From an uncultured Candidatus Saccharibacteria bacterium (GTDB lineage: Bacteria > Patescibacteriota > Minisyncoccia > Phycocordibacterales > PALSA-1337): DNA of 30,285 nt. The notes under the pieces were generated by a model that saw only the letters and a list, made by a program, of their open reading frames with translations, did no database searches and was not told the origin of the DNA. Where the stretch lies: assembly GCA_964619985.1 (NCBI GenBank), contig CAZUII010000002.1:1-30285 (forward strand), read 5' to 3'. The number at the start of each line of letters is the position of its first letter. The first letter of the stretch is position 1. The position numbers and the translations under genes are program-made. Below, piece after piece: positions 1-30,285 of this stretch.

Positions 1-11
1 AGGATCTGTAA

Positions 12-43
12 AAAGAAAAACTCCAGTGATGGAGTTTTTCTTT
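12..43. terminator. Bidirectional intrinsic terminator-like inverted repeat
   Basis: Perfect 13-bp IR AAAGAAAAACTCC (12-24) / GGAGTTTTTCTTT (31-43) with a 6-nt loop; the A and T tracts are part of the arms. Confidence 0.75.
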
Positions 44-51
44 GTAGTTGG

Positions 52-80
52 TTGACATGTAGTAATTTGTATGCTAGGAT
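52..80 (+). promoter_or_regulatory. sigma70 promoter for the 159..503 gene
   Basis: TTGACA (52-57), 17-nt spacer, TAGGAT (75-80), with TG at 72-73 (extended -10). Confidence 0.75.
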
Positions 81-158
81 TTACATAAAGAAAAGGCGCG
101 TCACTTCGCCATAACCAACAATGCAGAAGGTGACTTGTTTCCTTGAAAGAAGGTGCTT

Positions 159-503
159 ATGACGATTGAAGAACATCGAAAAGATATGCGCTACATGACT
201 ATTTTGGGCGTTCTTGGAATTACCCTCATGGGATCAGCATTGGTTTTGGGTGAGTTAGAAGCCAATGGCTGGACGTGGATTTGGCCGACCAGCGACACGT
301 TGCGCTTCGACGCTAAAATGATGTCGGTGGTGCTTATGGCGGCTGGTTGGGCCCTCGGTCTCATGACCTGTGTTCATGGCCTAGTCCATCAAGAGCCCAC
401 ATTCAATAGCTCCAAATGGGACTGGCGATGCCCTCATGCAAGAACCGTTACTATTTGGGGCACCGTTGGTATTATTGGGTTCATTGGCCTCTTGGTACTT
501 TGA
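159..503 (+). CDS. Hypothetical membrane protein (~114 aa, about 3 TM segments)
   Basis: ORF 153..503. ATG at 159 is preceded by GAAGGT. Three hydrophobic stretches; flanked by its own promoter and terminator. Confidence 0.75.
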   Translation: MTIEEHRKDMRYMTILGVLGITLMGSALVLGELEANGWTWIWPTSDTLRFDAKMMSVVLMAAGWALGLMTCVHGLVHQEPTFNSSKWDWRCPHARTVTIWGTVGIIGFIGLLVL

Positions 504-520
504 GAAGGTGATGTCGCGTG

Positions 521-548
521 GCCGCCGGGTATTCCTCGGCGGCTTTTT
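521..548 (+). terminator. Intrinsic terminator
   Basis: GCCGCCG / CGGCGGC stem followed by TTTTT, 17 nt after the stop at 503. Confidence 0.75.
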
Positions 549-556
549 CATACGCA

Positions 557-582
557 ACACTACCCGCCGAAGCGGGTAGTGT
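557..582 (-). other. Perfect 11-bp hairpin with a cUUCGg tetraloop on the minus strand
   Basis: Minus strand reads ACACTACCCGC-TTCG-GCGGGTAGTGT. No U-tract follows, so a 3'-end stabilising hairpin is more likely than a classic terminator. Confidence 0.6.
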
Positions 583-709
583 GCCATAGGGTAGGCCATT
601 GTTCATATGAGAGAAAGAGTCCGAAATATATAAGGTGGAATCGTAATCTAGCCCGGAGGCGATAGATATAATAGTGATTCCTAAAATTTGATTTAAGGAT
701 CTTCTCCAT
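560..709 (-). CDS. Possible 49-aa basic/aromatic small protein (MEKILKSNFRNHYYIYRLRARLRFHLIYFGLFLSYEQWPTLWHTTRFGG); below the ORF-track cutoff
   Basis: Hand translation from ATG at 709 to TAG at 560-562. Lies between a candidate promoter (728-755) and the UUCG hairpin. Confidence 0.3.
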   Translation of the reverse strand: MEKILKSNFRNHYYIYRLRARLRFHLIYFGLFLSYEQWPTLWHTTRFGG

Positions 710-727
710 GAACAAAAGCCTACTATA

Positions 728-755
728 AGTATGGACCCATCCGTCGCGAAGTCAA
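728..755 (-). promoter_or_regulatory. Candidate sigma70 promoter downstream of dnaE
   Basis: Minus strand TTGACT (755-750), 16-nt spacer, CATACT (733-728). Confidence 0.4.
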
Positions 756-799
756 TATGTGGCATGCCAAAAATCGGGGGTAAGCTGTAGATAAGGTGT

Positions 800-3700
800 T
801 TATAACCCCTTTACTCTCTCGATAATAAATCCCTTTTCGCCATTTCGCGTATTCACATTTGCTTTGACGGCGATACAGCGGTCAGGAACGATGAGTGAAT
901 GGAACTCCTTGTAGATACGAGGGAAGACAACCGCCTCGGCAGAACCAGAAAAATCCTGAATTGTCACAAAAGCCATAGTTTCATTTTTCTTGGTTTGAAT
1001 CTCGCGGACTTCGGTGATGATGCCGGCGAAGATGGTAGCCGCTCCTTCCTTGATTGTTTCAAATGCCTTCTTTATATCCATGCCATTCTTGGTGATAACT
1101 TCGCGATAGCGTTCGAGCGGATGACCAGAAATGTAGAGACCCAGAAGTTCCTTTTCCCAAGCCAGCTTGTCGCGCATTTCGGCTGGCGGAACTTGGATAA
1201 GTTTGAGGGTCGGTACGCTTGAGGTATCTGTCATGCCACCGAAGAGTGAATCTTGGTCAGCGTGTTGGTTACTATTTTCTTTGTTGTAGTCGAGGATAAG
1301 GTCGAGGTTGGCAAGCATGACACCGCGATCCTCGCCAAAACAGTCCATAGCTCCGGCTTTGATCAAGGATTCGAGAGACTTTTTATTGAGGTTCTTGTCT
1401 TTAACGCGGTCAAGGAAATTGGCGAGCGAAGTAAATTTCCCGCCACGCTTACGCTCCTCAATGATGGCTGTTGAAATGCCTTGGCCAAAGTTCTTGATAG
1501 TTACCAATCCGAAACGGATACGGTATGACGGACGTATGGAAGGAGGTTCGCTGTCGAAAGGGGGATCTTGAGGATGTGTCCTCTGAACGACTTTCGGACT
1601 GAGCGAAGGCGAAGGAGAACGAGGTGCGGACTCAGCAGAGTCCGACACCGTTCGTGAAGGGGACACATCCGATGGGTCCCCCTTGATGACAGTGAACTGA
1701 CTGAAACTTTCATTCACATCTGGTGGCAAGACGGGAATGCCTATACGTTTGCACTCCGCAATGGTCTCCGCGACCTTTTCTATCTCACCTTGTTCGGATG
1801 TAAGAACCGCTGACAGATAAATTTCAGGGAAGTGAGCTTTGAGATACGCGGTTATATAGGCGACGCGGCCATATGATACCGAGTGGGCTTTATTGAAACC
1901 GTACGCGGCGAATGGTTCAATCCATTTCCAAACTTCCTTAGCTTTTTTCTCTGACCATTTGCTGTGCGAAATACAGCCCTTGATGAACTTTTCTTTTTGC
2001 AGGGCCATTTCTTCAGGAATCTTTTTACCGACTGCCTTACGGAATTTATCGACTTCACCCCAGCTATAACCAGCGATAAGGTGCGCCATCATGAGCAAGT
2101 CATCTTGGTAGACCAGAATACCGTAGGTTTTATCAAGAATTTTCTCGAGCATGGGATCGAGATATTTGATGAGCGAGCGATCATGTTTGCGGGCAATATA
2201 TTCAGGGATGAAGCCAATCGGGCCCGGACGATAGAGCGCCACCATAGCGTTGATATCGTGAATAGTTGTCGGCTTGAGATCCTTGAGGAAGCGGGTCATA
2301 CCGTCGCCGTTCAATTGGAAAAGGTCGGCTGTTTCTCCACGAGCCAGCATTTCAAATGTCTTCTTGTCATCCATAGGGATGGCATCATAATCAACATCAA
2401 CACCGTCAATCTTCTTGATGCGCGCAATCGCATCAGCGATGATGGTCAAGTTTTTAAGCCCGAGGAAGTCGAACTTGAGGAGTCCCGCACCATTTTCATC
2501 GATAGAGTACATGTCGTACTGGGTAATGATTTTTCCTTCACCCTTGGGGTCGAACTGGAGCGCTGTATAGTTGGTCAATGGTTCAGGAGAGACAACCACG
2601 CCGGCAGCGTGAACGCCGATGTGGCGAGCACACCCTTCAATTTTGCTTGCCATATCAATAATGCGCTTGGTGTCCGGCTCGGTGTCGTAGGCAGTTTTGA
2701 GTTCGGGAACATCTGCGAGAGCTCGCTCAATAGTCATAGGGAAGCCCTGTGAGCCCATAGGAATGAGCTTGGAAATGCGGTCGCCGACATCATAGGGAAA
2801 GCCCATGGCACGAGCCACGTCGCGCACCGATCCACGGGCGGCCATGGTTCCGAAGGTACCGATCTGCGCCACCTTGTCACTGCCGTACTTATTGCGGACG
2901 TATTCAATCACTTCATCACGGCGATCGTCGGCATAGTCCATATCGATATCGGGAGCAGAGGGACGGTCAGGGTTCAAGAAGCGTTCAAAAGGAATCTCGT
3001 ATTCGATGGGGTTAATGTTAGTGATGCCGGCTAGATAGGTGACCATGGAACCAGAGACGGATCCGCGGATGTTAGAGAGGATTTTGTGTTCGCGCGCGAA
3101 ACGAAGCATGTCTGCCACCACCAGAAAGTAGGGTTCGTATCCCTTATCTTTAATGACCTTGAGCTCATATTCGGTACGCTTTATTGCTGCTTCTGTTTTT
3201 TCAACATTGCGGCGAGCAAATCCTTCATACACGAGGTGACGCAGTTCGTCCGTATAGGAGCGCCCACTTTCGACGATATATTTTGGAAATGCCCAGACGC
3301 CAAGTTTAATGTTGAGATTACACATGTCGATGATCTTTTCGGTATTGGCGATGGCATCTGGCATGTCATGAAAGAGTTCGTCGGCGCGTTCCGCAGAAAT
3401 AAATGAAAAGTCATCTTCATCACTGTCAGAAATTTTATCCGAGGCGTCGCTGTGAGAGTTAACTCGTACCAAGGTCTCGCGTGCAAAACGATCTTCTGGT
3501 TTCAAATAGTAGACATCATGTGCGGCCATAACAGGAATGCCTTGGCTTTTGGCAAAGGCGTAGAGTGTTTTCATATTACTCTCGTGACCATCTATTTCTG
3601 GGTGGCGGCTGATTTCAATAAAGAGACGGTTTTCTTTGGCCGTCTTGCCGCCAAAGACTTTTTTGTAGAATTCCGCTACTTCCTTGGCCTTATCCTGATT

Positions 3701-4150
3701 GCGGCTCTTCAGCGATTGGGCAATTTCTCCAGAAAAAGAAGGTGAAATACAGACCAGTCCCTCGTTATATTTTTCCAGAAGTTCACGGTCAATACGCGGT
3801 TTGTAGTAGAAGCCTTCAAGATGAGAAATGGTCACGAGCTGAATGAGGTTGTGGTAGCCGACATCATTCATGGCAAGAAGAACAAGACGGGTACGGCGAT
3901 TGTCGATACCGGCTTGCATGTCCTTTCGTGAGCGGGCGGCGACATAGAAGTCGACCCCGAGAATGGGTTTTATCTCTTTCTTCTGACAGGCCTTGATGAA
4001 TTCGATGGCACCATAGAGATTGCCGTTATCAGTGAGTCCGAGCGCAGTCATGCCAAGCTTTTTTGCTTCACCAACGAGATCATCAATCTTGGGGAGAGCG
4101 GAGAGGAGGGAATAGTGGGAGTGAGTGTGGAGGTGGGTAAAGCGGGACAT
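800..4150 (-). CDS. dnaE: DNA polymerase III alpha subunit
   Basis: PHP start HLHTHSHYSLL, FERFLNPDRPSAPDIDMD, LLKFDFLGL, YGFNKAHS, C-terminal OB fold; carries a ~50-aa Ser/Pro insertion. Confidence 0.98.
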   Translation of the reverse strand: MSRFTHLHTHSHYSLLSALPKIDDLVGEAKKLGMTALGLTDNGNLYGAIEFIKACQKKEIKPILGVDFYVAARSRKDMQAGIDNRRTRLVLLAMNDVGYHNLIQLVTISHLEGFYYKPRIDRELLEKYNEGLVCISPSFSGEIAQSLKSRNQDKAKEVAEFYKKVFGGKTAKENRLFIEISRHPEIDGHESNMKTLYAFAKSQGIPVMAAHDVYYLKPEDRFARETLVRVNSHSDASDKISDSDEDDFSFISAERADELFHDMPDAIANTEKIIDMCNLNIKLGVWAFPKYIVESGRSYTDELRHLVYEGFARRNVEKTEAAIKRTEYELKVIKDKGYEPYFLVVADMLRFAREHKILSNIRGSVSGSMVTYLAGITNINPIEYEIPFERFLNPDRPSAPDIDMDYADDRRDEVIEYVRNKYGSDKVAQIGTFGTMAARGSVRDVARAMGFPYDVGDRISKLIPMGSQGFPMTIERALADVPELKTAYDTEPDTKRIIDMASKIEGCARHIGVHAAGVVVSPEPLTNYTALQFDPKGEGKIITQYDMYSIDENGAGLLKFDFLGLKNLTIIADAIARIKKIDGVDVDYDAIPMDDKKTFEMLARGETADLFQLNGDGMTRFLKDLKPTTIHDINAMVALYRPGPIGFIPEYIARKHDRSLIKYLDPMLEKILDKTYGILVYQDDLLMMAHLIAGYSWGEVDKFRKAVGKKIPEEMALQKEKFIKGCISHSKWSEKKAKEVWKWIEPFAAYGFNKAHSVSYGRVAYITAYLKAHFPEIYLSAVLTSEQGEIEKVAETIAECKRIGIPVLPPDVNESFSQFTVIKGDPSDVSPSRTVSDSAESAPRSPSPSLSPKVVQRTHPQDPPFDSEPPSIRPSYRIRFGLVTIKNFGQGISTAIIEERKRGGKFTSLANFLDRVKDKNLNKKSLESLIKAGAMDCFGEDRGVMLANLDLILDYNKENSNQHADQDSLFGGMTDTSSVPTLKLIQVPPAEMRDKLAWEKELLGLYISGHPLERYREVITKNGMDIKKAFETIKEGAATIFAGIITEVREIQTKKNETMAFVTIQDFSGSAEAVVFPRIYKEFHSLIVPDRCIAVKANVNTRNGEKGFIIERVKGL
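1560..1682. repeat. Palindromic, REP-like structured element inserted in frame in dnaE
   Basis: Nested IRs: GGGGGATC (1560-67)/GGTCCCCC (1675-82), perfect GGATGTGTCC (1572-81)/GGACACATCC (1661-70), CGGACTC (1627-33)/GAGTCCG (1638-44). Confidence 0.65.
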
Positions 4151-4153
4151 AGG

Positions 4154-4188
4154 TGTAGTTTACAGTGCAAAGTCCAAAGTGAAAAGTT
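4154..4188 (-). repeat. Five tandem degenerate heptamers ending 3 nt before the dnaE ATG
   Basis: Minus strand AACTTTT CACTTTG GACTTTG CACTGTA AACTACA cct ATG. Confidence 0.7.
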
Positions 4189-4290
4189 TGACGAAACACC
4201 ACGAATGAGTGTGAATATTTTCTACATTAGAACACCAAATGACCAGCGCGTCCCTATTGATTTTAGTTGTTATTTTGGGAAAATTGAGAG

Positions 4291-4893
4291 ATGGAAATAC
4301 AGTCACCGTTTCAGTCAGTGTTGAGTTCATATGTTACCGGTCGTGCCGGTGTCTTCATTGATGAGTCGAATCTATTTCATTCCCAGAAAACACTCAAGTG
4401 GCGTATTGATTATAGCAAGATGTATTGGATGTTGCGTGATTTGGACCTGGGCACCAGAAACATATTTGTCTATACGAGTTTTCTAAAAGAAAGCCAAAAA
4501 CAACTTGATTTTATTGATAAACTTGTTGAATACGGCTATTTTGTGCATAGCAAAGTAGTCAAAGAAATAAAATCACAGTCAGGTTCAATTGTACGAAAAG
4601 GAAATCTCGATATTGAATTAGCACTTGACGCTTATCAATTTTCGCATATGTACGATACTATAGTACTTTTTTCCGGTGATTCCGATTTTGCTTATCTGTT
4701 GGATTTGTTAAAAGATATGGGTAAAAAAATAATTGTCGTATCCAACAAGAGACATGTGTCCAGGGAATTATTGAGAAGAGGTTATTTCGTTGATCTAAAT
4801 TCCTTAAGGTTTTACATAGAAAAACACAGAACCACCCCCGAAAGAGTGGTTCTGGACGGTACTACATCGAGTAGTCTAGCAAAAATCACCTGA
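4291..4893 (+). CDS. NYN domain (LabA/DUF88, PIN-like) putative ribonuclease
   Basis: Acidic motifs VFIDESNL, KGNLDIELALD and LFSGDSDFAYLL; AT-rich (about 32-37% GC in sampled lines). Confidence 0.9.
   Translation: MEIQSPFQSVLSSYVTGRAGVFIDESNLFHSQKTLKWRIDYSKMYWMLRDLDLGTRNIFVYTSFLKESQKQLDFIDKLVEYGYFVHSKVVKEIKSQSGSIVRKGNLDIELALDAYQFSHMYDTIVLFSGDSDFAYLLDLLKDMGKKIIVVSNKRHVSRELLRRGYFVDLNSLRFYIEKHRTTPERVVLDGTTSSSLAKIT
4820..4866 (-). ncRNA. Candidate ~50-nt cis-antisense RNA over the 3' end of the NYN gene
   Basis: Lies downstream of the promoter at 4873-4900. Ends in hairpin CAGAACCAC/GTGGTTCTG (4827-4854) followed by UGUUUUU on the minus strand. Start site inferred. Confidence 0.5.
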
Positions 4894-4900
4894 ATGTCAA
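4873..4900 (-). promoter_or_regulatory. Antisense sigma70 promoter at the NYN/rnhB junction
   Basis: Minus strand TTGACA (4900-4895), 16-nt spacer, TAGACT (4878-4873), with TG extended -10. Confidence 0.6.
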
Positions 4901-5499
4901 GTAGTAAAAAAATAGAAAGTTTTACCATAGGCATCGACGAAGTCGGCCGTGGACCTATCGCCGGACCTGTCGCGGTTGGTGCATTTGTGTTTCTGGAACC
5001 AGAAGCGGGTAAATTATTCCGAGGCGTCAAAGAGTCGAAACAATTAAGTGAGATAAAAAGGGAAGCATGGTTCGCGCGCATTTTGGCAGCGCAAAGATCT
5101 GGCCAGGTACATTTTTCGGTCACGTTCCAAAGTGAAAAAATCATAGATAGCAAAGGATTGTCATATGCGATTAAGACCGCACTGCTTACTTCTCTGTATG
5201 CTTTGAAAATTAAGCCAGCATCTGCGCGAGTATTACTCGACGGAGGACTCAAGGCTCCAGCCAATTATATCAATCAAAAAACTATCATTAAAGGTGATGA
5301 AAAAGAGATGGTCATCGCTCTGGCTTCTATTTGTGCTAAGGTGTTGCGTGATAGGAAAATGAATCTATTGCACAAAAAACATCCTGCTTATGGATTTATG
5401 TCACACAAGGGATATGGAACAAAGAGGCATTATGAGGCAATTAAGAAATATGGGATGTTGCCTAGTCATCGAAGAAGTTTTCTGAAGAACTTTTTTTAG
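4894..5499 (+). CDS. rnhB: Ribonuclease HII
   Basis: IGIDEVGRGPIAGP, LLDGG, KGDEK...IALASICAKVLRD, HKGYGT, HRRSF. Confidence 0.97.
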   Translation: MSSSKKIESFTIGIDEVGRGPIAGPVAVGAFVFLEPEAGKLFRGVKESKQLSEIKREAWFARILAAQRSGQVHFSVTFQSEKIIDSKGLSYAIKTALLTSLYALKIKPASARVLLDGGLKAPANYINQKTIIKGDEKEMVIALASICAKVLRDRKMNLLHKKHPAYGFMSHKGYGTKRHYEAIKKYGMLPSHRRSFLKNFF

Positions 5500-5503
5500 A
5501 TGT

Positions 5504-5535
5504 AAAAAACAGTCCCGCGAAATCTTGCGGGACTG
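5504..5535 (-). terminator. Intrinsic terminator for the pilin gene
   Basis: CAGTCCCGC/GCGGGACTG stem followed by TTTTTT on the minus strand. Confidence 0.75.
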
Positions 5536-5575
5536 GTTGCGGATTTCCACCACTGGAGTCTGCTGGGGTGGATTC

Positions 5576-5920
5576 CTACTTTCTTGTTGGCCCCAGAGTA
5601 TGGCCGGCTATGCTGCACGTTGGAGGTTGACCGCGGGCGCCAATCGAATATGTTCCGCCAGCGGGACAGATCACGCCAAGTTTTTTGATGAGCGTGGCAG
5701 CTGCCTCACCTTCCAATGCCGGCACGTTGGTAGCGGCGGCGTATGCGGTAACTTGGGCATCCCAAAGCGATGCCAGGTTTTTCTCGCACTGATTTCGCCA
5801 GCTTTGCTGCCGGGCCATCACGAAGTTGGGGATGGCGATGGCGGCCAAGAGGCCAATGATGGCGACGACGATCATAATCTCAACCACGGGGAAGCCGTTC
5901 TGACGCTGTGATGTTTTCAT
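5576..5920 (-). CDS. Type IV pilin / pseudopilin-like protein with a prepilin cleavage motif
   Basis: Short basic leader, G|FPVVEIMIVVAIIGLLAAIAIP (Glu at +5), C-terminal CPAGGTY...PTC; about 57-62% GC in sampled lines. Confidence 0.9.
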   Translation of the reverse strand: MKTSQRQNGFPVVEIMIVVAIIGLLAAIAIPNFVMARQQSWRNQCEKNLASLWDAQVTAYAAATNVPALEGEAAATLIKKLGVICPAGGTYSIGARGQPPTCSIAGHTLGPTRK

Positions 5921-6023
5921 GGGGATCTGGGATGTGCTTGAGGGGATTTCCTCAAGGCATAGAGGTGCCTAGTACCGAGTTGGCACTAATACATCTTCAT
6001 GCCTTTTGCACGCATTCAGAAGA

Positions 6024-6052
6024 ACCTTAGTATACAAAGACGAATTAGTCAA
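6024..6052 (-). promoter_or_regulatory. Candidate sigma70 promoter for the pilin gene
   Basis: Minus strand TTGACT (6052-6047), 17-nt spacer, TAAGGT (6029-6024). Confidence 0.5.
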
Positions 6053-6074
6053 GATTGCGCTCTTTTTCATACCC

Positions 6075-6737
6075 TTACACATGTACCGTCTCCAGTCGAT
6101 GCTTCTTTTTGTGGAATTTCAAGTCTACCGCTACTTTGACAATGATGAAAACAATCGAGAATAGTATAGTACTTCTTGTCAGCATCAAAATAAACATACC
6201 GACAATAAGTATTGAATGAGTTGTGAATATTCGGAGCATGAGAGTTTTCAAGATGCGATGTGTCGTTCGTGAACCAATAACATCGTCCACCATCATTGCT
6301 TTTTCAATCCGTGCCGCTTCTCCGTCCATGATGAAATAATGATAAAACGAATACCCATGGCTTATGAATAACGTTATCAACATGACCAAGATTTCCTGTG
6401 TCGAGTTGTAGAATAGAGTAAGCCCAGTCCACCCATCTCCACCAGGCACTATTGAATAAATGGCCATAATAAAGAAGAGATGTGCCGCCATGAATCCCGC
6501 GCAACTACTAAAGACCGCGAATGTTTGCATGATCAGCATGACCATTCGCTGTTTTGATGTGCTTATTTTAGCTAGGTACAGTATCTTAATGAGCGTGAAT
6601 ATGCCGATGACGGCAGTTTCAGTCCAATAGCCGATCAATATGGAAAATAGACTCCAATCAAAATAGAGTACGCCAATAATAGGCACGCAGTTAGCAACTA
6701 TAAGAAACAGGTTGGAAGAATCAAAATGTCTGAACAT
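6075..6737 (-). CDS. Multi-TM membrane protein, resembles the DUF6498 family
   Basis: LIVANCVPIIGVLYFDWSLFSILIGYWTE pattern recognised from memory. The ORF-track start at 6764 lies inside tRNA-Leu; the first ATG is at 6737. Confidence 0.75.
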   Translation of the reverse strand: MFRHFDSSNLFLIVANCVPIIGVLYFDWSLFSILIGYWTETAVIGIFTLIKILYLAKISTSKQRMVMLIMQTFAVFSSCAGFMAAHLFFIMAIYSIVPGGDGWTGLTLFYNSTQEILVMLITLFISHGYSFYHYFIMDGEAARIEKAMMVDDVIGSRTTHRILKTLMLRIFTTHSILIVGMFILMLTRSTILFSIVFIIVKVAVDLKFHKKKHRLETVHV

Positions 6738-6823
6738 GGTGCCCGGGGTGGGGATCGAACCCACACAGCCTTTCGGCTACAAAATTTTAAGTCTTGCGTG
6801 TATACCAGTTTCACCACCCGGGC
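6737..6823 (-). tRNA. trnL: tRNA-Leu (TAA)
   Basis: GCCCGGG acceptor stem, TGGTA D-loop, CAAGA-CTTAAAA-TTTTG anticodon arm, long variable arm, GTTCGAT T-loop, encoded CCA. Confidence 0.96.
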
Positions 6824-6838
6824 AAGGATATTTAGTTG

Positions 6839-6913
6839 TGGAGGCCACGGCGAGAATCGAACTCGCGCATAGCTCTTTTGCAGAGAGCCGAATTACCACT
6901 TTTCTACGTGGCC
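6839..6913 (-). tRNA. trnC: tRNA-Cys (GCA)
   Basis: GGCCACG acceptor stem, GCTCT-CTGCAAA-AGAGC anticodon arm, GTTCGATT T-loop, U discriminator plus CCA. Confidence 0.96.
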
Positions 6914-6963
6914 GCGCATGCCCATCGAAGGGCGCGGCGTGCGATGTGTCGCACGCTTCAATC

Positions 6964-7290
6964 CTACAGTTTTTTTGAGAGTTCGTCTATCTTTTGGCGA
7001 TTTTTCTCGCCGACGTCAAGAGCGACCTCGAAGAAGGGGATGCGACCGATGCGAGACTTATCCATAACGTATTGGCGGAATTCCGTGAGCTGGCGATGAG
7101 CGAAATCGAGGGCAGATTGCTCGGCGCTTTCGGGGAGCACGGTCATAAGAATGCGTGCCTTTCCGCCGCGATTGAACACTTCTACATCGGTGATAGTAAT
7201 GAGTGAGAGACGGTTCGCCTCACGCGAAAAATATTCGGCGGCCAACTCGCGAATTATTTCTTTCAACTTGTCATCTTTTTGGGCGGTCAT
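6964..7290 (-). CDS. rbfA: Ribosome-binding factor A
   Basis: Directly follows infB; LITITDVEV...ARILMTV, RIGRIPFFEVALD. ATG at 7290 chosen because the 7353 start overlaps infB. Confidence 0.88.
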   Translation of the reverse strand: MTAQKDDKLKEIIRELAAEYFSREANRLSLITITDVEVFNRGGKARILMTVLPESAEQSALDFAHRQLTEFRQYVMDKSRIGRIPFFEVALDVGEKNRQKIDELSKKL

Positions 7291-7303
7291 GATAGTGTGG
7301 CGG

Positions 7304-8860
7304 TTATATTTTTTCGACAGTCTGAACGGCTTCGATACGATCGCCTGGGGCAACTTCTACCTTTGCCTCGAGCATCATGCCAAATTCGAATCCTTCGCGT
7401 ACTTCAGATGTAGTTTTCTTGGCCTGCTGGAGTCCGCGGATCTTGCCGCGGCCGATCTCCGCTTCGCGGCGCATAATTCTGACATCATTGCCGCTCCCGA
7501 TCGTGCCGGTTTCAACTTTTCCTCCAACAACCTGCTTGTCCTTGTCCTTTGAGAAGACAGCCAAGAGCTTGGCACGCCCGGTCATTTCTTCTACATATTG
7601 CTTTGGGATTTTGGCAGTCAGAGCATCTTTCACGTACTGAGTCAGTTCGTAGATAATGTCGAAATTTTTGACCGACAGAGGGATGGCAGAACGCTCGATC
7701 ATGTCAACCGCTTTCTTTTCAGGAGTGGCATTAAAGCCAAGAATGAGAATCGTCGGATCCCCGAGCGCGGTCTTCACATCGGTTTCGTTGATGTCGCCAA
7801 TGCCTTCAGATACGATCTTGAGTTGAACGCGGTCATGCGTAATTTTTGCAAGCTCATGCTTTACACCATCGAGACTGCCGATAACATCCGCTTTGATAAT
7901 GATAGGAACGGTGATTATTTGCGGCGCATCTTCTGATGAAGTGTCTGAACCGGTTTTTGGAGCCGCCTTTGTGGCTGCTTGGTGCTTTGTGTTTCGCGCT
8001 TGGCTTTCATACGCTTCTGCCATCTTTTCGGCTTCTTTTTTATTTTTCACTGTCACAAAATCAATACCACAGGCCGGCATGGTATTCCAACCAAAGATAC
8101 GTACAGGCATTGAGGCCGTAGCTGTTTCTATTTTCTCTCCTTTGAAGTTTTCAATGAAGCGAACGGGGACATAGGCATTTCCTGCGACGACGCATGAGCC
8201 GATGCGCACTGCGCCGTTCTTGATAAGTAATGTGGCGGAAATCCCTTTCCGAGTGTCAAGGGCCGATTCGATGACATTGCCTGTGGCCGGAACATTCGTA
8301 TCTGCTTTGAGGTCCGCCAACCCTGCCATGAGGATGATCATGTCAAGCAGTTCCGGAATGCCCGCGCCACTCACCGCCGAAACCTCGACGCAAGGAACAT
8401 CGCCACCCCATCCTTCGACATAGATTTCATTTTCTCCTAGGCTTTGCTTGGCTTTTTCGACGTTGGCATTTGGCTTGTCTATTTTGGTAATGGCAACGAC
8501 GTACGGTATTTTCGAAGCTTTGATGACGTTATATGCCTCAACAGTCTGTGGTTTGACGCCGTCTTCGGCAGAGACAGCCAGGATGGCAATATCGGCGGCT
8601 TGCGCACCGCGCTCGCGGATACCACAGAATGCCTCGTGACCGGGGGTGTCCAAGAAGGTCAGGGTGGTCTTAACGCCATCAGGGGAAACATGCTCAACTT
8701 GGTAGGCACCCATGTGTTGTGTAATGCCACCTGCCTCGCCGGCTACCACATTTGCTTTGCGGATATAGTCGAGGAGCGTTGATTTGCCATGGTCAATATG
8801 CCCCATCACCACGATGACAGGGGGGCGTACAATCAGGTTGTTCTGATCTTTGGTAGGCAT
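7304..8860 (-). CDS. infB: Translation initiation factor IF-2 (short form lacking the N-terminal domain)
   Basis: RPPVIVVMGHIDHGKSTLLD, GGITQH, FLDTPGHEAF, IIKADVIGSL. Confidence 0.97.
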   Translation of the reverse strand: MPTKDQNNLIVRPPVIVVMGHIDHGKSTLLDYIRKANVVAGEAGGITQHMGAYQVEHVSPDGVKTTLTFLDTPGHEAFCGIRERGAQAADIAILAVSAEDGVKPQTVEAYNVIKASKIPYVVAITKIDKPNANVEKAKQSLGENEIYVEGWGGDVPCVEVSAVSGAGIPELLDMIILMAGLADLKADTNVPATGNVIESALDTRKGISATLLIKNGAVRIGSCVVAGNAYVPVRFIENFKGEKIETATASMPVRIFGWNTMPACGIDFVTVKNKKEAEKMAEAYESQARNTKHQAATKAAPKTGSDTSSEDAPQIITVPIIIKADVIGSLDGVKHELAKITHDRVQLKIVSEGIGDINETDVKTALGDPTILILGFNATPEKKAVDMIERSAIPLSVKNFDIIYELTQYVKDALTAKIPKQYVEEMTGRAKLLAVFSKDKDKQVVGGKVETGTIGSGNDVRIMRREAEIGRGKIRGLQQAKKTTSEVREGFEFGMMLEAKVEVAPGDRIEAVQTVEKI

Positions 8861-8943
8861 GGTAGTGATTCCGGCCAGAATACGCTAGAGAATTAGAGTG
8901 TAGCAGAAATTGTCCAAGTAGGCTATTATTGGGTTTCAACGAT

Positions 8944-9630
8944 ATGAAACTCTACTTTTTGCCGCCGCTGTTCCTTCAAAAATGTATCTGGATACCATGC
9001 CGCCTTATATTTCAATTTTTTGCCCATCTCAAGGTTGAGGGTCTCGAAAACCTTGCCGGCCTCGATACCAATGTCATATTCGCCACCAACCACGCCAGCG
9101 AACTCGATCCCTTCCTCGTGCCTACAGCCTTGCCATTCTGGTCCCGGTTTTCGCCCTTGTTTTATATAACCCGTGAGAAGTCGTTTTATGACACCAACGG
9201 CTGGCGAAAGCACCTCTTTGGGGGTCTTTTTATCAATGCCTGGGGAGGATATGGCGCCAAAGTCGGTCTCAATGATTACAAAAAATCCTTGATACCGCAC
9301 ATGGAAATCGTCGATGATGGGGGTAGTTTCTGCATCTTTCCCGAGGGACGCCGCAGTCCCGATGGCACCATTCAACCGGCAAAAGGAGGTGTCGCCTATC
9401 TTGCCGAATATGCTGGTGTTCCTATTGTCCCCGTCGGCTTTTCAGGCACCTTCCATACCCCCGTAAAGGATTTTTTTCTCCGCCGCCGCCACATCACCGT
9501 GCGTTTTGGCCGGCCGATTCACCAGGCGGAGCTGCTCGCATCTGTTTCCCGTTCGACCACGTTCGGTGGCAATGTCTACAAGGAGGAGGCCGCCTATGTT
9601 ATGGGAAGGGTTGGTGAGTTGTTGGATTAA
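8944..9630 (+). CDS. Lysophospholipid acyltransferase family protein (PlsC-like)
   Basis: NHASELD (NHx4D) and IFPEGRRS motifs, PIVPVG. ATG at 8944, or TTG at 8929. Confidence 0.88.
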   Translation: MKLYFLPPLFLQKCIWIPCRLIFQFFAHLKVEGLENLAGLDTNVIFATNHASELDPFLVPTALPFWSRFSPLFYITREKSFYDTNGWRKHLFGGLFINAWGGYGAKVGLNDYKKSLIPHMEIVDDGGSFCIFPEGRRSPDGTIQPAKGGVAYLAEYAGVPIVPVGFSGTFHTPVKDFFLRRRHITVRFGRPIHQAELLASVSRSTTFGGNVYKEEAAYVMGRVGELLD

Positions 9631-9661
9631 AATCTTTTATCAGCGAGTTGCCTGCCTGCGC

Positions 9662-10663
9662 TTATCGTTCGTTTACCGTCGAATCGGTTATCTTTGTGTG
9701 GGCCGAATTCTCAATGCGGTCGGCATATGCCTTTTTAAGTTCGTTGGAGAGTTTATCTATTTGTTCCTGCTGCTTGATCTCGTTCAGCGTACTGCGAATG
9801 AGGAGGATGCCGAAAATGACGCTTGTCGCAAGAACGGCAATTCGGATGGCCAAATCCTCATGCGTCTTTGCGGTAAATATCTGAAACACCAGCGTCACCC
9901 ACAGTATAAATATGACCACTTCGATTGCGATAACCCGTATGTTGAATAGCCGGTGTTTTGTGATTGAGTAGGCGACGAATAGTAGGAAGATGAGGAAGCC
10001 GACATTGTCTGTCCCGCCAAAGGGCAAAATTGAAAAAAATGGTAAAATAAAACTACTAAAACAAGTTACTAAAAGTGTAATTGATGCCCCGTGCTGAATG
10101 TTCCGAAATTGTTTACTTTGCTCCTCATTTGATGCTGTAATTTTAGCTTTATGAAGTTTCCATATTATTAAAAATGCAGTAACTAGATAATATATTCCAT
10201 ATGGTATTAGTCCCCACCCCGGCTCCCCAAATGCCATGGATCCAGCTGCAGATTTATTATAGGAGATAAAAATAAAATTTTGTAAGTACGATCCTATGCA
10301 AAATAATAAGGTAACTATAGCCAGTAACAAGTACTTACTTTTACTGACCTTACTTTTTGTTATAAACAAGGTCCATACTAATCCCATTGATATTACAAGG
10401 GCACCAAGCGCATAAGAAGTTTGAAGCCAAGCTGAGGAGATGACGGTGTCATCCATGTAATTTGCGAATGCCCACAAAGCAGCAACAAAACTCATTATTG
10501 AAAAGACTCTGTGGTTTGCTGACTTAATGTTTTGGCTTAACACAAAAAGCCCTAATAAAAGGTTAAGACAAATCACCGCGACCTGTATTATTTGGACTAT
10601 GATAGTAAAATAATAACACGTAATTACTTGCAAATCCCCATAAATTTCTTGACCTACTAACAA
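9662..10663 (-). CDS. Multi-TM sensor-like protein (HisKA_7TM-type N-terminus) with a coiled coil but no kinase domain; start uncertain
   Basis: Aligns by eye with aa 1-295 of the 11918..13522 kinase (NLLLGLFV/NFSLSLFV, GWGLIPY/GWGLVPY, FVAYSITKH in both) and stops before the H-box. No ATG at the aligned start. Confidence 0.8.
   Translation of the reverse strand: MLVGQEIYGDLQVITCYYFTIIVQIIQVAVICLNLLLGLFVLSQNIKSANHRVFSIMSFVAALWAFANYMDDTVISSAWLQTSYALGALVISMGLVWTLFITKSKVSKSKYLLLAIVTLLFCIGSYLQNFIFISYNKSAAGSMAFGEPGWGLIPYGIYYLVTAFLIIWKLHKAKITASNEEQSKQFRNIQHGASITLLVTCFSSFILPFFSILPFGGTDNVGFLIFLLFVAYSITKHRLFNIRVIAIEVVIFILWVTLVFQIFTAKTHEDLAIRIAVLATSVIFGILLIRSTLNEIKQQEQIDKLSNELKKAYADRIENSAHTKITDSTVNER
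9957..9973 (-). repeat. Left copy of a 17-bp inverted repeat (partner at 12545..12561)
   Basis: Minus strand GCCTACTCAATCACAAA, codons A-Y-S-I-T-K. Confidence 0.85.
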
Positions 10664-10681
10664 TAGTACAATTATATTATG

Positions 10682-10690
10682 TGGTATAAT
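10682..10690 (+). promoter_or_regulatory. Extended -10 promoter for the AONS-like enzyme / kinase operon
   Basis: TGGTATAAT, 24 nt upstream of the ATG at 10715, in the divergent AT-rich spacer. Confidence 0.6.
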
Positions 10691-10714
10691 TGATGCGTAA
10701 TAATCTATACATTT

Positions 10715-11917
10715 ATGAAAAGAATTAATGAGATAATGTCATATATTGATGAGCATGCTCTCTATCCAGATTTGAGGATTGTCGAAGGTCCTCAAGATCC
10801 TGAAGTAACAGTAGATGGAAAAAAAGTTGTGATGTTTTGTTCTAATAACTATTTAGGACTGTCTACACACCCTGATTTAATCAAGGCGGCTTGTGATGCT
10901 ACTAGAAAGTATGGTGTAGGTTCAGGCGGTTCTCGTCTGTTGTCTGGTAATTTAGATATCCATAAAAAATTTGAGACTGCCATAGCGGAATTTGAAGGAG
11001 GAGAGGATGCTATTTCATGGGCTACTGGTTACGCAGCAAATTTGGGTTTGATTAGTGCAATAATGAATCCGTTAAAAGTGCGTCCAAGAGATTTTTTTAC
11101 TATTGATGGTGTAATATTTAGTGACGAACTCAATCACGCCAGCATTGTTGATGGTATTCGTCTAAGTAAACAAAAAAAGGTAGTTTACAATCATCGTGAT
11201 GTAAAAGATTTAGAGTATAAACTCAGGAAGCACCCTTTACGAAGAAAACTGGTTGTGACTGATAGTGTTTTTAGTATGGATGGTGATATAGCTCCTTTAG
11301 ATAAAATAGTTCCACTATGTAAAAAATATGGAGCCATGCTGTTGGTCGATGATGCTCATGCTACAGGCGTTCTCGGAAATAACGGACACGGTTCATTAGA
11401 GTACTTTAACCTCAAACTTGGAAGAGATGTGGATGTGATCATGGGTACGTGCAGTAAATCGCTTACATCTACTGGTGGTTTTGCTGTTGGAAATAAAAAC
11501 CTGATTTCGTACTTGAGAATAGCAAGTCGTTCTTATATGTTTTCGGCAGCCATGACTCCAGCTACGGCCGCGATTCTTATTAAGGCACTAGAGCTAATGA
11601 AGAATGAGCCAGAACGACATAAACAACTAGTAAAAAATGCGGAATATTTACGATTTGGACTACAACAAGCAGGGTTCAATACACTATCTAGTCAAACGCA
11701 AATTATACCAATACTCATTGGTACTGATGAAAATGCAATTAGATTTAGCCGTAATCTTTTTGAAAAGAATATTTATGCTCCCGCAGTTCGTTGGCCGGCT
11801 GTCGAAAAAGGAAAGGCGAGAATTCGTTTTGCCTTGATGGCATCTCACAAAAAAGAACATCTCGATGCTCTCATAAAGGCTTGTATAGAGGTCGGAAAAT
11901 CATTAAATATAGTCTAA
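10715..11917 (+). CDS. AONS / alpha-oxoamine synthase family PLP enzyme (BioF/Kbl/SPT/CqsA superfamily); substrate unknown
   Basis: SNNYLGL, GSGGSRLLSGN, SDELNHASIVDG, DSVFSMDGD, VDDAHATG, GTCSKSL (PLP lysine), ARIRF. Confidence 0.92.
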   Translation: MKRINEIMSYIDEHALYPDLRIVEGPQDPEVTVDGKKVVMFCSNNYLGLSTHPDLIKAACDATRKYGVGSGGSRLLSGNLDIHKKFETAIAEFEGGEDAISWATGYAANLGLISAIMNPLKVRPRDFFTIDGVIFSDELNHASIVDGIRLSKQKKVVYNHRDVKDLEYKLRKHPLRRKLVVTDSVFSMDGDIAPLDKIVPLCKKYGAMLLVDDAHATGVLGNNGHGSLEYFNLKLGRDVDVIMGTCSKSLTSTGGFAVGNKNLISYLRIASRSYMFSAAMTPATAAILIKALELMKNEPERHKQLVKNAEYLRFGLQQAGFNTLSSQTQIIPILIGTDENAIRFSRNLFEKNIYAPAVRWPAVEKGKARIRFALMASHKKEHLDALIKACIEVGKSLNIV

Positions 11918-13522
11918 ATGGCGGTTACACTTATTTGGGCAATTGTCGCTTTACTTAACTTTTCGTTAAGTTTGTTTGTTATAACTCAGAATTACAGGTC
12001 CATGAGTAACAGGTTTTTTGCTCTTCTAAGTTTTCTTGGAGGTATTTGGACTTTCACGAATTACATGACAGGGGTTCAGCCGACTCCTTTTTGGTCTGAA
12101 AGTACTTATGCCTTTGGAGGTTCGCTGGTTGCTGTTGGATTGATCTGGACATTAGTCATTACAAATAAAAAATTTGATAAAAGAAAAACAAGGCTGATTA
12201 TTTTTATTGCAACTGTATTCTTCTTCGGTTCATATATCCCAGGATTTATTGCAGACCCTTTTGTTCGAGTATATTTGGGCGGGTTTGAAGGTGTTCCTGG
12301 TTGGGGGTTAGTCCCGTACACAATTTTCTACTTACTTGGAGCAGTGTCTATCTTATTTAAGTTGTTTATGGCTTATAAGAAATCTACTGAATTGGATAAA
12401 AAGTCACAATTTTTATTTGTATTTTACGGAGCACTTGTTACACTTTTTATAACTGCATTTGCCAGTTTCATTTTGCCATCTTTTTCTATCTTTGCGTTTA
12501 GTGGTGTAGATTGTATAGGTTTTTTATTCTTTCTATCATTTGTTGCCTACTCAATCACAAAGCATCACCTTTTCAATATTAAAGTATTAACCACTGAATT
12601 AATTACTTTTGTACTTTGGATTTTTATACTCGTGCGCACTGTCATTGCTGATAATACGCAAGACATGATTATAGAAGGCGTTCTTTTTATACTTACTGTT
12701 ATTTTTGGAATTATTCTTATAAAAAGTGTTATTCGAGAAGTCTCCCAGCGTGAAAAAATCCAACTCCTTGCCACTGACCTTCAGAAGGCCAATGAACGCC
12801 TCACCGAATTGGATCGGCAGAAGTCGGAGTTTGTTTCGTTCGCCACGCACCAGCTTCGCGCGCCGCTGACGGCCATGAAGGGATACGCTTCGCTTGTTTT
12901 AGAGGGCGATATGGGCAAGATTACCGGCGAAACCAAAGAGGCGGTGGGGCGCATATTCGAGTCGACGAACACGCTGACAAGCATCGTGGATGATTATTTG
13001 AATGTGACACGTATCGAATTGGGTACCATGAAATACGCTTTTGAGACCATCGATCTTAAGTCGCTGGTCGAAGATGTCATAGCCGAGCTCAAACCGAACA
13101 TAGACAAGGCAACCAAGGTCAAGTTCTTGTTTGGTGCGGAGAACGCGGGCACGGATTATCGCATCACCGCCGATCGCGACAAGCTCAAGCAAGTTATTGC
13201 CAACCTCATAGACAACTCGCTCAAATATACGCCGAAGGGATCGGTGGGCGTCTCGCTGTCGTTCAACCGGGCAAAACACAAGTTCGTCTTCATGCTCAAA
13301 GATACTGGTATCGGTATTGCGCCGGAGACACTGCCGCTGTTGTTCAACAAATTCACGCGCGCAGGCAATGCAAATAAGACCAATATTAAAGGCACAGGTC
13401 TCGGACTGTTCGTGGCAAAAGAAATCGTAACTGCGCATCACGGCACCATCCGCGCAGAGTCGGAAGGGGAAGGCAAGGGTTCGACGTTTATCGTGGAGTT
13501 TGAGCCGTTTGCGAAGGCGTAG
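11918..13522 (+). CDS. Membrane sensor histidine kinase (multi-TM N-terminus + HisKA + HATPase_c)
   Basis: H-box ATHQLRAPL, N-box NLIDNSLKYT, DTGIGI, GTGLGL, GKGSTF. ATG directly abuts the upstream TAA. Confidence 0.95.
   Translation: MAVTLIWAIVALLNFSLSLFVITQNYRSMSNRFFALLSFLGGIWTFTNYMTGVQPTPFWSESTYAFGGSLVAVGLIWTLVITNKKFDKRKTRLIIFIATVFFFGSYIPGFIADPFVRVYLGGFEGVPGWGLVPYTIFYLLGAVSILFKLFMAYKKSTELDKKSQFLFVFYGALVTLFITAFASFILPSFSIFAFSGVDCIGFLFFLSFVAYSITKHHLFNIKVLTTELITFVLWIFILVRTVIADNTQDMIIEGVLFILTVIFGIILIKSVIREVSQREKIQLLATDLQKANERLTELDRQKSEFVSFATHQLRAPLTAMKGYASLVLEGDMGKITGETKEAVGRIFESTNTLTSIVDDYLNVTRIELGTMKYAFETIDLKSLVEDVIAELKPNIDKATKVKFLFGAENAGTDYRITADRDKLKQVIANLIDNSLKYTPKGSVGVSLSFNRAKHKFVFMLKDTGIGIAPETLPLLFNKFTRAGNANKTNIKGTGLGLFVAKEIVTAHHGTIRAESEGEGKGSTFIVEFEPFAKA
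12545..12561 (+). repeat. Right copy of the 17-bp inverted repeat (partner at 9957..9973)
   Basis: GCCTACTCAATCACAAA in the same codon phase as the left copy. Confidence 0.85.
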
Positions 13523-13548
13523 GGAAAATTAAAAAATGCCCGGAGAAT

Positions 13549-13582
13549 AAAAAGCGGAGCAGTACACAGAAGTGTCTGCTCC
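13549..13582 (-). terminator. Intrinsic terminator for the 67-aa ORF
   Basis: GGAGCAG-ACAC / GTGT-(bulge)-CTGCTCC stem followed by GCTTTTT on the minus strand. Confidence 0.65.
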
Positions 13583-13592
13583 ATTGCTTTGG

Positions 13593-13796
13593 TCAATCGT
13601 CGAGGTCGCCATTGGGCAGTGCTGCCCCAGCACCCCAAGCAGCTCTCAAGGGCTTCCGATTTTTCTTGCGCTCTTGAGATTTCGGTTGAACTGCTTTTGT
13701 CAAAGGCGCCTCCGTTGTTTGTGGCAAATCAATTGCCACACCATTTGCGGCCGCCCTCATAAGGGCGAACCATGTCCCAGCTTTTTCTGTGGTCAT
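13593..13796 (-). CDS. Hypothetical 67-aa protein in its own transcription unit
   Basis: Near-consensus promoter upstream, GAGG 4 nt before the ATG, terminator 10 nt after the stop. Confidence 0.65.
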   Translation of the reverse strand: MTTEKAGTWFALMRAAANGVAIDLPQTTEAPLTKAVQPKSQERKKNRKPLRAAWGAGAALPNGDLDD

Positions 13797-13849
13797 GTGC
13801 CCTCATTGGTTAATGTGTTATGTCCACAACGGACTACACTTCGGATGAT

Positions 13850-13878
13850 ATTATATCACCCCCCAACCCAAAAGTCAA
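13850..13878 (-). promoter_or_regulatory. Near-consensus sigma70 promoter
   Basis: Minus strand TTGACT (13878-13873), 17-nt spacer, TATAAT (13855-13850), with TG extended -10. Confidence 0.85.
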
Positions 13879-13892
13879 TAGCACTTCGAGAC

Positions 13893-13920
13893 AAAAAATA
13901 GCTCAATCTTGAGCCATTTT
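13893..13920 (-). terminator. Probable terminator of the lepB / HisRS-like / yqeY run
   Basis: Minus strand GGCTCA-AGAT-TGAGCT followed by ATTTTTT. Confidence 0.55.
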
Positions 13921-13963
13921 CCGCGAAAATTATCCCCAAATTATCCCCATAAAAAGGGAGGCT

Positions 13964-14422
13964 TTATTTCAACAACTCATCAACCACCGCTTTCACATCC
14001 GCACCATCGGCCTTGCCGGCCAGCTCTTTCATGATCATGCCGGTGATCCTGCCTCCAGCTTTTGGGTCAAAAGTGCCTGCGGATTTGAGCGCTTCAATGC
14101 GCTGACTCGCAATAATCTTGATTTCCTCACGGTTCATCAAGGTCGGCAGAAAAGAATTGAGAATGACAAGTTCGGCTTTTTCTTTGTCTGCCAGATCAGT
14201 GCGGCCGCCTTTTTCAAATTGTTCAATAGAATCTTTGCGCTGCTTGGCACTGCGTTTCACCAGAGCGAGCACTTTGTCATCCGGCAACAATTCCGTAGTC
14301 GAACCTGCGGCAATGATTTCATTCAAGCACAGCGCATTGAGGCCGCGCAGTACCTCGAGACGGATGGTGTCCTTTGCGCGGAGCGCGTCTTTGATGCCTT
14401 CTTTGATAGTGTGATGGAGCAT
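13964..14422 (-). CDS. yqeY: GatB/YqeY domain protein
   Basis: IKDALRAKD...KQRKDSIEQFEKGGRTDLADKEKAEL...MGxIM-like tail, ADGADVKAVV. ATG at 14422 preferred. Confidence 0.92.
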   Translation of the reverse strand: MLHHTIKEGIKDALRAKDTIRLEVLRGLNALCLNEIIAAGSTTELLPDDKVLALVKRSAKQRKDSIEQFEKGGRTDLADKEKAELVILNSFLPTLMNREEIKIIASQRIEALKSAGTFDPKAGGRITGMIMKELAGKADGADVKAVVDELLK

Positions 14423-14473
14423 GCGGTTGGTATAGGCTAATAAAATGCTGATAGGTACGGTGCGCAAGGATTG

Positions 14474-15703
14474 CTAACCGGCAATCTTTTTCATGTGTTT
14501 TGCTAGATTGTCCAGAGCGACGATCTCCTGGGCGTGAGTCTCGGTCTTGCGGACAATGGCCGTGCGCTCGACCGCCTCTTTTTTGCCCATGACTATGACG
14601 TATGGAGTATGATACTTTTCCACGGTAGATACTTGGGCTCCGAGGCGGTCTTTCGCCAGTGAAAGGTACAAAGGAATTTTGACTTGGCGCAGACTCTCGA
14701 TGACGCTCAATGAGATGTGCTTTGATTCAAGGCCGAGCTGAATGAATGAAGCCGCCGGCCGACGCATTTTACTGACGGTTTTTCGCAATTTAGGATTGGT
14801 ATCCGGGGTGAGTAATGAAATGCCCACGCCAGGCACATCACGCTTCATGCCAAGACGCTTCGCCAGGCCATTGTATCGTACGCCCACTGCCAAGACGCGT
14901 TGCTTGGTTTTCTTATTGGCGGTGTCGGTGTTGATAATAGTAAAAATGGTTTCGCTGCAATATTTGCGGTTGCCGATGAGCGAATTATTGATCAGGTAGG
15001 GGATGCCGAGGGCCTCGAGATATTCGAGTGTCTCCTCGAGGTGTCTCTTGCTGGTCTCCGAAAGAAAATCCATGGAACGCGGTGCCTTCTCATTTATCTC
15101 CTTGGCGCCGGCGCCATGCGATGCCAGAAGCTCAAAGACATCCTGTTTCATGAGCTGGCGGCATTCCGGCGTCATGCTATTGATGTTTTTGCGGTAATAG
15201 GAAGTGAGTTCGCGGGCAAATCGCGCTACGGAGTCGCGGTCGCCGATTGAATTTATCTCGACGGCCGTCGATGCGTATCCTTGTTCGGCCAGCATGACGC
15301 GGGCGGTCTGGATGAGAGTGGCTTCGGCGATGGCGCCCGATGTGCCGAGTATTTCCAGATCAGCATAACGGTGATACCCTCCTTTTTTTATCGAGCCGCG
15401 GCAGGAATCTTTGAAATAGACCATAACCGGCTGCGGAAGGGATTGCATATCGGCATCCTGATACATGCGCATGATGGCAATTTTTTCTTCGACATGAAGG
15501 GGGAGTTTGCCATGGTTCTCGGTTTCATCGTCGACATAGTCGCCTTCAAGGATGTCCTTTGCGGCATCAAGATCCGGTTTGGTGACATGCGGGCTCTTCA
15601 TCGGCGTAAATCCGTAATACACGGGAATTTCTCCTATCTTATCCAAATGTTCATACTGGACGAATGCTGAATCGGTTTTCTTTTGTTTATTTTTTGAAGG
15701 CAT
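14474..15703 (-). CDS. Degenerate histidyl-tRNA synthetase paralogue (class IIa fold plus anticodon-binding domain)
   Basis: Colinear with HisRS (YYGF..P, EILG, INSIGD, YLEALGIPY.IN..L, RY.GL, HGTP-type C-terminus), but the catalytic motifs are altered. Confidence 0.8.
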   Translation of the reverse strand: MPSKNKQKKTDSAFVQYEHLDKIGEIPVYYGFTPMKSPHVTKPDLDAAKDILEGDYVDDETENHGKLPLHVEEKIAIMRMYQDADMQSLPQPVMVYFKDSCRGSIKKGGYHRYADLEILGTSGAIAEATLIQTARVMLAEQGYASTAVEINSIGDRDSVARFARELTSYYRKNINSMTPECRQLMKQDVFELLASHGAGAKEINEKAPRSMDFLSETSKRHLEETLEYLEALGIPYLINNSLIGNRKYCSETIFTIINTDTANKKTKQRVLAVGVRYNGLAKRLGMKRDVPGVGISLLTPDTNPKLRKTVSKMRRPAASFIQLGLESKHISLSVIESLRQVKIPLYLSLAKDRLGAQVSTVEKYHTPYVIVMGKKEAVERTAIVRKTETHAQEIVALDNLAKHMKKIAG

Positions 15704-15718
15704 ACTGGTGTGTGTCGG

Positions 15719-16312
15719 TTATTCTTGATATTCGCCGGGGAATACGCCAATGGTATTGAGCGGTACCAGCCGTACGATCGGGCGCCCGATAATAAAATCC
15801 TTGCTCAACGGCCCCCAGATGCGTGAGTCCGAACTTTCGGCGCGATTGTCTCCCATGACAAAATAGTGGTCTGCTGCAAGCGTCTCATGCAACGTCTCGG
15901 CCGACAGGTGGGCGGCGTTCACATACGGTTCAGCAAGCTCGAATCCTTCAGGATGGGCGGCGTTGAAGATGCTGACCTTGCCGCGGCTGATATCCACAGT
16001 CTCGCCGGGGAGTCCGATAATGCGCTTTATGTAGTAGATGCTCGGGTTGTTGGGGTATTCAAAGACAATGACATCGCCGCGATTTGGCTGCTCAAAACGA
16101 TAACTGACGCGGTCGACGATGAGGAATTGTCCAGTGGAGAACGTGGGATCCATCGAAGCTCCTTGGACGATGAATGGTTCGGCGATGAAAAAGCGCACAG
16201 GGAGGGCAATGACGAGCGCAATGACGATGACTTGTACCCACTCGCGCAGGTTCTGCCAAAAATTCTTACGCACGGGCGATTGGGTCAAAGGAGCGGGGGT
16301 ATCTAAATCCAT
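15719..16312 (-). CDS. lepB: Signal peptidase I
   Basis: N-terminal TM, GASMDPT (Ser), YYIKRIIGLPG (Lys), MGDNR..SSDSR. Confidence 0.97.
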   Translation of the reverse strand: MDLDTPAPLTQSPVRKNFWQNLREWVQVIVIALVIALPVRFFIAEPFIVQGASMDPTFSTGQFLIVDRVSYRFEQPNRGDVIVFEYPNNPSIYYIKRIIGLPGETVDISRGKVSIFNAAHPEGFELAEPYVNAAHLSAETLHETLAADHYFVMGDNRAESSDSRIWGPLSKDFIIGRPIVRLVPLNTIGVFPGEYQE

Positions 16313-16380
16313 AGTAGAGCCATTGTACTATCAAACAATGTTTGACACAAGAGTTTTCAGCGTGTCATACTGTTCTCCAT

Positions 16381-16977
16381 ATGCCTTATATCATCGCAGG
16401 TCTCGGAAATCCCGGGGAAGAATACGCGAATACGCGCCACAACACCGGACGCTTCATGCTGGAAGCGATTCGGGCAGCTTTCACTAAGGAAGATTTTTCA
16501 TTTAATAAAAAAATAAACGCGCAGGTTACTGAAGCAAAAATAGGGAGGGAAAAAGTCACGCTTGTCGCGCCGGAGACATTTATGAATAATTCTGGCAAAG
16601 CTATCGCCGGCTTGGTCAAAAGCGTCAAGGCGGCCGAAAAGCTTATCGTTATCTACGATGATTTCAATCTGCCACTGGGCCGCATTCGCATCTCATTCAA
16701 TCGCAGTTCAGGCGGACACAACGGATTGGCATCCGTCATTAAGGCTGTCAAGACAGAAGCGTTCTCGCGCATACGCATTGGTGTCGCTCCGGAAAATGCA
16801 AAAGGCAATGCCAAAACGCCGCATGGAGATGAAAAAATAGAGAAGTTTATTCTCGGCCCCTACAAGAATGAAGAGATGAAAGAGCTTAGGAAAGTTGCCA
16901 AAAAAGTCGTTGAAGCGGTTGAGGTTCTCATTCGCGAAGGTAGGGAAAAGGCTATGAGTGTGTACAACGCGGGGTAG
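16381..16977 (+). CDS. pth: Peptidyl-tRNA hydrolase
   Basis: IAGLGNPG..Y..TRHN, PETFMNNSG, YDD..LPLG, GGHNGL, RIRIG. ATG at 16381. Confidence 0.97.
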   Translation: MPYIIAGLGNPGEEYANTRHNTGRFMLEAIRAAFTKEDFSFNKKINAQVTEAKIGREKVTLVAPETFMNNSGKAIAGLVKSVKAAEKLIVIYDDFNLPLGRIRISFNRSSGGHNGLASVIKAVKTEAFSRIRIGVAPENAKGNAKTPHGDEKIEKFILGPYKNEEMKELRKVAKKVVEAVEVLIREGREKAMSVYNAG

Positions 16978-16998
16978 AATACCTCTAGCTTTGTTGCT

Positions 16999-17334
16999 AT
17001 GATTGTGGTAGGTATGGCATCTAAATCTCAAGGTTTTTATTCGTATATACTCGAGAATAATCACCACGATGTATGGAAAATAATCGTGCTGGTCTTGGCG
17101 CTGGTCGGTATTGTCGCACTGATGTGGGTATACTCATCGCTTGTGGGCACCACTGACACCTCCGTGCCGTATTATGTCCCGACAAAAAAGACGACTATTC
17201 TTCAAACCACTGACGCGCAACGTGCGGCAGCTCTAATCAAGCCATCTGCCGTTCCGCCGATCAATCTCCAGATGACCGCCGCCCAGCGCCGGGCATTGCT
17301 TACCAAACCATCAACATCCGCTCCATTGCGGTAG
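16999..17334 (+). CDS. Hypothetical single-TM protein (start may be 17014)
   Basis: TM segment WKIIVLVLALVGIVALMWVY; co-directional with pth and the next gene. Confidence 0.7.
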   Translation: MIVVGMASKSQGFYSYILENNHHDVWKIIVLVLALVGIVALMWVYSSLVGTTDTSVPYYVPTKKTTILQTTDAQRAAALIKPSAVPPINLQMTAAQRRALLTKPSTSAPLR

Positions 17335-17390
17335 CCGTGCCTTCTTGTACTTATACACAATAATTTTTTATCAACAACTCATATATATCC

Positions 17391-18155
17391 ATGAAAAACA
17401 CACAAACGCGAATTGTTCGGATTGCTGCGGCCACAGGTATTACGCTCGGAGCTTTTGCTTTGTCGGTCGTGGCAGCTACCTGGACGGCACCTACATCCGC
17501 TCCTCCGAATGGCAACGTCGATGCGCCGATCAATGTCGGCTATGGCTTGCAGACAAAATACGGATACCTTGACATTGTCGGCCAAGTTTCCGCGGGCGTT
17601 GCCAATACCTATGGACTGATTGTCGAGAATGGCAACGTCGGTATCGGCACGTTGACGCCTACTACGAAACTGGAGGTTGTAGGTACGGCGTCAATGACAG
17701 GACTCGTGGTATCGGGCGGCTCTCCAGCTTCGGGACAAGTTCTCACCTCTGATGCCAATGGAGTGGCAACATGGCAGACGCCTGTGGCAGGAGGAAGCGC
17801 TGTTACCAGCATCTCCGGTGTTGCGTATGTGCCGCTTGCTCCATGCAACACGACCGTGTGTTCAAAGGTCGTCAGTATTAGTAGCGGCAATTTCACTTCT
17901 CCTCCTGCCATAACCATAACACCGAAATGGACACGCTTTACCGGTGATGAAGATATTGCATGGTGGGTTACCAACGTTACCACCACGAGTTTCAAGATAA
18001 ATTGGCACACACCATCTAGTGGCACAAACTATGGTGAGCCTGGAGTGATATGGACTGCCCAAACCCAAACTGTTGCATCGGAATCGGCACCGGCCACAGT
18101 GCCACCACCAAATACTGATGTATGTGGCGGCGGACACGGTACCTACTGCCCATAG
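17391..18155 (+). CDS. Exported adhesin / tail-fibre-like surface protein
   Basis: N-terminal signal/TM; WTAPTSAPPNGNVDAPINVG module; GNVGIGT..P..KLEV and GQVLTSDANGVATW fibre-type repeats; C-terminal beta domain. Confidence 0.75.
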   Translation: MKNTQTRIVRIAAATGITLGAFALSVVAATWTAPTSAPPNGNVDAPINVGYGLQTKYGYLDIVGQVSAGVANTYGLIVENGNVGIGTLTPTTKLEVVGTASMTGLVVSGGSPASGQVLTSDANGVATWQTPVAGGSAVTSISGVAYVPLAPCNTTVCSKVVSISSGNFTSPPAITITPKWTRFTGDEDIAWWVTNVTTTSFKINWHTPSSGTNYGEPGVIWTAQTQTVASESAPATVPPPNTDVCGGGHGTYCP

Positions 18156-18158
18156 AAT

Positions 18159-19388
18159 CTACTTTTTCTCGCCGCTATACGAGAGGGCCATCTTCTGCTC
18201 CTTGGCATCGAAGAGAGTTATCTTGAACGGATAGGTCTTGCCGAGCTCGAGAGTTTTGCGGAGCTTTTCTTCTGATCCGAACTCTGAAACATGGACAAGT
18301 CCTGCTACACCTTCTTCAATAGAAGCGAGTGCGCCATGCTTGTTGAACTTGATGATAACACCAGTGACTGCCATATCCTTTTTGTATTTCTTGGCAGCTT
18401 CACTCCATGGGTTTGCCTTCATCTGCTTCAATGACAGAGAGATCTTGCCATCCTTAATCTCAATGATCTTGGCTTTGATCTTCTGGCCAACCTTTACGAA
18501 GTTGCGAGGATCATCAACGAGACCCCAGTCAATTTCTGAAATGTGGACGAGACCTTCGAGACCTTCCTCAAGTTTAACGAAGACACCGAAATCAACGACG
18601 CCAGTGACGAGGCCGTCAACCTCATCGCCAATCTCATACTTGCTGACAACCTTCTCTTTCTCCTTGGTCTCCTGACCCTTTTCAGAGAAGATAAGCTTGC
18701 CTTCCTTTGGATCTGCAGTAATGATCGCAACCTGGAGGCGGGTGCCAACGAGCTTCTTGAGTTCTTCGAGGATCTTATCCTTGTCGCCATCAGCAACCTT
18801 TGGATAGTGTTCACTCTTCAACTGTGAAGCAGGGAGGAAACCGATAATGCCTTGCCATTCGATCATGAGACCACCCTTGTTTGCTTCCTTGACCAAGAGA
18901 TCCAGTGACTTCTTTTCCTTGATAGCAACTTCTGCTTCGCTCCAAATGAGAGCTTGGCGAGCTTCCTTAAGTGACAATTCGTAATAACCATCCTTGTGAG
19001 CGGTGTCTACGATCTTGGCAGCAATGACATCGCCGACATTGATCTTCTTGATAACATCGCGCGCAATGATGAATTCACGGCCGTAAATGATACCGGTACC
19101 GAATGGTGCAAGGTCGATATAGACCGCTGACTTTTCGATAGCGATGACTGGACCTTCAACAAGATCGCCAATGATTGGCGGATTCTTCATGGATGCAATA
19201 AAACTACCCATGACACTCGCTTTCTGTGCGTCGGTGAGCTCCATATCTTCTTTCTTTTTTGTGTCCTTGACGTCAACCTTTGCTTCGCCTGTTGCGCGGG
19301 TTTTCTTTGCTGGAGCAGCTTCAGTTGCAACAACTGCTTCTGCCTCTTTCTCCTTACCAACTAACGTTTCTTTTAATTTTTTGAACAT
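18159..19388 (-). CDS. rpsA: 30S ribosomal protein S1-like (four S1 domains)
   Basis: Repeated S1 motifs (GVVDFGVFV..LEGLVHISE, GALA...VAGLVHVSE, NKGGL...GFLPASQL). Confidence 0.9.
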   Translation of the reverse strand: MFKKLKETLVGKEKEAEAVVATEAAPAKKTRATGEAKVDVKDTKKKEDMELTDAQKASVMGSFIASMKNPPIIGDLVEGPVIAIEKSAVYIDLAPFGTGIIYGREFIIARDVIKKINVGDVIAAKIVDTAHKDGYYELSLKEARQALIWSEAEVAIKEKKSLDLLVKEANKGGLMIEWQGIIGFLPASQLKSEHYPKVADGDKDKILEELKKLVGTRLQVAIITADPKEGKLIFSEKGQETKEKEKVVSKYEIGDEVDGLVTGVVDFGVFVKLEEGLEGLVHISEIDWGLVDDPRNFVKVGQKIKAKIIEIKDGKISLSLKQMKANPWSEAAKKYKKDMAVTGVIIKFNKHGALASIEEGVAGLVHVSEFGSEEKLRKTLELGKTYPFKITLFDAKEQKMALSYSGEKK

Positions 19389-19523
19389 GTGTATTCTGCC
19401 GCCCCGTTTTTTAAAATAATAATAGATACTTTCGGGATAACGCGCAGATTGTTAAACGGACATTTTGCCACAAACTGTGAACAAAAAAGGCTTCACTGCC
19501 TATGGCGAGATAATATCCCACAA

Positions 19524-19552
19524 TTGCTTTTTTGTCGAGGGAGGGGTAGGAT
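19524..19552 (+). promoter_or_regulatory. sigma70 promoter for the 19570..19938 gene
   Basis: TTGCTT (19524-29), 17-nt spacer, TAGGAT (19547-52); SD GGAGGT at 19560-65. Confidence 0.6.
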
Positions 19553-19569
19553 TTTTGCGGGAGGTAAGT

Positions 19570-19938
19570 ATGAAACGACAAGTAATACCCCGAACCATTG
19601 AGGGTTTGGAAACATGGCTGAAAAAACAGCCGTACGAGGTTAAACGAACATTTCGGGCACGTGCTGACGTAGCAGATCGCTCTCTCTATCTTATTCAACT
19701 CAAAGAACTTTGGCTGCATGTGGTGCGAGGTCAACCCTTGCACATAAGCACCATCGAAACTCTTCCGGAGACTCCCGAGTCTCGTAGGGAGCGACTTGAT
19801 GAACAGGCTCGCCTGGCTGCAATTGATGGACTGCCGACCTGGAAGCGCGCAAAGATCCTTCAGTACAAAAGCCCCGATACGGGGCGTAGGCGTCCTAAAA
19901 CAGGGAGCAGTAAGCTACCATGGCCTTGGCCTCGGTAA
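19570..19938 (+). CDS. Hypothetical basic protein (122 aa) in its own transcription unit
   Basis: GGAGGT 4 nt before the ATG at 19570; promoter and terminator flank it. Confidence 0.75.
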   Translation: MKRQVIPRTIEGLETWLKKQPYEVKRTFRARADVADRSLYLIQLKELWLHVVRGQPLHISTIETLPETPESRRERLDEQARLAAIDGLPTWKRAKILQYKSPDTGRRRPKTGSSKLPWPWPR

Positions 19939-19954
19939 AAGTCACCAATCATCT

Positions 19955-19993
19955 GGCCACGCGAATCATTTGGATTTGCGTGAGCCTTTTTTT
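19955..19993 (+). terminator. Intrinsic terminator
   Basis: CACGCGAATC/GATTTGCGTG stem, outer GGC/GCC pairs, then TTTTTTT. Confidence 0.8.
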
Positions 19994-20024
19994 ATTTCGC
20001 GATATTTGTTAGCATAAGCGTACT

Positions 20025-20657
20025 ATGATAATCAATTACCTCGGCGGACAATTTGTAAAGATTCAATTTGGCGATACTATTTTGGCCTTTAATCCTGTTT
20101 CAAAGGACTCAAAGCTGAAATCTTCAAAGTTTGGTGCGGACATGGTGCTGACCAGCGTCAATCATCCTGATTTCAATGGTGTCGAACAGGTTACTTTTGG
20201 CGATAAAAAGCCTTTCGTGATTGCTGGTCCTGGAGAATATGAAGTTCGCGGTGTCTTCATCAAAGGATTTGGTTCCGAGTCGGGCTATGATGGAGAAAAG
20301 AGAATCAATACTATATATACGGTATCGCTTGAAGGAATGAACATTTGTTTCCTTGGTGCACTGAACACAACTGAACTACCAAAGGAGGCTGATGAATCTA
20401 TCGATGCGGTTGATGTTTTGTTTGTGCCGATAAGTGGTGCTGGCGTGCTCGATCCGGCCAAGGCCTATAAACTTGCAGTTTCTATTGGTCCCAAGATCAT
20501 TATTCCTGTCAATTATGGTGATAGTGGCGACAAGGATGCTCTCAAGAAATTCCTCAAAGAGGCGGGTGAAAATCCAAAACCGGAGCCAAAGCTGACTCTC
20601 AAAAAGAAAGATTTGGAAGGGAAGGAAGCAGATGTGGTGGTATTGGAGAGGGAATAG
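20025..20657 (+). CDS. Metallo-beta-lactamase-fold protein with degenerate metal ligands
   Basis: Family pattern I.YLG..., PGEYEVRGVFIKG, NTIY, DVLFVPI, PKIIIP; the HxHxDH position reads VNHPDF. Confidence 0.8.
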   Translation: MIINYLGGQFVKIQFGDTILAFNPVSKDSKLKSSKFGADMVLTSVNHPDFNGVEQVTFGDKKPFVIAGPGEYEVRGVFIKGFGSESGYDGEKRINTIYTVSLEGMNICFLGALNTTELPKEADESIDAVDVLFVPISGAGVLDPAKAYKLAVSIGPKIIIPVNYGDSGDKDALKKFLKEAGENPKPEPKLTLKKKDLEGKEADVVVLERE

Positions 20658-20752
20658 AAAAGTCAAAAGTCAAAGGTTGACAGTTATTAGTTGAAACAGT
20701 TGATAATGGGCGCTTGAAACTAAGGACTAATAACTGTAAACTTATAACTACT
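20658..20752. repeat. Inverted pair of heptamer arrays
   Basis: AAAAGTC AAAAGTC AAAGGTT GACAGTT ATTAGTT ... AACTAAG GACTAAT AACTGTA AACTTAT AACTACT. Confidence 0.75.
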
Positions 20753-20755
20753 TAC

Positions 20756-21055
20756 ATGGCCCTCCAAACTCATCTCGAAAATCTGCGCGCGAAGCCTGAA
20801 CATGTTCGCAAGAGATATGCCTTTTGGAGTTCGTTCTGTATAACGGCAATCATCTTTGTCTTTTGGCTGGCATCGTTCTCTGTGAGCGGCAGTACATCAA
20901 ATGCGACAGTGGCGCAGGCCGTTGAAAAGGCCGGCAGTCCGGGCAGTTCACTCATCGCCGGCGTCGGAAACTTTTTTGTCGATATAAAAGAGATGATTTT
21001 TGGTGCAAAGAAAATTACCTATACTGAAGTGGAAGTGAGTCCGGGGAAGAAATAA
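20756..21055 (+). CDS. Hypothetical single-TM protein (99 aa)
   Basis: LENLRAKPEHVRKRYAF followed by a TM segment. ATG at 20756; the upstream ORF extension is the heptamer array. Confidence 0.8.
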   Translation: MALQTHLENLRAKPEHVRKRYAFWSSFCITAIIFVFWLASFSVSGSTSNATVAQAVEKAGSPGSSLIAGVGNFFVDIKEMIFGAKKITYTEVEVSPGKK

Positions 21056-21068
21056 AATTTAGGGAAAT

Positions 21069-21110
21069 AAAAAAAGAGCCACGGGCGACAGGCGTCGCTC
21101 GCAGCTTTTT
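21069..21110. terminator. Bidirectional terminator between convergent genes
   Basis: GCGAC/GTCGC core stem with outer pairs; A7 on the left and T5 on the right. Confidence 0.75.
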
Positions 21111-21113
21111 CGT

Positions 21114-21593
21114 TCAGAGATTTGCGGAAACTGATCTTACTCCTTCCAGCAGTTCGCATACGAGTACTCGGTGCGGGCTTACTTCGAAGATTTTCTCCAC
21201 GACTAAAGGATCATCAAAATCTGAGAGCAAGTGTGACGCAAGGGCTATGGAACAGGCTTCAGTCACATCGTTCGGAAGTGTGCTGGTAAATGATATGCAG
21301 AGGGGCAATGTGAGAATCGCACCGGCGCAATATGATTTCCATTTACTGCTAAGCAGCACATCTTTTCGTGCAGCAAGCAAGCGTGCTCGCTCGAATGCGT
21401 GGAAAGCTAAACCCCCAGCCGATTTTTTTGGCGGATTGCAGATTGGATGCAAGAGTAGCGGGTAATCATTTTCTACCTGATAAAGGGCCAGATATCCCCC
21501 AGAGTCTAGAGGATTTGCATCAAACTCAAGCACGGCCTGTTCGAATATGCTGGTCATGACGAGCGTTACATGGTTCAAATGCATTAGGTCCAT
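21114..21593 (-). CDS. Hypothetical protein (159 aa); faint resemblance to the GlcG/HbpS-like fold
   Basis: Only long ORF in the gap; ends at the bidirectional terminator. The fold guess rests on GGY...ERARLL...GAI....ISF spacing. Confidence 0.7.
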   Translation of the reverse strand: MDLMHLNHVTLVMTSIFEQAVLEFDANPLDSGGYLALYQVENDYPLLLHPICNPPKKSAGGLAFHAFERARLLAARKDVLLSSKWKSYCAGAILTLPLCISFTSTLPNDVTEACSIALASHLLSDFDDPLVVEKIFEVSPHRVLVCELLEGVRSVSANL

Positions 21594-21685
21594 AATTTAA
21601 TCCAGTTAAATTGTTCACAAATACAGTTCAGTCACGATTTAATCACAAAATAACATTTAGTCAAGGTGCAGGGCAGTTCTATTTT

Positions 21686-21694
21686 TGCTATAAT
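21686..21694 (+). promoter_or_regulatory. Extended -10 promoter of gyrA
   Basis: TGCTATAAT, 34 nt upstream of the ATG. Confidence 0.6.
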
Positions 21695-21728
21695 TTACCT
21701 ACATAAGGAATCCATTCCTTTTTGATTT

Positions 21729-24209
21729 ATGGCCAAAAAGAGCGACAAATCAGCTATTGAAGCAGAACCACCAGCACGCGCACCGGGCGCAGGTGTTGTG
21801 GCTCGCAACATTACCACAGAGATGCGCGAGTCTTTTTTGGACTACGCGATGTCAGTTATTACTGACCGCGCACTTCCTGATGTCCGCGATGGCTTGAAGC
21901 CTGTACACCGCCGTATTCTTTTTGCTATGCATGAAAAAGGATTGACCTTCTCCGCTAAATTCCGCAAGTCAGCAGTGGTGGTCGGTGATGTCTTGGGTAA
22001 TTACCACCCGCACGGCGACGTGGCTGTCTATGATTCGATGGTCAAAATGGCGCAGGATTTCACGATGCGCTACCCGTTGATTCAGGGACAGGGAAACTTC
22101 GGTACGGTTGATGGTGACTCGGCTGCTGCGATGCGTTATACCGAAGCAAAAATGGCACGTGTTTCCGCAGAGCTTCTTCGCGACATGGACAAGAACACTG
22201 TTGATTTCCGTCCAAACTACGATGGTACCCGCAAAGAGCCGACCGTTCTTCCAACTGCAGTTCCGAATCTTCTTCTCAATGGAACATTGGGTATTGCGGT
22301 GGGTATGGCTACGAACATTGCTCCTCATAATCTCGGGGAAGTTATTGATGCTACCGTTCACCTGATTGATAATGAGGACGCCACGACCGAAGACCTCTTT
22401 GCTTTTATCAAAGGTCCTGATTTTCCAACGGGTGCTGTCATTTACGGAGAAAAAGACATTCATCATGCCTATGCGACTGGTCGCGGTGGCGTGACTGTTC
22501 GTGGCGAAGCCGAGATCGTTGAAGACAAGAAGGGTCAATTCCAGATTGTCATTACGTCTATTCCATATCGCGTCAACAAGTCAGAACTTATTATTCGCAT
22601 GGCGGATTTGGTACGCGAAAAAGTCATTGAAGGTGTTAAGGGTCTTCGTGATGAATCAGATAAGGAGATGCGCATCGTGCTTGATCTCAAGAACGGTGCC
22701 TATCCAGAAAAGATTTTGAATCTGCTTTACAAGCACACACAACTTGAAGAAGCTTTCCATATGAACATGGTGGCGCTGGTTCACGGCGTGCCACAGACAC
22801 TTTCTATCAAAACCTTCTTGGAAGAATTCGTTACGCACCGTATCGAAGTTATCCGTCGTCGCACCAAGTTTGATCTCGACGCCGCAGAAGCTCGTGAGCA
22901 TATTTTGCTTGGCTTGAAGAAGGCGCTGGATCACATTGACGAGATCATTACACTGATTCGTGCTTCAAAGGATGTGGCTGATGCAAAGGCGGGCCTCATG
23001 AAGAAGTTCAAGTTCAGTGACCTCCAGGCGCAAGCAATTCTCGATATGCGTTTGCAGAAGCTCGCCGGACTCGAACGCAAGAAAGTCTTGGATGAGCTCA
23101 AGGAAGTTCAGGCTCTCATCGAAGAACTTAAGAGTATTTTGAGTAGTGAAAAGAAAGTTCGCGGCATCATCAAGACCGAACTGACCGACATCAAGACAAA
23201 ATATGGCGATGATCGTCGTACTAAGATTGTGAAGCACGGCGTAAAGGAGTTCAACCCAGAAGATTTGATTGCTGATGAAGAGTCAGTACTCGTGCTTACC
23301 AAAGGCGGCTATATCAAACGCACTAACCCTGATGAATATCGCAAACAGAAGCGCGGTGGTGTTGGTGTCGTCGATTTGGATACAAAGGAAGAAGATTTTA
23401 TTTCCCATCTCGTTTTTGCCTCGACACACAACGATCTACTGTTCTTCTCCGACAAGGGCAAGGCTTATCAGATCAAGATGTATGATATTCCCGAAGGAAA
23501 GCGCGCCACTAAAGGCAAGTCAATCATGAACTTCCTCTCGCTTGCGGAAGGGGAGCATGTGACGTCTATTTTGGCCATGCCAAAGAATAAAAAGGAGGCC
23601 GACGGACTTTCACTCATGATGGTCACCAAAAACGGCACCGGCAAAAAGTGTTCAGCGACGCATTTCAAAGACGTTCGCAGGTCAGGATTGATCGCTATTA
23701 CGCTAGATGATGGCGATGAGCTCATCTCTGCTTCGTTTGTTTCAAAAAATGACACAATTACTATTGCCACCAAGGACGGTCAGTCTATACGTTTTGATGA
23801 AGGTGATGTTCGCGAGATGGGCCGCAACGCCGCTGGCGTACGCGTCATTAAGCTCGATAAAAAGGATAATGTTATTTCAGCAGATGTCGTCTCAAAGGAT
23901 GCCAAGAACCCTGCACTCTTCGTGATGGGAGCAAATGGATATGGCAAGAAGACCAAGCTTGATGAATATAAGGTTCAAAACCGCGGAGGTTCGGGCATTC
24001 TTACCATGAATGTGACTGCAAAGACCGGACCTCTCATGGCCGCAAAGGTAGTTACTGATGATGAAGAAGAGATTGTGGCAATGTCAAAGAAATCCCAGGT
24101 TATCCGCGTTGATCTCAAAGAAATTCCAACCTTGTCCCGTGCGACGCAGGGTGTGAGGGTAATGAAACTGCGCGATGGCGATCAATTGGCTAGTTTGATT
24201 TGTTTGTAG
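21729..24209 (+). CDS. gyrA: DNA gyrase subunit A
   Basis: [23 protein letters not shown] (catalytic Tyr), GyrA-box QKRGGVG, C-terminal pinwheel repeats. Confidence 0.98.
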
Positions 24210-24225
24210 TACACATCTTCGTTCT

Positions 24226-25230
24226 CTATGCTTTTGTGCTAGCACATGCCACAGTTATCACAAACCTCGCCCCTCTTCCTTGCCCACTTTCAACCTCGAT
24301 AGTTCCTCCCAAGTCTTTCTGCACAATCGTCTTGATTGTCATCAAACCAATCCCGCTGCCGTCTTTTTTTGTCGTGAATTGGTCTTTGAACAGGCGGGCT
24401 TGATGTTCAGGAGAAATGCCGCAACCGGTGTCGGCTACGGATAATTCGACATTCGCATCTGTTGTAATGGCAGAAATCGTCACCGTATGTTCGCGGCGTT
24501 CTCTGGAAGTACCATCTACAGCCGCTGTGTGGGCAACGCACGCGTCGATGGCATTGGAAACCAGGTTGATCAGCAGTTGATGTAGTCGTACTGGATGGAT
24601 GGGCAGGAGAATCTTTTCGGGTTGATTGACTACGATCTCCACGCCGGCCATACGCGCCTTGTATCCGAGAATGTCAGTGACAATGCCGATTTCTTTCTGA
24701 AGATCTGCGTGCACCTGCTCCTGATGCGACATTTCATCAGATACGGTCGTGCCGGACCCCAGAGATCTTTTGACGCTATCCATAAAGGAGTTCATGCGCC
24801 GAGACGATTCGGTGACTACGCGTATGGCATCTTTGGTTTTTTCCGTATAATGAGTATGCGAACCCAGCTCTTGCGCGTACAATGAGACCGCCGATAACGG
24901 GCTGATAAGATCATGGAAAAGCCCTTGCGCGAGCTTGCCGAATTCGGCGTTACGACGAAGCTCAATCATGCGCTGCTCCTCGGCGCGCATGAGTGCGGCG
25001 GTACGTTCTGAAATACGGCGCTCAAACGAAGCCCGCTCCGAATCGATAAGTTTGTCGGAAGCGTCCATGCGCGAATGCGACGATCTGATATGACGATTTG
25101 AGAGCCATAAAATGCTCACAATGAGGACAATGAGTAGTAGGTACATGACCGTATCCACCGCAGGAGCGGAGAGTGCCTCTGCGGTAGACGGTCCCTCAAC
25201 ATACGCCTGCGGGGATGCGAGGGGTGTCAT
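24226..25230 (-). CDS. Sensor histidine kinase (single TM, very small external part)
   Basis: FHDLISPL H-box, NLVSNAIDA, DTGCGI, FTTK..GSGIGL, GRGARF. Confidence 0.92.
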   Translation of the reverse strand: MTPLASPQAYVEGPSTAEALSAPAVDTVMYLLLIVLIVSILWLSNRHIRSSHSRMDASDKLIDSERASFERRISERTAALMRAEEQRMIELRRNAEFGKLAQGLFHDLISPLSAVSLYAQELGSHTHYTEKTKDAIRVVTESSRRMNSFMDSVKRSLGSGTTVSDEMSHQEQVHADLQKEIGIVTDILGYKARMAGVEIVVNQPEKILLPIHPVRLHQLLINLVSNAIDACVAHTAAVDGTSRERREHTVTISAITTDANVELSVADTGCGISPEHQARLFKDQFTTKKDGSGIGLMTIKTIVQKDLGGTIEVESGQGRGARFVITVACASTKA

Positions 25231-25316
25231 GTTATTTCAGTACCGGAAGGGAAGATACGTAATCCATACTATGTCATCATACACTTATTGGTAATAGTTA
25301 TGTCGACACATAACCA

Positions 25317-25365
25317 ATAGTACCATAGCAATTGGCGATAAAGTTTTGATAAAGAAGTGATAAAG
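25317..25365 (-). promoter_or_regulatory. Three CTTTATC boxes at 11-bp period plus an extended -10 (TGGTACTAT) upstream of the kinase
   Basis: Plus-strand GATAAAG at 25337, 25348 and 25359; minus-strand TACTAT at 25322-25317. Confidence 0.65.
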
Positions 25366-25379
25366 TTTTGCTGAAGATG

Positions 25380-26060
25380 CTACGCCGGCTGGTCAGTCAT
25401 GAGGTATCCGCGGCCTATGATATTGGTAATAAGGTCTGGTTTGCCTGATATATTGAGCTTTTTGCGGATATTACGCATATGAGTTTCAACAGTATTGGAA
25501 AATATATCACTATCGGCTGTCCAGACGTGTTCCATGATAAGCACCCTTGAAACGACGGATCCTTTGTGACGGATGAGATATTCAAGCACATCGAACTCCT
25601 TGCGAGTAAGACGAATAGGCGTGTCACCGCGGGTAACGGTATGGGCATCAAGATTCATGACAATATCCCCTGCAACCAGTATCTTTTCCGGAGCTTTGAT
25701 GGCCGGTCGGCGATGCAGTGCTTGCAGTCGCGCGTGCAATTCCTCCAGTTCAAATGGCTTGACCATATAATCGTCCGCGCCATGATTGAGTGCCGCAACC
25801 TTGGTATCGACCGCATCCGTCATTGAAAGAAAAATGATCGGCGTAGTCCGTCCCGATGCCCGGATATCCTTGCAGACGGAAAGACCGTCTTTTTTCGGCA
25901 ATGAATAATCAAGTAGAATGGCATCATAGTCATACATTTTTCCAAGAAATGAACCTTCACCTCCGTCGGAAGCGATGTCAACGGTATACTCTTTGGCGAT
26001 CAGACTATTCTTGACCACCTGGGCGAGATTGCTGTCGTCTTCTACTATAAGGATTTTCAT
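25380..26060 (-). CDS. OmpR/PhoB-family response regulator
   Basis: MKILIVEDD, ILLDYSLP, GADDYMVKPF, winged helix LTRKEF..LEYL, VETHMRNIRKKL, GRGY. ATG at 26060. Confidence 0.96.
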   Translation of the reverse strand: MKILIVEDDSNLAQVVKNSLIAKEYTVDIASDGGEGSFLGKMYDYDAILLDYSLPKKDGLSVCKDIRASGRTTPIIFLSMTDAVDTKVAALNHGADDYMVKPFELEELHARLQALHRRPAIKAPEKILVAGDIVMNLDAHTVTRGDTPIRLTRKEFDVLEYLIRHKGSVVSRVLIMEHVWTADSDIFSNTVETHMRNIRKKLNISGKPDLITNIIGRGYLMTDQPA

Positions 26061-26175
26061 AATGTAGTGATGGCCAGAGTATAGCAAAATCGGGTAATAA
26101 ATCGAGAGCCAATCCGTCTTGATATGCATGGCATACCTTGTTGATGGCTCATGGGTGGAGTACTATAGTAGTATC

Positions 26176-27636
26176 ATGAACAAAATAATCATTTATACAA
26201 CAGTAGCGTTACTTGCCTTCGCGTCTATTGCAAGTGCTCGCGAGATTGAATATACCTTCACGAGCGATTTGTCAGTTGGATCGAATGGTCCTGACGTGGT
26301 CGCCTTGCAGGAATGGCTTATTTCAAGCGGGTATGATATTCCCGCCTTGAGTTCAAGAGCCGCTTCGTATGGTTTCTTTGGTACACAGACGCGCGAAGCC
26401 GTTCGGAAGTTTCAAGAAAGCGAAGGTCTCCCAACTACCGGATATTTTGGCCGCATGAGCCGGGCAAGGGTCGGTCAAAAGAAATTACCTCCAACCGATT
26501 CTCGCGCCCCGATTATAAATGGTGTTGATGCACCGACCACATTGAATGTTGGAGAAACGGGCACGTGGACAGTACGAGCTACCGACCCGCAAAATGGTAC
26601 GTTGAGTTATTCGGTAGATTGGGGAGACATGGTCAATTATCCCGCAGTTTCATGTCCAGCTGGATATACGTGCGTTGCAAATAGTGGAGTGGTTGCACTT
26701 CCAACAGTTCAGCAGGGATCCTCATTCACTCATGCGTATAGTGATGCGCGTACCTACAAGGTCACTTTTACTGTCCGCAATAATCTCGGCTTGAGCACAC
26801 AGTCAACAGCGACGGTCAAGGTAACCAACTCAAATGCTAGTCCGCTCAATATTATTTCTCCAAATGGCGGGGAAATCTGGACAAAGGGTACTACGCAGAC
26901 AATAAAATGGAATTCACTAGCGTATTTTAGGGCGACGTATGCGGATTTGAAACTCGTTCCGTATTATCAATGTCCAGTTGGATCTGGTTGCCCAGCTATT
27001 TCTCGTGCCCTTGTTACGTATGCTATTGCAAAGAATATAAGCATCAATCAGAATTCTCTTTCATGGAAAGTTGGTGAGTATATTCCTGAAGTTATGACTA
27101 TGATCTATCCGCCGGTATATCCGACCGTTGATGATGGTCAATACACAATCGAAATTTGTGAAGCCGGTACAAGCAATTGCGAATCAAGCGACCGTCCATT
27201 CACTATAAAATCAAACAGCGTCCCACAAGTTACTTCACCAAACGGCGGGGAAACGTGGATTGCCAATTCCGCACAATACTTGAGGTGGGGTATTCCGACA
27301 GGCATGGATCCGATGACAAGGGTTGATTTGTATCTTGATCAAGAAATAGAATGCAATGTTGCCATTCCTGCCGGAGCTATGACTCAATGTCCTCCAATGA
27401 GGACATATATTCTCGACAAGAACATCCCGATTACCATGGCTTACAACTGGCTGGTAGCGACGGATATAAACAACGCAAAAATTCTGGCAGGTAATTATGT
27501 ATTTCGTGTCTGTATCGCCGGTTCGACGACCAAGTGCGATTCGAGTGACAAGTATTTCACGATTTCTCAAGAGGTCTGCCCACAAGGATACTCACGAGAG
27601 GGCTCCATGTGTGTTGTAATCTTGCCTCATCCCTAG
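26176..27636 (+). CDS. Exported cell-surface protein: peptidoglycan-binding domain, PKD/Ig-like domain and two SPNGGE-W Ig-like domains
   Basis: Signal peptide; LSVGSNGPDVVALQEWL...GFFGTQTREAVRKFQ; SVDWGD...FTHAY; two SPNGGExW starts; multiple Cys pairs. Confidence 0.88.
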   Translation: MNKIIIYTTVALLAFASIASAREIEYTFTSDLSVGSNGPDVVALQEWLISSGYDIPALSSRAASYGFFGTQTREAVRKFQESEGLPTTGYFGRMSRARVGQKKLPPTDSRAPIINGVDAPTTLNVGETGTWTVRATDPQNGTLSYSVDWGDMVNYPAVSCPAGYTCVANSGVVALPTVQQGSSFTHAYSDARTYKVTFTVRNNLGLSTQSTATVKVTNSNASPLNIISPNGGEIWTKGTTQTIKWNSLAYFRATYADLKLVPYYQCPVGSGCPAISRALVTYAIAKNISINQNSLSWKVGEYIPEVMTMIYPPVYPTVDDGQYTIEICEAGTSNCESSDRPFTIKSNSVPQVTSPNGGETWIANSAQYLRWGIPTGMDPMTRVDLYLDQEIECNVAIPAGAMTQCPPMRTYILDKNIPITMAYNWLVATDINNAKILAGNYVFRVCIAGSTTKCDSSDKYFTISQEVCPQGYSREGSMCVVILPHP

Positions 27637-27639
27637 AAT

Positions 27640-27668
27640 TTGACACCTACTTATCCCCATGCTAAGCT
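27640..27668 (+). promoter_or_regulatory. sigma70 promoter of the tuf-S10 operon
   Basis: TTGACA (27640-45), 17-nt spacer, TAAGCT (27663-68), with TG extended -10. Confidence 0.8.
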
Positions 27669-27705
27669 AGCTGGGTTCGTAATTATAAGGCTATTAACAA
27701 TTTAT

Positions 27706-27753
27706 CTTTGACTCACGTTGCTTGGCTTCACGCCCAGACAATGCGAGTCAAAG
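27706..27753 (+). other. Long hairpin in the tuf 5' leader
   Basis: CTTTGACTC (27706-14)/GAGTCAAAG (27745-53) with imperfect inner pairing; ends 15 nt before the ATG. Confidence 0.6.
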
Positions 27754-27768
27754 CACTAAACTAATATT

Positions 27769-28956
27769 ATGGCAGCAGATTTCAATCGTACAAAGCCGCA
27801 CGTTAACGTCGGTACTATCGGCCACGTTGACCACGGCAAGACTACTCTTACCGCGTCTATTCTTGCAGTTCAGGCAAAGAAAGGTCTCGCAAAGGATAAG
27901 GCATATGCCGATATCGCCAAGGGTGGTACCGTTCGCGACGCGTCAAAGATCGTTACTATTTCTCTCGCTCACGTTGAATACGAGAGCGCAACCCGTCACT
28001 ATGCCCACATCGATGCTCCGGGCCACGCCGACTATATCAAGAACATGATTACTGGTGCCGCCCAGATGGACGGTGCTATTCTCGTGGTTTCAGCTACTGA
28101 TGGCGTGATGCCACAGACTCGTGAACACATCCTTCTTGCAAAGCAGGTCGGAGTGCCAAAAGTGCTCGTATTTCTTAACAAGTGCGACATGGTTCCTGAA
28201 AAGGATCTCCTCGATCTTGTTGAGGAAGAAGTGCGTGAACTCCTCACCAAGAATGGTTTTGATGGTAAGGCAGCTCCGGTTATCCGCGGTTCAGCCCTCA
28301 AGGCTCTCGAAGGTGATCCGGCATGGACAGTCAAGATCGATGAACTCATGAACGCATTGGATACCTATATCCCTATGCCAGTTCGTGAAGTGGACAAGCC
28401 ATTCCTTATGCCTATCGAAGATATCTTCTCTATCGAAGGTCGCGGAACAGTGGTTACTGGTCGTATCGAGCGTGGTCAGGTCAAAGTTGGTGACGAAGTC
28501 GAGATTATCGGCTTCCGTGATACCGCAAAGACTACCATCACTGGTATTGAAATGTTCAACAAGCAGCTCAAAGAGGGTATTGCTGGCGACAATGCCGGTC
28601 TCCTCCTCCGCGGTACTGCAAAGGATGACGTTTCCCGTGGTCAGGTTCTCGCAAAGACTGGTTCAGTCAAGCCTCACACGGAGTTCGAGTCAGAAGTATA
28701 CGTCCTCAAGAAGGAAGAAGGCGGTCGCCACACTCCATTCTTTACTGGATACAAGCCTCAGTTCTATATTCGTACCACAGACGTTACTGGCGAAGTGACC
28801 CTTCCAGAAAAGGTTGAGATGGTCATGCCTGGTGACACGATTACCTTCAAGGTCAAGCTCGTTGCTCCAGTTGCCCTCGAAGCTCAGATGCGTTTCGCTG
28901 TCCGTGAAGGTGGCAAGACCGTCGGTGCAGGTGTTATCACAAAAGTAGTAGCGTAA
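27769..28956 (+). CDS. tuf: Elongation factor Tu
   Basis: [50 protein letters not shown]. Confidence 0.99.
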
Positions 28957-28959
28957 AAA

Positions 28960-29041
28960 AGATTTACGAATCAAGATTTAAGATGTAAGAATAATCACAC
29001 CTGCGACTATTCTTAAATCTTACTTCTTAAATCCTAAATCT
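28960..29041. repeat. Inverted pair of heptamer arrays between tuf and rpsJ
   Basis: AGATTTA CGAATCA AGATTTA AGATGTA AGAATA ... TATTCT TAAATCT TACTTCT TAAATCC TAAATCT. Confidence 0.8.
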
Positions 29042-29047
29042 AATAAT

Positions 29048-29431
29048 ATGGTTACCGAACATAAAACAACCAAAAAGGCTCCTGCAAAAGCGCCTCGTGC
29101 TCGCAAAGCCAAGGTAGCTGGTGAAGCTCCACATCTGCGCATTCGTGTCCGCGCCTATGAGCACAAGATTCTTGATGCCTCATTGAAGCAGATTATGGAT
29201 ACGGCAGCACGTTACGACGCGGAGATTCATGGTCCAGTACCACTCCCAACCGAGATCAAGAAATACACGGTGAACCGCTCGTCATTCATCGACAAGAACA
29301 GTCGCGAACAGTTCGAGATGCGCGTCCACAAGAGACTTATCGATATTATCAATCCAAATCCGAAGGTCATCGAAGCACTGACCAATCTAAGTTTGCCTTC
29401 AGGGGTGAATATAGATGTAAAGATGATGTAA
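29048..29431 (+). CDS. rpsJ: 30S ribosomal protein S10 with a Lys/Ala-rich N-terminal extension
   Basis: LRIRVRAYEHKILD, GPVPLPT, SREQFEMRVHKRLIDI, LPSGVNI. Confidence 0.98.
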   Translation: MVTEHKTTKKAPAKAPRARKAKVAGEAPHLRIRVRAYEHKILDASLKQIMDTAARYDAEIHGPVPLPTEIKKYTVNRSSFIDKNSREQFEMRVHKRLIDIINPNPKVIEALTNLSLPSGVNIDVKMM

Positions 29432-29440
29432 AGAAAAGCT

Positions 29441-29517
29441 ATTCGACAAAGGAACAATTTAACAATTGAAAGATTAGGCGGATGAAATTGTTTGATTGTT
29501 CCTTTGTCGAATTGTTC
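29441..29517. repeat. Long hairpin built from octamer repeats between rpsJ and rplC
   Basis: Perfect 18-bp IR at 29441-58/29495-512 plus 7 more bp (29461-67/29486-92); 8-bp period (GGAACAAT TTAACAAT; AATTGTTT GATTGTTC CTTTGTCG AATTGTTC). Confidence 0.8.
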
Positions 29518-29529
29518 AATACTACTGAC

Positions 29530-30150
29530 ATGAAATTCATTCTTGGAAGAAAGCTGAATATGACCCAAATCTTTGACGCCAAGGGCGCTGCATTGCCAGT
29601 GACTGCGGTTTCAGTGCGAACCAACGTGGTGACGCAGGTCCGCACCAAAGATGTTGACGGATACGAGGCGCTTCAGGTTGGCGAAGGTTCACGCAATCCT
29701 GCTCGCATTGCAAAGCCTCAAAAGGGCCAGTGGAAGGAGCTCGGCTCATTTGCAGCAGTATCAGAATTCCGCGACTTCACTCCAGGCGCAGCCACACCAA
29801 CTCTTAAGGTTGGCGATAAGGTAGAACTTTCACAGTTTGCTGCTGGTGACACGGTCACCGTCAGTGCTGTTTCGAAAGGTAAGGGCTTCCAGGGTGTAGT
29901 TAAGCGCCACGGCTTTGGAGGAGGTCCTCGCTCACACGGTCAGAAGCACTCGGAGCGCGAGCCAGGTTCCATCGGTGGAGGCTTACGTACTCGCGTGCCA
30001 GTTGGTATGCGCATGGCGGGACGCATGGGATCAGATCGTATTACGGTCAAGAATCTCAAGGTCGTACACATTGACCCAGAGGAAAACATCATGTATGTTT
30101 CTGGAGCTATTCCGGGCAAGCGCGGAACATTAGTCGAGATTGTTGCATAA
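29530..30150 (+). CDS. rplC: 50S ribosomal protein L3
   Basis: GRKLNMTQIF, SKGKGFQGVVKRHGF, HSEREPGSIG, MAGRMG. ATG at 29530. Confidence 0.98.
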   Translation: MKFILGRKLNMTQIFDAKGAALPVTAVSVRTNVVTQVRTKDVDGYEALQVGEGSRNPARIAKPQKGQWKELGSFAAVSEFRDFTPGAATPTLKVGDKVELSQFAAGDTVTVSAVSKGKGFQGVVKRHGFGGGPRSHGQKHSEREPGSIGGGLRTRVPVGMRMAGRMGSDRITVKNLKVVHIDPEENIMYVSGAIPGKRGTLVEIVA

Positions 30151-30157
30151 AACTATC

Positions 30158-30285
30158 ATGGAATCACCTATCTACAATCAGGACGGAAAGGCGACAGGAA
30201 AGATCACTCTTCCCAAGGATGTTTTCGGAGTGCCATGGAACGCAGACTTGGTCCACGAGATCGTTCGTTTGATGAACTCAAACTC
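30158..30285 (+). CDS. rplD: 50S ribosomal protein L4, N-terminal part (truncated by the window edge)
   Basis: MESPIYNQDGKATGKITLPKDVFGVPWNADLVHE, directly after rplC. Confidence 0.93.
   Translation, partial: MESPIYNQDGKATGKITLPKDVFGVPWNADLVHEIVRLMNSN

Follow-up and report, generated by a model that had tools for sequence, protein, structure and literature searches.

A candidate exchangeable enzyme and sensor cassette joined to a conserved histidine kinase core in an uncultured CPR bacterium

The window analysed here is a stretch of 30,285 nucleotides from an uncultured bacterium with a reduced genome (660 kb, 93% complete). Because its order also contains a MAG named Candidatus Pacebacteria, we regard this organism as Microgenomates-type, and not as a member of the Parcubacteria, where an earlier reading made from the letters alone (the sequence-only reading) had placed it. 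The locus holds a plus-strand gene for a PLP-dependent alpha-oxoamine synthase (AOS; 10715..11917; 400 aa; PF00155, 211 bits), whose TAA stop codon at 11915-11917 directly abuts the ATG of a histidine kinase gene at 11918. The kinase (11918-13522, plus strand; 534 aa) begins with a multi-helix 7TM sensor half encoded by codons 1-273 (11918..12739) and continues with a linker and the DHp (HisKA) and catalytic (HATPase_c) domains recognized by Pfam (12740..13522). It lacks a receiver domain, and neither the locus nor the immediate neighbourhood of the kinase contains a response regulator. Divergent from this pair is a minus-strand open reading frame of 333 aa (9662-10663) that matches HisKA_7TM (29.2 bits), has only TTG codons available as starts, and is 41% identical to kinase residues 3-291, ending just short of the H-box. 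Both the abutting genes and this kinase-less paralogue had been recognized correctly in the sequence-only reading. The 3' part of the paralogue (9662..10026), which encodes the last helices and a coiled linker, is interpreted as what remains of a second kinase that was transcribed divergently, and its 5' part (10027..10663, codons 1-212) is variable. The intergenic region of 51 nt (10664..10714) is overlapped by a promoter-like TTGACC-18-TATATT at 10649-10678 that faces the AOS-kinase operon, as judged by a consensus scan in which the number of such sites was not above that in shuffled sequences. A plus-strand gene for a PlsC-type acyltransferase (8929..9630; 233 aa; PF01553, 55.7 bits), with a host-like GC3 of 0.58, lies at the left edge of the variable region. 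Furthermore, an exact 17-nt inverted repeat (arms at 9957..9973 and 12545-12561) encodes an AYSITK motif at homologous positions of both sensors.

An AT-rich block (about 10027-12740) covers the 5' halves of the two divergent sensor genes and the enzyme gene between them. Maximum-likelihood change points place its edges at nt 10027, which is codon 212 of the paralogue (GC3 0.30 to 0.60), and at nt 12740, which is codon 274 of the kinase (GC3 0.28 to 0.66), and the AOS gene has a GC3 of 0.27 compared with 0.53-0.64 in neighbouring genes. The proposal that both boundaries lie inside the sensor genes, with AT-rich sensor N-termini and enzyme set against a host-like kinase core, is therefore upheld. 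The GC content of 23-25% first given for the block was too low: positions 10025-12735 average 35.6% GC and only 11% of the 60-nt lines are at or below 25%, whereas the flanks, at 50-51%, agree with the original figure of about 50%. The block is among the lowest 0.2% of the 2.7-kb windows of the genome for GC. It is not an assembly chimera, since contigs from three independent studies bridge both boundaries with 0 differences to the window. Other species of the genus have a complete kinase (552-571 aa) in place of the divergent paralogue, with the same step in GC3.

Close relatives swap the AT-rich block as one unit; one breakpoint falls where the sensor half of the kinase meets its transmitter half, and the other falls within the remnant of the second sensor. 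This exchange is seen in a sister strain from a public metagenome (run X10), whose flanks are 91-98% identical to the window at a depth of 60-120. Its contigs are 98% identical over 9592-9919, with a match that extends to 9996, and its cassette is more than 10% diverged between 9996 and 12749. Specifically, nothing between 10009 and 12717 is at least 90% alike except a 52-nt AOS motif, and a single contig joins 9996 to 11242 and 11293 to 12749. The paralogue is divided in the same manner, with its 9662..10026 part conserved in the sister strain and its 10027..10663 part without a match of at least 90%.

Our survey of 93 species or genomes of the genus extends this pattern. An orthologue of the kinase core is present in 63 of the 93, at 72-95% identity and in kept synteny with yqeY, hisS and lepB, whereas the sensor halves of these orthologues are 24-78% identical and conservation begins at about residue 270 (alignment A2). 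The AOS gene is rare (11 of 93 species). At least 12 alternative enzyme sets, each named from one representative and each with its own sensor type, occupy the slot upstream of the kinase: AOS; AdoMet decarboxylase; GNAT with methyltransferase or PS decarboxylase; a dehydrogenase; CoaB/C-like with transglutaminase-like; FeeM/LuxI-like; Methyltransf_20; HAD; SET; EamA; and two sets of unknown family. Slots and sensors were compared over 45 loci, among which the GC3 step within the kinase recurs in 36 and is reversed in none. Together with the sister strain, these loci bear out the earlier suggestion of a swappable enzyme and sensor module on a conserved kinase core. The pairing is also conserved in more distant Patescibacteria, where AOS proteins of the same clade adjoin HisKA_7TM kinases and kinase-less HisKA_7TM genes (7 of the 7 looked up), and FeeM/LuxI-like homologues outside the genus adjoin 7TM kinases as well (3 of 3 loci).

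Sensor identity averages 42% between loci with the same enzyme versus 26% between loci with different enzymes, and in the latter pairs it never exceeds 38%, even where the cores are 93% identical. Enzyme type requires 14 changes on the sensor tree (minimum 11; 0 of 300 shuffles were as low), whereas on the kinase-core tree, which was used in place of a species tree, it requires 28, a value that is random given the shuffled mean of 27.9. The expected co-variation of enzyme and sensor is thus strong between enzyme classes. Within the AOS class it is imperfect: the enzymes of G002 and G468 are 79% identical and their sensors 28%, and the enzyme of G000 is 42-46% identical to those of G492, G458 and G460, with sensors at 60-64%. 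A caveat is that an adjacent sensor and enzyme would co-segregate from physical linkage alone.

Alignment of the AOS to its closest solved relatives, the Thermus thermophilus AOS (PDB 7POA/8S1Y; 322 bits) and the Sphingobacterium SPT (3A2B; 304 bits), shows that all PLP and catalytic motifs are shared and intact, including the PLP lysine K248 as well as H141, D212 and H215. Unlike these two enzymes, the CPR clade has an insertion of 11 residues ahead of the DELNHAS motif and a different genomic context. The enzyme scores under every NCBIfam equivalog cut-off. The sequence-only reading had likened it to the CqsA/LqsA family, and this membership was rejected: it reaches 213 bits on the CqsA-family model, where the cut-off is 428, and 112 bits against CqsA structures, and on the enzyme tree it belongs to a CPR-specific clade of its own near BioF, Kbl and SPT and far from CqsA. 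The AOS genes of the genus occupy four separate places on this tree. For the sensor half, an AlphaFold2 model (pLDDT 87.6) has the AHL receptor LuxN as its best fold match among reviewed proteins (E 3e-5, TM 0.60-0.62), in a comparison of one predicted model with another, and only weak GPCR-like matches in the PDB (E 6e-3 or worse).

Given these findings, we favour with moderate confidence the reading that the window carries one allele of an exchangeable cassette, consisting of an enzyme and a matched membrane sensor, that is grafted onto a vertically inherited histidine kinase core. Such a cassette probably directs both the synthesis and the detection of a lipid-like molecule of its own. We infer its product, ligand and output. 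The AOS would form a lipophilic alpha-amino ketone by condensation of an acyl thioester with an amino acid, and this ketone might partition into the membrane and bind the co-translated kinase within its LuxN-like helix bundle. Ligand binding would then switch the conserved DHp-CA core and, through it, an unlinked response regulator. The kinase-less paralogue would be the remnant of a second kinase and may still serve as a decoy or heterodimer partner. As to the role of the molecule, our leading suggestion, made tentatively and by analogy with autoinducer dialects, is a self-made and strain-specific signal.

A nearly equal alternative to the signal is that the product is a membrane amino-lipid of the cell itself, monitored by the sensor. 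It is possible that the cassette enzymes and the PlsC-like acyltransferase together produce a phosphorus-free or sphingoid-type lipid specific to the strain, using AOS here and OlsB/FeeM-like N-acyltransferase, PS decarboxylase or ICMT/PEMT-like methyltransferase elsewhere. The 7TM domains would then follow this lipid for homeostasis, and selection by hosts or phages acting on the cell surface would account for the diversity, as for O-antigen loci. In most loci of the genus the slot has a PlsC-like gene at its side; such a gene also lies beside AOS within the AT-rich cassette in G019 and G004, and adjoins FeeM-like/7TM-kinase modules in other genera, but that of the window lies outside the exchanged block. 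The combination of FeeM/Acetyltransf_5, methyltransferase and PlsC-like genes follows the OlsB/OlsA/OlsG pattern known from ornithine-lipid synthesis. G017 has a PS decarboxylase and G002 an ICMT/PEMT. However, the AdoMet decarboxylase, CoaB/C-like, SET and HAD proteins of other cassettes are not lipid enzymes. Although an SPT is the second-best solved relative of the AOS, the latter scores 391 bits against a cut-off of 640 on the Bacteroidota SPT model, and although a long-chain acyl-CoA ligase adjoins AOS in other CPR, this genome yielded no fatty-acid-activating enzyme (acyl-CoA ligase, PF00501), a lack that also counts against the main reading. Moreover, a homeostasis sensor need not be allele-specific.

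It is unlikely that the sensor instead detects a host or environmental compound that the neighbouring enzyme converts, with cassette turnover caused by host switching. The reduced genomes of CPR bacteria, the chemical heterogeneity of the enzyme sets and the conservation of the kinase even without AOS would suit such a role, but AOS enzymes are biosynthetic and condensing rather than salvage enzymes, two cassette families represent classical autoinducer-synthase chemistries, and the order of synthase then receptor matches producer-receptor pairs. An integration hot spot without functional link, in which chance brings accessory genes to the site upstream of the kinase while its fast-evolving sensor half varies independently, is already disfavoured and we consider it improbable. 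It has in its favour that accessory DNA tends to be AT-rich, that other genes too vary between IF2 and the kinase, and that co-variation among AOS-type cassettes is loose. Yet the breakpoints lie at a domain junction inside the kinase gene and not between genes, sensor type tracks enzyme type, and AOS-HisKA_7TM and FeeM-HisKA_7TM pairs are found again in different classes and in genomic contexts that are unrelated.

Ordinary metabolism, in which the enzyme would be BioF of biotin synthesis or Kbl of threonine breakdown, is scarcely credible. Automatic annotation points this way, with relatives named 8-amino-7-oxononanoate synthase by NCBI and JGI; the enzyme itself scores 419.5 bits on TIGR00858 (cut-off 426.45) and 416.9 bits on the Kbl model (cut-off 460). 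However, true Kbl clade members reach 488-711 bits on Kbl models and the AOS falls outside their clade, and searches of the 93%-complete genome, with positive controls, found none of bioA, bioB, bioD, birA and tdh and no biotinyl/lipoyl domain. Kbl/Tdh genes as a whole are missing from it. The sequence-only reading was right that the window holds no other biotin genes and that this enzyme is unrelated to biotin, since the genome is without bio genes and biotin-using proteins. An inversion switch that flips the block at the 17-nt repeat, so that either sensor half is placed on the kinase core, is very improbable even with an exact repeat at homologous codons, which is probably a local conversion tract or a coincidence and not a conserved inversion site, since the repeat is unique to this genome, other loci of the genus lack an exact shared run of at least 13 nt between their two sensor genes, and G009 has different codons at the motif; it also lies 54-180 nt off the compositional and allelic breakpoints, and contigs of four metagenome runs contain no inverted joints.

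Among known systems, CqsA/CqsS of Vibrio and LqsA/LqsS/LqsT of Legionella likewise place an AOS-family PLP enzyme gene beside a polytopic membrane histidine kinase that lacks a large external domain, and Legionella also has a second, paralogous sensor. CqsS binds its ligand inside the transmembrane domain (PMC13729885). Unlike these systems, the window has an enzyme outside the CqsA family, a kinase of the HisKA_7TM type with 7 helices and no receiver domain, and no LuxU/LqsR-type partner in its locus; its cassette is hypervariable, whereas all sequenced Vibrio species are described as having cqsA/cqsS. The pairing of AOS and kinase in CPR was already predicted in 2020, when Bernard et al. (mSystems, PMC7567580) listed 51 adjacencies of CqsA homologues with putative sensory kinases and 18 of LuxI homologues with kinases in CPR genomes, and the window locus is of the first kind. 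The available text of that paper treats the enzymes as CqsA homologues, whereas we find a separate CPR clade, and that text does not describe any exchange of cassettes, a conserved core of the kinase, a step in composition or further classes of enzyme.

In LuxM/LuxN and AinS/AinR of Vibrio, an AHL synthase and its membrane receptor kinase share an operon as AOS and kinase do here, and in a sister species the corresponding slot is filled by a LuxI/FeeM-like synthase. The fold match of the sensor half to LuxN comes with a sequence identity of only 14%, and LuxN differs from the window kinase in its receiver domain and its 9 helices; the window enzyme is an AOS and not an acyl-HSL synthase. The agr locus of Staphylococcus and comQXP of Bacillus subtilis combine variable signal-making genes and a variable membrane sensor half with a conserved kinase transmitter half, as seen here, and their alleles are shuffled relative to phylogeny. 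To our knowledge, those loci make modified peptides and always use one enzyme type, whereas here at least 12 kinds of small-molecule enzyme sets share a slot bordered on either side by a sensor gene, the two lying head to head, with no linked response regulator. Thus, an ultra-small (CPR) bacterium carries a swappable enzyme and sensor block that resembles the 'dialect' loci of Staphylococcus and Bacillus.

The genes at issue lie among housekeeping genes (IF-2, a PlsC-type acyltransferase, yqeY, hisS, lepB and pth) in a metagenome-assembled genome (MAG) of 660 kb and 70 contigs that is 93% complete, and whose order also includes a MAG named Candidatus Pacebacteria by NCBI. A PLP enzyme of the alpha-oxoamine synthase family (AOS; 10715-11917, plus strand, 400 aa) is followed by a histidine kinase (11918-13522, plus strand, 534 aa) that has a 7-helix N-terminus and HisKA and HATPase_c domains and lacks a receiver domain. 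As a sequence-only reading of this DNA had described, the TAA of the enzyme gene directly abuts the ATG of the kinase at 11918, and a kinase-less paralogue diverges from the pair. This paralogue is a minus-strand ORF of 333 aa (9662-10663), separated from the AOS gene by a 51-nt spacer and 41% identical to kinase residues 3-291; it carries a HisKA_7TM membrane domain (PF16927; score 29.2, gathering score 28.6), then a short coiled linker, and ends just before the would-be H-box. A Pfam search with the kinase's own N-terminus at E<0.01 gave no match, and the kinases adjoining AOS in homologous loci carry PF16927.

The AT-rich block noticed in the sequence-only reading is a real compositional step, although its GC content had been underestimated at 23-25%. 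Positions 10025-12735 have 35.6% GC between sides of 50-51%, which places the block in the lowest 0.2% of the genome's 2.7-kb windows, and only 11% of its 60-nt lines have 25% GC or less. Third-position GC (GC3) changes sharply inside both sensor genes, as had been proposed, rising from 0.30 to 0.60 at codon 212 of the kinase-less gene (nt 10027) and from 0.28 to 0.66 at codon 274 of the kinase (nt 12740); it is 0.27 throughout AOS and 0.53-0.64 in neighbouring genes. The change point in the kinase coincides with the start of conservation among orthologues, in the cytoplasmic linker past the last helix. Another local GC dip (32%) occurs at an NYN-nuclease gene (4501-4800). The HisRS-like gene downstream (14474-15703, minus strand) scores 124 bits on TIGR00442 (cut-off 287) and 20.6 bits on tRNA-synt_His, with a clear anticodon-binding domain; its orthologues in the genus are 75-88% identical, and the gene is therefore conserved.

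The enzyme belongs to the alpha-oxoamine synthase superfamily of PLP fold type I (PF00155, 210.8 bits), and all catalytic motifs are present. The PLP lysine (K248), the histidine stacking on PLP (H141) and the Asp/His pair (D212 and H215) are invariant in 20 homologues from ultra-small candidate-phyla bacteria (CPR) and align to Thermus AOS and serine palmitoyltransferase (SPT); an 11-residue insertion before the DELNHAS motif is common to the CPR relatives. The closest solved structures are those of the promiscuous Thermus AOS (322 bits) and Sphingobacterium SPT (304 bits). Every curated equivalog cut-off is missed, some narrowly and some by far. The nearest approach is to BioF (TIGR00858; 419.5 bits, cut-off 426.45), for which no biotin pathway or biotin-using proteins were found. 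For Kbl, the glycine C-acetyltransferase, the scores are 416.9 against 460 (NF005394) and 363.6 against 493 (TIGR01822), and the enzyme lies outside the Kbl clade. A BioF/Kbl-related equivalog (422 bits, cut-off 535) and the SPT models (NF047600 and related, covering Bacteroidota SPT; 391.3 bits, cut-off 640) are rejected likewise, and so are the CqsA/LqsA autoinducer synthases (NF005526; 212.9 bits, cut-off 428), for which CqsA structures score 112 bits. Searches of the 93%-complete genome for bioA, bioB, bioD, birA, a biotinyl/lipoyl domain and tdh found none, with positive controls in reference genomes, in agreement with the proposal that this is not a biotin gene.

In a 146-sequence tree AOS belongs to a Patescibacteria-specific clade; a large clade in which the sampled members score above the Kbl cut-offs stands apart from it. 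MAGs named by their sources Buchananbacteria, Taylorbacteria, Pacebacteria and Parcubacteria contain relatives at 58-65% identity, which are routinely called 8-amino-7-oxononanoate synthase. A degenerate-pattern scan with the AOS alignment returned, among the matches listed, mostly Kbl of other phyla at about 40% identity, which we used solely as an outgroup. A class-level genome search found AOS in 15 of 401 genomes, none closer than 50%, and therefore yielded no close loci.

Pairing of the enzyme with a kinase, also suggested by the sequence-only reading, is conserved in relatives. Seven distant homologues were looked up, and each has a HisKA_7TM histidine kinase 3' of AOS, directly or past one small gene. 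Beside every one of these AOS genes lie one to three HisKA_7TM genes that lack the kinase part (227-235 aa, or 399 aa with HisKA only). In some of the seven loci, the genes upstream include a long-chain acyl-CoA ligase together with an alpha/beta hydrolase. A 2020 survey (PMC7567580) is in agreement, having counted 51 cases in CPR where a 'CqsA homologue' adjoins a 'putative sensory kinase'. A FeeM/LuxI-like acyltransferase fills the equivalent position in a sister species, and its homologues elsewhere adjoin HisKA_7TM kinases in 3/3 loci. Literature searches on HisKA_7TM, and on AOS with kinase and Parcubacteria, turned up nothing specific.

Of 93 species representatives of the genus, 63 have an orthologue of the kinase's transmitter half, always in an ORF of about 535-570 aa and in the same order of genes: IF-2, a PlsC-like gene, a divergent 7TM gene, a variable slot, the kinase, yqeY, hisS and lepB. 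Only 11 of these 93 carry AOS itself, and it is entirely absent from the three species that, besides G009, have the most similar kinase cores (93-95%). The idea of a swappable module on a conserved kinase core is borne out by identities to the window's kinase of 72-95% for the transmitter half, above the conservation of YqeY, and of only 24-78% for the sensor half. Typing of 40 loci revealed 12 alternative gene sets in the slot: AOS, with or without an ADC-like protein, an ICMT-type methyltransferase or an amidohydrolase; AdoMet decarboxylase with a 306-aa protein without known family; GNAT with a SAM methyltransferase or phosphatidylserine decarboxylase; an NAD-binding dehydrogenase; a 544-aa protein without known family; CoaC-like, CoaB-like and transglutaminase-like proteins; the FeeM/LuxI-like N-acyltransferase; a Methyltransf_20 protein; a HAD hydrolase; a SET-domain protein; an EamA transporter; and one further pair of proteins without known family. 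Mean GC3 over 45 loci is 0.33 in slot genes, 0.35 in the sensor half, 0.57 in the transmitter half and 0.52 in the housekeeping flanks, and the step between sensor and transmitter exceeds 0.1 in 36 of the 45 and is reversed in none. The window's kinase-less gene is best read as the probable stump of a second kinase, because the divergent gene is a full kinase with the same GC3 step in many species.

One species (genome G471; L187, 6001-8272 in kinase orientation) carries the conserved kinase core twice in tandem, at 74% and 69% identity to the window's. The orthologue in G001 is likely a pseudogene because it contains two TGA and two TAG stops. Two genomes (G019 and G004; L017 7151-7900 and L018 107-856) have a PlsC-like acyltransferase inside the AT-rich cassette, directly upstream of AOS, with a GC3 of 0.28; the window's PlsC-like gene has host-like GC3, lies outside the exchanged block and is only 51-52% identical to these two, below YqeY.

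As judged from trees and pairwise identities, the sensor tracks the enzyme and not the kinase core. Mean sensor identity is 42% between species with the same enzyme set and 26% between species with different sets, where it never exceeds 38% even when the cores are 93% identical. Enzyme type requires 14 changes on the sensor-half tree (minimum possible 11; none of 300 shuffles as low), as opposed to 28 on the transmitter-half tree, for which shuffling predicts 27.9. The co-variation anticipated by the sequence-only reading thus holds between enzyme classes, and the match is looser within the AOS class. There, G002 and G468 have AOS 79% identical, sensors 28% identical and different tailoring genes, and the sensors of G000 and G009 are 60-64% identical to those of G492, G458 and G460 with AOS only 42-46% identical. 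On the AOS tree, the genes of this genus appear at four separate places, with sequences of other lineages between them. A variable synthase and sensor half on a conserved transmitter, shuffled with respect to phylogeny, is the arrangement of pherotype loci of the agr and comQXP kind. The sequence comparisons show that the enzyme and the sensor halves are passed on and swapped together, over a kinase core that stays conserved.

Natural populations contain both this cassette and a divergent counterpart. Logan contigs from three runs in three studies (wastewater and aquatic metagenomes) match the window's cassette with 0 differences, and a chimeric assembly is excluded because these independent contigs bridge both boundaries. 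In metagenome run X10, which holds a sister strain at a depth of about 60-120, contigs align to 7300-10008 and 12718-16300 with 91-98% identity, and for 10009-12717 the only match of 90% or more is a 52-nt stretch of the AOS motif that is most conserved. A single contig links 9996 with 11242, and 11293 with 12749. With flanks so similar and the cassette unmatched, the sister strain therefore apparently has a cassette of this kind in a strongly diverged allelic form. As seen in the contigs of this one strain in one population, the divergence exceeds 10%, and the breakpoints are shared and lie no more than about 30 nt from the positions where GC3 changes. A P0004 Logan contig with 81% AOS identity was rejected as this allele, being a relative at about 75% nucleotide identity whose core is also diverged. 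Both strains are apparently present in run X2, where X10-type variants make up about one-third of the flank depth at 7300-9200; depth there is about 10 in the cassette and 13-24 in the flanks.

An exact 17-nt inverted repeat (9957-9973 and 12545-12561) encodes AYSITK in both sensor genes. An inversion switch acting through this repeat is rejected as a general mechanism, since the repeat was found in no other genus locus. A short conversion tract from the paralogue into the kinase is suggested instead, because the kinase copy has GC-rich codons within an AT-rich context.

Comparison of genomes G000 and G009 shows saturation of synonymous sites both in the cassette and in its flanks (dS at least 1.8; 4-fold identity 0.35-0.42), yet 4-fold GC is 0.25-0.33 in AOS and the sensor half and 0.59-0.74 in the core and hisS. 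One ancient transfer that is still ameliorating cannot explain the AT-richness, because low 4-fold GC persists at this divergence. Across the genus, host GC3 spans about 0.3 to 0.9, and most cassettes stay at 0.2-0.3. Continual replacement from an AT-rich pool and a local compositional equilibrium both fit; the latter could arise, for example, through lost GC-biased gene conversion between alleles too divergent to recombine, a loss that has been discussed for O-antigen loci. The low GC3 kept up by the cassette is a separate puzzle, concerning what determines the composition of allelic DNA that does not recombine. In a low-GC genome of another family (G037; L016 9920-11506), GC3 is about 0.27 throughout, and the kinase core is at 0.40-0.53 against 0.13-0.33 in its own sensor half, with neighbours also lower.

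In the most likely mechanism, AOS would condense an amino acid with an acyl thioester to give a lipophilic alpha-amino ketone. This product would enter the membrane and be bound by the 7-helix bundle of the kinase, where it would set the kinase/phosphatase balance of the DHp-CA core; the core would then signal to a response regulator encoded elsewhere in the genome. No response regulator adjoins the kinase, and the genome's Response_reg matches are all unlinked to the locus. At 24256-26054 (minus strand) a response regulator adjoins the core of another, conventional histidine kinase, and this regulator is one candidate partner of the orphan kinase. An AlphaFold2 model of kinase residues 1-310 (pLDDT 87.6) supports a receptor role for the sensor half, because its best match among reviewed proteins is LuxN, the acyl-homoserine-lactone receptor kinase (E 3e-5, TM 0.60-0.62). 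GPCR-type bundles are far behind LuxN in that search, and a PDB fold search gave weak GPCR-like matches only.

The product may act as a signal between cells; a serious rival is that it is a membrane lipid monitored in the cell's own membrane. PlsC-like acyltransferases recur at or inside cassettes, sets of FeeM-like, methyltransferase and PlsC-like genes resemble OlsB/OlsG/OlsA, and phosphatidylserine decarboxylase and ICMT/PEMT-type enzymes are among the cassette genes. A literature search on amino-lipids in CPR turned up no paper naming CPR.

We class the locus as synthase-receptor kinase pairs organised as a pherotype-type locus. A more ambitious reading, which we consider doubtful but worth stating, is that the genus maintains a library of dialects in which at least a dozen enzyme classes, each with its own LuxN-like 7TM sensor, share one conserved kinase core, and near-identical strains would differ in the self-made molecule that they make and recognise. 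These classes span amino-ketone synthases, LuxI/FeeM-like acyltransferases and AdoMet decarboxylase, and the system would serve small-molecule recognition of kin or partners in episymbionts. The CPR survey (PMC7567580) already presents AOS-kinase and LuxI-like-kinase adjacencies as predictions. New here are the genus-wide quantification, the head-to-head architecture of two sensors, the dozen enzyme classes, the natural-population pair of alleles with mapped breakpoints and the saturation argument on composition. The analysis also corrects a widespread mis-annotation, in that '8-amino-7-oxononanoate synthases' are named in genomes that neither make nor use biotin.

CPR bacteria are uncultured and host-dependent and have few recognisable regulators. 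A kinase sensing half co-exchanged with a small-molecule enzyme, if true, would offer a testable handle on recognition of kin, host or membrane state. To our knowledge, the pherotype principle has so far been known for the peptide signals of Firmicutes, and it would be extended to small-molecule chemistry with many enzyme classes. For the signal reading, the closest working model is CqsA/CqsS, in which the signal CAI-1 binds within the transmembrane domain of CqsS (PMC13729885).
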